DNA of 64,000 nt from an uncultured cyanobacterium (GTDB lineage: Bacteria; Cyanobacteriota; Cyanobacteriia; Cyanobacteriales; CAWCAG01). Below the pieces are notes generated by a model, which had not been told where the DNA came from, did no database searches, and saw only the letters and a program-made list of their open reading frames with translations. Within the stretch, counting starts at the first letter, position 1. Every line of letters starts with the position of its first letter. The stretch is taken from contig CAWDOD010000004.1 of NCBI GenBank assembly GCA_963803805.1, forward strand, positions 320,001-384,000, written 5' to 3'. Shown in pieces: positions 1 to 64,000 of this stretch. The position numbers and the translations under genes were made by a program.

Positions 1-2724
1 ATTAGGAGGAGTAACCCGCAGTCTCACTCAAAGAGCAGACCAAGAATATGATAACTTAGTTCAAAAAGATACAGCCTATACTTTGACTATCCGCAATGTG
101 ATGCTACGGATGGTAGCAGTAGGTGGTAGAGAATTAACTCGGAGGCGAGTTCTTCGCTCTGAACTCAAGTATCCTGAATCGGAAAATACCCGGATTCAAA
201 CAGTAATTCAACGTTATACTGAGGCGCGTCTGTTAGTAGAAGGGCAAAATCACCAAGGAGAACCCTATGTAGAACCAGCCCATGATGCTTTAGTGCAGGG
301 TTGGCAAAAACTTTTACAGTGGAAACAACAGGAAGAAGAAAGTTTAATTTTACAACGGCGATTAACACCTGCTGCGGTGGAGTGGCAGAGGGTTGTTAGT
401 CAGAAAAAAACATCTGGTTCAGCTTTACATATTAGCACTGCTGTTGATTGGTTAGATCAACAACTTTCAAGCATTGAAAGTTTATTTACAAAAATCTCCA
501 CAAACTTGGTTCGAGACTTGGCAGCGAACTCGAAGAGATCCGCGTAGCGATGCGCAAAATCAGCATCAACCTGTCCTAGATAAACCTAATGAGTTTCTTT
601 GGAATGCTAATCCTTATCTAGATATTTGCCAAGCAAAACTCAATACCCAGCAAAATTGGTTTAACCAGTTAGAGGTTGACTTCCTTAAACGTAGCATTTT
701 GCAAAAACGTCGTAATGTAAGTTGGCGGTGGCGCATTGCCCTTGGGGTAATCATCAGTTTAAGTGGGTTAACCATTGGAGTTTTGTTTAATCTGAGAAAC
801 TCACAGATTAGGGAAGCTAAGGCTTTGAGGGAAGCAGCAGAAATCAACTTAGCTAATAATCATTCTCTAGACGGGATGATTGAGATTTTACAAGCTGGAA
901 ATACCTTAGAAAAGCCACTTTTACAGATTTTTCCTCCCCCTTTGCAGCTACAAAATCAAATAACAGGAACCTTGCAAACAGCAGTTTACACAGTCAGGGA
1001 ACGCGATCGCCTATCAGGTCATCAACGTCCGGTTAGAAGTGTAGTATTTAGCCCCAATGGTCAGCAATTAGCCACCAGTGGAGATGATGGCATCGGTCGT
1101 TTATGGAGTCAGCAGGGTCAGGAATTACAAAAATTGGACAAACAGCAAGGTTCTGTAAGCAGTATTAAGTATAGTCCGGATGGTCAACTAGTTGCTACAG
1201 TAGGTGATGATGGCTCGAATCCGTCTGTGGAATCTTCAGGGGGAGTTAGTCAAACAATGGAATGCTCAACAGGGTCAGTTATGGGGAATTGAATTTAGTC
1301 CCGATGGTGACTTCATCGCTAGTGAAGGTAACGATGGAACAGTGCGATTATGGGACTTGCAGGGGAACTTCTTAAGAGAATTAAAAGGGCATCAAAAGCC
1401 AGTAAGAAGTATCAGTTTCAGTGCAGATAGCGAACGGATCGCTAGCGGCTCAGATGATGGTACAATCCGTCTGTGGAATCTCCAGGGTCAAGAACTAGTA
1501 AAAATTCCTGCTCATCAAGGAACTGTAAGTAGTCTAAGTTTTAGCCCCGATGGTCAACGACTTGCTAGCACAGGAGAAGACAGCTTAGTGCGAATGTGGA
1601 ATATACAGGGCAAGTTAATCTCGGAATGGGAGGCTCAACAACTTAAACTTTGGGCTGTAGCATTTAGCCCTAATGGGCAAAAATTAGCTACGGCAGGGGG
1701 AGACGGCACTGTTAAAGTTTGGGATTTACAAGGTCAAGAATTAGATAAGTTTGTCGCCCACAAAGGGCCCGTTAGAAGTCTCAGCTTTAGTCCCGATGGT
1801 AAGCAGTTAGCTAGTAGCGGCGATGATACGATGGTTCGTATCTGGGATTTACAAAGCCAAGAATTAAAAGCATTTGTTGCTAAAAATCTAGCTAATGAGA
1901 ATACTTTAAGTACAGATGGGGAGAAAATAGTTAGCGGTGGTAAGGATGGTACTATTCGCTTGTGGGATCTCCAAGGACAACCTTTAGGCAAGACATTTAA
2001 GGCTCATTCTCACCCTGTTGAAAGTGTGGCTTTGAGTACAGATGGGGAGAAAATAGTTAGTGGTGGTAAGGATGGTACTATTCGCTTGTGGGATCTCCAA
2101 GGACAACCTTTAGGCAAGCCATTTACAGGTCATTTAGATGGGGTCAACAGTGTTGCTTTCAGTCGAGATGGTAAGAAAATAGTTAGTGGTGGTGAGGATG
2201 GCACTATTCGCCTGTGGAACTTACAAGGACAACCTTTGAGGGAGGAGCCATTTACAGGTCATTTAGGTGGGGTCAATAGTGTTGCTTTTAGTCGAGATGG
2301 TGAGAAAATAGTTAGTGGTGGTGAGGATGGTACTATTCGCTTGTGGGACTTACAAGGTGAGTGGAAACGAGCCTTTCAACTCTATCAACCTCAAGTAACT
2401 TCCGTAACCTTTAGTGCAGATGCCAAGAGGATTATCAGTAGCGATAACATAGGTCGTATTTTAATCTGGGATTTGCAAGACCCTCAAGGGCAACTACCAA
2501 TGGTAGTATGGCAAACTCAACAGCCTACTCTTAGTAGTATTAGTTTGGATTCAGAGGGTAAATTGCTAACTACTTTAGGAAGCAACGGTAGTGTCAAATT
2601 GTGGTCATTTCAATCATCCGATGAACTAATGCAACAAGCTTGCCGATGGGCAGGTAACTATTTAAAAAACAACCCCGGTATCGAAGAGAGTAATCGCAAT
2701 CTCTGCAATAACATAAAGAACTAA
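1..2724 (+). pseudogene. C-terminal part of an nSTAND1-type NTPase / TM / WD40-repeat protein, broken into three frames (shifts near 510 and 1218); begins upstream of the window
   Basis: The frame from nt 2 reads LGGVTRSLTQRADQEY...VEPAHDALVQGW, typical of the post-NTPase region of caspase/CHAT-nSTAND1-WD40 proteins. A TM helix (WRIALGVIISLSGLTIGVLF) and many WD40 repeats follow. Removing one A at ~1218 restores GDDGSIRLW. May be an assembly artefact rather than a true pseudogene. Confidence 0.8.
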
Positions 2725-2898
2725 TTTTCCCAAATAATTAATGGTATTCCTTTTTTGAAAAGGTTGCTCTGTCTAGCATAGAGAATATCCACTCAGAAGT
2801 CAGAATCATCACTGAAAATATACCCATAACAAAAATTTGGTTTAAACTAAAAAGTCGGCAAGATTTAGATGAGAAAGTTGCGGAAGCTTCTAATAGTA

Positions 2899-3136
2899 TC
2901 GTCTATGCAGGCTACTACAACTTCACTGTTAATACTACATTCAAACATATAGCTATCTAGCTGACTTTTTCTATTCAATAACCCTAAAGTATTTAAACGT
3001 TTACTTCTTTGACTTGCTCCCGGTTTCTGTTGTCCCGATTTCTTGCCAAGCGTAAGGGACACTTGGTATCAAACAAAAGCCGACCTCATCTACATATCTT
3101 ATGTCTATTTCTCCTCGTTTTTCTCTTTGAATCAGT
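2899..3136 (-). mobile_element. IS630-family transposase remnant (frameshifted internal fragment)
   Basis: Minus strand reads GEIDIRYVDEVGFCLIPSVPYAWQE, then in another frame RLNTLGLLNRKSQLDSYMFECSINSEVVVACID, matching the DDE_3 region of cyanobacterial IS630 transposases. Confidence 0.75.
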
Positions 3137-3175
3137 ATAGTATGGCGATCGCAACCTTAAAAATCTTAGTAATGA

Positions 3176-3367
3176 CTATATATCCCTATCTTTCCCTGGA
3201 GAACGTGAACCTCCAAATTGACCAAATCCTTTTTTAGTTTTGGTATTATCATCATCTGATTCTTTCTTGTCAGAATCCGCGACCGCAGCTTCCTCTGATT
3301 GACTATCTTGACTAGAATCCGATGATACCTGTTCTTCAGGATTTTTTTGAGATTCTGTATTTTCCAT
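3176..3367 (-). CDS. small acidic low-complexity hypothetical protein (likely start MENTESQ)
   Basis: ORF with Ser/Glu/Asp-rich composition; no recognisable domain. Confidence 0.4.
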   Translation of the reverse strand: MENTESQKNPEEQVSSDSSQDSQSEEAAVADSDKKESDDDNTKTKKGFGQFGGSRSPGKDRDI

Positions 3368-3603
3368 ACCTAGCTTCTCGCACCTAACCTGCAAACCAAA
3401 TCCTAACTTAAATAAGTAACTTTTTCTATTAGAAGTATCGTTTTGATACAAAAATTATTACCTATTACTTAAGAGTATGCCAAGAAAAAAATGATCCAGA
3501 AGCTATAGGTGTTTCGCGTTTCGCGTAAGCGTTGCCGCAGGCTAGCCTTGTCGTAAGACTAAGCTAATAGCTAATAGCTAACAGCTATATTAACTTAAGT
3601 ACT

Positions 3604-6600
3604 CTAATCAACTGCCCCTAAAGCCTTAAGAGTATTTTTCTGAGAAACAGTTAAACCACTAACATTCTTAATATTCATCCCCTCATAGGGGCGATCAACC
3701 CTCATAGTTTTGACACATTCCCCTGTTTCAAGCTGCCAAACCTTCAAAGTTTCATCCTCCCCACCACTAACTAAAACCTCACCATCGGCACTAAAGGCAA
3801 TGGAACGGATCGCTTTATCATGCCCTTGCAAAGTTTTGACAACCTCACCAGTCTCCAGATCCCACAACTTAACCGTCGTATCATCACTACCACTAGCTAA
3901 CACTTTACCATCAGGGCTAAAAGCAATTTTTCTGATGCGATCGCCATGTCCAGATAAGGTTTGTAAATATTTCCCTGTCTCAATATCCCAAAGTTTAATC
4001 TTCCTATCACCGCTGCCACTGGCTAGAATCTTTCCACTAGGACAAAAAGCCACTGATAAGACCCAATCCCTATGACCAGATAAGGTTTGCAAACACTCTC
4101 CTGTACTAACGTCCCATAGCTTGATAGTTGTATCATCACTACCACTAGCTAACACCTTACCATCTGGACTAAAGCCAATAGTCTTAACCTGTTGGCTATG
4201 ACTCTGTAAGGTTTGCAAACATTCCCCCGTCTGCCAATCCCACAGCTTGATAGTTTTGTCACCACTACCACTAGCAAAAATTGTTCCATCTGGGCTAAAG
4301 CTAATACTATGTACCCAATGTTCATGACCCCAAAGTGTCTGCAAACATTCTCCTGTACCGGTATTCCAAAGCTTAATAGTTGTATCATCACTACCACTAG
4401 CTAAAATCAGCTTATCTCCTCGGTTTTCTGGCAGAAAAGCAATTGCTGAAACAAGATTACTATGACCTTGCAATATTCCTAAACATTGCCCCGTCTCAAT
4501 ATTCCACAATCTCACCTGTTGGTCTTCACCGCTACTGGCTATGATTTGATCATCTAGACTAAAAGCAACAGACAAAATCCAATTGCTATAACCTACTACA
4601 GTTCGCAAACACTGCCCTGTAGCAAAGTCCCATAACTTCATAGTTTGGTTTTCGCTAATACTCAATAAGTTTTGACCATCTGGATTCATAGCTACTAACC
4701 AAATGCGGGAAGCAGTTTGATTGCCTTGAGGTGAATTGCTATTCTCATTAAGAGTTTGCAAACATTTTCCCGTAACCACATCCCAAATTTTTACCGTCAT
4801 ATCTTCGCTTCCGGTAATTAAATTTCGCCCATCTGGACTGTAAACAATTGACCACACTTCACTATGATAATCAGGTAATGTCTTGAGACACTCGCCGCTG
4901 TCTAAATCCCAAAATTTCACCGTGGTATGATCGCTTCCTGTCACCAAGGTTTGACCATCTGGACTCAAGGCAATGGCTAAAACCCAATTAATGGGGATTT
5001 CCAATACTTGCAAACAAGAACCTGTATTAACATCCCACACCCTTACAGTTTGGTCTTCACCACCAGTAACTAAAGTTTTGCCATCGGCACTAAAGCAGGT
5101 AAAAAAGACGCGATCGCTATGGCCTAATAAAATGCTAGAACACTTTCCAGTCTTGACATTCCACAACCTCACAGTCTGGTCATTGCTACCACTAGCAAGG
5201 ATATTTCCATCAGAACTAAAAGCTACTGCTTGTACTAAACTAGTATGACCCCGCAGAGTCTTCAAACATTGCCCAGTTTCGACATTCCACAACTTTATAG
5301 TCTGGTCATTGCTACCACTAGCTAATATTTGCCCATCGGGACTAAAAGCTACTGCTTGCACCCAAGCACTATGACCGCTGTAAGTTATCATGTGTTTAAG
5401 GTTAGCAACTTCCCATAACCAAATTTCATGATCAAGACTAGTAGCTAGTTGCTTGCCAGTCGGGCTAAAAGCAGCGGCAAAAACTCCCCCTAAAGTTCGA
5501 GTTACAGTAGAACGACTTAAGTCTGCATTGGCAAAATTGACATGATGCAAATTCATCCCCTGTAGGTAAGCTTGCCAAACAGTTAAATTAGAAAAATCAT
5601 AACCCTTCAAGTCAATGTCCAGTTGCCAAAGGAGATTGAGGAAATTTCCCCCTGCATATCCAGGTTTTCTAGGTTCGGAAGATTTTAAAGTTGCTAAGAT
5701 TTTATCTAAATAGCTTTGTACATTTCCGCGCATCCCTAGAAAGTTAAGTAGCTTATCGGCGATAGGCTTGAGAATAAGTTGAATTTGACTATTTCTGATA
5801 TAATCCTTGGCTTGGGCTTTAATTAAACTCAAACTTCCCAACAATCCTACCTCTCCAGTTTGGATCTCCTGACAAACCTCTTCAATTAAGCGATCAACTA
5901 CATACTCCATAACTACAGGCTGTTGAGTAAACTTACCGGCATTTTTTTCAATCAGCGATCGCAGTTTTAAAGATTCTAAAGCTGCCAACAAATCCTTGAA
6001 AGCGACTGGGGGAATGATATCTTTTTGTAACTCCTTAAACGACACCCACTCTCGATTAATAGTTAACCAGTACATGAGTTGTCTTTCTAAATTGGGTAAG
6101 CGATGAAACTGTTGGGCTAATAAATCAGCAATATCACCAAAAATAATCGTTCCTTCTGCCAAAAACTGAGTAACATCCCCATCGAACAACTCACTAATGG
6201 TTGTACCTACAATCTTCAAAGCTAAAGGATTTCCAGCATAAAAATCCACCAGAGTTTGACAATCTTCCCCAGAGACAGAAAGCCCTTTTTCTGAGAGAAT
6301 TTTTTTTCCATCTTGCTGAGTTAAACCTAATAAACTTAAAGAACGGATTGGTAAGTCTATGCCTTCTTTGATGCTAATTTCTTTAGGTTTCTCCCTCGTC
6401 GTCAACACCAAACAACTTTGATGGTTCGTTTCACCCCAACAGCGAAGTAAATGCCCGTATCCTTCATATCCTTGGCGATAAACCCCTGTCTGTTCATCAC
6501 CTAACAAAATAGACTCGGCGTTATCTAAAACAAGTAGACAACGCTGCGATCGCAGATAGTTAATTAAGCTCGAAATTTTACCATCTAAACTTTCAGGTAA

Positions 6601-7158
6601 ACTTGTTTCTTGCTGCTGGGACAAAAAGTTAATTAGCTCGTTTAAAAGTTCATTAAGGGGTGGCGCATTTCTTAAACTCCGCCAAATCAGAAACTCAAAT
6701 TCTGATTGTAGAAGTTGGGCTATCTTTACAGATAAAGATGTTTTGCCAATACCACCCATACCAACTAAGGCGATAAGTCGGCAATTATCATCAACAATCC
6801 ATCTTTCTAACGTCTCTAATTCCTCACTGCGCCCGTAGAAATTAGAAACATCAACAGCTTCTCCCCAATCTTGATAGCTTTTAAGATTTTCTGGTGTTGT
6901 ACTTCTATCTTCCTCAACAATCTGTGATGGCACAGCAAAATCAAGATCAGCAATATCTCTCCAAGAGAGGGACAATTTCTGAGAAAGTTCTTCAAAAGTA
7001 GCAAAGTCAACGGGTTTCCCGGTAAGGAAATTACTAACAGTGGCTAAAGCTAATCCTACATCCTCTGCCAATGCCCTCTGAGAGCGAAAGCCATTACGTC
7101 TAACTGCCAGCTTCACTTTCTCAACGCACTGAGGATGAACTTTGAGAGATCTAGCCAT
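3604..7158 (-). CDS. HTH - NB-ARC (STAND) - pentapeptide - WD40 repeat protein
   Basis: N-terminal XRE-like HTH (SQRALAEDVGLALATVSNF), DWGEA/FYGR motif, Walker A GMGGIGKT, Walker B LLVLDNAE, GNPLAL, about 14 WD40 repeats, RPYEGMNI C-terminal motif. Confidence 0.92.
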   Translation of the reverse strand: MARSLKVHPQCVEKVKLAVRRNGFRSQRALAEDVGLALATVSNFLTGKPVDFATFEELSQKLSLSWRDIADLDFAVPSQIVEEDRSTTPENLKSYQDWGEAVDVSNFYGRSEELETLERWIVDDNCRLIALVGMGGIGKTSLSVKIAQLLQSEFEFLIWRSLRNAPPLNELLNELINFLSQQQETSLPESLDGKISSLINYLRSQRCLLVLDNAESILLGDEQTGVYRQGYEGYGHLLRCWGETNHQSCLVLTTREKPKEISIKEGIDLPIRSLSLLGLTQQDGKKILSEKGLSVSGEDCQTLVDFYAGNPLALKIVGTTISELFDGDVTQFLAEGTIIFGDIADLLAQQFHRLPNLERQLMYWLTINREWVSFKELQKDIIPPVAFKDLLAALESLKLRSLIEKNAGKFTQQPVVMEYVVDRLIEEVCQEIQTGEVGLLGSLSLIKAQAKDYIRNSQIQLILKPIADKLLNFLGMRGNVQSYLDKILATLKSSEPRKPGYAGGNFLNLLWQLDIDLKGYDFSNLTVWQAYLQGMNLHHVNFANADLSRSTVTRTLGGVFAAAFSPTGKQLATSLDHEIWLWEVANLKHMITYSGHSAWVQAVAFSPDGQILASGSNDQTIKLWNVETGQCLKTLRGHTSLVQAVAFSSDGNILASGSNDQTVRLWNVKTGKCSSILLGHSDRVFFTCFSADGKTLVTGGEDQTVRVWDVNTGSCLQVLEIPINWVLAIALSPDGQTLVTGSDHTTVKFWDLDSGECLKTLPDYHSEVWSIVYSPDGRNLITGSEDMTVKIWDVVTGKCLQTLNENSNSPQGNQTASRIWLVAMNPDGQNLLSISENQTMKLWDFATGQCLRTVVGYSNWILSVAFSLDDQIIASSGEDQQVRLWNIETGQCLGILQGHSNLVSAIAFLPENRGDKLILASGSDDTTIKLWNTGTGECLQTLWGHEHWVHSISFSPDGTIFASGSGDKTIKLWDWQTGECLQTLQSHSQQVKTIGFSPDGKVLASGSDDTTIKLWDVSTGECLQTLSGHRDWVLSVAFCPSGKILASGSGDRKIKLWDIETGKYLQTLSGHGDRIRKIAFSPDGKVLASGSDDTTVKLWDLETGEVVKTLQGHDKAIRSIAFSADGEVLVSGGEDETLKVWQLETGECVKTMRVDRPYEGMNIKNVSGLTVSQKNTLKALGAVD

Positions 7159-7304
7159 AGCTTATTTCAGAACGACTTTAAAAATTCTATCAGTAGTCCT
7201 CCCTAAATCAGTCAAAACTTAGAAACAAGTCAGGTTTTCCTAGTCCGTAAGTCAGTATACAGCTTGTTTTAGTGGATATAGAAGAGTTAGACAAGATATA
7301 AGCA

Positions 7305-7841
7305 ATGACTAATATTTTAATAAATGATGCTAATCCTGAAACTAAGAACTTATTAATGAAATGCTTGGAAACAGGAGGATTTGATGTTATCACTACAGAA
7401 GATGGACTAGTCCGCGTTCAGTTAGCCCAAAAGCAATCTTATACTAACAACCAATTATCAAAAGCAAATCAATTTGTTTTCCCTTCAATACCTCGACTGC
7501 GTGAAGTATTTGAGTTTATTGAGCTAAACTATCACCACAATATTAAGCTCAAAGAAGTTGCTCAAGCAGTGGATTATTCCTCAGCTTATTTAACCGATTT
7601 AGTACGGAAACTCACAGGGAAAACAGTCAACAATTGGATCATTGAACGCCGCATTGCCCAAGCCTGTAGATTACTTTTAGAAACGAACTATTCTGTTTAT
7701 CAAATTTCTTTAGAAGTAGGTTATCAAAATCTCAATCATTTTTATTGTCAGTTTCGTGATCGCCTTAATACTACTCCAAAGGCTTGGAGAGAAGCTTCCC
7801 TTAACTGTAGTCGAAAGAAAGTTAACATCTCGGCGGAGTAA
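7305..7841 (+). CDS. AraC-family transcriptional regulator with truncated receiver-like N-terminus
   Basis: C-terminal AraC double HTH (LKEVAQAVDYSSAYLT...VGYQNLNHFYCQFR...TPKAWR). Confidence 0.88.
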   Translation: MTNILINDANPETKNLLMKCLETGGFDVITTEDGLVRVQLAQKQSYTNNQLSKANQFVFPSIPRLREVFEFIELNYHHNIKLKEVAQAVDYSSAYLTDLVRKLTGKTVNNWIIERRIAQACRLLLETNYSVYQISLEVGYQNLNHFYCQFRDRLNTTPKAWREASLNCSRKKVNISAE

Positions 7842-8272
7842 ATGGAAGTATTTGGAAGAAAATGGGGTAGTGGTGTCAAGGTAATGACATCGCTACAGCA
7901 TAACCCTCTTATGTCAGACTCCTGTTTTTCCTATTATTTGAACTTTCTGGACAAGAGCTATACTAAAGGATACAGAGTTTACTCATCTGATTTTGGTGAT
8001 TTTGCTGTCCACAAGAATTTTTAGTTAGAAAAAAGCTTGCGATCGCATAATATATATAAGCCCCAGAAATCAGAAATGACTTTTGTTTTCGGAAAGTAAC
8101 AGAAGAAAAAATCAGGAATATTGAAGTAATTAACCAGTACAGTTATCAGTAGAATTTTTTATAGTTAGAAGAGCTTTTTTCACTGTGTAGATAATAACTA
8201 ATAGCTATTTTCCTGCTCTCAATTAATTCGCAGCAAGTTGAACATTCATAAAGCAAAAATATTGTTATTTAT

Positions 8273-8608
8273 TTAACCCACAGCAAACTCGGTCAACTGA
8301 CGCATCTTAGGAGTGTTGAAACCAATCACAATATCTTGCTTTGGCACTCCCATCTCCACTAACTCCTGAGCAACATCAACCTCAGTTGTATTTTGCTCAA
8401 TCCAAATCTTCCCCTCCTTAATACTCAAGTGCATCATACAACCATAAACTCTTCTTTGCTGATTCCAACCAATACTAATAATTTGATAGTGGTCGCGCTC
8501 TAAATCAAAAACCTGTTCCACATCAACCTCACCATAACTAGGTTTGTACTGGGAATAAGTTGTTAGTATCTCCTTAATCTTTTCTCGGTAACTTGCTAAC
8601 TTATCCAT
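8273..8608 (-). CDS. xisI: XisI-family protein
   Basis: MDKL..YR, DHYQIISIGW, GKIWIEQNTTE, GVPKQDIVIGF motifs; overlaps xisH. Confidence 0.93.
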   Translation of the reverse strand: MDKLASYREKIKEILTTYSQYKPSYGEVDVEQVFDLERDHYQIISIGWNQQRRVYGCMMHLSIKEGKIWIEQNTTEVDVAQELVEMGVPKQDIVIGFNTPKMRQLTEFAVG

Positions 8609-9009
8609 GTAGCAATCTCCTCCTTATCTACATCATAAACAACAATCTTTAGCTCGTTTTCTTGAGCAATAATTTGAGTAAAAGCTAACTTAAAAAAATC
8701 GTCATAAACACTCAAAGGAACTGCTAAATATAAAACCCTCTCTGGTTCTTCTAAACGCAATGCTGTGCGGTAATTAATAAATTGTCCCAGGGCTGTATGA
8801 AACTCAGAAATCTTAGAAGCACTAACAAAGTTTTTTACTTCCACAGCTATTTTTTCTGTCCCTTTCTCGGCAGCTAAAAGCTTCTCAACCCCCAAATCTA
8901 TTTGAATATCAACCCCACCACAGCGAATACTCAAAGGGTCATCGGTAATCACCCACCCATCCTTTTCCAAAGCAGAGCGCACAATATCATGGAATAAATC
9001 CCTTGCCAT
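8596..9009 (-). CDS. xisH: XisH-family protein (PD-(D/E)XK-like)
   Basis: MARDLFHDIVRSALEKDGWVITDDP, IAVEVKNF, FHTALGQFINY motifs. Confidence 0.93.
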   Translation of the reverse strand: MARDLFHDIVRSALEKDGWVITDDPLSIRCGGVDIQIDLGVEKLLAAEKGTEKIAVEVKNFVSASKISEFHTALGQFINYRTALRLEEPERVLYLAVPLSVYDDFFKLAFTQIIAQENELKIVVYDVDKEEIATWIS

Positions 9010-9056
9010 AGTTTGATTCTATCCCCACAATCAACCTGATAACCTAACAAATTATC

Positions 9057-10091
9057 TCAAAAAGGTTTAGGCTCAACAATCTTCACCTGCAAAGTACCAA
9101 TCACATATTGCCCCTTCAACGCCGCAATAACCTCCTCAATCTTCGCGTAATTCAACACAACAGAACTACCACTCACCGTAATAGCCTGTAAACTATCCCC
9201 TTCAACAGGAGTATTAATCTCCTCTGGAAAATCCACCGCCACAGAGCCAGAAACAAAAGCCACTCCCTTTAAAGACTGCTGTTGTATCTTCAGCAGCTTC
9301 TCCACCGCCTCCTCATCATTAAAACTCAAAGTCTCCAACCTAGTAGTCGCCTCCTTCCCCACAGAAGTAGTCAACTTCTTCACCACCAACTGCTCACCAG
9401 AATGATAAAGCTTCCCTTCCCTACTCAAAAGAATAAACTCATCATTAGCCAAATCCACCACAAAATAATCACCATCCACAGAAGAGCGATCACCTTTCCT
9501 AAAACCCTGTACCTCCGCCCACACATGATGGTTTGCAGCCTTCTCGTTATACATGGTAATAGCAGAATCCCGCAAACCAAGAGACTGTCCCGCCTTCTGC
9601 ACCACACCCCCTTCTAATACCAGGTGCAAATTAAACAGCAGTATTATAATTGCTCCCACCAACACCCAATACTCCGTCACACTCCCCGTCTCCAACCGCC
9701 GTCGGGGATTAGAACCACACACGCACCACACCGGCTCAGGCCAGAACAACTGTACTCCCTTCTTCGTAAAAGTATCACTAAAACAACTAATCAAATGACC
9801 TAACGGCAGCGCCAACAAAAACAGCACCTTCCCCAAAATTAAACCCACCAACAAACTAGGTAAAGCGATCGCCACCGTAGCCAACAAAGAATGAGTAATC
9901 GTTCTATGGGGATACCTATCCTCAATCCAACTACTGAAAGGGAAACAAATCTGACCAATCAAACTAGTACTAGTATCAATATCAGGTAATTGACTACCAA
10001 TAATCGCCAACCCTAGAGGTAAAGGGTTGAAACTGCCTAGAATGAGTGAGACTCCAGTAGCTGCGATCGCAGCGTGAGTTATCGCCATCAT
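9057..10091 (-). CDS. membrane-bound metal-dependent hydrolase (YdjM/DUF457-like) with soluble C-terminal extension
   Basis: THAA, GSQLPDID, HRTITHS and GHLISCFSDTFTKKGV motifs within several TM helices. Confidence 0.85.
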   Translation of the reverse strand: MMAITHAAIAATGVSLILGSFNPLPLGLAIIGSQLPDIDTSTSLIGQICFPFSSWIEDRYPHRTITHSLLATVAIALPSLLVGLILGKVLFLLALPLGHLISCFSDTFTKKGVQLFWPEPVWCVCGSNPRRRLETGSVTEYWVLVGAIIILLFNLHLVLEGGVVQKAGQSLGLRDSAITMYNEKAANHHVWAEVQGFRKGDRSSVDGDYFVVDLANDEFILLSREGKLYHSGEQLVVKKLTTSVGKEATTRLETLSFNDEEAVEKLLKIQQQSLKGVAFVSGSVAVDFPEEINTPVEGDSLQAITVSGSSVVLNYAKIEEVIAALKGQYVIGTLQVKIVEPKPF

Positions 10092-10134
10092 AAGCAGTTC
10101 TCGGAAATGTTTTTCTCAATACCACCATGCATTT

Positions 10135-11238
10135 CTATTGCCACTGCTTCAAACCATTGTACTCCTTGAGGGCCCGCTCATTACCAGGCTCAATTGCCAA
10201 AGCATTCTCATAGGAAGTCAATGCCTCAGACAGTCTACCTAACTGCTCTAAAGACAAACCACGGTAATACAAAACATCCGCATTCTTGGGGTCTATCTTG
10301 ATAGCCTTATTATACGAAGCTATAGCTTTAGAGTGTTTTCCTGAAGCAGCCAGTGACATACCACGATAGTACCAAGCTTCAAAATAGTTGGGTTCAAGCT
10401 CTAAAGCCCTTTCATGGGAAGCCACAGACTCAGGGTATCTGCGTAGGTAATACAAAGAAACACCTCGATTTTCCCAAACATAAGGAAGATTAGGGTCAAT
10501 TTCCAAAGCTTTATCGTAAGAAGCCACAGCCTCAAAGTATTTGCCTAAATGTTTCAAAGCAATACCGCGATTGTTCCAAGTATCAGGGTCATTAGGGTCA
10601 ATTTCCAAAGCTTTATCGTAAGAAGCCACAGCCTCAGAATCCTTACCTAATCGCTCCAGTACAATACCGCGACTGTTCAAATTAGAAGTATCATTGGGGT
10701 CAATTGCCAAAGCTTTGTTATAGGAAGTTAATGCTTCAGAGTCCTTACCTAATTGTTCCAATAAAATACCACGACTGTTCCAAATAAAAGTATCATTAGG
10801 AGCAATTTCCAAAGCCTTGTCATAGGAAGCTAGTGCCTCAGAAGACTTACCCAACCGGAACAAAGACCAACCATAATAAGACCATAACTTAGCATTTTCA
10901 GGTTCAATCTTCAACGCCTTACTATATGAAGATGCAGCTTCAGAGTAATTACCACAATTCATCTGTGCGGCTGCACGATGAATTAATGCCTCAGTATAAT
11001 TAGGTTTAATCTCCAAAGCCTGGTCATACTTATCCACAGCCTCCTGGTAACGCCCCTTGATACAAAGCTCAACACCCTCATTCACAAGCTGTCCTGCTTC
11101 TTGTCTATCAGAAACAAATCCTCCACAAACCTCAACAAGATCGGCCAAAGAATAATCTTGCTGAACATCTTCAAAAACACAGCCAGATAAAGGGAAAAGG
11201 AGAACTCCCAAGAAGGTGATCCAGTAACAAGATTTCAT
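10135..11238 (-). CDS. TPR-repeat lipoprotein
   Basis: ATG at 11238 gives signal peptide MKSCYWITFLGVLLFPLSGC with lipobox LSGC, followed by about nine 34-aa TPR repeats (SYDKALEIDPN). Confidence 0.85.
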   Translation of the reverse strand: MKSCYWITFLGVLLFPLSGCVFEDVQQDYSLADLVEVCGGFVSDRQEAGQLVNEGVELCIKGRYQEAVDKYDQALEIKPNYTEALIHRAAAQMNCGNYSEAASSYSKALKIEPENAKLWSYYGWSLFRLGKSSEALASYDKALEIAPNDTFIWNSRGILLEQLGKDSEALTSYNKALAIDPNDTSNLNSRGIVLERLGKDSEAVASYDKALEIDPNDPDTWNNRGIALKHLGKYFEAVASYDKALEIDPNLPYVWENRGVSLYYLRRYPESVASHERALELEPNYFEAWYYRGMSLAASGKHSKAIASYNKAIKIDPKNADVLYYRGLSLEQLGRLSEALTSYENALAIEPGNERALKEYNGLKQWQ

Positions 11239-11375
11239 GACAACCCACAAAATAAATATGAAATCAAACTCTACCAACATCCTAACTGCATCAAAGATAC
11301 TAAACTCTCTGAGTAAGCAAAAATTTATGGAAGAGTGCAAATTGCTGACACTATCTCCTTATCTAGGATGAAAAC

Positions 11376-12254
11376 TCACTGTCCTCTCCTCTTTTTTGCT
11401 CCCCTAATCTGTCCCAATTGCTTAAACATCATCGCCAGGATTAGGCTAACACCGCCGAAAATGTAGAGTGATCTATTCCCAGTTCCCATACCGACAAATC
11501 TGACCACACCGAAAGCCATAAATGAGCTAATAATAATTGGGGAAATATCAAGGTACTGGCTATGTTCAGGCTTCGCCTTCTGGTTCAACCCTAAAGCCTC
11601 ATTTCTAATCACCTTCCTCGCTAACATAGGATTTCTCCCAGCCAAAGGTTGTAAAGCTGCTAGCTTCTCCCTACTCAAATCCAAACCTTGTTTAAAGGCT
11701 TCTTGTTTCATCACCTCCCGAATCTTCTTATCTGTGGGTAGGGATAGTTCAAACTCAATCAAATCCAGAAAAATATCTCGTCCTGGGTTAACCACCGCAA
11801 AACAGCAAATCATCACCCCAGCATCAAGTAAATCTTCTAGCCAGTAACGAACGCCAGTAGTCAAACGTTTCGCCTCTGGGAAAATCAACAGAGTTCCACC
11901 CCCACAGTTAATAGCAATCTCTTCTTTCAACGCATCCATCGTCAAAGACTTGGTTCTGCCGTTATCATCCTCAATTTCTGTAGGAATATCTAACTGTTCT
12001 GCGATCGCCTGAAAGAACTTCTTACCAGAGCCTTTATATACTGCCATCGCACAATCCATTTTCGGCTGGAAATGCTCATAAACAGCCTTAGCCAATTCTC
12101 GTTTACCAGTGCCAGCTTCCCCCAGTATCAAAACAGAATGGCCCGACTCAATTGCTTTGAGAATGTTCTCCTCATCCTCCGTTAATTCCCGCCTTGGTTC
12201 CTGTACTGGCTGAGTAAATTCTTGGCTATGGATTTCACCTTGGCGGGGTTGTTC
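11376..12254 (-). CDS. P-loop ATPase with two C-terminal TM helices; probably translated as the -1 frameshift extension of the upstream gene
   Basis: Walker A GEAGTGKR, atypical Walker B (LLIFPE), GRNPMLA, hydrophobic C-terminus. The frame is open upstream to ~12300 but has no ATG/GTG/TTG before the TTG at 12131, three codons before Walker A. Confidence 0.75.
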   Translation of the reverse strand, partial: EQPRQGEIHSQEFTQPVQEPRRELTEDEENILKAIESGHSVLILGEAGTGKRELAKAVYEHFQPKMDCAMAVYKGSGKKFFQAIAEQLDIPTEIEDDNGRTKSLTMDALKEEIAINCGGGTLLIFPEAKRLTTGVRYWLEDLLDAGVMICCFAVVNPGRDIFLDLIEFELSLPTDKKIREVMKQEAFKQGLDLSREKLAALQPLAGRNPMLARKVIRNEALGLNQKAKPEHSQYLDISPIIISSFMAFGVVRFVGMGTGNRSLYIFGGVSLILAMMFKQLGQIRGAKKRRGQ

Positions 12255-12769
12255 TTTGGGCGGGAAATCTCCCTCGCTAGATTTAACTTCTCCTTCAAAT
12301 CAGGAGGTAAATCCTCCTCACTCATCTCATTCGCGATCGCCCGCTTCACCAAATCAGCCATCGCCAACTCACTAGCCTTCAACTCCGCAGCTTCCCTCAT
12401 CAACTGCTCAAAGTTTGGATTAAAACTTTCCGTCTCTGGCTCCAAAGTTTCCAAATCATCATCTTCATCCGTCGTAATATCATGACCTCCTGACTTCACG
12501 ATTTCATTACTACCTTTATCAAGATTGCTATCACCTTCACCTTGGAAAATACTTTTATCAAAACCTTCCATCTTGCCAGTCTTTTTTATATGCTGGTCTA
12601 ACCCCTCCATCAAATCCACCTGCTCAGAAGATAGAAAGCTTGCTTTATTCTTTCTCTTCGGTTTTATCCCCAAGAAATTAATCCTGTCGTAGTAGGCATT
12701 GTTCCTAATACCAAACTTTTCTAGAATTTCGTTTTTGGTATACATCCTGGTTCCTGTAGTCTGAGTCAT
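12182..12769 (-). CDS. hypothetical protein with N-terminal HTH-like region and C-terminal helical region
   Basis: Good SD (AGGAGG) before the ATG. N-terminus YTKNEILEKFGIRNNAYYDRINFLGIKP resembles a small winged/MerR-like HTH (inference). Confidence 0.75.
   Translation of the reverse strand: MTQTTGTRMYTKNEILEKFGIRNNAYYDRINFLGIKPKRKNKASFLSSEQVDLMEGLDQHIKKTGKMEGFDKSIFQGEGDSNLDKGSNEIVKSGGHDITTDEDDDLETLEPETESFNPNFEQLMREAAELKASELAMADLVKRAIANEMSEEDLPPDLKEKLNLAREISRPKNNPAKVKSIAKNLLSQYRNQGGN
12188..12275 (-). promoter_or_regulatory. candidate -1 programmed ribosomal frameshift cassette
   Basis: SD-like GAGGGAG (12275-12269), 8-nt spacer, in-phase slippery C_CCA_AAG (12260-12254), 6-nt spacer, stem CCCGCC (12247-12242) / GGCGGG (12193-12188). 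Confidence 0.7.
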
Positions 12770-13103
12770 TTTTTTATTCCTCCTACATTACATATTATGT
12801 ATATAGCAAGAAAAAAAAATCTCGCCATAAATTTGGTGAGACTACCAAAATTTTGTAAAGTTCAGTTACAGCAGAATATTTGAGTTTGAGAAATTGAACC
12901 TTACGAATAGCAACGAAATTAATACTTAAAAGCTTGAGACGGGATTCTAGTAAGAGAAAAATAAATGGTTAATAAATGCTTTTTCTTCTTAATATTACTT
13001 AAGCTATTTTAGGGATTTGGTTTTAAGCTTGAGCTTTTACTTCTTGCTGACAAATTAGGGATAAATACTTTTTTACTAAGTTTTGGAAAGGTGAAAGAAT
13101 TAA

Positions 13104-13127
13104 GACTTCCCACCGTTGCAGGAAGTC
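13104..13127. terminator. hairpin downstream of the HTH gene
   Basis: GACTTCC-N10-GGAAGTC inverted repeat. Confidence 0.35.
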
Positions 13128-13161
13128 GCTATTTCAGTATCAAGTTATGAACTTATTAGGG

Positions 13162-13455
13162 TTACTCAGATAGTACTCCCCTCAAAGGTTCTGGTATCTC
13201 TTCGTAATGCTCTAGCAAGAAGTTAGCTAGGGCCAGGTGATATTTATCGTTAAAACTGGCAGAGCGATCGCTACGAAGGGAAAACCACTTACTCACTGTT
13301 GAATTTGCTTTCCGACAAATCAAAGCCACATCGTCATAAGTAACAGCCCATCTTGAATAGAACTCCTGGGGAGTCATTATCAAATTGCAGGAACTGTAGA
13401 GCAAAATGATTCTTCGCTCCCTGGAACCCAGAGAGCGCTGCTGTTTTTCTGTCAT
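13162..13455 (-). CDS. small HTH DNA-binding protein (cyanobacterial plasmid/island type)
   Basis: MTPQEFYSRWAVTYDDVALICRKANSTVSKWF HTH pattern; likely ATG at 13455. Confidence 0.75.
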   Translation of the reverse strand: MTEKQQRSLGSRERRIILLYSSCNLIMTPQEFYSRWAVTYDDVALICRKANSTVSKWFSLRSDRSASFNDKYHLALANFLLEHYEEIPEPLRGVLSE

Positions 13456-13480
13456 AATCTTAATTAACCTCAAGTGGGTT

Positions 13481-13520
13481 GCCCGTGCAGTTTGGTTGTC
13501 AGCCCCTGCACGGGCTTTTT
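13481..13520. promoter_or_regulatory. 10-bp GC-rich hairpin in the leader of the HTH gene (terminator-like on + strand)
   Basis: GCCCGTGCAG (13481-13490) / CTGCACGGGC (13506-13515), 15-nt loop, T5 at 13516-13520. Confidence 0.55.
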
Positions 13521-13654
13521 AATGTCTTGAAGATAACATAAATACGCTTTTAAAGAAATACGCTTATTTGCAAGTGCAGAAATACTGTAATCTTTAAATA
13601 AGTTTAATTGTAAACACGATGATTATTGCGGTACAAAATCAAAAGGGATGAGTT

Positions 13655-13873
13655 ATGGGAGGGCTGTTAATGGCCAATGAAAAAGCCGAAGTCGAAGCTA
13701 AATCCACTGCTAAGTCAGATGGAGAAGAAAAAAAGCCCAAGGGAAAGATGAAGCGTTTAACTTTGGATATTCCAGAATCTTTGCACCGGGCTATCAAGAT
13801 GAAGTCGGTGGAGGAGGGAGTTCCTATGACAGATATCCTGCGGGGGTTGTTGCAGGAGCATTTTGCTGATTAG
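13655..13873 (+). CDS. ribbon-helix-helix (ParG/CopG-like) protein
   Basis: MKRLTLDIPESLHRAIKMKSVEEGVPMTDILRGLL is a classic RHH pattern. Confidence 0.8.
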   Translation: MGGLLMANEKAEVEAKSTAKSDGEEKKPKGKMKRLTLDIPESLHRAIKMKSVEEGVPMTDILRGLLQEHFAD

Positions 13874-13890
13874 GTGAGGAACTACAAATT

Positions 13891-14429
13891 ATGGATGTCA
13901 TCAGGGCGAGAAGAAAAACCGTTTCCTTCTTTGAAGGGTTAGAGGTAGATGGTTATCAACTACCTAACGGCGAATTCAGGGTCGGTATCATTGGGGCCAG
14001 CACAGTACTTGGTTATGGTAAAAACTGGCTCTCTCGGGCCATAGAAAGGGTGGTAACACAAAAAAAGCTTTGCTAGGTCTAGGTTTCAGCGAAAATCTCC
14101 AAAAAGTGGTAACTGAAACTCTGCGAGGAGACAGGGAGGCTAGAACCCTGGGTTTAAGGGATTTTAATCGTCTTATTGCCTACGCTGTCTCTGACGGTAA
14201 AAAAGCGGCTCTAGCTTTGCAACTAGCTCTAACAGAGGTGGCCCTCAATGACTTTTTTCGGGATGCTTTTGAGGAGCCACCTTTAAGTGTTGTCCAAAAA
14301 CGCCAACTATTCTACGAAGCCTATGCTGCTAGTATTTCTCCAGAGGATTGGCGAAGAATGGATAGAGAAGAGATTTTAAGGTTAGCTTTGGCTGGGGATG
14401 AGCCGCAGTTAGAGGATTGGAACAAGTAA
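13891..14429 (+). pseudogene. phage/plasmid-type putative DNA-binding protein (P63C/antirepressor-like), split by a -1 frame change at ~14050-14067
   Basis: FFEGLEVDGYQLPNGEFRVGI N-terminus; the two ORFs join as ...RAIER-GGNTKKALLGLGFSE if one G is added at 14048-14050. Confidence 0.55.
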
Positions 14430-14506
14430 AGCTCCCAAAAAAACTACTTTCTAGAATCGCATTTCTATAGACTAATAAGCGAAGGTGTTAACGAGCTTCG
14501 TTTTAT

Positions 14507-14761
14507 TTAAACATCGCTAAACTTCTTGATCATCGCTTTTGCCCTACGACGATTAGCAATATAGCGCCTATTTTGCAATCGCTGTTGAGCTAAAGTATTA
14601 ACTTTTGCGAGAGCTTCAGGATTGTCCTTGAGATACAAAAGCGCAGCTTCAAACTTTTGACTGCGATCGCCCAAACCATTTATCCCTAAAAGGAACGATA
14701 CCAAGAATTTTTCCCGTAAATGCTCCTAGAGTAGCTAAATTATTAGCTAGTTCTAAAGTAC
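14507..14761 (-). pseudogene. 3' fragment of an unidentified gene, cut off by the ISKra4-type end at 14762
   Basis: Two short overlapping frames with protein-like sequence, no start before the IS terminal repeat. Confidence 0.35.
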
Positions 14762-15272
14762 GGGAGCATCTCATATTTGTAAAAATATCATCAAGAAAAG
14801 AAGTTATTGAGATAAGCGCAGCGCAAAGAAAGAATACGAGGAACATTATCAATTCTCCACTGTGAACCTGATATTTTAACTCGCATTCCTATTTGTTTAA
14901 TTCCTGATTCTATTGCTCCTGAACCAATAGAACTTATTTGTTCTGTTTGGTAGTAAGTCATAGTTAATGATTCGCTGACGATGAGTTTCTAAATACTTGC
15001 AAAAGTTAATAGCTTTTTTCTTGGTCAAACTTTTAAATAAATCTCTGGTTTCCGATACTTTTCCTAACCAGAGTAGCTCAGTTGCTTCTTTTAGACGTTT
15101 TAAAGAACCTCCTACTTGATAAAGGTTTTCTTTGAGATGATACCAATCTAATATTTCCCTTCTGTTTTGGATATTCCCCATCTCTTCAAACAAGTTCCAA
15201 ATCCCCGGATGACCATCTCCTGTACAGAAAAAGGGGGTGAGCAATTTTTGGCTATTTACCCAGTCTATTAAA
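14762..15272 (-). mobile_element. ISKra4-family transposase 3' remnant with intact terminal repeat
   Basis: GDGHPGIWNLF, REILDWYHLKENL and, after a frameshift, IGSGAIESGIKQIG...LRCAYLN; terminal GGGAGCATCTCA at 14762-14773. Confidence 0.85.
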
Positions 15273-15740
15273 GATTTGTATAGTTTAGGCTTAACAATGG
15301 TGTTTTTGTTAACAGGAAAGATTCCCCAAGAATTAGCAATTGATCCTATAACAGGAAAGTTACTTTGGCACAATCATGTTAAACATATTGATCCCAAGTT
15401 GATAGCTATTATAAATCGGGCTATTGAAACCAACTTCTACCATCGCTACAGTGGCGCTCAAGAAATGTTAAATGCTTTCGGGACTATTACTCAAAATACA
15501 CCTACTATTAACTTTCCTCAACCAAGAGTAGCTGATTCTCTTATTGTAGAAAAGCCATCGTTAGTTGATGAGCAAGAGTATAATTCCACTAATACAATCA
15601 CAAAAAAATGGCATAAAGCTGTAATTGTTGCTAGCATAGTCAGTTCATTTTCAGCCTTTCTTTGGTATTTAAGCTATACTTATTTTCCTTCCCAACAACC
15701 AACTGAAACTCAATCTCTTTTAATACCAGATTCTGTTTAG
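15273..15740 (+). pseudogene. C-terminal fragment of a Ser/Thr protein kinase with TM helix
   Basis: DLYSLGLTMVFLLTGKIP (kinase subdomain IX), RYSGAQEML (subdomain XI), downstream TM; N-terminal lobe absent, fragment abuts the IS remnant. Confidence 0.8.
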
Positions 15741-15825
15741 CAGCACAGGTCATCGGTTAGGATAGTTAGCAGGGAAGAGAAAAGAGTTACAGTTTACCTA
15801 ATTAGCTCAAAAAGCAACTATCATT

Positions 15826-16755
15826 TTATAAAACTTGAGCTTTTAACCAAGCACTAGGCAAGTAAAACAGTTTTTTCTGGGTAGGGACAAATGCTCTTTG
15901 GTTAAAAACATCGTAATCATTTTCTTCGATAACATCAAGAATACCTTGATAAAGCATTAAAGCAGCCCAAACAGGCCATCGGGAATCAGAATTAAGGTAA
16001 CTAATTCCTCTTTCTGCGTCAGCGTAATATTTTCTAGCCCTTTGGATTTGAAAGCGCATCAACTTTCGCCAGCGACTATCCACTACACCATTAAATAAGT
16101 CTTCTTCTGTGTAGTTAAATAGAGCTAATTCATCCAAAGGTAAATAAATGCGCTCTCGTTGAGCATCTTCACCAACATCTCGGAGAATATTGGTAAGTTG
16201 ATTAGCAATGCCAAGGGCGATCGCTTCTTCTTGGGGAATATAAGGTTCTATTAAACGATTCCAAGGAGCCGTATTTTGTCCTTCATCAATGCCTAAAACT
16301 GCACTAGACATTAAACCTACTGTCCCAGCAACCCGATAGCAATATAGTTTTAATTCCTCAAAGTTTTCGTAGCGACTACGATAGAGATCCATACGTTGTC
16401 CAGCAATCATATCTCGGAAAGGCTGAATATCGATGGGGAAGCGCTGTAGAGTATCGACTAAAGCAACATCAGGGTCTTCTAAAGGTTGCCCCGCAAATAC
16501 CGATTCAAGTTGTTGCTCCCAAAGTTCTAAAGTTTCTGGAGTCGTGAAACGAGATTCTGGCCCATCTACTAATTCATCGGTACGTCGACACCAAACGTAT
16601 ATGGCCCAAATAGCTCGGCGTTTTTCCGGAGGCATGAGAAGAGTCCCCAAGTAGAACGTCTTAGAGTATTTTGCCGTAATCTGACGACAATATTCGTAAG
16701 CCTCCGAGCGGGAGACTAGGGATCTCTTTGGTTGAGGTTTAGTCAATTGCAGCAT
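15826..16755 (-). CDS. crtB: phytoene synthase
   Basis: [41 protein letters not shown] motifs; downstream of crtP. Confidence 0.97.
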
Positions 16756-16856
16756 TCATCGCAGGCCAAGATTAGAGCAGTTCGGGACATTTCGTTAGTG
16801 ATTAACCATTAGAATTGTCCCATTGGATTAGCAAATCTGGAAACTAAATAAGTCTT

Positions 16857-18302
<1,446 letters not shown>

Positions 18303-18693
18303 CTATAAATACTGTTATTAACTGTTGTGTGTTGATATGTAAAATTAATTATACTTTGCAATCTGTTACATTTCACAAAAAATAGCCCCAGGGCGACCTA
18401 ATTTAAACTCTAGTTGCTCAAAATATTGGAGAAATGTTTACTACGATCCAGATAATACTTTACCTCACAAACCCCCTGACGGTTTTGCGGCGGTGGGAGT
18501 AACTAAATTTTATGACGGTGAAGATTTACTCTTAAGGGTATGTAATACCAAAACCGGTTTAGTTGCACAGGTTATTTGTGGGGGTAGAAAGAATTAATTA
18601 GGTATCGATCCTGATGACTTAAGATCAACGAGAATTATTGGCTTACTTTGTAATTCATCAACTGCGATCACAGCTAACTAGACAAAACCAACT

Positions 18694-20331
18694 ATGAAAC
18701 AAAACTTCTGCCGCTTTTTCCCTATTGCTAAATATCTCAGTCTCTTTTTCCTCTGCTTTTCTTTAATTGTTGCTTGTAATAATCAACCCCAAAATTCTTC
18801 TAGTTCAACTCCTGCTAGTAGTGAAGGTGGCAGAATTACCGTGGGTACAACTTTGAAACCTCGTACCCTTGATCCTGCTGATAGCTACGAACTAGCGGGG
18901 ACGAATGTTATTTATAATTTGAGTGATACTCTTTACGCTTATAAGCCGGAGACGACGGAATTAGAACCTCAGTTAGCTGCCCAGATGCCAGAAATAAGTG
19001 AAGATGGCTTAACTTATATTATTCCGGTGCAAGAAGGGGTTACTTTCCATGATGGTACTCCTTTTAATGCTGAAGCCATGGCTTTTTCCTTACAACGCTT
19101 TTTAGAGAATGGTGGTAAACCATCTTTCCTACTTTCAGATACCGTGGAGTCGGTAGAAGCCACAGGAGACTACGAACTTACTATCAAACTCACAAAACCT
19201 TTTTCTGCTTTCCCCGCTTTGTTAGCCTATCCTGGCACTTGTGCTGTTTCCCCAAAAGCTTATGAAATTGGTGCAGGTAAATTTCAACCCAATAATTTCG
19301 TAGGGACTGGCCCCTATAAATTAGCTGAATTTAGTAGCGATTCGATTCGTTTTGATGTTTTTGAGGATTATTGGGGAGAAAAGCCTGCTAATGAAGGGGC
19401 AGATATGCAGGTTTATGCTAGTAATTCTGCTAACTTGTTTAATAGTTTTCGTACTGGGGAAGTTGATGTTGCCTATCAATCCCTCGATCCTGACCAAATT
19501 AAAAGCTTGCAAGAACAAGGTGAAAAGGGTGATTTCCAAGTTTTTGAAGCATCGGGTACTGCGGTTAGTTATATGGTGTTGAACCTGAAGCAAGAACCCT
19601 TAGATAAGTTGGAAGTACGCCAGGCGATCGCAGCGATGTTAGATCGTTCTATATTTAATCAAAGAATTTTGCAAGGTCAAGGAGAAGCTATTTATAGTTT
19701 AATTCCTACTGCTTTTGATGCCTACAAGCCTACTTTTGAAGAAGCTTATGGTGAGGGAAACTACGATCAAGCTAAAGAGTTATTAGAAAAAGCCGGTTAT
19801 TCTCCTCAAAAACCTGCCACAGTCCAACTCTGGTATCCTTCTGGTTCAAATATCCGTGAAGCAGTGGCTTCGACTTTAAGGGCATTAGCAGAAAGAGAGT
19901 TAGATGGGGCTTTGATTTTTGAAACTAAAAGTGTAGAATCTGCCACTGCTTTTAGTAATTTACCTAAAGGGATTTATCCCAGCTTTTTGGTGGATTGGTA
20001 TCCTGACTTTTTGGATGCTGATAATTATATTCAACCTTTTTTAGACTGTACCAAAGGTTCAGCAAGCAAAGGTTGTGAAGAAGGGGCAGCACAGAATCAA
20101 GGTTCTTTCTTTTATAGTGATCGTGTTAATGAATTAATTGATCAACAACGCCAAGAACAAGATACGACTAAGCGTGAGGCTATCTTTGCAGAAATTCAAG
20201 AAATTTTAGCCCAACAAGTTCCTTATCTTCCTTTATGGCAAAGTAAGGATTATGCTTTTGCCCAAAACGGAGTTGAAGGGGTAACAATGAATCCGAGTCA
20301 GAATTTTCCTCTTTGGACAATTAGTAAGTAA
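18694..20331 (+). CDS. peptide/nickel ABC transporter substrate-binding lipoprotein (family 5)
   Basis: Lipobox IVAC, TLDPAD, FHDGTPFNAEA, GTGPYKL. Confidence 0.92.
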   Translation: MKQNFCRFFPIAKYLSLFFLCFSLIVACNNQPQNSSSSTPASSEGGRITVGTTLKPRTLDPADSYELAGTNVIYNLSDTLYAYKPETTELEPQLAAQMPEISEDGLTYIIPVQEGVTFHDGTPFNAEAMAFSLQRFLENGGKPSFLLSDTVESVEATGDYELTIKLTKPFSAFPALLAYPGTCAVSPKAYEIGAGKFQPNNFVGTGPYKLAEFSSDSIRFDVFEDYWGEKPANEGADMQVYASNSANLFNSFRTGEVDVAYQSLDPDQIKSLQEQGEKGDFQVFEASGTAVSYMVLNLKQEPLDKLEVRQAIAAMLDRSIFNQRILQGQGEAIYSLIPTAFDAYKPTFEEAYGEGNYDQAKELLEKAGYSPQKPATVQLWYPSGSNIREAVASTLRALAERELDGALIFETKSVESATAFSNLPKGIYPSFLVDWYPDFLDADNYIQPFLDCTKGSASKGCEEGAAQNQGSFFYSDRVNELIDQQRQEQDTTKREAIFAEIQEILAQQVPYLPLWQSKDYAFAQNGVEGVTMNPSQNFPLWTISK

Positions 20332-20371
20332 ATACAGAATTAATCTTTCCCTATTACTAAAGAAGGGACTA

Positions 20372-20615
20372 GGGCGTGTTTTCAAACTATAACCATAGCA
20401 AAATACAAGCGATAGTAATCATCGCAGCATAATTCTCAGCAAGTTTCTCGTATCGGGTAGCAAAACGTCTCCATTGCTTGAGTTCGAGGTTTTTGGGGTG
20501 GGAGTAGCGGTTTTAACTTATCCCACTGTTCGTTTGTTAGGCCTCCTCTGTTCATCACTTTTCTCTGCTTGCCGTTACCTGTTTTCTAGGATACAACGAG
20601 TTTGAAAACACGCCC
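20372..20615 (-). mobile_element. internally deleted IS5-family element (MITE-like) with intact terminal inverted repeats
   Basis: GGGCGTGTTTTCAAACT ... AGTTTGAAAACACGCCC flanked by TA. Interior joins transposase N-terminus MNRGGLTNEQWDKLKPLLPPQKPR to C-terminus LKQWRRFATRYEKLAENYAAMITIACILLWL. Confidence 0.88.
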
Positions 20616-20707
20616 TAGTCCCCCAATTAAACCTAAAACTACCCACAGATGAACTAAAAGAAGGATTGACTAATTGGGCAAAGTAAGAGCTAAAATATCT
20701 GGGAAGA

Positions 20708-21313
20708 TTAGAGCAACTTTTGCAGAGATTCAAACCAAGGAAAATGTAAGTGACCAACTGTCAAGAAATCGATCATAATGTGCATAGCAACTATAGCCAA
20801 AACGGCTTGATATCTCCACAATAACCACATCCAAAACAGAGACATAAAAGGCAGAATAAATACCATAGGAATAAAAGGTTCGTGGTCAGGAAGAACTTGA
20901 AACCAAAACAGAGGATGAATCAATCCAGAATAAATGAAATAGCCAAGATAGCCTAAAATAAAAATGAAAATGGAATGCTTAGGAAATTTTAATTGTGCTA
21001 AATAACAACCTAGCAAAAACCAAAATATGAACATGAATTGTTCCAAAATACCATTAAGCAAAGAAAACGAAATCAACTCCGGTAGTTCATAAGGGCCTGT
21101 TTCTTTTTTGATGGTAAATAAAATATAAATAGCCGAGGCTAAAAGAGTAAATAGCCAGGCGAGAATTAGAGAAATTATATAGTTTTTCTGGTGGTGGGAT
21201 GAATCTGAATCAGGACTAAGTAATCCGTAAGCAAACTTTCTCTTTGAAATAACAATAAAGGCTGCGATCGCACAAAATAGCCAATAAATCCAAAGACTTG
21301 TCTCAATAGCCAT
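20708..21313 (-). CDS. integral membrane protein, CPBP/CAAX-protease-like
   Basis: Multiple TM helices, NGILEQ motif and C-terminal His residues (AMHIMIDF); likely start MAIETS right after the upstream stop. Confidence 0.6.
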   Translation of the reverse strand: MAIETSLWIYWLFCAIAAFIVISKRKFAYGLLSPDSDSSHHQKNYIISLILAWLFTLLASAIYILFTIKKETGPYELPELISFSLLNGILEQFMFIFWFLLGCYLAQLKFPKHSIFIFILGYLGYFIYSGLIHPLFWFQVLPDHEPFIPMVFILPFMSLFWMWLLWRYQAVLAIVAMHIMIDFLTVGHLHFPWFESLQKLL

Positions 21314-21317
21314 AAAC

Positions 21318-21851
21318 TTAATTAACCTCCCTATCCAGGCATTTTTTACGAAGCTTACGATAAGCAACAGATAAAGCATCACCTGCCACATTTAACTCGG
21401 CTGTTATATCATCAGGAACTATTTGCGGTATTTGACTTTCTACTATCGGCTTATCTTGTTGAATAGTCTGCCTAATTAACTTACGGAATAAACCATTTGC
21501 CCAAGGATGAGTGAGAAAATTGCGAAACTGGATAATTTTAAAAATTGTTGTATGCTCATTGACAGGAACAAAGACAAAGAATTGACGCAATTGAAACTTA
21601 AAATCTATGGCATGGAACGCTAAATTAGGTAAATGAAAACCTAATTTAGTCTGAATTTCTTGAAATTCTTGACTATAAATATATTTCCAGAAAAAACCTT
21701 TTGGTAGAGGTTGTTTAGCAACTAGAGAACTACTTCCACCCCAGTCTTCTAAAATAACCTCATCCTTAGCAAGAAGATAGGGTTCTTTTACCATACCACT
21801 ACCGAATAAATTCTGATGCACAAAGGCTGAATGAACCGAATCTATTAAGTT
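21318..21851 (-). pseudogene. C-terminal catalytic domain of a Rieske non-heme iron oxygenase (VanA-like), N-terminal Rieske domain missing
   Basis: NLIDSVHSAFVH iron-binding motif, QDKPIVESQ, DALSVAYRK; no CxH...CxxH. Confidence 0.8.
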
Positions 21852-23187
21852 TAAATGGACATTGCTTTTGAGATTCTTGAGCAGTAGCCCCATCTAATGG
21901 CACAATTGTACCCTGGTTATCAAGATAGCGTTCGGGATAAAACTGCTCTGGTTGTTCGCCAAAATAGGCGGGATTGTGGTGTAATGGTTTCAAGGTAATA
22001 CCAACTACTTGTTGAGCAGGAATAGACCAGCCTTCCAAAACGTCTTTATCACTACTAATTCTTTGTAATCCAGCCATAGGAGGACGAAAGCGTAGGGATT
22101 CGAGAACAACGCAGTTGAGATAATTAAGTTCTTGTAATCCAGCCTCTGTTAATTTTCCCTGATTCCTCCCCATAATTCCATCTACCTCAGCTTGGGCGCG
22201 ATGTAGCTTTTCAGGATGTTGTGCTAAAAGATATAAGCTCAGGGAGACACTGGCAGCTACAGTTTCATGTCCATTGACAATAATGGCAAGTAAGTTATCC
22301 CGTACCTCTTGATCGCTTAATTGCTGTACCTCAGAATCTGGAAAATTTTCCCCTTGCAGTAATAAATCCAGTACATTAGAGGAGTATGATTGAGACTTTT
22401 CTTTTCTCTGACAAATTAGTTCCTCAAGAAACTCATCAATCCCTATAAAAGCACTATCAAGCTTCTGGTTAGATGATAGGGGAAGATGTTTCCACCAAGT
22501 AGTAAATTGGTGTACAGGTCGAGTACTTTGCTGCACAATATATTTAAGATTATTGAGAAACTCATCAGCCTCTCCTTCTAAAGCAGCAAAATCTTTACCG
22601 ATAGCAACTTTACCCACAAGATCTAAAAACAAAGCTAATAGTTCTGGATAAATGTTAACCTCTACACTTTCTCCAGATTGCTGGATATTTCTCTGCCATT
22701 TATGGACAAGTTGTTGGGAATAGTCAACAAAAATATCGTGAAAACCGACGATCTGCTTTTTAGAGAAAACCTCATTCAGCAATAGGCGATGCCGTTTCCA
22801 ATCCTCACCATTGTTAGTAAGAACACTATTACCATAAAGACGCTGAATTAAAGAATTGGGGGGAAACTTCGAGTAATTCTTCTGATTCTCAACAAGAATA
22901 TGACGAATCATTTGATAGTTAGTAACAGAGATTTGCTGTCGCCACATCCAAAAGATTTGCACAATTTCGCCAAATTGTTCATGAAACCAATGATATGCCG
23001 ACAGACGATTTTTAGCCCGATAAACTTTAAGCATATTACCCACCAGCACATTAGGAGTCTCTCCGGGAATCACTCTCCCATCTAGATGATGAAGTTGTTG
23101 ACGTGATTTATTTACTTGTCGAAAATACCAGGTGCTAACCAAAAACCATACTAAAACCAGACCCAAAGTATGAAATAACGATATCAT
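21852..23187 (-). pseudogene. cytochrome P450, truncated before the heme-binding motif
   Basis: I-helix NGHETVA, K-helix ESLR, PERY present; no FxxGxRxCxG before the sequence runs into the Rieske fragment. Confidence 0.82.
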
Positions 23188-23487
23188 CGATAATTCTCCC
23201 CTTTTTTTACATCTGAATTTAGAAAATGCTCCAGATACAGCTAAAACCCATTTAAACTAAGTTTTCTCAATTTGACCAAATCTATCTCCCTAACTCTCTT
23301 TCCTATTACTTAAATTAGTCTCTATGCCCAAATCAAGAAATAAAATAACATTAAACTTCAACTTTCTGCTCCAGCATTAATCAGCCATGGCAATTCTTGT
23401 AGACAAGCTAGTTATTTTCTCTAAAAAATGACCACAAGTTAATATTATGGAAGCTTTGCATTTAAAATGCCTAACAGTTTATTCTAA

Positions 23488-23593
23488 TATTTAAAACAAA
23501 AGTACCCTCATTTAAAAATCTGGATTAATGATTTAAACCCTGAACTATTTCTATTCTGGAAAACTGCTCAATCTGACTTAGAGAAATTAGAAT
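23488..23593 (+). pseudogene. short internal fragment of a Dam/D12-class DNA adenine methyltransferase
   Basis: Reads YLKQKYPHLKIWINDLNPELFLFWKTAQSDLEKL (INDLN...FW motif). Confidence 0.6.
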
Positions 23594-23803
23594 GTATCTT
23601 GCCAGGAATAAAAATCACTCATCTAGATTATGGTGAGCTATTAAAATCAGTAAACGAAAACACTTTACACACTTGACATTTAAGACAACTAAACCGGACT
23701 TGGCAGAATATCGACCTTTAGGGAATACTTGAATTACTGAGACTTTAGTAGATTGAACAAAGAGGTTAAGCTCACTTTTAACTTCATCGAAGCAGTAAGG
23801 GCA

Positions 23804-24223
23804 ATGGTAGATAGTAACGAAAATCAACAAAACTCAGATAACTTTGTAGGTAAGGGATTTTCTTTTCCCTTAGCTATGAATGTGCAAGGAAATTTGACCC
23901 TTAGTGGTTACAATCAAAATATTGAAGAGTCCATAAGGATTATTTTAGGTACAAGATTAGGAGAAAGGGTCTATCGGCCCGATTTTGGTTCTCGTTTATC
24001 AGAACTTGTCTTTGCACCTATGAATACTCAAACTCTTCTGATGGTGCGTTTATATGTTCGAGAAGCCCTAGAAAGATGGGAACCTCGCATCACCATAGAT
24101 GGAGTATATACAGAACCAGACCCCACTGAAGGCCGCCTTGATATTACGATTCAATACCATATTAAAGAAAATTACGATTTGCGGAATATAGTTTTTCCTT
24201 TCTATTTGTTACCACCAAGTTAG
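23804..24223 (+). CDS. GPW/gp25-family baseplate protein of a contractile injection system
   Basis: GKGFSFP, IEESIRIILGTRLGERVYRPDFGSRL, WEPRI, VFPFYL. Confidence 0.93.
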   Translation: MVDSNENQQNSDNFVGKGFSFPLAMNVQGNLTLSGYNQNIEESIRIILGTRLGERVYRPDFGSRLSELVFAPMNTQTLLMVRLYVREALERWEPRITIDGVYTEPDPTEGRLDITIQYHIKENYDLRNIVFPFYLLPPS

Positions 24224-24259
24224 TGATCAATTAAGCTGTTATCAATTATCAATTAAATT

Positions 24260-26464
24260 ATGGAATTTGATTTTTTACCTAAGCTGCCTAAACCCGATTT
24301 AGATGACCGCACATTTCAGGACTTAGTAGAAGAGTGTAAGTTACGGATTCCTCGTTACTGTCCGGAGTGGACAAATTATAACCCCAGTGACCCAGGAATA
24401 ACCCTCATTGAGTTATTCGCTTGGTTAACTGACCAAATGTTGCTACGGTTTAATCAGGTTCCTCGGCGCAACTATGTCACCTTCCTAGAACTCCTTGGGG
24501 TACGCCTGCAACCTCCAACACCAGCTAAAACTGCCCTCACCTTTTATCTTAGTGCTTCATTGGATGATGCTTATAGTATTCCAGTTGGGACAGAAGTGGC
24601 GACAGTACGTACAGAAACTGAAGAAGCAGTGGTTTTTCGGACTGATAAAACCTTGGTAGTTGGCAAACCTACCCTCAAACATCTCCTCACTGCAATGGAA
24701 ACTGAAACCCAACCCCAAATTCTCCGCGATCGCTTTAGTGGTATTTGGCGATTGGGGCCTAATGAAGAGTGGGAGGGGCCAGAGTTAAGTTTGTTTAATG
24801 AACAACCTGAAGAAGGGAACTGTTTTTATTTAGTTTTTAACCCCGATGACCCCATTGCCGGGAATGTTATCTCTGTCACCTTTAAAGGAGAAGCAGCTAC
24901 TTCTACCGGTATTAACCCTGAACAACCGCCGCGCCGTTGGGAAGCTTGGAATGGGGCTTTTTGGGAACCTATTTTACTTAAAGAAGGGGATGATAGTACC
25001 GAAGGATTTAGCTTTGCCCAGTTAACCAGGGAAGGAGGTGATCCTTTTGATGGTACAGATGTTATTTTCCATACTCCCCAAAATTGGCCTGTCACTCAAT
25101 TTGTCACTTATCAAGGGCGGTGGTTGCGTTGTGTCTATGCCAAAAAACATGACCGCCAGCCCGGTTATTCGAGTTCACCTCGCATAGTTGGTTTAAGTAG
25201 TCGTTCCTTGGGAGGAACAGTCGGGGCTACCCAATCTACTTTAGTACGGGATGAAATTTTAGGGGATAGTGATGGACAGCCCGGTCAAACTTTTCAACTC
25301 CAAGAAACCCCAATTTTACCTCGCACAGAAGCTGAATATATTGTGGTAACTCCCCCGGTGGGACTGCCCCAAAATTGGCAAGAAGTATCAGATTTTGCCG
25401 AATCTACTAATGAAGATTTCCACTATACCCTAGACTCCACCACAGGGCTAGTTCAGTTTGGTCCATTGATTCGTGAACCAGCCCAACTACAAACCGTAAC
25501 TCATTGGCGAACTCAACTCCAATCCGCTAGGACTGGCCCAGCCAGCGAAGGTGATCAACCGACAGTTCCCCCAGATATAGCCCAGATGGAACGTCAATAC
25601 GGGGCTGTACCTCCGAGGGGTTCAACTATTCGTATGGTTGCCTATCGTACTGGAGGAGGGCTGAGGGGTAATGTCCAAAGCAAAACCGTCACTGTCATAA
25701 AATCTGCTGTTCCTTATGTAGCTAGTGTTACCAACCACAAACCAGCCCGCCATGGTTCCGATGCAGAATCATTGGAAAATGCTGTGATTAGAGTACCAAA
25801 ACTATTACGTACCCGCGATCGCGCCGTAACCGCAGAAGATTTTGAAACCTTAGCTAAAGCTGCGGGCCTAGGTGCAATCGCCCGGGCCCGTTGCATTCCC
25901 TCTTTAAGTCAAGATGACGCTGGCATCGTCCGCCTCGTCTTAGTCCCTCAAGCTAATTTAGATGGCATTGCTAGGAGGGAAGGTATTCACCCCGACTGGT
26001 TTAATCTTAATCAAAGTATTGTAGACCAAGTAATTGCTTACCTTGATGAACGGCGTTTATTAGGGGTAGAAGTGAAGTGTCATAAAGCTGAATATGTTGG
26101 GGTGGCAGTACAAACTGAGGTAGCCCTAGAACCAGAGTATAATAACCCCCAAGCCCAACAGGAAATTCTCAACCAACTCCAAGTTGCCCTCTATACTTTC
26201 CTTAATCCCCTCATCGGGGGACCAGAAGCAACAGGATGGCCCTTTGGTCGGCAAGTTTATTCTTCAGATATTGTTAACTTGTTCCAAATTATTCCAGGAG
26301 TGCGTTATCTAGGAACAGTACAACTCTTTGAAATTCGTCACGATGGGAGAAATTGGGTTAGGAGACTACCAAAAGAACCCGTTATCGACCCCGGCCCCTT
26401 GGGCTTAATCTGTTCCTGGTACGACCATCAACTACGTTCGGGCCACGTAATCAACCTAATTTAA
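24260..26464 (+). CDS. putative baseplate assembly protein (baseplate J / gp6-like, Afp11-type)
   Basis: LDDRTFQDLV, PEWTNYNPSDPGITLIELFAW, YRTGGG, RDRAVTAEDFE, GWPFGR. Confidence 0.93.
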   Translation: MEFDFLPKLPKPDLDDRTFQDLVEECKLRIPRYCPEWTNYNPSDPGITLIELFAWLTDQMLLRFNQVPRRNYVTFLELLGVRLQPPTPAKTALTFYLSASLDDAYSIPVGTEVATVRTETEEAVVFRTDKTLVVGKPTLKHLLTAMETETQPQILRDRFSGIWRLGPNEEWEGPELSLFNEQPEEGNCFYLVFNPDDPIAGNVISVTFKGEAATSTGINPEQPPRRWEAWNGAFWEPILLKEGDDSTEGFSFAQLTREGGDPFDGTDVIFHTPQNWPVTQFVTYQGRWLRCVYAKKHDRQPGYSSSPRIVGLSSRSLGGTVGATQSTLVRDEILGDSDGQPGQTFQLQETPILPRTEAEYIVVTPPVGLPQNWQEVSDFAESTNEDFHYTLDSTTGLVQFGPLIREPAQLQTVTHWRTQLQSARTGPASEGDQPTVPPDIAQMERQYGAVPPRGSTIRMVAYRTGGGLRGNVQSKTVTVIKSAVPYVASVTNHKPARHGSDAESLENAVIRVPKLLRTRDRAVTAEDFETLAKAAGLGAIARARCIPSLSQDDAGIVRLVLVPQANLDGIARREGIHPDWFNLNQSIVDQVIAYLDERRLLGVEVKCHKAEYVGVAVQTEVALEPEYNNPQAQQEILNQLQVALYTFLNPLIGGPEATGWPFGRQVYSSDIVNLFQIIPGVRYLGTVQLFEIRHDGRNWVRRLPKEPVIDPGPLGLICSWYDHQLRSGHVINLI

Positions 26465-26510
26465 GACAAGGAGTAAACTAAGAATGAATGGGGAGGTGAT
26501 GGCAGGACAA

Positions 26511-26557
26511 TTAGCTGTTAGCCATTAGCCATTAGCCATTAGCCATTAGCCATTAGC
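26511..26557. repeat. heptamer tandem repeat (TTAGCCA-type STRR)
   Basis: ttagctg followed by (ttagcca)5 and ttagc. Confidence 0.9.
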
Positions 26558-26563
26558 AAACCT

Positions 26564-27649
26564 ATGACCCAAGCCCGCGAAGAACTTTTACCCCTAAGCT
26601 TACAACTGGTATCTATGAAGATATCAGATAGTGAGCCTCAGCCTATTAGCAGGGATAAAATTAATAGTAGCGAGTTTCTATCTTCGAGTGCTTTAGTTAA
26701 TCGCAACCAAGCATCTGAGTTAGCTAAGACAGGTTGTAACTTGGTTATTTATCCAGAAGAACCAAGCGAAATACTGGTTAAAATTGCCAATCAGAGTAAT
26801 CGCTGGATTTACTTAAGTATTGCCGCAGAAGGTGATTTTCCTAGCCCTTGGTGTCGTATTGGTATGGAAGGGCATACCTTGCCTCCAGGGGGAGAAATGG
26901 AAGCCGTACTTTACTTACAAATTCCCCCAGACTTTTTTGAGAATAATCAACAGCCTGCTAATGGCCCAGGCTTAGAATTAGATTATTCAGGCATTGCCTA
27001 CGTTAATTACGGCCCCTATAACCCAGAAACCGCAGAGGTTCCTGAAGAGTTACCTTGCATCGCAACTAAGACTTTTCAACTCTACATTCGCCCCCGCAGT
27101 CTCTACGTCAACTTTTTACCCGATATTTATCAGGAAGTTGATTTTGTTGGTCGCATCCTGAAACTTTTTGAAGAGACTTTTGAGCCTGCTGTCAATGCCC
27201 TAGACAGCCTCTGGGCTTACTTAGACCCCTTAACAGCCCCGGAATCATTATTACCTTTTTTAGCCTATTGGGTAGGCTGGAAACTAACACCCCGCTTAAG
27301 TTTGCAGCGACAACGTTACTTGATTCGCCAAGCGATGGAAGTATATCGTTGGCGCGGAACTAGGCGAGGTTTGCGATTGTATTTACACCTATTTACGGGT
27401 TTACCTTTAGATGAAGAACTGCCGGAGGTGGAGAAACACATCAGCATTTCTGAAGTATTTGGTCAAGGATTTGTCACCGGGGGAACTCATTTAGGACAAG
27501 ATTCTATAGTCGGTGGCGGCAGACCTTACCATTTTCTCGTCCGCCTCAAACCAATACCAGGAGACGAAATAGATATCAAGTTGGTTAAACAAATTATTGA
27601 ACAAGAAAAGCCTGTTTTCTCCACCTACGAATTATCCATTGAACATTAA
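26564..27649 (+). CDS. phage tail protein I / gp7-like baseplate wedge protein
   Basis: LPDIYQEVDF, YLDPLTAPESLLPFLAYWVGW, YRWRGTRRGL, IIEQEKP. Confidence 0.9.
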   Translation: MTQAREELLPLSLQLVSMKISDSEPQPISRDKINSSEFLSSSALVNRNQASELAKTGCNLVIYPEEPSEILVKIANQSNRWIYLSIAAEGDFPSPWCRIGMEGHTLPPGGEMEAVLYLQIPPDFFENNQQPANGPGLELDYSGIAYVNYGPYNPETAEVPEELPCIATKTFQLYIRPRSLYVNFLPDIYQEVDFVGRILKLFEETFEPAVNALDSLWAYLDPLTAPESLLPFLAYWVGWKLTPRLSLQRQRYLIRQAMEVYRWRGTRRGLRLYLHLFTGLPLDEELPEVEKHISISEVFGQGFVTGGTHLGQDSIVGGGRPYHFLVRLKPIPGDEIDIKLVKQIIEQEKPVFSTYELSIEH

Positions 27650-27691
27650 ATAATTATCAATTATCAATTACATCCTACTTCTTCCTAAAAA

Positions 27692-29160
27692 ATGAAAAAT
27701 AATCATCTCCCGCCGCCGACAATTAAACCTTTTGAACGTATTTCAATTCGGGATGGTTTATTGATTAATGCTGAACGTTGGCGGTTCGCCCATGATTATC
27801 ATAGTCAGAGGCAAAATGTTCACTTTCAATCCCTTAATCAACCAGGAATTGTTTGCGATTTAGGGGTGCATATTATTCCCCCTCCGGTAGAAGTTAGTGC
27901 AAAATATCGAGATAAGCGTTGGCTACAAATTCAGCCGGGAATTGCTATTGATTTATTTGGCAATTTTATTGTAATTACAGACCCAATGGATTTCCGGATT
28001 TCATCGGAAAATCGTAGTGATTTAGCAATGACTGTATATTTAGCAATTAGTTATGTTGATCCAGAAAAACTGCACCGTAAGCCTCAAAACGAATTAGTAA
28101 AAGAAACCTTTCGCATTATTGAAAAAGCTACTCCCCCTAGTGAAACAGAAGTGGAATTATGCCGTGTGGTTTTGCCCCAGGGGGCAGGGAAAGAAATAAT
28201 GTTTCTGTGGAATTAAGAAATCCTCAAGATGTCTTTTATCCCCAGGAAAATGAACTAGATTTACGCTTTCGTCAGCAAGCTAGATCCCGACCACAATCTA
28301 TCATTAATACGGGAATTATTGAAAATAGTTCTTCTAGGCAAGAAGACAATATTACTAACTTAAGTTATTTATTAAAATCTTTACCTGGGCTATATCCATC
28401 TCTTCAAGGAGAAAATATTATTGCCAAGATTAATTTGTCCCAGGTAAAAGAACAAGAACAAATTCTAGAACAAGATTTAATTTTCTTAAATCATCAACCT
28501 GAAGATGAATTTGGGCAAGTAGAAGTTGAACTTTTACAAGACTATTTACAAAGAGGCGGATTGCTTTTAGTAGAAATTGCTACCCAAGGCACTGATTTAG
28601 GGGCTTTGTTGCAAATACAACAAGAATTACAACAGGCGATCGCAGATGTAGCAGAAGATCAAGCCTTAGCTGGTTATATGCCAGATTTAGAAGCAGAATT
28701 GTTAGCAGTAAAAGAAGATTTAGCACAAAGAATTGGCAGCCGTTCGGGAGTATTTCAAGATTTGGCTGCAAGGTTAAATACCCCTTTAAAGCTATTTGAT
28801 GATTTGCCCCGTGATCATCCTCTACGTACTAAACCTTTCCTCTTCGCAGCGTTACCAAAAATCAAAAGACAAGGGGTTCAAATTTTAACAGGAGGAGGTA
28901 TCGTTGCCATTGTTGGTAATCTATCTTCGGCTTGGGGTTTAGACCCAGAACTTTCTTTATCTAGAGAAACTATACGCACTGCCCAAGAAATGGGTATTAA
29001 TATTTTACTTTATGCTTGGTATAGGAAACAAATGCTTCAACTACAAAGCGCCCACTCAACCCCAACTAAAACTCCTCCTCCTCAACAACAACAAAGCCCT
29101 AAGCAAGAGAAAGCTAAAAAATCAAAACGTAGTAATCAATTATTTGATCAGTTGATGTAA
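27692..29160 (+). pseudogene. CIS-associated protein with C-terminal DUF4159-like domain, frameshifted at ~28180-28195
   Basis: N-terminal DGLLINAERW/QPGIVCDLGV/QPGIAIDLFG (tail-fibre shoulder-like) and C-terminal LQDYLQRGGLLLVE/AQEMGINIL in overlapping frames; indel near G/A runs, may be a sequencing error. Confidence 0.7.
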
Positions 29161-29235
29161 TTTCTAGTTGCTAGTTGCTCATCGGGAACAGTATTTTACC
29201 TATTACCTATTACTTTTTTCCTAATCGAACCGAAA

Positions 29236-29312
29236 GGCTTAGCTGAACTCTTAAATCGTAGATATTTCAGATTATTGGATTTTTAATTTTCATACCTTGA
29301 TTCAGCAACGCC
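29236..29312. mobile_element. 77-bp MITE-like element with imperfect terminal inverted repeats
   Basis: GGCTTAGCTGAA ... TTCAGCAACGCC. Confidence 0.45.
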
Positions 29313-29319
29313 TGGTTGT

Positions 29320-29496
29320 TCAAATCTTTCGGAGTTGGCTAGAACTAATGATCTCTTCAACAGTTAACTTTAATTCTGGGAAGGTGGCAGAGATAACTTG
29401 GTCTTTGCCCTGGAAAGATTTAACCTTATACTGACCAGCAACCAATTGGTACACAAAAATAGTAGGAACTTTAGGATAGCCAAGATAGTTGCGACC
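29320..29496 (-). pseudogene. C-terminal fragment of a Uma2-family endonuclease
   Basis: RNYLGYPKVPTIFVYQLVAGQYKVKSFQGKDQVISATFPELKLTVEEI. Confidence 0.75.
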
Positions 29497-29594
29497 AAAG
29501 ATAAAAGTTACTCGTTCTTCCCCTGAAAATGATTATTCTCCTTCAGAATGGGTCATACTTACGAGTTTCCAAGCCCAAGCGCTTTACCTTAGTA

Positions 29595-29946
29595 TTAGCC
29601 TTAATTATTGTTCAGCGTACCGATGAAGTGGGAGAATTAGCTAGGGTATTCCAAGTTACGGCTACGGTAATTGATGCTCGTGAAGCAGTTTAAGAGAGAG
29701 GCAAGAAAAGGCTTATACAAAAGCGATCAGCTAATGGCTAGTCGCTTTTAGCTAGTTGCTAAAATTTTATACTTGGTGAGGATATTTTATTTATTGGAGT
29801 TCTCTTAACAAAACAAATGGGCAAATTACGCTCAGAAATTGACCAAGCTAGAAATACTCGCTATAAAGGTCGTAATATTGATGCTAATTATTTAAAAAGT
29901 TTACAAGCAAGGGCTAAATTACTACAAGATAAACAAGATAATTGAT
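29595..29946 (+). pseudogene. HAMP-domain/coiled-coil gene tail interrupted by a MITE
   Basis: QRTDEVGELARVFQVTATVIDARE before and TKQMGKLRSEIDQAR...YLKSLQARAKLL after the 29691-29807 insertion. Confidence 0.65.
29691..29807. mobile_element. MITE family B copy 1 (TAAGAGA...TCTCTTA ends)
   Basis: Short TIRs; both arms match 56439-56619 (e.g. ACTTGGTGAGGATATTTTATTTATTGGA). Confidence 0.75.
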
Positions 29947-29979
29947 AATGGAAAAAAATCAAGAGGACAGGGTTATCCT

Positions 29980-30144
29980 GGGAGCATCTCAGTTTTGCAG
30001 AAATAGTTTGTCTGTGAAGTTAGCTATTAGCTATTAGCTGTTAGCTGTTAGCTGTTAGCTTTAAGAATACATTTCTTGCTGCTTCAGTGAAGCTAATATC
30101 AAGTTGACGGCTAAAGCCTGTATTTACTAATTTGAGATGCTCCC
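29980..30144. mobile_element. MITE family A copy 1 (165 bp, ISKra4-type ends, 8-bp TSD)
   Basis: GGGAGCATCTCA...TGAGATGCTCCC TIRs; direct repeat GTTATCCT at 29972-29979 and 30145-30152; near-identical to 51041-51198. Confidence 0.92.
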
Positions 30145-30277
30145 GTTATCCTTTCAGAGACGCTTCTCCTTCGGAGACGCTTCGCGAACGTGAACGCACT
30201 TATAGTTGCGGTTAGACTACGGGGAATAGTAAATACTTTACTTAATACTTATTACCTATCACTTATTACTTACCCCA

Positions 30278-32431
30278 ATGACTGATAATACAATAACAAC
30301 AAAAGTTAATCCTAAACAACTTAAATTCAAGCCGGGGGAACAGCCAGCTTATTTTGAAGTAGAGGTTATTAATGAAAGCGATCGCTTCGCTAGTTTTCAG
30401 TTAGAAGTAATTGCTGCCGGTGCAGGTAGTAATCAAAACTATGATTGGTACAATGTTTCTCCTGAAGTTAGTACTAAAAAACCCCCAGGAGATATTACTA
30501 GGTTTCATGTTGCTATTAAAGATTCTCCTGTACCAGGTTTTGTGGGGATGATGAACCTGACTGTACGGGCTTTTTCTATTGAGTTGCGAGATGAAGATAG
30601 AGAAATTCTGCGCTTAAATTTGGAACAAGGTAGAGGTTTAATTCCTTTACAATTAACCTTACCTGTTGATAATTTTCAAGAATATCCTGGCGCACAAATT
30701 AATATTCCCGTTAGAGTTTATAATCCTAGCCAATTACCTGCTGAGGCTTTTTTGAACCTTTTAGGATTAGAGCCGCAATGGTTAGTTAATGGGGTAGATC
30801 ATAACTTAGAAATTCCTCCAGGAAAGGAAGTAGAAACCACTTTAACTTGTCAGCTTCCTGAAGGGAAAGAAGCTGTTAGTAAAAACTACACCTTTACCAT
30901 TGATGCCACTCAACGCAATGGCCCTGCTTCACAAATAAGCGGTACATTAGAAGTCTTACCTTCCGGTTTTGTAGACTTTGCTGTTGATCCTCCCCGACAA
31001 GTCATCCCGACTAAAAAGTTTAGCTGGGCTTTTTGGCGTTCTCATCCTGTTAGTTATGAACTACAGTTTAAAAACGAAAGTAATGTTGAACAGGAAGTTG
31101 GCGTAGATATAGAAGTTGAAGATCCGGGTCAAAGTGAGTTTGAAATACTCCCTGAAAATGCGGAAATAAACCCTGGAGAAATAGGAGTTTTGTTACTCCA
31201 AGCTAATAGTAAGCGCCCTTGGTTATTTGCCAACAAAATATTATTACAAATCAACGCCCTTTGGTCAGATCGTCGCTTAGATACCCGCAACGAAACTCAG
31301 AATATCGAACTACTTGTTAAACCGATTGTACCTTTGTGGTTAAGGTTACTAGGACTATTTGGTTTACTTTTCCTTGCTTTCCAATTTTCTCCTTTTAATC
31401 CTAGCAATACTAAACATAAAGAAGCAGTTAACTCTGTACAATTAAATGGTGTCGGAGAACAAATAATTAGTAGTTCTCAAGACCAAAGAATTATTGCTTG
31501 GCGAGTTGATGGTTTTTCTTTTTGGCGACCTTTACTTAATCCTAAAATCGGAGTGGTGGGCAATGCAGAAAAAGAAGTTCGTGTAGCTACCTATCGACCT
31601 GTAAATAATAATTTAGTTGCTGCTGGATTAGAGAATGGCGAGATTCAAATTTGGAATCTTTTAGAAAATCGCCAACGACCTATAGAATCTTTTAGTGCGG
31701 AAAAAGATGACCGAGTTTTAGCTTTGGAATTTACTAATAACTCTCGCTTTTTGATTAGTGGTCATGGTAGCGGCAAGATTATTTTATGGGATTTAAAAAA
31801 GGAAGCAGATGAAGATATAACAACAAGAAACCCTTTACCTTTATATGATTTTAATTCTACTGTAGAATCCCTTAAATTTGCTGGAGAAGATGACAGCAAC
31901 TTGTTAATTGCCGGAAGATATAACAAATTTAGCCGTCTCAACTTAAGCGAAAAAAAAGTAGCAGAAATAAATAACTATCCTCAAGGGGGTAAAGATAATT
32001 ATATTGAAGCTATAGATGTGGCAGAATTTAAACCCTATCGAGTAGTAACAGCAGATAATCAAGGTAGAATCACCCTCTGGAATATGCGTGAATGCCTATT
32101 AGAAGGAAGGGAGTGTGAAATTATTGATCAATGGTTAGATGGTCATGGTAAAAATCCTGTTCGTTCAGTTGCTTTAAGTGCAGATGGTTGTTATTTAGTT
32201 AGTAGTGGTGATGATGGCAAAGTTAAATTTTGGCCCCTTGATAAGGAAGGTTCTCGTAGTACAGAATTCTCTAAGGGTAAGAACATTGAAAAAGGTAAAG
32301 AGAGCTTTAATAGTGTTGATATTAGGGAAGTAGGAAAAAAGCTAGTTATTGCTAGCGGCAATGATGATAAAAGAGTACGGGTAGCTTGGCAGAAAAGGTT
32401 GCCTCGTTTGGGTTGTGATCAATTTAGGTAA
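30278..32431 (+). CDS. bitopic membrane protein: N-terminal Ig-like beta domains, TM helix, C-terminal WD40 propeller (CIS-locus associated)
   Basis: Beta-rich N-terminal repeats (VINESDRFASFQLEV), TM LWLRLLGLFGLLFLAFQF, WD40 motifs (SSGDDGKVKFW). Confidence 0.75.
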   Translation: MTDNTITTKVNPKQLKFKPGEQPAYFEVEVINESDRFASFQLEVIAAGAGSNQNYDWYNVSPEVSTKKPPGDITRFHVAIKDSPVPGFVGMMNLTVRAFSIELRDEDREILRLNLEQGRGLIPLQLTLPVDNFQEYPGAQINIPVRVYNPSQLPAEAFLNLLGLEPQWLVNGVDHNLEIPPGKEVETTLTCQLPEGKEAVSKNYTFTIDATQRNGPASQISGTLEVLPSGFVDFAVDPPRQVIPTKKFSWAFWRSHPVSYELQFKNESNVEQEVGVDIEVEDPGQSEFEILPENAEINPGEIGVLLLQANSKRPWLFANKILLQINALWSDRRLDTRNETQNIELLVKPIVPLWLRLLGLFGLLFLAFQFSPFNPSNTKHKEAVNSVQLNGVGEQIISSSQDQRIIAWRVDGFSFWRPLLNPKIGVVGNAEKEVRVATYRPVNNNLVAAGLENGEIQIWNLLENRQRPIESFSAEKDDRVLALEFTNNSRFLISGHGSGKIILWDLKKEADEDITTRNPLPLYDFNSTVESLKFAGEDDSNLLIAGRYNKFSRLNLSEKKVAEINNYPQGGKDNYIEAIDVAEFKPYRVVTADNQGRITLWNMRECLLEGRECEIIDQWLDGHGKNPVRSVALSADGCYLVSSGDDGKVKFWPLDKEGSRSTEFSKGKNIEKGKESFNSVDIREVGKKLVIASGNDDKRVRVAWQKRLPRLGCDQFR

Positions 32432-32472
32432 TAGGTAACGGGTTAAAATACAATAAATGTCACAAAATAAAA

Positions 32473-33405
32473 ATGCAAACAGTTAACTTAGGAAAAAATG
32501 GCCCCGCCGTCACTGCTTTAGGAATTGGTACTTGGTCTTGGGGAGACAAGTTATTTTGGAACTATGGTGGCGATTATGGCCCTTCCCAGGTTAAAGAAGC
32601 TTTTGAAGCAGCGATCGCAGCAGGAATTACTTTCTTTGATACTGCTGAAGTTTATGGCATTGGTAAATCAGAATCATTGTTAGGGGAGTTTATGGGGCAA
32701 CAGCAAACTTCTATTGATATTGCCACAAAATATGGACCTTTGCCCTGGCGTTTAACCGCAAATTCTGTTGCTGAAGCCTTGAGTAATAGTTTAGAACGTT
32801 TGCAACTCCAACAAGTTACCCTTTACCAAGTTCATTGGCCTTTTACCTTTTTTATGACCCAAGAAACTTTGATGAATGCTTTAGCTGATGAAGTTAAAAA
32901 AGGTCGCATTTTAACAGTAGGAGTGAGTAATTATTCAGCAGAAGAAATGCGCCAAGCCTCTAATATTTTAGCTCAAAGAGGCGTTCCTTTAGCAGTTAAT
33001 CAGATGCAATATTCTTTGTTACATCGCAACATTGAAAGTAATGGTGTTCTCCAAACAGCCCAAGATTTGGGTATAACAATTCTCGCTTATAGTCCTTTAG
33101 CCCAAGGTTTACTCACCGGTAAATATAATCCAGCCAATCCTCAAACTCCTGAAGGGGCAAGACGTTTCGATTCTCGTTTTAGTAAGGGTGGTTTAGCTAA
33201 GATTGCTCCAGTTTTAAACGCCTTAAAGGAATTAGGAGAAAAATATAACAAAACTTGCGCTCAAGTAGCCTTAAACTGGTTGATCAATCAAGGCAATGTT
33301 ATTCCTATTCCTGGGGCAAAAAATGCTCAACAAGCTACTCAAAATGCCGGAGCTTTGGGTTGGAGTTTGGAACCAGAAGAAGTTGATTATTTAAGTAATA
33401 AGTAA
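32473..33405 (+). CDS. aldo/keto reductase
   Basis: LGIGTWSWG, FFDTAEVYG, LYQVHWP, VGVSNY, AYSPLAQGLLTGKY, IPIPGAK. Confidence 0.95.
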   Translation: MQTVNLGKNGPAVTALGIGTWSWGDKLFWNYGGDYGPSQVKEAFEAAIAAGITFFDTAEVYGIGKSESLLGEFMGQQQTSIDIATKYGPLPWRLTANSVAEALSNSLERLQLQQVTLYQVHWPFTFFMTQETLMNALADEVKKGRILTVGVSNYSAEEMRQASNILAQRGVPLAVNQMQYSLLHRNIESNGVLQTAQDLGITILAYSPLAQGLLTGKYNPANPQTPEGARRFDSRFSKGGLAKIAPVLNALKELGEKYNKTCAQVALNWLINQGNVIPIPGAKNAQQATQNAGALGWSLEPEEVDYLSNK

Positions 33406-33534
33406 TACCATTTATCATTTTAGGTTCTACCAAACTTAAGATGTAAGAGTAACAATTAAAATAGTCTCTAGTTCTTACCCATTTACCCATTTACCTATTA
33501 CTTAATACTCCCCTCTTCCCAAACACTTAACATT

Positions 33535-34473
33535 ATGCAGCCTCAGTATTCTTTGGTTATCCCTATTTATAACGAAGAAAGTAATCTCCCGGAATTATAT
33601 CGACGGTTAAATTTGGCCAGCAAATCTTTAGATGGGGAAGTCGAATTTATTTTTGTTAATGACGGTAGCCGCGATCGCTCCTTAATTTTACTACGAGAAT
33701 TACAACAACAGGATCATCGCATTTGCTACCTTAGTTTTGCCCGGAATTTTGGCCACCAAATCGCTGTCACCGCCGGTTTAAATTTTGTACGAGGGCAAGC
33801 AGTGGTAGTGATGGATGGAGACTTGCAAGATCCCCCTGAATTAATTCCCCAGATGTTGCATCTCTGGCAAGAAGGATATCAAGTTATTTATGCCCAACGT
33901 AGTAAGCGTAAACAAGAAAGTTGGGGTAAGCGTTTGCCTGCCTATATTTTTTACCGCCTCCTCAAACGCCTTACAGATGTAGATATTCCCACTGATACAG
34001 GGGATTTTTGCTTGATGGATCGTCGGGTAGTTGACTTATTAAACAAAATGCCCGAAAGAAACCGCTATATTCGGGGGTTACGTTCCTGGGTAGGTTTTAG
34101 GCAAAAAGCAATTCGTTTTGAGCGAGATCCGCGTTTTTCTGGGGAAGTTAAGTATACCTTTGCCAAATCTTTTGCCTTTGCGATGAATGGTTTGGTTTCT
34201 TTTTCTGTAGTGCCTTTGCGACTCTCTACTTACGTAGGTTTGTTAGCTGCTGGAGTAGCAATAATTATGGCAGGAATGGTTCTTTATTGGCGGATTATCG
34301 AACCAAGTTCCCCTTTAACTGGTTTTGCTACCATTGCGATCGCGATTTTCTTTCTTGGTGCAGTCCAGTTAGTTAGTATCGGTATTTTAGGAGAATATAT
34401 CGGACGAATCTATGAAGAAGTTAAAGGTCGTCCTTTGTATATTTTATCAGAGATAGTTGGGTTTGAGCAGTAA
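33535..34473 (+). CDS. GT2 polyprenol-phosphate glycosyltransferase (GtrB/ArnC-like)
   Basis: [31 protein letters not shown], two C-terminal TMs, [15 protein letters not shown]. Confidence 0.93.
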
Positions 34474-34549
34474 GAAGTAATCAGTTTTGTTTGGGATTTT
34501 CGTTGTTTATAAACGTCCCTTTACCCGCCAATTTTCAATTGGCAGACTA

Positions 34550-35455
34550 CTAGGAGTTAACTATTGCTCTCCTAGCCAAATTTATTAGCAAAGCGGTAAT
34601 AGCTACAGCAACCACTAACAAGATAAACGTCACCACTACCAAAGCCGCTCCATAACCAAAGTCAAGGTAGCGCATAATAGTTGAATAAATATAAATAGAA
34701 ACAGTTTCAGTTGCCCCTGCTGGGCCTCCTCCTGTCATCACTTGTACCAGATCAAAAATGCCAAATGATTGGGCAAATCTAAACAGTAAAGCAATCAGAA
34801 TTTGCGGCATAATTAAAGGTACAGTAATTTGCCAAAAGCTTTGCCAAGGAGTTGCCCCATCGATTGAATGAGCTTCGTATAAATCTCCAGGAATTGATTG
34901 TAATCCGGCTAAAAGAAGAATGCTAATAAAAGGTGTTGTTTTCCAAACATCAGCAATAACTAAAGCTAACATTGCTAAAGTAGGATTTCCTAACCAACTA
35001 ATTCCTTCCTCAATTAGGCCTAAACGAAAAAGAAGATCATTAACAATACCAAATTGGTCATTGAAAATCCAAGCCCAGGCTAAACCCATAACCGCAGTAG
35101 GTAAAGCCCAAGGAATAATGGAGATGGTACGGACAATTCCCCTACCTTTAAAAGATTGATTTAAAACTAAAGCAACTGCCATTCCTAAAACCAATTCAAT
35201 GGTGACACTAGCTAAGGTAAAGATGCTAGTGTTCCACATACTTTGCCAAAAACGCCCATCTCCAACCATACGTATATAGTTAGTTAAACCAGAAAAAACT
35301 GGCTGTAATTGTGTACCAAGGTTTTCAGTAAATAAGCTTAACCAAAAAGCTCTACCAATGGGATAAGCAAATACTAAAAAAAGCAAAATTAAAGCTGGAA
35401 TAACCAACATCCAACCAATTCTTTGTTCCCTTTCCCGAATAATATCTCGTGCCAT
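34550..35455 (-). CDS. carbohydrate ABC transporter permease
   Basis: DVWKTTPF, LAGLQSIPGDLYEAHSIDGA (EAA loop), MTGGGP. Confidence 0.93.
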   Translation of the reverse strand: MARDIIREREQRIGWMLVIPALILLFLVFAYPIGRAFWLSLFTENLGTQLQPVFSGLTNYIRMVGDGRFWQSMWNTSIFTLASVTIELVLGMAVALVLNQSFKGRGIVRTISIIPWALPTAVMGLAWAWIFNDQFGIVNDLLFRLGLIEEGISWLGNPTLAMLALVIADVWKTTPFISILLLAGLQSIPGDLYEAHSIDGATPWQSFWQITVPLIMPQILIALLFRFAQSFGIFDLVQVMTGGGPAGATETVSIYIYSTIMRYLDFGYGAALVVVTFILLVVAVAITALLINLARRAIVNS

Positions 35456-35466
35456 TATCTCACCTA

Positions 35467-36771
35467 TTACCTATTTAACAAAGTACGAGTTTCTCTCGCC
35501 GCAGCAGCCATCGCTTTTTCCGAAGTCATTTTATCTGTCAAAGCCGCACTAAGATAGCGTTGCAAAATATCAGATGCTTGGGCATATTGAGCAATAGGTG
35601 GACGGAGTGCCGGGTTTTTTAGTACTTCTAATAGTTGAGGATAGTGGTCATACTTAGCGACAATTGTTGGGTCAGTGAAAAGAGATTTAATGCTAGGGAC
35701 ATAACCCGTTTCTAACACAAACTTCCGTAAAACATCTTCGCTACTGAAGTATTTAATTACTTCCCAAGCAGCATCGGGATGTTTACTACTCTTAGCAATG
35801 CCTAAGCCCCAACCACCTTGACAAGCACCACTTTGGGTCTTAGGTCTACTCACCATAGGTTTAATGGCAAATTTGCCTTGAATGGGGGAATCTTCGGCAG
35901 AAGCTAAGCTAAAAACATAAGGCCAATTACGCAGGAAGACAGCATTACCATTTTGGAAAAGGCGGCGAGTTTCTTCTTCAGTGTAAGTAGTGACACCGGG
36001 GGGAGAAACTCCCATTTCGATGCTACGGTGGAGAAACTTTATTGCTTGGATTGCTTCTGGTTGATCTAATCCTACTTCTAAACTTTCTGGGTTAACCCAA
36101 AAGCCGCCACTACCTTCAAGGACTTCCACAAACACCGCAGCAAGTCCTTCATATTGTTTACCTTGCCAAACATAACCCCATTCTGCTTTACCCTCTTCTT
36201 GCAATACCTGGGAAATACCCAAAAGTTCGTCAAAGGTTTCTGGGGGTTGATAGCCTGCTTCTTTTAAAAGATCCTGACGGTAGTAAAGCATTCCGGCATC
36301 GGAACGGAAGGGGATGCGATAAAGCCCTTCTTGGTAACGCCCACCTTCAATATCCCCATCCAGATATTTGTTTAAGTCTAGGTTGTCTTGGTCAATGTAG
36401 TCGTCGAGTTCTTTTAACCAGCCTGCTGCGGCGAATTTGGGAACCCAAACAATGTCCATATAAACTAAATCATAGGGGGAGTTGCCCAATAAAAACGAAG
36501 AAGTATAAAGGTCTTCTACCTGGTTGGTGGGATTGGGACCTTCAATGATTTTTAAGTTTATTTCTGAGTTAGTTTGATTGAACTCGTCAACTAAACTCTC
36601 CCAGCTAGATGCTTCTAAAGCTTGCATGAGTACCGTAACAGTAATCGGTTGCTGGGTGAAAGCTGGCAAAATCAGGAATTGTATAGTTGCTAAAGTTGCG
36701 ACAATTCCTAGAAGAAAGCGGAGTAGCTTGATTTTTTTATTTAATTTAGGAAGTTTTAGATTAAAGCCCAT
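35467..36771 (-). CDS. carbohydrate ABC transporter substrate-binding protein
   Basis: DIVWVPKFAAAGW, WQGKQYEGL, FLRNWPY, GGWGLGI. Confidence 0.92.
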   Translation of the reverse strand: MGFNLKLPKLNKKIKLLRFLLGIVATLATIQFLILPAFTQQPITVTVLMQALEASSWESLVDEFNQTNSEINLKIIEGPNPTNQVEDLYTSSFLLGNSPYDLVYMDIVWVPKFAAAGWLKELDDYIDQDNLDLNKYLDGDIEGGRYQEGLYRIPFRSDAGMLYYRQDLLKEAGYQPPETFDELLGISQVLQEEGKAEWGYVWQGKQYEGLAAVFVEVLEGSGGFWVNPESLEVGLDQPEAIQAIKFLHRSIEMGVSPPGVTTYTEEETRRLFQNGNAVFLRNWPYVFSLASAEDSPIQGKFAIKPMVSRPKTQSGACQGGWGLGIAKSSKHPDAAWEVIKYFSSEDVLRKFVLETGYVPSIKSLFTDPTIVAKYDHYPQLLEVLKNPALRPPIAQYAQASDILQRYLSAALTDKMTSEKAMAAAARETRTLLNR

Positions 36772-36869
36772 TTAAAAATGACAATTTTTTTAAGCAGAGG
36801 TTTGTTATCTCCTAACTATAGCGAGAGATTAAACCTAGCTATGTCAACAAATGCAACAAAGTTTTCTAC

Positions 36870-37163
36870 TTAACTCTCAACTTCCTGTACTAAAACAAAA
36901 GGCTGTACGATAATAGTGTTAAATTGCTTATTGGGTTCTTGATTCCAAGTTGCGAGTTGCTCAGAAGAAGGCTTGGCAATAAGTTGTTCAGAGATCCAAT
37001 TTTGTACTGACGCTGTATCATTGGCAGCAACTTTAACTCCCACTTCCACTAAATCTAAGTAACTTGTTACCACGATCAAAGCATCTCGCTTAGCATGGGG
37101 AGTAAGATTTTGCCAATCTACTTCAGCTAGATTTTCTGCTAAGGTTGCTCTAACATCTTCCAC
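36870..37163 (-). CDS. DUF2288-family protein
   Basis: W..L.PHAKRD, LDLVEVG, IVQPFVLVQ. Confidence 0.88.
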   Translation of the reverse strand: MEDVRATLAENLAEVDWQNLTPHAKRDALIVVTSYLDLVEVGVKVAANDTASVQNWISEQLIAKPSSEQLATWNQEPNKQFNTIIVQPFVLVQEVES

Positions 37164-37321
37164 AATCTTTTCTTCTCCACACTTGATTACTAAGTATTGT
37201 CTATTTCAGCTAACCATTACTCATCTTCGGAGCGCAAGTCTTGAACGACTTCAATACTCAATCCTGTTATTTCTCTTTCCGACTCTTACGCCGACGCGGA
37301 GTCGCAACGCAATTATCAATT

Positions 37322-37987
37322 TTATCTTCCCAAGGAGTGCATTTCATTGATTACTTTAGTACACCTTTGAGTTAAAGTTTGTAATGCTTCTTTCTTAACA
37401 GCAGTTGGCGGCGGAATTACCTTGCCGATGCGTACTGTGACAGGGACAGGTTTAGGAAACGGTGAACCTGAGGTTAAAATGCCTTCTGTTCCCCACAAAC
37501 TAACAGGAAGTATAGGTGCGTTAGCTTTAGCGGCAATGGTAGCAGCCCCTAATTTAGGTTTGGTGATTCGTCCGTCTGGGGTGCGAGTACCCTGGAGAAA
37601 AATACCTGCTGCCCAGCCTTCATTTAAAGCAGTAACTGCGGCCCTAATTGCGCTACGATCAGCAGCAGAGCGTTTTACCGGGTACGCCCCATATAATTTG
37701 ATACCTTGCTTTAAAAGGGGAACGGCAAATAATTCTTCTTTAGCCATAAAAGCCACAGGACGACCTATGGTGCAGGATAATAGGGGAGGATCAAAATAGC
37801 TAGCATGGTTGCTTACTATGACTAATGGCCCTTGTTTTGGTATGTTTTCTCTGCCATAAACCCGACCACGAAAATAGAAATTAAGGAAAGGGCTAACAAT
37901 AGAATATTTGAATAAATAGTAGAGTAAAAGATTGACAGTCGGTTCTCGCTCTCGTTTATTGATTAATGCTGAATCTTCTGCCCTCAT
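37322..37987 (-). CDS. plsC: 1-acyl-sn-glycerol-3-phosphate acyltransferase
   Basis: NHASYFDPP, FMAKEELF, FLQGTRT. Confidence 0.92.
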   Translation of the reverse strand: MRAEDSALINKREREPTVNLLLYYLFKYSIVSPFLNFYFRGRVYGRENIPKQGPLVIVSNHASYFDPPLLSCTIGRPVAFMAKEELFAVPLLKQGIKLYGAYPVKRSAADRSAIRAAVTALNEGWAAGIFLQGTRTPDGRITKPKLGAATIAAKANAPILPVSLWGTEGILTSGSPFPKPVPVTVRIGKVIPPPTAVKKEALQTLTQRCTKVINEMHSLGR

Positions 37988-37993
37988 TTTTTC

Positions 37994-38941
37994 CTATTTG
38001 ATAATTGGCTCTACTTTATAGATAGAAAAGACTGATCCTACTGGGTCAGATTTTTTGACATAAACCTGATTATCAAAATATAAACCTACAGCCGTACCCC
38101 CAGCAAATAACATTCCTTCTTCAATTTCTCCTAAGCAATGATTAACGGCAATTCCTTCTAAGACTTCATCAAACATTCCTGGCATTAATTCTTGCCCAAG
38201 TTCAGCATCATTAACCAATAAGATGACATGACCTTTGGCTGTGATAGCGGCCATAGAACGACTCAGTTCTTTTTGACAAGCAAATTCCCCTAAGTCTTCG
38301 CAGATATCTTTAAATTCTCCTTGCTGATAGAATCTGCCGTTACCACCAACAATATTGTAGTTATAATTGTTTTCTTCTCTTTTACCAACTTGAATAGTCG
38401 CTTGGCGATCTTCGGGCTTTGCTTCTGAGATGGCGAAAGAAGACCTTTTATTTTTTCCATCACCAGAATATTCTGTCCCTCGCGAAATATTTAAACCCTT
38501 TGGTTGGCTATTATCACCCAATAAATCCCCGTTAATAGCTGCAATAGGAAGTGTTTGTTTTAGTTTGATTTTTTCGTCGCTCATGAACTCAGAAAATGTT
38601 TTCTTCACATATTCTCTTCGCAAATTACCATTAGCATCTTTGGCATATAGTTCATGATCCAGGGGGAGATGAACTTGAAAGTCTAAGTTGCGCGATCGCG
38701 GGTTAAAAATAATGACATAATTTCCCCCTTGTTCCTCTTCTACCCCTTGGTTATTAGTTTTAATAAAAGTAATATCAAAATTCTCATCTTCTCCTGCACA
38801 GAGAGGTTTATTGCTGGCGATCGCTTCTGCATTATTTTGCTGGTTAAGAAGATATAAAATGATGATGGTGAGATTAAATACAGTCAGGAAAATTATTAAT
38901 AAAAAAAGAATTTTATTTTTTTTAGACATCCGTTTTACCAA
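37994..38941 (-). CDS. exported phosphodiester glycosidase (NAGPA/DUF2233)-like protein
   Basis: N-terminal TM anchor, AAINGD, GLNISRG, SRSMAAIT, MLFAGG (LDGG-like). Confidence 0.6.
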   Translation of the reverse strand: MVKRMSKKNKILFLLIIFLTVFNLTIIILYLLNQQNNAEAIASNKPLCAGEDENFDITFIKTNNQGVEEEQGGNYVIIFNPRSRNLDFQVHLPLDHELYAKDANGNLRREYVKKTFSEFMSDEKIKLKQTLPIAAINGDLLGDNSQPKGLNISRGTEYSGDGKNKRSSFAISEAKPEDRQATIQVGKREENNYNYNIVGGNGRFYQQGEFKDICEDLGEFACQKELSRSMAAITAKGHVILLVNDAELGQELMPGMFDEVLEGIAVNHCLGEIEEGMLFAGGTAVGLYFDNQVYVKKSDPVGSVFSIYKVEPIIK

Positions 38942-38954
38942 TTGCTATTAGCCC

Positions 38955-39836
38955 CTAAGAATGCACATTTCCATCGGGTAAAATTGCTCCTGTCAAATCT
39001 ACTCCTGTTAACTTAACCATAATACGATTTCCTGAGCCAATTTTTGCTCCTTTTAAATTTGCTCCTCGCAAATCCGAACCACTTAAGTCTGCACCAACTA
39101 AATTTGCTTCTTGTAAGTTGGCATTTCTTAAATTAGCTTGAAATAAGTTAGCTCTAAAAAGATTGGCTCCTTGGAGATTAGCTTCTTCTAAGTTAACGTT
39201 ATGTAAAAAGCTATCTTTCAAATTAGCTTTACTAAGATTAGCCCCTTGAAGATTTCTCCTCGAAAGGTCTTTTTCAACTAAATCAGCCCCTTGTAAGTTT
39301 GCGCCACTTAAATCTTTACCACGGGTTGGTGGACGTTCAGAGGGATAATTTTTTGCTGACGGCTGAGTTGGCGGTTGATAATGGGATGTTTTTGGGTATG
39401 AGGGGGTTTTAGTTTGAGATGCAGTGTTTTGGGGCGGAGATGGAGTTTTGGGTTGATAGTAATAACTTCTTGGTGGAGTTTGATAGTAAGAAGTTCTTGG
39501 TGGAGTTTGGGTTTCGGCTTGGCGAGGAGGAGTTTTGGGCGGAGGAGAAGTCTTGGGTTGATAGTAATAACTTCTCGGTGGAGGTTGATAGTAAGTTCTA
39601 GCTTTTGATTGCTGCTTTTGGTTGACAGGCTTTATGGCACGCAATTGTTCCCTGGCTTCATTGAGGGCTTTTAGTTTTGTCGCCGCTTTCTCTTGGAGAC
39701 GAGTATTATCCTTGGGAATACGATCTGGATGCCAAATAAAAGCCAAGTCCTTATAGGCTTGGTTTACTTCTTCTAGAGATGCTCCTGATTCTATTTCTAG
39801 TATTCGGTAATATTTGTCCAAGGGATTCATACTCAT
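38955..39836 (-). CDS. DnaJ-domain / pentapeptide-repeat protein
   Basis: J domain with WHPD, Pro/Tyr-rich repeated linker (PPRSYYYQPKT x2), A(N/D)Lxx repeats. Confidence 0.92.
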   Translation of the reverse strand: MSMNPLDKYYRILEIESGASLEEVNQAYKDLAFIWHPDRIPKDNTRLQEKAATKLKALNEAREQLRAIKPVNQKQQSKARTYYQPPPRSYYYQPKTSPPPKTPPRQAETQTPPRTSYYQTPPRSYYYQPKTPSPPQNTASQTKTPSYPKTSHYQPPTQPSAKNYPSERPPTRGKDLSGANLQGADLVEKDLSRRNLQGANLSKANLKDSFLHNVNLEEANLQGANLFRANLFQANLRNANLQEANLVGADLSGSDLRGANLKGAKIGSGNRIMVKLTGVDLTGAILPDGNVHS

Positions 39837-39955
39837 TACCTTATTTTACCGTTATCAGTCCCAGATCTATTTAGTAGCTTAACTTTGAAATGCTGATGTG
39901 ATCGCAAGGAAAATGTTAAGAAATTAATTATCCTTAGATTTTAGACCAGATTTTC

Positions 39956-40672
39956 TTAAAACTGCTGCCACTGCAAAGCATATACGGGAACATGAAACCA
40001 AGGATTATTTGGTTCAGGAATCTTAACTTTGATTACTTCTTGATAATTGGGATCTGCCTCAATCCAAATTTGTCTTCCTAAGTAAGCCAAAATATGAACT
40101 CCATCTGCGGTTACTGCCATGTCTCCTGGCTTGATTTTATTGTGGTCTAAGTCGTTAATACTAGGACTCAAAAATAATTGTTTTGTATAGTTTTTATACT
40201 CATCTCTTAAGGCCACTGCTGAGGTATCGTGCCACCAAAGAGAAATACCTTTCCTAATCAAATTAGGATTTAATAAAAGCAATCCTTGTTGCCAATTAGC
40301 TTTGATTAAACCTTGGCGGACTAAACCCGAACAATCAATGCCGATTCTATTTTCCCCACCCCAAACATAACGACTTCCTTCATATTTCCTTAACTGTTGA
40401 ACATAACTTTGGCGTAAAACAGATGTGTCGGTTATTTCTCTACCGGGCAAAAGTGTTAAGCTTGCTACCATAACTAATGAAATCAAGCAAATAATTCGTA
40501 CTATTTTCTGTCGCCAAAAAATGAATAAAGTACCTAAAAAAGCTGATGTTAGTAAACAAATGATTGTTAAGCGCAAGATGCCGTAGCTAATTGGATAAAA
40601 GAGAAATATTGGTAAAAGAACTAAGTTTAAGTACCATAACTTTATGATTAAGGGGCGGGGAATTTTAATCAT
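39956..40672 (-). CDS. membrane-anchored NlpC/P60-family protein
   Basis: YVWGGE, GIDCSGLV, PGD...GVHILAY after three TM helices. Confidence 0.82.
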   Translation of the reverse strand: MIKIPRPLIIKLWYLNLVLLPIFLFYPISYGILRLTIICLLTSAFLGTLFIFWRQKIVRIICLISLVMVASLTLLPGREITDTSVLRQSYVQQLRKYEGSRYVWGGENRIGIDCSGLVRQGLIKANWQQGLLLLNPNLIRKGISLWWHDTSAVALRDEYKNYTKQLFLSPSINDLDHNKIKPGDMAVTADGVHILAYLGRQIWIEADPNYQEVIKVKIPEPNNPWFHVPVYALQWQQF

Positions 40673-40804
40673 CTGTCAAGGAAGTTTGAAGGTTTCAACT
40701 AGTTGTTAGTTACTATAGTAACGATTTTACAAGAAACATAAGGGCAGAAGGCTATAATGCTATAATGTTTAGTGATAAGTGTTTAAAGGTGGTTGTTATT
40801 AGTT

Positions 40805-41077
40805 ATGAAACCTGAAAAAACTTTAACTTCTCCAGTAAACCCAGATGAAGCTAAAGGAACCCAAGCTATCACCGCAATTAAAAAGTTTGCTTTCGGTACG
40901 ATATGGGGACTATTTATAGTTGCTATTTATTGGAGTTATAGCCTTTTTTTCCATAGCTCAATACCTTTAGCTAGAGGAATAATTATCTCTTTGGTGTTTA
41001 CTATCACTTGCGGTTTAATAACTATGAAGGTAGGCTATGAAGGCTTAGATCGTTTGATAAACAATTTACCTTTATAG
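40805..41077 (+). CDS. small two-TM hypothetical protein
   Basis: ORF with two hydrophobic segments in an otherwise empty intergenic space. Confidence 0.55.
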   Translation: MKPEKTLTSPVNPDEAKGTQAITAIKKFAFGTIWGLFIVAIYWSYSLFFHSSIPLARGIIISLVFTITCGLITMKVGYEGLDRLINNLPL

Positions 41078-41129
41078 AATAAGTTTAAGTACCATAGCCT
41101 TGTTATTAGGTGGCGGTTAATTTTAACTA

Positions 41130-42476
41130 TTAAAGTATTTCCCTTCCTGTTAATAACTTTCTTACTTCCAACATAGCTGAGTAAGTAGGGACAATATGCA
41201 GTGTTTCTTCTGGGGAAGTTAGAGCTAATGCTTGATCAATTGCGGTAGCTAAGTTTTCTGCCATGATCAGTTGTAAATCTTTCCCTTCTGGATCTAACTT
41301 CTGTTGACTATACTTAATTCTTAAGGCCATATCGTAAATGCGATCGCCGCTAACCACAATATTTCCCCCTAAAGAAACTAATTTTTCTGTATCTACATCC
41401 CAAATCCAAGAAACATCAGTACCATCGGGTATACGATCATTAAGTACCATCAAAGTTGTGGAGGATTTTCCTGCTGCTTTGACATCATTAACTGCCCGGA
41501 TAGTTTCATTCATGCCTACGGGGTTTTTCGAGAGTAAAATCCTTACCTTCTTGCCTTTAATTGTTAATTCTTCGGCACGTCCAAAAGCGGCACGAAAATC
41601 TTTAACTACCTTGTAAATCTCTTGAGTTTCAATACCAATTTCTTGGGCTAATAATCCGGCAGCTAAGGTATTGTATTTATTGTAAACACCGATGAGAATT
41701 TGTGGCCAATCTTGACTATTAATGGCAGGTTTACTCTTAGAAAAGTCACAACTAGGACAGTCATATTCTCCCAGGTGAGAAAGATAAACCCCTTCATATT
41801 CTAAAGAAGCACCACAATTAGGACAATAAATAGAGTCTACGGCATGGGGAATTTCATCAAGGTAGAATTTTGGTTCACTTAAGCCGAAAAAGAGAACTTT
41901 TTGCTTTAAGTTTTGACCTAAGTAAGCAAGAGTGGGGTCATCGCCATTAAGAACTACGGTAGTATCAGAAGATAAAGGTGCGATCGCTTTTTGCCAGCGA
42001 TGACTGATACTATCTACTTCTCCGTAACGATCTAACTGATCTCGAAAAAGATTTAAGCCTAAAATATATTTGGGTTCACAGGAACGCAAAATAATTGGCA
42101 AGATATTCTCATCTACTTCTAAAATGGCGTAATCTGCTTGCAGGCTACCCATTAGGTTGCTATTTCCTAACAAAGCAGTAGCTAAGCCATTAATTAAGTT
42201 AGCACCAGTTTCATTGTGAACTACCTTGTAACCTTGACTTTCAATGAGACTGCGTAACAAGAGGGAAGTGGTGGTTTTGCCATTTGTACCAACAATGAGA
42301 ATCACCCCTTCTTTAACCTGATCACAGAGTTGAGAAAGTAACTTGGGTTGAATACGCAGGGCAATTTCGCCAGGCAAAACACTAGCTGCACCCAAGTTCA
42401 ATAATTGTACTAACGAAGTTACAGTTTTAGCAATACCAACGGCGAAACCTAAGCGTAGTCTACTCAATAGGGACAT
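41130..42476 (-). CDS. murT: MurT-like Mur ligase (DUF1727; lipid II isoglutaminyl synthase subunit family)
   Basis: GTNGKTTT, LEVDE, NLFRDQLDRYGE, CPNC..CPSC zinc ribbon, KNPVG, DVSWIWD, TYSAML. Confidence 0.88.
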   Translation of the reverse strand: MSLLSRLRLGFAVGIAKTVTSLVQLLNLGAASVLPGEIALRIQPKLLSQLCDQVKEGVILIVGTNGKTTTSLLLRSLIESQGYKVVHNETGANLINGLATALLGNSNLMGSLQADYAILEVDENILPIILRSCEPKYILGLNLFRDQLDRYGEVDSISHRWQKAIAPLSSDTTVVLNGDDPTLAYLGQNLKQKVLFFGLSEPKFYLDEIPHAVDSIYCPNCGASLEYEGVYLSHLGEYDCPSCDFSKSKPAINSQDWPQILIGVYNKYNTLAAGLLAQEIGIETQEIYKVVKDFRAAFGRAEELTIKGKKVRILLSKNPVGMNETIRAVNDVKAAGKSSTTLMVLNDRIPDGTDVSWIWDVDTEKLVSLGGNIVVSGDRIYDMALRIKYSQQKLDPEGKDLQLIMAENLATAIDQALALTSPEETLHIVPTYSAMLEVRKLLTGREIL

Positions 42477-42683
42477 ATTTTCTACAATACTAGGAGTTTG
42501 ATACTTTATTTCACAATAATGACCCTTTACTCTTCTGGCAATGGCGTATGACTCCGGGCGGTATCATTTCCTTTGACATTTTCTTGTTACCTATTTCCCT
42601 GGGTGACAAGTTAAGCAAAAGCACAATAGCTCCAAAACCCTCAATTTCCAATATAATTACTATATATAACCAACATTTAAAAT

Positions 42684-42941
42684 ATGACTCAATTACTAGA
42701 TTCTTTACCCCAAAACTCTTCTAATTCTATTGTTTGTTGCTATCTAAACAATACAAGTAAAGTTCAAATTGGTCGTATTACCAATATTCCTAACTGGTAC
42801 TTTGAGCGAGTCGTGTTTCCTGGACAAAGATTATTATTTGAATGTTCTCCTGAAGCACAATTAGAAATTCATAGTAGTGAAATTACTAATGCTATTCTTG
42901 CTGATCGCATTCAATGTGAGCGCTTATCTATTGATATTTAA
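42684..42941 (+). CDS. DUF1830-family protein
   Basis: RITNIPNWYFERVVFPGQRLLFE. Confidence 0.9.
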   Translation: MTQLLDSLPQNSSNSIVCCYLNNTSKVQIGRITNIPNWYFERVVFPGQRLLFECSPEAQLEIHSSEITNAILADRIQCERLSIDI

Positions 42942-42986
42942 GTTTCAATAATCTTCTCCATTAACAATTTTAATAATTTAATAAGC

Positions 42987-43652
42987 ATGAGTAAAAAGAA
43001 CTTAGAAGAACTTTCAGCACAACTTGATAGCTCTAACTCTCGCGATCGCATGGTTGCCCTTGCTTCTTTGCGCGAATTTTCTCCTGAAGAAGCAATGCCT
43101 TTAATCAAAAAAGTTTTAGATGATGAAATCTTACAAATTCGTTCTATGGCAGTATTTGCTTTGGGAGTTAAGCCCACAGAGGAATCTTACCCAATTTTAA
43201 TCGAATTATTGGAAACTGACCCTGATTATGGCATACGCGCCGATGCAGCCGGGGCATTGGGTTATTTAAAAGATGTTCGCGCTTTAGAGCATTTAGTACG
43301 GGCTTTTTATGAGGATACCCAATGGTTGGTACGTTTCAGCGCAGCAGTATCTTTAGGTAATCTCCAAGATTCTAGAGCGCAAGAGGTTTTAAAGAAAGCT
43401 TTAGATAGCGAAGAAGTTGTAGTACAACAAGCAGCGATCGCCGCTTTAGGAGAAATCAAAGCTGTTGATAGCGTTGGTGATATTCTCCGTTTTGCCCAAT
43501 CTGATGACTGGTTAATTCGGCAAAGGTTAGCAGAAGCTTTAGGCAACTTGAAAAGCGACAAAAGTATCTCTGCTTTAAAATATTTGGCTAAAGATAGTCA
43601 TCCCCAAGTTAGTGAAGCGGCGACTATTTCTTTGCAGCGTTTGATGGGATAA
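42987..43652 (+). CDS. nblB: phycobilisome degradation protein NblB (HEAT-repeat)
   Basis: HEAT repeats, DPDYGIRADAAGALGYL, EDTQWLVRFSAAVSLGNL, DDWLIRQRLAEALG. Confidence 0.85.
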   Translation: MSKKNLEELSAQLDSSNSRDRMVALASLREFSPEEAMPLIKKVLDDEILQIRSMAVFALGVKPTEESYPILIELLETDPDYGIRADAAGALGYLKDVRALEHLVRAFYEDTQWLVRFSAAVSLGNLQDSRAQEVLKKALDSEEVVVQQAAIAALGEIKAVDSVGDILRFAQSDDWLIRQRLAEALGNLKSDKSISALKYLAKDSHPQVSEAATISLQRLMG

Positions 43653-43660
43653 TGGAGGCA

Positions 43661-43697
43661 AGTAATAAGTAACAAGTAATAAGTAATAAGTAATAAT
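43661..43697. repeat. heptamer tandem repeat (AGTAATA)
   Basis: About 5 units between nblB and the lyase gene. Confidence 0.8.
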
Positions 43698-43772
43698 CCT
43701 ATTGCTTTACTTCTTGCTTATAGCTTACTCTTACTAGAGGGCTTACGCCAATGAATAAGCGACTTTTGAGTT

Positions 43773-44285
43773 ATGAATATCAAAGAATTTTTTGAGCAGA
43801 GTGCAGGTAATTGGTTTGCCCAGCGTACTAGTTATAACCTCAAAGATGGCAAGGCAGAAAATAGCAAATCAGATTTAAGCGTTACTATGGTTAAGGCTGA
43901 TGAGCCGAGGGTTATTGATCTGTGTCAACAAAAGGGAATTTCCCCAGATTTAGTTTGGCAAGGAATGCAAACTAGCTGGAATAGTTCGGTAGACTGGGAC
44001 AACAAGAAAGAAAAAGGTTCTAGTTTGATGGTTGTGATACCCGATGCTGATAATGCTTCTCAGGGTAAAATACTTCGTTCTTTGGGTAAACTTTTTTTAG
44101 GCAGCTACGTTTTAGGTAGAGATGAAGCTCTAACTTTAACGGTGGAAGATGAAGATATTTATTTAGAAGAACGTATTTGGTTCGCTAGTGATAATTTAAG
44201 GATGCGTTCTAGTTTGGTTAAAATCGCTAATAATTATAGCACTGCGGCTTTTTATTCAGAAGTTCGACGAATAAGCAATAAATAA
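43773..44285 (+). CDS. CpcS/CpcU (CpeS-like) phycobiliprotein lyase
   Basis: FFEQSAGNWFAQRTSY, EERIWFASDNLRMR, FYSEVR. Confidence 0.88.
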   Translation: MNIKEFFEQSAGNWFAQRTSYNLKDGKAENSKSDLSVTMVKADEPRVIDLCQQKGISPDLVWQGMQTSWNSSVDWDNKKEKGSSLMVVIPDADNASQGKILRSLGKLFLGSYVLGRDEALTLTVEDEDIYLEERIWFASDNLRMRSSLVKIANNYSTAAFYSEVRRISNK

Positions 44286-44587
44286 TTGATAATTGATAAT
44301 TAGTTTTGAGTTGTATTGGCAAGATTGAAAAGAAAATTCAATTTAAACTGAAAACTAAGCCAAAAAATTAGCAATAGAAGCGATGGCGATTTAATAGTTT
44401 TAGGATCACTGGGATTTCTTTTTATAAAACCAGGATGTTTAACTAAGATTTCTGCTCCGCCTCGAAACAAAACCCAAGAATTCAAAAGTATTATAAACAC
44501 CCAGATAGATATCCAAAAAGCAATCGTGAATTGGTTGCCCCTACTGGAAAAAAGTAGTCTTCAATATGGTTGAATTGCTAATAGCAA

Positions 44588-46010
44588 TTACCCCTTTTGT
44601 TCTTTGTAAATACTCTTGAAAATCCTTTGCTGCTTTTTATGATCAACAATCGGGGCAGGGTAATCGCAATATTCTCTTTCTGAAGCAGGAATTTTGCCTG
44701 TTACCAGATACTCTGGTTCCAAAGAACTTAATTCCGGAACCCAGAAGCGAATATATTCTCCTTCAGGGTCATACTTTTGCGTTTGACTTGCTGGGTTGAA
44801 AATTCTTAAGGGTTTGGGGTCCATCCCGCTAGAAGCACTCCACTGCCAACCACCATTGTTAGCGGCAAGATCCCAGTCATAAAGTCTTTGGGCAAAGTAC
44901 TTTTCGCCCCAACGCCAGTCGATGATTAAATCTTTAGTGAGGAAGCTAGCTACAATCATACGACAACGGTTGTGCATCCAACCTGTCTCGTTTAGTTGCC
45001 GCATCGCTGCATCCACAATCGGATAACCGGTTTTTCCCTCACACCAAGCTTGGAAATACTCTTCGTTATTATCCCAAGGAAAATTCTTAAACTCATCGCG
45101 GTATGCGCCCTTGGGCTAATTCAGGAAAGAAATACATCACGTGTTGATAAAACTCTCGCCAAGCCAACTCTTTTTGCCAAGTTTCAATGTTGCCTCTGCT
45201 TTCATCACTGCGACTGAGGTTGTAGGCATCAACAGCAGTTTGCCACACTTCCCGAATACCAATTGCCCCAAATTTTAATGCTGCACTTAACATCGAAGTC
45301 CCATCAGTGCCAGGAAAGTCACGCTGTTGCTGATAGTCCCATAAGGCGCGATCGCTAAATTCTGCTAACCTATCCTTCGCTGCGGTTTCTCCTGGTTCCA
45401 AAGGCAGTGGATTTTCCCACACAAAACCTAAATCTTTGGCACTAGGAAGATTAATTGCACCTAGTTCTTTTAAATTAGATTGTTCCTCTTTTGTCAACCC
45501 TTCCAGATTAGCTAAAGTCTCTGCGGGTTCGGCTTTTTGTTGGCTATGCCAGTTTTTCCAAAAAGGGCTATAAACCTTATAAGGATCTCCTCCTTTAGTC
45601 CTCACTTCCCCTGGGGCGTGGAGGAGTTGATCCCAAGTCTGATGAACTGCAATGCCTTTCTCTTCTAGGGCTTCTTTTACTTTGGAATCGCGCTTCTTGG
45701 CATAGGGTTCCACATCCTGATTCCAGAATACAGCTTCCGCGTTAAGGGTTGCTGCCAATTGAGGAATAACCTGAACAGGATCACCTTTAAATATCAGTAA
45801 CTGCCCCCCAGCTTCTTGATAGCGTTGCTGCAACTCTTGCAAACAACCAATCAGATAAGTTACCCTAGCCGGAGCAACGTCATCCCCTTCTAAAATACCA
45901 GGATCAAGACAGAAAACCCCCACTACTTGAGAACTTTGTTGACGGGCAGCCGCCAGCCCGACATTATCAGAAGTACGTAAGTCGCGGCGATGCCAAAAGA
46001 TGATGGACAT
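44588..46010 (-). pseudogene. phrA: class I CPD photolyase, frameshifted at ~45108
   Basis: WHRRDLRTSDN, TSMLSAALKFG, ELAWREFY, then [32 protein letters not shown]. One extra G in a GGG run breaks the frame; possibly an assembly error. Confidence 0.88.
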
Positions 46011-46213
46011 AAGCGGAAATTTCTTGCAAGTTATTAAGAGAGTGTATTCTACATTTTAGGGAGATTATGAATAGGTAGGTAGTGGTTTTGCAAAAAGTAG
46101 TGGCGTGACAGTCCTAACACACCTTCTCAGGGCAAAATCCTCTTCGAGAGCAAACAAAAATTAAAAACCAAGACTGGTTTTTAAAAACTAATACCGAGTT
46201 TCATAAATAGAAC

Positions 46214-46325
46214 TATAGCGGTTCTCAAATTTTTCGTGATGGTACATTTAGTCTATTTCCATATTTCCACACTTCTACTAGCCACTAGCCACTAGCAAAA
46301 ACATCTAGGCTGTACCTCACACTTA
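46214..46325. mobile_element. degenerate MITE-like element with internal CTAGCCA heptamers
   Basis: TATAGCGGTTCTCAA...GGTACA left arm and TGTACCTCA right-arm remnant, resembling common cyanobacterial MITE ends. Confidence 0.4.
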
Positions 46326-46458
46326 CTCTTGTTCTGAGTTTTGCGTGTTCATCATGTTTCCTTTACTCTTTTCCTTGAACGATACCCGTTTATAATTAAT
46401 TTTTTAACTCAGGGAACAAGCAGGAAATCAAACTTAAATTATTTAAAGCAAAGCTTTT

Positions 46459-47511
46459 ATGAGTTGTCCCTTTTATGCTGGTTCAATGATTACCGAACCG
46501 CGATACTTTGTTGGTCGTCGCGAGTATCTAGATTTTCTTACTTCTCGCATGAGTGCAGCACAACCTACTAGCATTAATTTGGTGGGTAAGCAGCGTTTTG
46601 GTAAGTCTTCTTTACTTTATCACTTTTGCCAAACCTATGAACAACGAGTACAACGTTTTAACCAAGATCCTCGGCGTTATGTGGTGATTTATCTTTCTTT
46701 GCAACAGGGTGATTGTCGGCGAGAGGAAGATTTTTATCGAGCGGTGGCGCGGAGTTTATTGCGACGTTCTGTTGTGCAAACAAATTCTGCTTTAGCTACT
46801 CCTTTAAACAGTGTCTCTTTGCAGCGACAAAGTTTTTCTGATGCCATTAAAGCTTGGCAAAAAGAGAAGGTTTTGCCGGTGTTGTGTTTAGATAAGTTTG
46901 AGGAGTTGTTGGAGAATAAGCAAGAGTTTGATGATTATTTTTATGACAATCTTCGTTCTTTGATGAATAGCAATGCTTTGATGTTAATTATTTCTTCTAA
47001 ACAGACTTTAGAAAGATACAGCAAGAAACATCAATTAACTTCTGATTTCTTTAATTTAGGCAACGTTAAGGTATTGACAAAATTAACAGAAGTAGAAGCA
47101 TTGGATTTAGTACGCTTGCCGGATATTAACAATCCTGCTTTAAGCCCGGAAAGGCAGAAACTGGCTTTGCAGTGGGGAGAAAGGCATCCTTATTTATTAC
47201 AGTTAGCTGGGCGTTGTTTATGGGAAGCGCAAACTCAACATCGGCCGGATAGTTGGGCAAAAGAAGAGTTTCTGCAAGCAAGTCAGAATGTGCCGCAAAC
47301 CTTCTCTTGGCAAAAATTTGTTGGTAAGTTACTTTGGTTGCCCCTTAAGTTAGGGCGAATGGCGAGATTTACTGGGGATAAGTTTGACGATACTGGTAAT
47401 TTAATTTCTGGCACGGTTATTTTGATTGTGCTTTGTCTGGTGGTGTTTAAAATTCTTCCTTTTGAGGAATTGGTGAAGTTGCTTAAAGATGCACTAGGAA
47501 TTGGCGGGTAA
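46459..47511 (+). CDS. STAND-like AAA ATPase with C-terminal TM helix
   Basis: FVGRRE, Walker A GKQRFGKS, Walker B LCLDKFE, HPYLLQLA, C-terminal hydrophobic helix. Confidence 0.85.
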   Translation: MSCPFYAGSMITEPRYFVGRREYLDFLTSRMSAAQPTSINLVGKQRFGKSSLLYHFCQTYEQRVQRFNQDPRRYVVIYLSLQQGDCRREEDFYRAVARSLLRRSVVQTNSALATPLNSVSLQRQSFSDAIKAWQKEKVLPVLCLDKFEELLENKQEFDDYFYDNLRSLMNSNALMLIISSKQTLERYSKKHQLTSDFFNLGNVKVLTKLTEVEALDLVRLPDINNPALSPERQKLALQWGERHPYLLQLAGRCLWEAQTQHRPDSWAKEEFLQASQNVPQTFSWQKFVGKLLWLPLKLGRMARFTGDKFDDTGNLISGTVILIVLCLVVFKILPFEELVKLLKDALGIGG

Positions 47512-47514
47512 ATA

Positions 47515-49995
47515 ATGACTAAGATTTCTCAATTTAAGCAATATGTTGCCGAATGTATTCAGATTCTTTGTTGGGTTTACTTCAAACCCTATACCTTTCA
47601 GCGCCAGTTGCAAGATATTCATCCTAGACTAACACCTACTATCAGTTTTTTTGTGTTGCGAAATGACTTACCTAGCCATCCTCACTTGAAACGTTTTTTT
47701 CACCAGGTTTGGTGGATTATTGGTGTAGCTCCCTTATTCTTTTTTATCCTTGCTGCCTTTCCTTATGCTGTCTTTACTAAAAATATTCTTCAGTGGTTAT
47801 TTGGAGGATTTTTCTTGTTCGGTTGGTTGATCGGTATTCTACTTACACAAAGCATAGTCACAGGTACTCACATAAAGAGTTTGATAGGAGTGCTTGTTGT
47901 TGTAACCATAATACATCTCCTGAGTATCTTATTTGTCTCAGAATCAAGTTTAGCCTTCTTGATTAGTGTAGCGGCAGGTGTAATTATAGGTGTAACCATC
48001 GGCATTGTTGCTGCTGTATTTGGATGTGCCTCCATAAGCATTACTGTTGGCGCATCTGTCTGTATGATTGTTAGTGTCGCTTATGGTGCAGCTTATGGTG
48101 TAGCTGTTGCAATGTCTGTTAGTTTCGCTTGTGTTTCTTTTTACGGTGGAGCTTTCAGTATGCAGATTAATATAGATGATGATTCTGCTGTAATTATGAC
48201 CCTAAATGTTGTTTTGGGTTTGGGTCTTACACTCTTTTTGGGTATAGCTATTGGTATAGTCTTTGATAGAGTCATTGATGTAGTTTTCGGTGTGGAGATA
48301 GCTTTTGGTGTTGCTTTCGGGATAACCTGGGTTTTAGGTTTGCTACGTGTTTACTTCTGGCTACCAGAAGTCCTTTGGATGCTAGCTCTTCTTTTAATTA
48401 GCAGACAGGGATATCAAGCACAATGTCTACGCTATTTACCTCCGCATTTTGACGAGTCAACCATCTTACCCTTACCCTTCATGGCAAGATTAATCACCAA
48501 TGCTTACTGGCAAAATCCTGCCTTAGCCCGTAGTACCATTGATTACCTGATCAATTCCACCAATCAACAAAAAGTAGCCACAAAAGCAATGATCGGTATT
48601 GCGGCCGATACCCTTAACCAAGTTCAAACAACTACTGACATTGTTGCTACCAAAGAACAACTAGCTTGGCTTCCTTCCCCACCACCAAAAGAACTTGGTA
48701 CTTTTCTACCGCAGTTTGTGGAAATTAGTCAAGACGTTGGGGTTTACCTCGAAGCAACCTCTGCTTATCGCCAATACGAATTACTGAATCCTCCCATCAA
48801 AAGCCTCAAACAACTCAATAACAGCCTTGCCTTGAACCGAAATGCCCAACAAGCTACAACTTTTGGTAGCATTGCCCAACGTTGGTTAAACATCCTCATC
48901 GCTGCCCAACAAACCCTCCAAGCAGAAGCCGAACGTTCAGCAGAAATACCCCAAGTTTACATCGCTGGAAATGGCTTAGATCCAGAAACTGCCAAAAGTC
49001 GCTTCAAAGGGCGCAAAGACATCTTTCGGGAAATCGAAACCCTCAGCCTCTCTTCCCCACCCCCAGTCCTTTTATTCAATGGTGGCAGGCGTACCGGCAA
49101 AACTTCCTCTTTGAAATATCTTCCCCAGAAACTAGTGTCAGAAATTATTCCTTTACTCATAGACTTACAAGGAGGGGCATTGGCTCAAACTTTGCCAGGT
49201 TTAGCAGAATATCTTGTCAAAGAAATCATCAACGCTGCCAGACAAGCCCGTAATTTACAACTGCCTTACCCCAACCAAGAAAAACTATTTCGAGAACCAT
49301 TTTTAACCCTACAAGATTGGTTTACTACCATCGAAACCACAGCCCCCAACAAGCGCTTCCTCCTTTGCTTAGATGAATTTGAACGCCTCAGTGAGTTTGT
49401 TGATACAACTGGTAGCCGCATCCCCCTCAACTTCTTCCGCCACATCTTGCAACATCGTCGCCAATGGATCTTACTTTTTAGTGGTTCCCATACCTTAGAG
49501 GAACTTGCCCCCTACTGGAGTGATTATCTCATCAACACCCGTACCATCCGCCTCACCTACCTCCAAGAATCAGAAGCCCGTGAGTTAGTAGAAAAACCCA
49601 TCCCAGACTTCCTCAACATCTACCAACCCACTGCCGTAACCGAAATTATCAACCAAACTCGTTGCCAACCTTATTTAGTACAGTTACTCTGTTCGGTAAT
49701 TGTTGATCACCTCAACAATCAACAACGTAAATTAGCCACCCGAAAAGATGTCCATAACTGCATTCCCGTTGCCATAGAAACAGGAAGTCAATACTTCCGG
49801 GAATTGTGGACAACTTTAGCAGAAAAGGATCAAGATGTACTGCTGCGCTTGATTGAAGGAGAAGCCGTTAATCCAAGAGATAAACTTTCCTTACGTCGCC
49901 TTGTCAATAAAGAAATCTTAGAAAAAAAAGCAGATAGTTATCAGTTTCAAGTACCTTTAGTGAAAAGATATATAGAGCAACTGTTTGAATTCTAA
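47515..49995 (+). CDS. multi-TM protein with C-terminal STAND-like AAA ATPase
   Basis: Long Gly/Val/Ala-rich TM region, FKGRKD, Walker A GGRRTGKT, Walker B LCLDEFE, CQPYLVQL. Confidence 0.87.
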   Translation: MTKISQFKQYVAECIQILCWVYFKPYTFQRQLQDIHPRLTPTISFFVLRNDLPSHPHLKRFFHQVWWIIGVAPLFFFILAAFPYAVFTKNILQWLFGGFFLFGWLIGILLTQSIVTGTHIKSLIGVLVVVTIIHLLSILFVSESSLAFLISVAAGVIIGVTIGIVAAVFGCASISITVGASVCMIVSVAYGAAYGVAVAMSVSFACVSFYGGAFSMQINIDDDSAVIMTLNVVLGLGLTLFLGIAIGIVFDRVIDVVFGVEIAFGVAFGITWVLGLLRVYFWLPEVLWMLALLLISRQGYQAQCLRYLPPHFDESTILPLPFMARLITNAYWQNPALARSTIDYLINSTNQQKVATKAMIGIAADTLNQVQTTTDIVATKEQLAWLPSPPPKELGTFLPQFVEISQDVGVYLEATSAYRQYELLNPPIKSLKQLNNSLALNRNAQQATTFGSIAQRWLNILIAAQQTLQAEAERSAEIPQVYIAGNGLDPETAKSRFKGRKDIFREIETLSLSSPPPVLLFNGGRRTGKTSSLKYLPQKLVSEIIPLLIDLQGGALAQTLPGLAEYLVKEIINAARQARNLQLPYPNQEKLFREPFLTLQDWFTTIETTAPNKRFLLCLDEFERLSEFVDTTGSRIPLNFFRHILQHRRQWILLFSGSHTLEELAPYWSDYLINTRTIRLTYLQESEARELVEKPIPDFLNIYQPTAVTEIINQTRCQPYLVQLLCSVIVDHLNNQQRKLATRKDVHNCIPVAIETGSQYFRELWTTLAEKDQDVLLRLIEGEAVNPRDKLSLRRLVNKEILEKKADSYQFQVPLVKRYIEQLFEF

Positions 49996-50038
49996 GGTAG
50001 ATATTGTTGAAGTGGCGATCACCCCCTCAAAAGAATCA

Positions 50039-50076
50039 CAAACCAAGGCTAGTTTTTAAAAACCAGCCTTGGTTTG
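50039..50076. repeat. 38-bp near-perfect palindrome (REP-like)
   Basis: CAAACCAAGGCTAGTTTTTAAAAACCAGCCTTGGTTTG, one mismatched pair; related partial copy at 46165-46190. Confidence 0.8.
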
Positions 50077-50198
50077 AGAAATAGAATCAAAATGAGATTA
50101 TTTTCTATCTACTCCTTCTATCTACTCCCTCGCTAAAATATGAAAACTTTTTTTAACTGAAGGAACAGGATTTATTGGTTCTTATGTGGCGCGATCGC

Positions 50199-50363
50199 AA
50201 TTCATTAATTGTTGAAGCATTAGCCCTGATACCACGAATTCTCCCTAACCAAGGTTGATCAGCAACTAGCACATCTGCAAAGTGGTTAGGATGGGCGCAG
50301 TTAATCATATAATAGGCTGGGGTTTGGTTACTACTCTTGTCAACTTGGTCGATATTTTACCAT
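50199..50363 (-). pseudogene. homocysteine S-methyltransferase-family remnant
   Basis: SD AGGAG plus ATG at 50363 (MVKYR), then in another frame PAYYMINCAHPNHF...WLGRIRGIRANAS. Confidence 0.7.
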
Positions 50364-50402
50364 TGCAGTTCTCCTGTTAAGTTAATACAAAGAAACTTGA
50401 TA

Positions 50403-50996
50403 TTATTGGGGATAGCGCAACATCGGGAAAATCCTTGGAGAGGTCCCGGCTTGAATTTGGGCAAGCAACTCAAACCCATACTGTTGGTAAAAAGGAACAT
50501 TAGCTGAGTTGGAAGATTCGAGATAAGCAGGGAGGCAGTCATTGTCACACTTTGGAAGTATATACTCCATCAAGGCTGAACCATAACCTTGACCCTGTTG
50601 GGTTGGTTCTACTCCCAGTAATGGCAAGTACCAATGAGGTTGCTGGGGATGGTAATTACCCATTTGCTCAAATACGGCAAAGACTTCACCTTGCTGCGAC
50701 TCCAAGACGCTTTCTTGAACTAATTTAACAAGAGATTCTTGATCCGGTTCGCTTCCTGGGGACAACCAAAGTGCTGCACCTGAATAACCAGCAGTGTAGT
50801 AAGCAGTGTCTTTTACAAAGGCTTGACCAGCAAACTTTCTGACAAAGTGCGGAAAATAGTCTAGGTACTGTTGGGGTTGGGGATAGATCCAACGCACGGC
50901 AGGATCAGCGCTAAAGGCTAAAGTTAGAGTAGCAATTACATTTTCTTCATCTGTTGCTGTTGCCGTTAGAATTTTAGCAGCTTGGTTTGTGAACAT
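50403..50996 (-). CDS. GNAT N-acetyltransferase
   Basis: HWYLPLLGVEPTQQGQGYGSALM, AYLESSN..NVPFYQQYGF. Confidence 0.92.
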   Translation of the reverse strand: MFTNQAAKILTATATDEENVIATLTLAFSADPAVRWIYPQPQQYLDYFPHFVRKFAGQAFVKDTAYYTAGYSGAALWLSPGSEPDQESLVKLVQESVLESQQGEVFAVFEQMGNYHPQQPHWYLPLLGVEPTQQGQGYGSALMEYILPKCDNDCLPAYLESSNSANVPFYQQYGFELLAQIQAGTSPRIFPMLRYPQ

Positions 50997-51040
50997 CGCC
51001 TTCTCCTTACATGAAATAACACGATTACCAATAGCTAAAT

Positions 51041-51198
51041 GGGAGCATCTCAGTTTTGCAGAAATAGTTTGTCTGTGAAGTTAGCTATTAGCTATTAGCT
51101 GTTAGCTGTTAGCTTTAAGAATACATTTCTTGCTGTTTCAGTGAAGCTAATATCAAGTTGACGGCTAAAGCCTGTATTTACCAATTTGAGATGCTCCT
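51041..51198. mobile_element. MITE family A copy 2 (158 bp, 8-bp TSD)
   Basis: Same sequence as 29980-30144 with one fewer heptamer; AGCTAAAT direct repeat at 51033-51040 and 51199-51206. Confidence 0.92.
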
Positions 51199-51338
51199 AG
51201 CTAAATCGCTTACTTTTGATAGCTTAGGAAGCAATCGAGAAGATATGGGGAAGAACTTGTATCAAGGATGCTAGACAAGTCCTAATACCTGGAATGATTA
51301 CATATAAACTTTTAATTAAGGACTGGGCCAAATAACTG

Positions 51339-52022
51339 ATGAATGAAGCGAACACTAAAACCATTGGTTCATTATTTCCCTTTTGGGAAAAATTGGATAT
51401 AGAAACCAAAAAAGATTTTCTTGCTCAAGGTCAATATATCAGCTTGCCGGTGGGTCAATTTATCTGTTTGGAAGGAGATATTTGTAATCATTTGCCACTG
51501 ATAATTTCTGGAAATGTACGTATTTACAAAATAGGAGCAAACGGTAGAGAAATTACTCTTTATCATTTAGGCCAAGGTGATAGTTGTATTATGACGGCTT
51601 CTTGCATCATCAGTCAAAAAGTATTTCCTGCCTTTGCCGTTGCCGAAACTGAAGTTGAAGCTTTTACTATTCCGGCAAATAGCTTAAGAGAATGGGTAAG
51701 GTACAATCCTATTTGGCAAGAATATATCTTCGGGCTACTTTCTCAACGATTAGCCAATGTTATTGAAATGATTGAAGAGGTCGCTTTTCGGCGGCTGGAT
51801 TGTCGAATTGCTTCATATCTTTTAAATAATGGCGATAGTCATTTCAAAACTATACGAATTACCCATGAAGCGATCGCTCAAGAATTAGGTAGTTCTAGAG
51901 AGGTAGTCAGTCGTATTCTCAAAACTTTTGAAAAACAAGAATTATTATCTCTGTCACGAGGAAAGATTGAACTAAAGAACTGGCAAGAACTTGATAAGAT
52001 TGCTCAGTTAGGAAAGTTCTAA
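51339..52022 (+). CDS. Crp/Fnr-family transcriptional regulator
   Basis: GREITLYHLGQGDSC, ITHEAIAQELGSSREVVSRILK. Confidence 0.93.
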   Translation: MNEANTKTIGSLFPFWEKLDIETKKDFLAQGQYISLPVGQFICLEGDICNHLPLIISGNVRIYKIGANGREITLYHLGQGDSCIMTASCIISQKVFPAFAVAETEVEAFTIPANSLREWVRYNPIWQEYIFGLLSQRLANVIEMIEEVAFRRLDCRIASYLLNNGDSHFKTIRITHEAIAQELGSSREVVSRILKTFEKQELLSLSRGKIELKNWQELDKIAQLGKF

Positions 52023-52037
52023 TTTAAAAAATTGTTA

Positions 52038-52052
52038 TGTGACTTTATCACA
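52038..52052. promoter_or_regulatory. candidate Crp/Fnr-type operator TGTGA-N5-TCACA
   Basis: Palindrome between the Crp/Fnr gene and the DUF2892-petC genes. Confidence 0.6.
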
Positions 52053-52160
52053 GAACAAATACAAATAAATTGACTATTATGTTTATAAATGACGAGCGAC
52101 CCTGATGAGGTTTCTGAATGAAGAAACCTGCAAGTCATAACTACTTATTAGGAGGTTTTG

Positions 52161-52379
52161 ATGAAGAATATAGGTTTATTAGATCGGGTTATTCGGACTG
52201 CAATTGCAGGTGTTTTACTTTATTTTGGTTTAGTAGTTTACGGAGGTTCGGTATTAGGAGTTGGACTAGCTATTGTCTCAATTATCTCTTTTATAACTGC
52301 CTTACTGGGTAATTGCCCACTTTATAGCCTACTGGGAATTAGTACCTGTAAAGCGAATCCTAAGCTTCACTCTAAATAA
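52161..52379 (+). CDS. DUF2892 (YgaP-like) small membrane protein
   Basis: MKNIGLLDRVIR...GNCPLYSLLGISTC; SD AGGAGG upstream. Confidence 0.9.
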   Translation: MKNIGLLDRVIRTAIAGVLLYFGLVVYGGSVLGVGLAIVSIISFITALLGNCPLYSLLGISTCKANPKLHSK

Positions 52380-52402
52380 TCTCTATCTAACTTAAACAGG
52401 AA

Positions 52403-52948
52403 GTGAAAATCACTATGGAAGAAAGTCTCCCTTTAGAATACCCTTCAATGTCTCGCCGACAACTACTCAACTTTATCACTGGTGCAGTTATTGCAACTAC
52501 TGCTAGCGCTGCACTTTATCCTGCTGCAAAATTCTTTGCCCCCCCAACAGAAAGCAATGAGGATGGTTCTATTATTGCTAAAGATCGCTTAGGAAATCCC
52601 ATTCCTGCTAGTCAGATTTTAGCAGAACCCAAAGGAACGCGTGCTTTAGTAGCAGGATTAGCTGGAGAACCAACTTATCTGGTAATCGCAGCAGACAGTA
52701 AACTAGACGTAATCGGAATTGTTGATAATTGTACCCATCTTGGTTGTACCTTTCCTTGGAATCCCAATGATCAGCAGTTTCAATGCCCCTGTCATGGTTC
52801 TCGTTATGCTGCTGATGGTTCTGTGATCAGAGGACCGGCCCCTCTTCCCCTCAAGCTAGTACAGGTTAAGGTAGAAGCAGATGCGATCTGGATTTCTCCT
52901 TGGACAAAAAACGATCCTCGCACAGGAGAAAAACCTTGGTGGATTTAA
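52403..52948 (+). CDS. petC: cytochrome b6f Rieske iron-sulfur subunit (accessory paralog)
   Basis: Tat motif SRRQLL, CTHLGC, CPCHGS, GPAPLPL, DPRTGEKPWW; no petA alongside. Confidence 0.92.
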   Translation: MKITMEESLPLEYPSMSRRQLLNFITGAVIATTASAALYPAAKFFAPPTESNEDGSIIAKDRLGNPIPASQILAEPKGTRALVAGLAGEPTYLVIAADSKLDVIGIVDNCTHLGCTFPWNPNDQQFQCPCHGSRYAADGSVIRGPAPLPLKLVQVKVEADAIWISPWTKNDPRTGEKPWWI

Positions 52949-53084
52949 CCCTCTTAAGTCACTTTCCGAGGTAGAATAAAGAAGAGGTGAGAAGCTATGA
53001 ATGTTTCAAATATTTACACTTAGGAATAATCTCCCCAATCAAGAGAAAGTCTCTACCAGAAATAGCCAAAGTCGTAGGCATAAA

Positions 53085-53459
53085 CTCAACATCCTTTGTT
53101 ATAACCAATATTCAAGGCCATCTTAAGAAGAGATTGGGTAATCTTTATGGTTGAAGAACATGGGTAGAATATGGCTTCAGGCAATGTAAACAAGAATTGG
53201 GTTGGATTGATTACCGTTTTACTAAGTATCAAGAAATAGAGAAGTGGTGGGAATTATTTTTTCTGCTTATTTAACGACCAGCATGAATTCTCCAGCCTGG
53301 GAAGCTTTACATCAACCTCAGTTGGAGAAGAAGGAAACAGAAAAGACAGAAGTCGATTTATCTAAACACCAACAATGGAATCATCAACCTGGCTGGAAAA
53401 ACACTCTGAATAATCTTCGTTTAGTGATTCAACTGACCATTGATACAGTTTCCTGGTAA
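53085..53459 (+). mobile_element. IS701-family transposase 3' remnant
   Basis: RTWVEYGFRQCKQELGWIDYRFTKYQEIEKWW, then HQQWNHQPGWKNTLNNLRL, with internal stop and frameshift. Confidence 0.8.
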
Positions 53460-53592
53460 TTTCAAATTATTGCGATCGCTAATTAGTTTAAAGAACAGCT
53501 TTAAGGTGATTAGTGAATCCATTTCAAGCAGTACTTAGTTCGGCGATCGCAATATGTTTCCAATAATACCAATTTAGGGAACAAAGTCTCTC

Positions 53593-54981
53593 CTATGAGG
53601 GGAGATTTAGAGGGGTAGCAACCTTGAATGACAAAGCCTGCTTAACAAAGCCTTGCAAAAAAGCCTGTCGCTGATTACTTTGAAAAACTGCTTGTAACTT
53701 CTCCCCTAACTTGGTCAGATCGAAACCTTCGCTACAACTCGAATCAAGCTGCTGTTCCTGGAAATAAGCCATCAAACTTAACCCTGCCAACCTGGTTAAA
53801 TAAGCTGCACTCACCCCTTGCACAGCACCCCCAGCCATATAAGTAAAAGTATGACTCTTGAGAACACCACCAATCGTTTGGGTAGAAAGTTCCACCAGCC
53901 CTAGTTGTACCATCAACTTACCCAAAGTTCCCGCAGCATTTCGCCCTTGGGCAAGGGAAAACTTGTGTTGATAAATTGCCCCTAAATCCATAACTAACTG
54001 GGCATTAATCGCCGCAGTGGCTAACATATCCAAAGCAGGAACAGGGTTTGCAAAAGCCGTAGCCGCAGCTAGCCATTGATACTTTTCCATAATTGGTAAA
54101 GCGCGATTCCGACGGAGATCATTAATAATTTCCTTAACTTCCTGTTGCAACGCCATAGCTTGCCGCCAAGTACTGGCCAAAACCAACTGTTCTTTGTCTT
54201 GGCTTAACATCCGTTGCAAAGGAAAATGCAAAGCCTCAACTTCCGGCTGTTGTGGTTCCCACCACTCCTCTATAGAACCATCTTCTTGATGCTGTCGCAC
54301 CTTAACCTCATCGGGGGCAGCAGCAATACCTAAAACATTTTCCTTGACTAAAACTCCCTTTACCCTCATTCTCAATTGCTGTAAAATTGCCATCCCTTCT
54401 TCTGGCAAATAACAATCTTGTTTATTCAACAACAGGAGAATGTGATGGCGATCGCCATTCAACTTTTCTATAACTTGCAACTCAGAATCAGTTAAATCTC
54501 CCCCGGTGAGATATAAAACCAAATCCGCAGTAACCGGAACTTCCTCCTCAACACTTATTTCCTGCCAAGAAACATTTCCCTCTTCTGTTGCTCCTAAAAT
54601 CTCTTGTAAACTAGTTTTACCAACCTTCTTCCCACCAGTAATAACAACCTGTAAATTTTCTCGGTGCAGCAACTCTGGTAATTCGTTTAACTTAGTTCTT
54701 AATTCCCCAACTTCAAAACTTTCTGCTTCCGCCTCCAGATAATCAATCGTCTTCTCTGCCGTGGCAATCGCCACTTCTACTGCTTCAGTATCCAAAGGGG
54801 ACAAAATCTGAGAAACCGAAGCAGAACTATTATTTTGTTTCCATAACCAAAAACCAGCCCCAACTGCAATCGCCCCCACCAAACTAAACTCCCCAAACTG
54901 CATAATAGATTCGTGCCAGCTTTGCCATAACCACAAACCCACCGAAAGACTAACCCCAACCACTAAAATTGGTCTACCCAT
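53593..54981 (-). CDS. YcjF/DUF697-family membrane protein with degenerate GTPase domain
   Basis: TGGKKVGKTS, LLNKQD, NPVPALDMLATAAINAQL, QGVSAAYLTR. Confidence 0.85.
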   Translation of the reverse strand: MGRPILVVGVSLSVGLWLWQSWHESIMQFGEFSLVGAIAVGAGFWLWKQNNSSASVSQILSPLDTEAVEVAIATAEKTIDYLEAEAESFEVGELRTKLNELPELLHRENLQVVITGGKKVGKTSLQEILGATEEGNVSWQEISVEEEVPVTADLVLYLTGGDLTDSELQVIEKLNGDRHHILLLLNKQDCYLPEEGMAILQQLRMRVKGVLVKENVLGIAAAPDEVKVRQHQEDGSIEEWWEPQQPEVEALHFPLQRMLSQDKEQLVLASTWRQAMALQQEVKEIINDLRRNRALPIMEKYQWLAAATAFANPVPALDMLATAAINAQLVMDLGAIYQHKFSLAQGRNAAGTLGKLMVQLGLVELSTQTIGGVLKSHTFTYMAGGAVQGVSAAYLTRLAGLSLMAYFQEQQLDSSCSEGFDLTKLGEKLQAVFQSNQRQAFLQGFVKQALSFKVATPLNLPS

Positions 54982-55233
54982 CTCAAATTAAGACCTCCCC
55001 AATTGCCTTTAGCAACACTATTTTATACCGTTTCAAGCCAGATAATTAAGCCGCCAAGGAACAGCATCAAGTCACTCGTTCATTGGCGAAGCCTTCTCCG
55101 ATAACTCAATTATTGATACCTAACGGCAACGGCAAGCCGTACATTGATCATTAATAACTGATCATCGATAACTGGTCATTGCTCATTAATAACTGATAGG
55201 ATCTATCCTTGGAAGCCCAAATCTAAAAAAAGT

Positions 55234-56400
55234 ATGAATGTTAGTTCTGGTAACATTGCTCCCCACGGTGGACAACTGATTAATCGTATTGCTAATCCTG
55301 AACAAAAAGAAGAATATCTTGAAAAAGCCAACAAATTACCCCGCGTTCAACTAGATGAACGTGCTGTTTCTGACTTAATTATGATTGCCATCGGCGGTTT
55401 TAGTCCCCTCGAAGGTTTCATGGAACAAGCAGACTACGAACGGGTAGTAACTAATATGCGGCTGATGAGTGGCATTCCTTGGTCAATTCCCATCACCCTT
55501 TCTGTTAGTGAAGAAGTTGCCGAACCTTTAACCATAGGTAGCGACATTCGCCTTGATGATCCTCAAGGAAACTTCGTTGGTGTCTTAGAATTAAGCCAAA
55601 AATATGCCTACGACAAGAAAAAGGAAGCTACCAACGTCTACTTAACTGACGAAGATAAACATCCCGGAGTTAAAGTAGTTTATGACCAAGGAGCAATTAA
55701 TTTAGCCGGACCAGTTTGGCTACTCCAAAGAGATTCTCACCCACTTTTTCCTAAATATCAAATAGATCCAGTGGATTCGCGTCAAATATTTCGGGAAAAG
55801 GGCCTAAAAACCATAGTTGGTTTCCAAACCCGCAACCCCATCCACCGCGCCCACGAATATATCCAGAAATGCGCCTTAGAGACTGTTGACGGGCTGTTTT
55901 TGCATCCTTTAGTGGGGGCAACCAAAAGTGATGATATCCCTGCTGACGTGCGAATGCGCTGCTATGAAATTCTCTTAGAAAACTATTATCCCCAAGACCG
56001 AGTTATCCTCGCCATTTATCCAGCAGCAATGCGCTATGCGGGACCGAGGGAAGCCATTCTCCATGCTATTGTTCGCAAAAACTACGGCTGTACCCACTTT
56101 ATCGTCGGTCGCGATCATGCTGGAGTAGGAGACTACTATGGAACCTACGATGCCCAAGAAATCTTCAACAAATTTTCTCCAGAAGAACTAGGCATTACCC
56201 CCATGAAATTTGAACACGCCTTTTACTGCACACGAACCAAGCAGATGGCAACAGCCAAAACCAGTCCTAGTAAACCAGAAGAACGGGTACATCTTTCCGG
56301 AACCAAAGTAAGGGCAATGCTTCGTAAAGGAGAATTACCCCCACCAGAATTTTCTCGTCCTGAAGTAGCCGCGGAATTAGCCAAAGCTATGCACGATTGA
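55234..56400 (+). CDS. sat: sulfate adenylyltransferase
   Basis: [43 protein letters not shown]. Confidence 0.97.
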
Positions 56401-56438
56401 GAGGGGGAGAATCGGGAGTTAGGGATATCTCGCCAGTG

Positions 56439-56619
<181 letters not shown>

Positions 56620-56827
56620 GGGATTTTTTGCTAGGGAGCTAGGGAAATAAATAAATATCTTTGACCCCTGAAATATTAATTTACTGAAAGAGCAATTAGA
56701 GTCAGATTTCGACTCCCTACTCCCTGCTCCCTGCTCCCTGTTTTATGTTAAATCGCTAACATTCAATAACCGAGAATCATTTATTCCTGGTACGCTGATA
56801 CCTAGTGTCTGAGAGTTTAGGGCTGAT

Positions 56828-59101
56828 ATGGGAATGGATCGGCGAACTTTTTTACAAAGAACTGCTAAGGCAGTTCTCTCCCTTGGAACAGCAGAAGGGT
56901 TGTTACCTTGGGGTAAGAGTAGCTTAGCTGCTCCTTTAATTGACCGTTATTTACAAACTCTGGCCCAACCTAGTGCCAGAAAGTTGGCGCTTTTGGTGGG
57001 TATTAATCAATATCCTCGTGGGCAAAACCTCACTGGTTGCTTAACAGATGTGGAATTACAACGAGAATTATTAATTCACCGTTTTGGTTTTTTGCCAGAA
57101 GATATTTTAATTCTTAAAGATAAGCAAGGGACAAGGGAGGATATTGAAACTGCTTTTACTGAACATCTCACCGGACAAGCCAAAAGTGATGATGTGGTAG
57201 TTTTTCATTTTAGTGGCTATGGCTCTCAGGTAGAAATACCGGGAACAGAGCGCTTGGCTAATAGCTTGATCCCCGTAGATGGGAGTTTACAAACCAAGGG
57301 TAGCCCCGCAGTTAACGAGCTTTTAGAAGATACCCTGATTTTACTAGCTCAATCCCTAGCCACAAAAAAAGTAACTATGGTGCTAGATACAAGCTACGTT
57401 AGTACGGGTAGAAATTTCCAGGGCAACTTGAGGCTACGTTCCTATCCCAAACTACCCGCGCAAAAATCAAGTCCAGAAGAATTAGCCTTTCAAGAAAAGT
57501 TATTCCTCAAAATTAATACCGGAGGCCAAAAACTAGATCCACAAACTCAATCTCAGTTAGTAGGCTCTTGGTTAACAGCAGCCGGGGCTGATCAAATAGC
57601 AGTAGAAGGGAAGTGGGATGGTTTTAGTGCTGGTTTATTTACCTATGCCCTAACTCAATATCTTTGGCAAGTGACCCCCCCAAGTTCAGTACAAATTAGC
57701 CTCAAAAGGGTAAATAAAACTGTTGAGCAAGTGATGGGCAAGCAACAGCAGCCTCGCTTAGCAGGAAATAAACTCAAACAGGCTCTTTTGGCTTACTATT
57801 TACCCCCAGCTCAACCTGTAGGTGCAGAAGGAGTGGTAGTAGGAGTAGAAGATGCTGGGAAAAGCGCCCAGATTAAGCTATGTGGTCTTCCTCCTTTCCT
57901 CTTAGAACATTATGGTCTTAATTCCCGTTTCCTGCTTCTCAACGCTTCAGAGCAGCCAATCATCAGTAAAGCAACTCAACTACAACTTCGTTCACGGGAA
58001 GGATTAACCGCTAAAGCCCGCTTAGTAGATGAAACAGCCCCAGAAAATTATCAAATCACCTCTGGGCAACTGGTACAAGAACTAATCAGGATCTTGCCCC
58101 GTAACTTGACTTTGACAGTAGCTTTTGCCTCAGAATTAGAAAGAATTGAAAGAGTTGATGCCACCAGCGCCTTTGCAAACTTGGATGCGGTTTCTTCTGT
58201 GGCGACATTGGGAGAACAAAAAGTAGATTGTTTATTCGGTAGATTTGCCGAAGCAATTCCCAACGACGAGAGTGAAATTTCCCCAGGCAATTTACAAGGA
58301 GGCTATGGGCTGTTTACCGTTGGCGGCTTGCCTATCGCCAACACAGAAGGAATCCCTTCAGAAGCGATTAAATCCGCTGTCAATAGGTTAGCTTTCAAAT
58401 TAGAGAGTTTACTAGCAGCGAAATTCTGGCAGTTAACCGCTAACGAAGGCTCTTCGCGCTTAGGTATCAAAACTATTTTAGAAAAGGTAGATGAGCAGAC
58501 TAGGGATGTTACCCCCTTAACAACCCTAGAAACCTTGAGATTATCTTCCCAAAGTCTCAGCCTAGCCAAAACAGGAACCTCCCCGGAAATACCGGCGATC
58601 GCTGCTAATAGCCAAATCCAGTTCCGCATCAAAAATACCAACAAGCAACCAATTTACGCCATTTTAGTTGGCATAGATTCGGCAGGAAATGCAATCGCCT
58701 TTTCTTCTCCCCAATCTTATAACCAAGAACAGGGAAATTCTAAGGATGAGGCTTTATTACAAGATGTACTAGTAGAAAGTGGAGAAACTTTAGCACTTCC
58801 TAATTTTAATGCGGTGAGAATAAAAGCTCGTGGACCGGCAGGAATAGCTAAAATTCAGCTCATTGCTAGCTATTCACCTTTCAAAGCCACCCTAGAAGCC
58901 ATTAATAGTACCCAAAGACTCAAAATGGAGGAAGAACAGGTAGTTTATTTAGAAAAACCCCTGACGGTAGCTAAAGCAATTTTAGAAGACTTACATCAAG
59001 GGAGTAGGGTGGCTTCGGAAGTAACAAATTCTGTTTCTGATGTCTACGCTTTAGATGTTAGGGCTTGGGCAAGTTTGAGTTTTGTTTATCAAGTTGTTTG
59101 A
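56828..59101 (+). CDS. caspase-family (C14) protein with substituted catalytic dyad, Tat-like N-terminus and C-terminal DUF4384-like domain
   Basis: RKLALLVGINQY, FHFSGYG (His>Tyr), LDTSY (Cys>Ser), MDRRTFL. Confidence 0.88.
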   Translation: MGMDRRTFLQRTAKAVLSLGTAEGLLPWGKSSLAAPLIDRYLQTLAQPSARKLALLVGINQYPRGQNLTGCLTDVELQRELLIHRFGFLPEDILILKDKQGTREDIETAFTEHLTGQAKSDDVVVFHFSGYGSQVEIPGTERLANSLIPVDGSLQTKGSPAVNELLEDTLILLAQSLATKKVTMVLDTSYVSTGRNFQGNLRLRSYPKLPAQKSSPEELAFQEKLFLKINTGGQKLDPQTQSQLVGSWLTAAGADQIAVEGKWDGFSAGLFTYALTQYLWQVTPPSSVQISLKRVNKTVEQVMGKQQQPRLAGNKLKQALLAYYLPPAQPVGAEGVVVGVEDAGKSAQIKLCGLPPFLLEHYGLNSRFLLLNASEQPIISKATQLQLRSREGLTAKARLVDETAPENYQITSGQLVQELIRILPRNLTLTVAFASELERIERVDATSAFANLDAVSSVATLGEQKVDCLFGRFAEAIPNDESEISPGNLQGGYGLFTVGGLPIANTEGIPSEAIKSAVNRLAFKLESLLAAKFWQLTANEGSSRLGIKTILEKVDEQTRDVTPLTTLETLRLSSQSLSLAKTGTSPEIPAIAANSQIQFRIKNTNKQPIYAILVGIDSAGNAIAFSSPQSYNQEQGNSKDEALLQDVLVESGETLALPNFNAVRIKARGPAGIAKIQLIASYSPFKATLEAINSTQRLKMEEEQVVYLEKPLTVAKAILEDLHQGSRVASEVTNSVSDVYALDVRAWASLSFVYQVV

Positions 59102-59265
59102 ATCGGGAGCAGGGAGTAGGAAGTGGAGGTGAAGTCACCGTGGTGTGATCCTCCTTTTAAACTCAAAGCAGAAGAATCTGTTGAAGTGGAAATAGATGAT
59201 TTAGAGACTCCTTTAAACGTTTATCATTAAACATTTATCATTAAATTTGGATTGGCTCAAAAACT

Positions 59266-59851
59266 GTGATTAAGAACGATAGTTGGATTAAAGAAATGGC
59301 TGCCCAAGGCATGGTTGAGCCTTTTGAGCCTCGTTTGGTACGCCAAGTTACTAATAATTTACCTGTAATTTCCTATGGCTTGAGTAGTTTTGGTTATGAT
59401 ATCAGGCTTTCACCTTCGGAATTTCGCATTTTTCGCCACATTCCTGGTACAGTAGTTGACCCCAAAAATTTTAATCCTGATAACTTAGAACCAACAATTC
59501 TCCATGAAGATAAGAATGGTAGTTTCTTTATCTTGCCCGCTCATTCCTATGGTTTAGGAGTAGCCTTAGAAAAGTTAGCCATTCCTGATAATATCACTGT
59601 CCTTTGTATTGGCAAAAGTACCTATGCCAGGGTAGGACTAATTGCTAATTTAACCCCAGGAGAAGCTGGTTGGCGAGGGCCATTTAACCCTAGAGTTTTC
59701 TAACTCTTCCAGTGCTGATTGTCGTATTTATGCGGCTGAAGGAGTTGTACAATTACTCTTTTTAGAAGGAAACCCTTGCGAAACAAGTTATCAAAAACGC
59801 CAAGGTAAGTATCAAGATCAACCCGAAAAAGTTATCTTTTCTAGAGTTTAA
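59266..59851 (+). pseudogene. dcd: dCTP deaminase, frameshifted at ~59678
   Basis: SYGLSSFGYD, GKSTYAR; removing one G restores [11 protein letters not shown]...EGVVQLLF...YQDQ. Likely an assembly error. Confidence 0.9.
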
Positions 59852-59857
59852 AGCAAA

Positions 59858-61243
59858 GTGGATAAATTTCGTATTGAAGTAATAGCAGCTACCGCCAACC
59901 CTCAGCAAGTAATTTGGGGAGCAATGCACCAAGATTATTCTGAAGGTTTTGTTGTGGATAGTCAAGAAAAATGGCCTGACGAAAAGCAAGCAGGAGAGTT
60001 AATAGTTAAGCATTTACTATCAGCAAATAGAGGACACTATGGATGCCTAGAACATCCCCAAATAACTTTCAATGTCGGTTATTTTCCTCATTCTATGATG
60101 CAACAGGTGCGGACTCACCGTGTTGGTATTTCTTTTGATGTCCAGTGTCTTGCAGGAGATACAGAAATTACTTTTGTTAAAACATCAGGTGGTTTAAAGA
60201 AAATTAAAATTTCTGAACTTTACGATTTATGGGTTAACGGCGAAAAAGCTTTTAGGGAAAGGAGTATTTGTGGGCAAAATGCTGAACAACTGGGCAAATA
60301 TCGGCGAGATTGTAAGAAGCGAATCCGTAAAATGCGTCTTCGTGTTCTTAATGAAACAGATGGAGTATTTGAGCAGGGGAATATTAAGGATGTAATTTGT
60401 AGTGGTGTTAAACAAGTTTACCAAGTAACCTTAGAAGATGGTAAAACTTTAAACTGTACTACTAATCATCGTTTGTTTACTGATCAAGGTTGGCAAACTA
60501 TGGGAGAAGCCGTAGGGTTAGTAACAGATCATGATGGTAGTGTTATTAAGAGAACTAAAGAATGTTACGTTATGTGCAACGGCAAAGCAGTTGCAGGTAA
60601 TGTACTCTACAGAGATAAAAGTTGCTTTTCTAACCAACTTAAAAAAGGACTTGATTGCTTATCCAAACCTGAACCCAAGGGAAGAAAGCTTAAAGCACAC
60701 CCTGTTAAGGTAAAGAGTGTCAAGTATCTAGGCAAGCAAGTAACTTATGATTTGCAAGTAGCTAATAAATGGCATAATTTTGTTGCCAATGGAATCGTAG
60801 TCCACAATTCTTTTCGGTATACGGGTAAACGTATTATCGATGTCGCTGAAGGCAAAAAAAATGTAGAAGAGGTCTTTTATTTACGTCCGGTAGGGAATTA
60901 TACAAACCGTCAAGGTAAGCGCTACTTTTACTCAGAAGAACAGCATGACGAAGATATTCAATGGTGTTTAAAAGCCTGCCAACACTATCATAAACGTATC
61001 ACAGAAGGACTATCTGAAGAACACGCCAGGGGCTTAATTCCTTTTGATGCTAGACAGAATTTTGTCCTTAGTTGTAATTTGCGATCGCTCCTTCATCTTT
61101 TAGATTTGAGATGGAAAAAGGATGCTCAACTTGAAGCACAAAAATTCTGTGAATTGTTATACATTCATTTAGAAAATTGGACTCCTGCTGTAGCTCAATG
61201 GTACTTGGAAAACAGAGCTAAAAAAGCTCGATTAGCACCATGA
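59858..61243 (+). CDS. thyX: FAD-dependent thymidylate synthase containing an intein
   Basis: GHYGCLEH, QQVRTHR...SFDVQ|intein|SFRYT, EEHARGL, NLRSLLHLLDLR, AQLEAQ. Confidence 0.95.
   Translation: MDKFRIEVIAATANPQQVIWGAMHQDYSEGFVVDSQEKWPDEKQAGELIVKHLLSANRGHYGCLEHPQITFNVGYFPHSMMQQVRTHRVGISFDVQCLAGDTEITFVKTSGGLKKIKISELYDLWVNGEKAFRERSICGQNAEQLGKYRRDCKKRIRKMRLRVLNETDGVFEQGNIKDVICSGVKQVYQVTLEDGKTLNCTTNHRLFTDQGWQTMGEAVGLVTDHDGSVIKRTKECYVMCNGKAVAGNVLYRDKSCFSNQLKKGLDCLSKPEPKGRKLKAHPVKVKSVKYLGKQVTYDLQVANKWHNFVANGIVVHNSFRYTGKRIIDVAEGKKNVEEVFYLRPVGNYTNRQGKRYFYSEEQHDEDIQWCLKACQHYHKRITEGLSEEHARGLIPFDARQNFVLSCNLRSLLHLLDLRWKKDAQLEAQKFCELLYIHLENWTPAVAQWYLENRAKKARLAP
60146..60808 (+). mobile_element. 221-aa intein in ThyX
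   Basis: Block A CLAGDTEI, block B CTTNHRLFT, blocks F/G TYDLQV...NFVANGIVVHN followed by Ser +1. Confidence 0.95.
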
Positions 61244-61368
61244 GTTAAGTAATCAGATCTTGTCTGAGGGCGGTATGAAACGTTGATCTTTGAGAATAGT
61301 TGCGATCGCAAAAATATAGAGGCATTCCCTCGAAAATACCTCTATACCAAAGAAATATTTGGTTTAAA

Positions 61369-62550
61369 TCAACCTTTAACACAAACTACTTGCCTTAAAG
61401 TAGCAACAACCTCCACTAAATCCTTTTGCTGCTTCATCACCGTTTCGATGGGCTTGTAAGCCCCAGGAATTTCATCTAAAACTCCTCCATCTTTACGGCA
61501 TTCGACGCCTTCGGTTTGCTTAACCAAATCATCCACAGTAAAATTCTTTTTCGCCTTAGTACGAGACATCAAACGCCCTGCACCGTGGGAACAGCTACAG
61601 TAGCTGTCATGGTTGCCTTTACCCTTAACGATATAGGATTTAGCCCCCATAGATCCGGGAATAATACCATAGTCTTCTTCCCTAGCACGGACAGCACCTT
61701 TGCGGGTAACGTAGACTTCTTCGCCAAAGTGAACTTCTTTCTCAGCGTAGTTGTGGTGGCAGTTAACAGAAAGCAAAGGCTTAGTCGGTTTGCCCCCGGC
61801 TAAGTATTGTTCCACAATCGCCTTAAAACGCTTCATCATCACATCGCGATTGTAACGGGCATAATTTTGCGCCCATTGTAAGTCTCGCCAGTAAGCAGCA
61901 AATTCAGGAGTCCCTGCTACAAAGTAAGCAAGATCGCGATCTGGTAAAGAATTGCCAGCTAGTTTTGCTAACTCTTTAGCGGTTTCAATGTGGCATTGTG
62001 CCAACTTATTGCCGATATGTCGGGAACCAGAGTGCAACATTAACCACACTTGGTCTTCTGTGTCAAGACATAGTTCAATAAAGTGGTTGCCACCGCCAAG
62101 GGAACCCAATTGTTTCAGGGCTTTCCCGTCTAAACTTTTTACTCCAGGATGCAAGTCTTTAAAGTCTTGCCATCCTTGCCAATTAGTTACGGTTTTGTCA
62201 GTTTCTTTATTTTGGTTAAAACCAACGGGAATAGCCGCTTCGATATCTTGGCGAATTTTCTTCAGTTTACCTTCCAATTGTTCAGCAACAAAAGGGGTTT
62301 TAATAGCCGCCATACCACAACCAATATCAACTCCTACCGCCGCAGGAATGACAGCTTCTTTGGTAGCAATAACGGAACCAACCAAAGCCCCTTTACCAAG
62401 ATGAACATCTGGCATTAAGGCAACGTGCTTAAATACAAAGGGCAGAGAAGCAACATTCTTAGCCATTTTGGTTTCCTGGGAACCAAGGCTATGATCTGCC
62501 CAAGAAAGCACTGGTTTTTGTGTAGATAAGTTTAGTTGTTCGTAGGGCAT
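61369..62550 (-). CDS. rtcB: RtcB-family RNA ligase
   Basis: MPDVHLGKG, GVDIGCG, LGGGNHFIE, HSGSR, HHNY, RKGA, PGSMG, SHGAGR, DEIPGAYK. Confidence 0.96.
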   Translation of the reverse strand: MPYEQLNLSTQKPVLSWADHSLGSQETKMAKNVASLPFVFKHVALMPDVHLGKGALVGSVIATKEAVIPAAVGVDIGCGMAAIKTPFVAEQLEGKLKKIRQDIEAAIPVGFNQNKETDKTVTNWQGWQDFKDLHPGVKSLDGKALKQLGSLGGGNHFIELCLDTEDQVWLMLHSGSRHIGNKLAQCHIETAKELAKLAGNSLPDRDLAYFVAGTPEFAAYWRDLQWAQNYARYNRDVMMKRFKAIVEQYLAGGKPTKPLLSVNCHHNYAEKEVHFGEEVYVTRKGAVRAREEDYGIIPGSMGAKSYIVKGKGNHDSYCSCSHGAGRLMSRTKAKKNFTVDDLVKQTEGVECRKDGGVLDEIPGAYKPIETVMKQQKDLVEVVATLRQVVCVKG

Positions 62551-62695
62551 GGCTAAATCGCCTCTTTTATTTCATCATTGGCTTTATACTACATGAATAT
62601 TACAAAAGCGTCAAGGATGATAGAGATAATTTTCTTGATTAGGATATGTGGGGCGATCGCATCTGAGAATTAAACTTGAAGGGAACAAGTTTTTC

Positions 62696-63067
62696 TTAAA
62701 TTGTTACTGTTTTCAAACCAATCACTTGCACTTCGTTGATTTGTAATAGTTGTTGATCATTGCTTAATAAAGTTGCTCCATGTTCCCAGGCACTCGCTAA
62801 AATAATTGCATCGGGAGTTTTAAGCCGATATTTACGACGTAACTGAATCGTTTTTTCGGCAATAGTTGTATTTATGGAAATTTGGGATAAGGTTTTGAGG
62901 CTGGTACGGATTAGTTGTTCTTCATCTTGGGATAAGCTACTGAAAGAAAGTATCTCAATTTGCGTAATAATGGAATAACCTAAGTTACCCTCTGGGATTG
63001 GTTCGGCTAATTCTCCATTGAGTAATAAGATAAAAATATTAGTATCAATTAGGTAATCGAGTCTCAT
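62696..63067 (-). CDS. vapC: PIN-domain (VapC-like) toxin
   Basis: LIDTNIFI, TQIEIL, KTPDAIILASA, LLSND. Confidence 0.9.
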   Translation of the reverse strand: MRLDYLIDTNIFILLLNGELAEPIPEGNLGYSIITQIEILSFSSLSQDEEQLIRTSLKTLSQISINTTIAEKTIQLRRKYRLKTPDAIILASAWEHGATLLSNDQQLLQINEVQVIGLKTVTI

Positions 63068-63401
63068 CCCATTCGTTTCTTATTTGTTGTTGCCAAGCTA
63101 CAGAATTGATATTTTTAAATGCTTTTACTTTGCCTGCAAGTTTATTGATTTGGTGGGGCTGTGCCGCTAGCTTAAGTTTTGGGGTAAAACTCTCTCCATC
63201 AATTGGAGGTACTTGTTCTGAGGCAGCAACAGCAGCTTGAATTTTTTCTCTAACAGACAAACTCCACTCGCTTTCGGCACGTTCGTATTCTTCCAACAAA
63301 CGAAGGGCAATCTCGATAACTTGCTGTGTAGATTGGTATTTACCCGTTGAGATTTTGGTTTGGATGAAGTTTTGTTGGGCTGGGGTTAAAGTTATTTTCA
63401 T
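63045..63401 (-). CDS. antitoxin with ParD-like RHH N-terminus
   Basis: MKITLTPAQQNFIQTKISTGKYQSTQQVIEIALRLL; overlaps the PIN gene start. Confidence 0.78.
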   Translation of the reverse strand: MKITLTPAQQNFIQTKISTGKYQSTQQVIEIALRLLEEYERAESEWSLSVREKIQAAVAASEQVPPIDGESFTPKLKLAAQPHQINKLAGKVKAFKNINSVAWQQQIRNEWDETRLPN

Positions 63402-63468
63402 AATTTAGAAAGTTTGCTTTACTTATATTTGCTATTGTGCGATCGCCTCTAATTGCTTCTTTTCCCAC

Positions 63469-64000
63469 TTACGATTCATATTCAATCAGAGATTTTACCC
63501 ATTCTCTAAACTCCCGCATCGTTTTATTTCTTCCCTGTTGCTTAACCTTTTGTAAATACTCCGGAATCACTTCAGTTAAGGGAAAACCAGGAAAGTGAGG
63601 GCTAAAAGCTACCTCAATATAGCCACCTTCTTGTAGCTGATAAATCTTCAACTTTCCTTTTTCAAAACGCCATAATTCCCCAACTCCTAAAGCTTCATAA
63701 ATCTGAGGATGGGTGCGAGAGGTAATATCAATTTCTAAGGCTAAATCTGGTGGGGGATCAACGGTTAAATCTAAGCGATTTTTACTCCGAATAGCCGCTT
63801 CATTTTCGATATAAAAACAATCATCTGGTTCTATTCCTTGCTGCATTAGTTCATTTTTAAATGTCGTTGAACCCAAAGGATAAAACTCTATATCTAATTC
63901 TTCTAGTAATGCTTTAATAAAGTCTCCAACAAAAACTTTATTAACTTCATGTTCAGGTAAAGGGGTCATGATTTCTAATTTTCCCTGATCATAAGCAATT
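63469..64000 (-). CDS. Uma2-family endonuclease (5' end outside window)
   Basis: LGSTTF, EPDDCFYI, PPPDLALEIDITS, YEALGVGELWR. Confidence 0.92.
   Translation of the reverse strand, partial: IAYDQGKLEIMTPLPEHEVNKVFVGDFIKALLEELDIEFYPLGSTTFKNELMQQGIEPDDCFYIENEAAIRSKNRLDLTVDPPPDLALEIDITSRTHPQIYEALGVGELWRFEKGKLKIYQLQEGGYIEVAFSPHFPGFPLTEVIPEYLQKVKQQGRNKTMREFREWVKSLIEYES

Follow-up and report, generated by a model that had tools for sequence, protein, structure and literature searches.

The locus lies on the minus strand of the window, by which we mean the whole 64,000-nucleotide stretch of DNA that was analyzed, and is composed of two overlapping open reading frames (ORFs). The upstream ORF (12182..12769), which we refer to as the 0 frame, encodes 195 amino acids and is preceded by an AGGAGG Shine–Dalgarno (SD) sequence at 12779..12784, 9 nt upstream of the start codon (ATG, 12769). 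The second frame (11376..12299, 307 codons from stop to stop) encodes an ATPase and is at -1 to the upstream ORF. A preliminary description made from the sequence had placed the upper end of this frame near 12300 and the overlap at about 39 codons; the frame is open to 12299, which gives an overlap of 118 nt (39 codons). The same description had found no ATG, GTG, or TTG in the ATPase frame until shortly before the Walker A motif, and the sole such codon is indeed a TTG at 12131, three codons ahead of the motif and without an SD sequence. The two-frame locus is single-copy in the source genome. In the window, a TPR gene (10135..11340) lies between the ATPase and a homolog of the YdjM family of membrane-bound metal-dependent hydrolases (9057..10091, minus strand; PF04307, E = 3e-22).

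The upstream protein is predicted to begin with a winged helix–turn–helix, followed by a disordered linker and then by helices toward the C-terminus, and the 195-residue product ends in a conserved 23-residue tail. A Pfam search with this protein gave no match. In an AlphaFold model, residues 9–64 form a beta-alpha-alpha-beta-beta-alpha unit with pLDDT above 90, and fold matches of this unit include the DNA-binding domain of RacA, CarH, GlnR, and pSK1 Par. The best of these is the RacA DNA-binding domain, a weak match (E = 8e-3, TM-score of 0.76 on the target, rmsd of 2.2 Å over 65 residues). RacA and pSK1 Par are MerR-type winged-helix proteins of DNA anchoring and partition whose DNA-binding domains superpose, at this same weak level, on the N-terminal domain. 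Judged from the model, the upstream protein would be a putative winged-helix DNA-binding protein.

The ATPase frame contains a Walker A motif, GEAGTGK, at residues 60–66 of the stop-to-stop translation (12102..12122, minus strand), in which E61 and G63 do not vary among 20 homologs. The protein has the P-loop, alpha/beta core, and helical lid of an AAA+ core, and Foldseek matches it to Cdc6, RFC, ORC, DnaA, and TnsC (E = 1e-6 to 2e-5, TM-scores of about 0.4–0.5). Membership of a curated family at threshold was not found: AAA_22 (Pfam) scores 21.3 bits, below its cut-off of 27, and Sigma54_activat (Pfam) scores 23.7 against a cut-off of 20.2, though this match is limited to 43 residues surrounding the P-loop. 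An NCBIfam search gave no match near any cut-off and no relationship to the dnaX family, a profile search against the PDB gave matches at the level of the P-loop only (E of at least 0.045), and the PADLOC defence and PHROGs phage libraries gave insignificant matches only. The ESM Atlas returned only the family's own clusters, annotated as "ATP-binding protein" of Cyanobacteriota. Toward the C-terminus lie two hydrophobic segments and a basic tail (11412..11552, minus strand), a putative membrane anchor. Kyte–Doolittle averages over 19 residues reach maxima of 1.76 and 1.52 in windows whose first residues are 252 and 278, the predicted model has helices over residues 253–297, and the hydrophobic segments are strongly conserved among homologs; this C-terminal hairpin presumably inserts in the membrane.

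Within the overlap, the mRNA carries every element that the preliminary description had read from it. An internal SD-like GAGGGAG (12269..12275) is followed, after an 8-nt spacer, by the candidate slippery heptamer C_CCA_AAG (12254..12260), which is in phase with the upstream-frame codons CGC CCA AAG. A 6-nt spacer, AACAAC, separates the heptamer from CCCGCC (12242..12247), the 5' arm of a candidate stem whose 3' arm, GGCGGG (12188..12193), lies within the final codons of that ORF (all on the minus strand). A -1 shift at the heptamer would leave the 0 frame at K172 and continue through 292 codons and a stop (11376..12253), which encode an unconserved linker, the AAA+ domain, and the C-terminal hydrophobic hairpin. 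The predicted fusion is thus 464 residues long (172 + 292, as had been calculated alongside the 195-residue short form), with the junction ...ISRPK-EQPRQ... (ISRPK-EQPRQGEIHSQEFTQPVQEPR).

Our comparative set comprises 80 homologous cyanobacterial loci and the window, 81 in all. A homolog of the upstream protein is encoded directly 5' of the ATPase in 66 of the 81 loci, and in 62 of these 66, from many genera, the ATPase frame is at -1 to the upstream gene with an overlap of 61–238 nt; the overlap is therefore kept in homologous gene pairs, as the proposal of a frameshift had led one to expect. Five further loci, in which tblastn missed the upstream gene, have the identical -1 pattern on inspection. 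A single continuous ORF or natural in-frame fusion, which the preliminary description had named as evidence against a shift, occurs in none of the 66 two-gene loci, and no relatives of the upstream protein of at least 343 residues were found, the latter being weak evidence by the search tool's own statement; the lack of a naturally fused relative also weighs, on the other side, against a functional fusion. Exceptions are L078, in which both genes are in the same frame with one stop between them, and L075 and L077, in which the ATPase has its own ATG. The comparison of homologs also indicates that both reading frames remain under selection.

Counted independently of the upstream gene, a phase-correct CCCAAAG lies upstream of Walker A in 55 of the 81 loci, against a chance expectation that we calculate at about 0.004 per locus. 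Where the two frames overlap at -1 (61 loci), the in-phase heptamers are CCCAAAG (51 loci), CCCAAAA (three), AAAAAAG (two), and, in single loci, GGGAAAG (L040) and CCCAAAT; of the remainder, L075 and L077 carry TTTAAAA and L044 has no heptamer. In 60 non-redundant loci, the proline codon is CCA in 55 of 55 cases against a background of 31%, and the heptamer lysine is encoded by AAG in 54 loci and by AAA in five. The codon before CCA ends in C in 55 of 55 cases, against 19% C at four-fold sites, and these codons (AAC, GCC, GTC, AGC, CGC, CCC, ACC, and CTC) span eight amino acids. Entropy is zero at heptamer positions 1–6, whereas third positions downstream average 1.6 bits. The codons of the heptamer, whose conservation the preliminary description had proposed to test, are accordingly kept at synonymous sites, and, as judged from these alignments, the heptamer is conserved beyond the demand of the amino acids that it encodes. 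Immediately 5' of the heptamer, a stop closes the -1 frame in 15 loci. Over the 18 codons past the heptamer, the -1 frame has stops in 0 of 50 loci and the +1 frame in 45 of 50; peptide identity over the same stretch is 23% in the -1 frame and 46% in the 0 frame.

The two flanking elements differ in how widely they are found. Across 58 loci, the pairing of 8-mers with the anti-SD sequence is strongest 13–14 nt before the heptamer, with a mean of -5.8 kcal/mol against a background of -1.04 kcal/mol (sd 1.15) over ±190 nt, and the 16S rRNA of the source organism ends in GGAUCACCUCCUU, which confirms the anti-SD sequence of the genome. The SD-like element and its spacing thus recur in homologs, and GAGGGAG is likely a 5' stimulator of the shift, although conserved Arg-Glu codons could be a partial source of this signal. 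As for the 3' stem, the minimum free energy fold of the 84 nt past the heptamer contains the claimed CCCGCC/GGCGGG helix, continued by GGU/ACC, and the stem of the window differs from shuffled sequences at p = 0.04; the stability of the 84-nt fold is not unusual (z = -1.17). RNAalifold predicted no pairs from 57 anchored homolog sequences. A stem at the proper spacing with p < 0.05 occurs in 11 of 60 loci, and folding z-scores below -2 in 15 of 60 loci against 5 of 60 controls. Within the nine-sequence subclade of the window, 75% of cells are paired, and covariation is no better than in shuffles. The stem therefore stands as a predicted fold of the window's mRNA, but it is confined to a subclade, and covariation, proposed earlier as a test of it, was not significant there.

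We consider it highly probable, on this comparative evidence, that the overlapping ORFs are one recoded gene whose parts are joined by a programmed -1 shift at CCCAAAG; this reading is supported because homologs keep the -1 overlap, the heptamer codons at synonymous sites, and the SD-like element. We posit that most ribosomes would finish the upstream ORF and release the 195-residue soluble protein. A minority would slip back one base at CCA-AAG, their tRNAs re-pairing on CCC-AAA, probably aided by pairing of GAGGGAG with the 16S rRNA tail and perhaps also, in the lineage of the window, by the CCCGCC/GGCGGG stem located 6 nt past the heptamer. The shifted ribosomes would produce the 464-residue fusion of residues 1–172, the unconserved linker, and an AAA+ ATPase with a hydrophobic membrane hairpin; given that the ATPase domain in this family lacks an initiation signal of its own, it would be made only as the fusion. 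We infer the slippage and the existence of the 464-residue protein from the sequences, and the efficiency of shifting may be such that the two products arise at the set ratio suggested in the preliminary description.

An ordinary pair of overlapping genes, in which the ATPase is self-initiated at a start codon that is weak or departs from the canonical set (in the window, TTG 12131; elsewhere, a GTG just past the heptamer) with the SD-like element perhaps serving as its ribosome-binding site, would accord with the separate ATPase proteins of 220–314 residues called by gene finders. The N-termini set by these callers are, however, scattered and unconserved among homologs, and 20 of the 61 loci in which the frames overlap at -1 have no ATG, GTG, or TTG from the opening of the frame to Walker A. 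Initiation at the TTG of the window would eliminate the N-terminal helix. Internal initiation is conceivable in 9 of the 61 loci, where the -1 frame reads GTG immediately after CCC AAA and the SD-like element precedes it by about 13 nt. The ATPase also has its own start in more distant subfamilies on plasmids of S. elongatus PCC 11801 and Anabaena 90 (in PCC 11801, an ATG that shares bases with the stop of the upstream gene, TGATG), and a free-standing ATPase is therefore viable. Yet self-initiation leaves unexplained the CCA codon in 55 of 55 cases, the invariant C before it, and the swaps to other slippery heptamers. The preliminary description had regarded a conserved start codon in homologous ATPases, together with a heptamer that is not conserved, as grounds for abandoning the frameshift; no conserved start exists across homologs, and the heptamer is kept. 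On balance we find separate initiation improbable.

Slippage of RNA polymerase, which would add or drop a base and so yield mRNA with a continuous frame, is conceivable on the seven-A run of A_AAA_AAG, a heptamer found in three of all 81 loci. The CCCAAAG of 55 loci, by contrast, has identical-base runs of only three, whereas known sites of transcriptional slippage are far longer runs, and the phase-specific X_XXY_YYZ pattern with its SD-like element has the features of ribosomal slippage; we regard this alternative as very improbable. An assembly error or recent pseudogenizing indel in the source genome, which has the bare fact of the frame break in its favor and nothing more, is refuted by the -1 arrangement of 62 of the 66 loci, found also on finished plasmids, by the selection on both frames, and by independent assembled contigs of two public DNA runs, which cross the site gap-free; the better-matching run may stem from the very sample of the window. 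We give this explanation practically no weight.

To our knowledge, few bacterial genes other than those of phages and insertion sequences have a conserved -1 frameshift, dnaX, copA, and chlD being examples. In Escherichia coli dnaX, which produces tau and gamma, a -1 shift in an AAA+ gene takes place at an A_AAG-type heptamer that is stimulated by an SD-like element on its 5' side and a stem-loop on its 3' side. The locus resembles dnaX in its AAA+ gene, A_AAG-ending heptamer, and SD-like 5' element, but the dnaX shift truncates the product after one codon, whereas the shift proposed here would add 292 residues that include the whole ATPase. G_GGA_AAG, the heptamer of one locus in our set, is phage lambda's own shift site. 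The lambda-type G/GT tail assembly chaperones share with the scheme proposed for the locus a -1 shift near the end of an ORF, a minor extended product, a common N-terminus, and a fixed ratio; unlike them, the locus has no phage context, and its PHROG matches are insignificant.

In the IS3 family, OrfA and OrfAB share an N-terminal DNA-binding part, and the shift between them uses an A_AAG-ending heptamer preceded by an SD-like element and, in many cases, followed by a 3' structure. Members such as IS911, IS150, and IS3 also have an upstream helix–turn–helix DNA-binding ORF, for which the upstream ORF here is a putative counterpart, and, like the locus, a start-less, overlapping -1 ORF (partly from the accessible text of PMC5009743). 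The locus differs from them in its downstream domain, which is an AAA+ domain with a hydrophobic C-terminus rather than a DDE transposase, in its heptamer (C_CCA_AAG rather than A_AAA_AAG), and in its setting, a conserved operon that includes a YdjM-like hydrolase, as a single copy in the source genome. We rejected an IS3-family insertion sequence as the identity of the locus: no DDE (rve) transposase was found, the matches in Pfam and NCBIfam are weak ones to AAA and P-loop models, and the folds are AAA+. [quoted passage not shown] (2016, PMC5009743). A conserved frameshift signal that yields two subunits from one prokaryotic AAA+-related gene is described for chlD of Mg-chelatase in the accessible part of Kuznetsov et al. 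(2022, PMC9227772). The family and function of chlD are unrelated to those of the locus. The copA heptamer is said, in work by Meydan and colleagues from 2017, to be C_CCA_AAG, as in the locus. The shifted copA product is the short, truncated chaperone CopA(Z), whereas the shifted product of the locus would be the long one. Stimulation of the E. coli copA shift by a downstream pseudoknot is described in the accessible part of PMC6182138.

We found no published description of the CCCAAAG site in the literature on frameshifting, cyanobacteria, and pSYSX. The main text of Antonov et al. 2013, as distinct from its supplementary cluster tables, makes no mention of it, and the accessible portions of proteogenomic and ribosome-profiling papers on Synechocystis report only the prfB frameshift. 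The signal is apparently undescribed, and the comparative evidence for it is unusually clean and extends over several cyanobacterial orders. If the frameshift is real, the gene model changes, as what is annotated as an "ATP-binding protein" on many plasmids of cyanobacteria would be only the C-terminal part of a fusion, and it would offer an initial way into the conserved plasmid operon made up of a helix–turn–helix protein, an ATPase, a YdjM-like hydrolase, and a DUF87 ATPase.

A YdjM-like hydrolase homolog, conserved as a neighbor of the gene pair, follows the ATPase in 39 loci, the same order (the gene pair and then the hydrolase) is found on plasmids, a DUF87 ATPase joins the cassette on other plasmids, and a ParA-like gene is nearby in 18 loci. 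We tentatively suggest, as a speculative and rather unlikely possibility, that the shared N-terminal domain binds DNA and that the long form thereby ties this DNA to an assembly of membrane ATPases. With the YdjM-like hydrolase, and elsewhere with the DUF87 ATPase, such an assembly would serve to maintain plasmids or islands or to handle DNA. Broader, and in our judgment likewise unlikely as a whole, is an unrecognized recoding, widespread on cyanobacterial plasmids and islands, those of model strains among them, that fixes the ratio of a soluble RacA/Par-like protein to a membrane-AAA+ fusion. The fusion would tether plasmid or island DNA to the membrane and, with the YdjM-like hydrolase and, in loci that have one, a DUF87/HerA-like ATPase, constitute a new machine for DNA segregation or handling, and the shift would keep the anchored form sub-stoichiometric. 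We also considered the fusion as a plasmid replication initiator and set this role aside, given that slr6031 and slr6090, which lie outside the cassette, are the genes to which the autonomous replication of pSYSX has been mapped (accessible text of Sakamaki et al. 2024, PMC10899382).

The frameshift signal is present on plasmids of Synechocystis PCC 6803 (pSYSX), PCC 6714 (pSYLA), and Microcystis. On pAQ5 of PCC 7002, C_CCU_UUA occupies the equivalent place, and a TGA closes the -1 frame just before it. The signals on pSYLA, pSYSX, and pAQ5 make the proposed shift directly testable in laboratory strains for which genetics, ribosome profiling, and proteomics already exist. The upstream gene on pSYSX of PCC 6803 has an extra frame break.

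The gene pair lies on the minus strand of the window. The upstream ORF (12182..12769, 195 aa), which encodes the putative DNA-binding protein, has AGGAGG 9 nt 5' of its ATG, as read from the sequence, and the ATPase frame, at -1 to this ORF, is open from 12299 to a stop at 11376 (307 codons), giving an overlap of 118 nt. The sole ATG, GTG, or TTG of the -1 frame 5' of the P-loop GEAGTGK is a TTG at 12131, three codons ahead of it and without a Shine–Dalgarno (SD) sequence. In the overlap, the mRNA reads GAGGGAG (12275..12269), an 8-nt spacer, the heptamer C_CCA_AAG (12260..12254), whose phase is that of the codons CGC CCA AAG in the upstream ORF, then AACAAC and CCCGCC (12247..12242), and, after a further 48 nt, GGCGGG (12193..12188). 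A -1 slip at CCA-AAG would fuse residues 1–172 with 292 residues read in the -1 frame, yielding 464 aa. The preliminary description, which proposed a programmed -1 frameshift here, had the ORFs, overlap, lone TTG, mRNA elements, and product sizes all correct on re-reading of the window.

The ATPase is single-copy in the window's genome. A threshold of E <= 1e-3 gives 719 relatives, the best 120 of which are 220–314 aa long with scattered N-termini; the organisms named by the sources for these 120 are cyanobacteria. Scanning one genome per species gave 80 loci, or 81 with the window, and 66 of these encode a homolog of the upstream protein immediately before the ATPase. Of the 66, 62 have the ATPase at -1, with overlaps of 61–238 nt, so the -1 overlap is kept among homologs, and the single continuous ORF that the preliminary description named as evidence against frameshifting occurs in none (0/66). 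The search also found no upstream-protein relatives of at least 343 aa, an absence that is weak evidence. Fifteen loci gave no upstream match; inspection revealed the shared Pro-Lys in both frames at five of them (L019, L035, L048, L053, and L055), and most of the others are contig ends or remnants of a truncated or disrupted ATPase. In one MAG locus (L078:2270-2560), the two genes share a frame with one stop codon between them, and the -1 frame past Pro-Lys stops early. An indel that compensates, an error, or another way of expressing the gene could each account for this. At two other loci (L038:2435-2560 and L076:2240-2560), a short frame-changing insertion splits the ATPase between the conserved '...NAI' and 'AAGNSV...', and these are probably decaying copies.

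The heptamer is strongly conserved. In 61 loci with the -1 overlap, the in-phase heptamer is CCCAAAG in 51, CCCAAAA in three, AAAAAAG in two, GGGAAAG in one, CCCAAAT in one, and TTTAAAA in two (L075 and L077, both of which also have their own ATG); one locus (L044) has none. Counting all 81 loci regardless of the upstream gene, CCCAAAG is found in the correct phase 41–72 codons 5' of Walker A in 55, and the others comprise CCCAAAA (3), AAAAAAG (3), CCCAAAT (2), GGGAAAG (1; L040, where an earlier TTTAAAT is also present), four further in-phase heptamers (TTTAAAA in L075 and L077, GGGTTTG in L054, and AAATTTC in L076), and 13 loci without any heptamer. Loci that lack CCCAAAG tend to have another classical slippery heptamer at the homologous place. 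A codon-level analysis of 60 non-redundant loci supports conservation of the C CCA AAG codons themselves: the site proline is CCA in 55/55, against a background of 31% in the same genes, and the site lysine is AAG in 54 of the 60 and AAA in five. The codon preceding CCA ends in C in 55/55 (AAC 34, GCC 6, GTC 5, AGC 3, CGC 3, CCC 2, ACC 1, CTC 1), although it encodes eight amino acids and C occupies only 19% of four-fold sites. On these codon counts, the pattern cannot be explained by the sequence of the upstream protein.

The two reading frames past the heptamer differ in their constraint. Over the 18 codons 3' of the heptamer in 50 loci without indels, stops are absent from the 0 and -1 frames (0/50 each) and present in the +1 frame in 45/50, with mean pairwise identities of 46%, 23%, and 25%, respectively. 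In the 0 frame, nucleotide variability peaks at the third codon position, which together with its identity indicates that the C-terminal tail of the short product is under protein-level selection; within this tail A182 is invariant and L186 and R190 are nearly so. The -1 frame would be a linker that needs only to remain open, and an open but unconserved -1 frame is the signature to be expected of a frameshift overlap.

The main alternative is that the ATPase is translated by internal initiation instead of frameshifting. Its only real opening is a GTG directly after CCC AAA in the -1 frame of nine of 61 loci, but this codon is not conserved, and 20 of the 61 have no ATG, GTG, or TTG at all from the opening of the -1 frame to Walker A. 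The 'M' or 'V' N-termini of ATPases in databases are incidental GTG codons, originating for example from 0-frame Lys-Trp or from Gln-Trp-Arg close to the 0-frame end. In 15 loci, the last codon of the -1 frame ahead of the heptamer is a stop, and therefore translation of that frame cannot start further upstream in them. An assembly indel, the other explanation raised in the preliminary description, is excluded: assembled contigs from two public runs span the site gap-free, one with at least 99% identity over 11700..12314, which may be the source sample of the window, and the other a relative with <90% identity over 12218..12314, and conservation across species is the stronger case against an artefact. 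The gene pair is not a member of the IS3 family, since its downstream ORF, unlike that of IS3 elements, lacks a transposase domain; IS3-family OrfA/OrfAB and dnaX do have the same architecture as the gene pair.

The two proposed stimulatory elements fared differently. The 16S rRNA of the window's organism has the 3' end GGAUCACCUCCUU. Anti-SD pairing of 8-mers in 58 loci peaks at windows starting 13–14 nt 5' of the heptamer (mean -5.8 kcal/mol vs -1.04, sd 1.15, across +/-190 nt), bearing out an SD-like element at conserved spacing; conserved Arg-Glu codons may account for part of the signal. The CCCGCC/GGCGGG stem is present in the minimum free energy fold of the window but is of ordinary stability (z = -1.17), and RNAalifold detected no family-wide 3' structure. 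Folding of the 75 nt past the heptamer is slightly more stable than that of shuffles, with a mean z of -0.89 and 15/60 loci below -2; a control segment taken from within the ATPase gene gave -0.46 and 5/60. A contiguous stem starting 3–9 nt past the heptamer is significant (p<0.05) in 11/60 loci. The window is among them (p = 0.04), as are its closest relatives L029 (12 bp), L005 (11 bp, CCCGCU/AGCGGG), L059, L003, and L025 (which includes a G-U pair); stems in other clades differ from these, such as the 13-bp stem of L065. In a nine-sequence subclade alignment, 75% of cells pair versus 31–53% in slid registers, with covariation no greater than in the shuffle control. A 3' stem is therefore probable in the window's lineage but is no family-wide requirement. 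Elsewhere, an exact copy of the 13-nt 16S rRNA 3' end (GGATCACCTCCTT) occurs at 25032..25044 (minus strand); Rfam identified no rRNA or other RNA families in the whole window, and this is probably a chance match within a gene.

Based on these comparisons, we consider -1 recoding of the gene pair very likely and well supported, and we propose the following mechanism. Standard decoding would produce the 195-aa DNA-binding protein, and a minority of ribosomes would slip at C_CCA_AAG, aided by the SD-like element and, in the window's lineage, possibly by the 3' stem, to produce the 464-aa fusion as the only carrier of the ATPase domain. The DNA-binding part and the central helices would be common to both forms, and the C-termini would differ, the short form ending in a conserved helix and the long form in the linker, ATPase, and membrane hairpin. 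C_CCA_AAG is the copA shift site. Passages of PMC5009743 describe it as highly shift-prone in E. coli. We found no description of the present site in the literature searched; Antonov et al. 2013 do not mention it in their main text, though their supplements could list the cluster, and for Synechocystis, passages of a proteogenomic paper from 2023 and of a riboproteogenomic preprint from 2026 give prfB +1 as the only frameshift.

The ATPase is also encoded on 45 plasmid records (tblastn), and all ten tallied organisms and the 30 matches listed are cyanobacteria. On pAQ5 of Picosynechococcus sp. PCC 7002 (L083:3016-3022, 43% identity), the -1 overlap has C_CCU_UUA at the homologous position, with a TGA in the -1 frame immediately 5' of it and GGAGG 11 nt upstream; the ATPase start given by RefSeq is a GTG that lies 171 nt beyond the site. 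C_CCA_AAG is in phase on Synechocystis PCC 6714 pSYLA, a Microcystis NIES-88 plasmid, and Synechocystis PCC 6803 pSYSX. On the S. elongatus PCC 11801 plasmid, the ATPase begins at an ATG of its own that overlaps the stop of the upstream gene, and on the Anabaena 90 plasmid it has a separate annotated start, so the pair also exists as coupled separate polypeptides. The pSYSX record (L089) has two matching places; at 2044-2597 an extra frame break divides the upstream gene, intact on pSYLA (184 aa), into two annotated ORFs, with C_CCA_AAG retained at 2501. The relevant passages of Sakamaki et al. 2024 (PMC10899382) place the start of a pSYSX tandem duplication at position 4,092 and map autonomous replication elsewhere than the cassette, so we do not propose the fusion as a replication initiator. 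The site is of real interest for recoding and cyanobacterial plasmid biology and is directly testable in model strains.

Four parts make up the upstream protein in its model (pLDDT 77): a beta-alpha-alpha-beta-beta-alpha unit (residues 9–64), a disordered stretch (80–115), helices (120–148 and 156–169), and a last helix (175–191). P171 and K172, where the shift would occur, fall just ahead of this last helix, after the one ending at 169. The protein has no Pfam match, and the best fold matches of its N-terminal unit, which are weak (E 8e-3, TM 0.76 on target), are the RacA DNA-binding domain, CarH, GlnR, and pSK1 Par, all MerR-type winged helices. The ATPase model (pLDDT 73) matches Cdc6/ORC, RFC, DnaA, and TnsC at E about 1e-6 and convincingly passes no specific curated family threshold; two conserved hydrophobic segments followed by a basic tail at its C-terminus suggest membrane anchoring. 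In a subfamily from Adonisia and Leptolyngbya PCC 7375 (proteins P0058, P0072, and P0089; loci L027, L035, and L043), the P-loop is degenerate, LAE[LT]GMVG.M, and lacks GK. These loci nevertheless retain both CCCAAAG and the -1 overlap (for L035, according to the 81-locus count), which suggests that the fusion may matter even without ATP hydrolysis.

A YdjM-family hydrolase gene closely follows the ATPase in 39 other loci, a ParA-like ATPase is nearby in 18, and a DUF87 ATPase is next in order on several plasmids. In the window, the YdjM-like gene (9057..10091) comes after a 401-aa TPR-repeat gene (10135..11340, minus strand) that looks like an insertion into the operon, and just 3' of the YdjM-like gene is a XisH/XisI pair (8273..9009, minus strand; Pfam E 2e-55 and 7e-47). 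Upstream of the gene pair, 13162..15373 is a block of short ORFs of no known families, one with a weak CopG-like match (13655..13873) and one matching a PHROG of unknown function (14070..14429, E 3.5e-15); such a block would fit a mobile element or an island.
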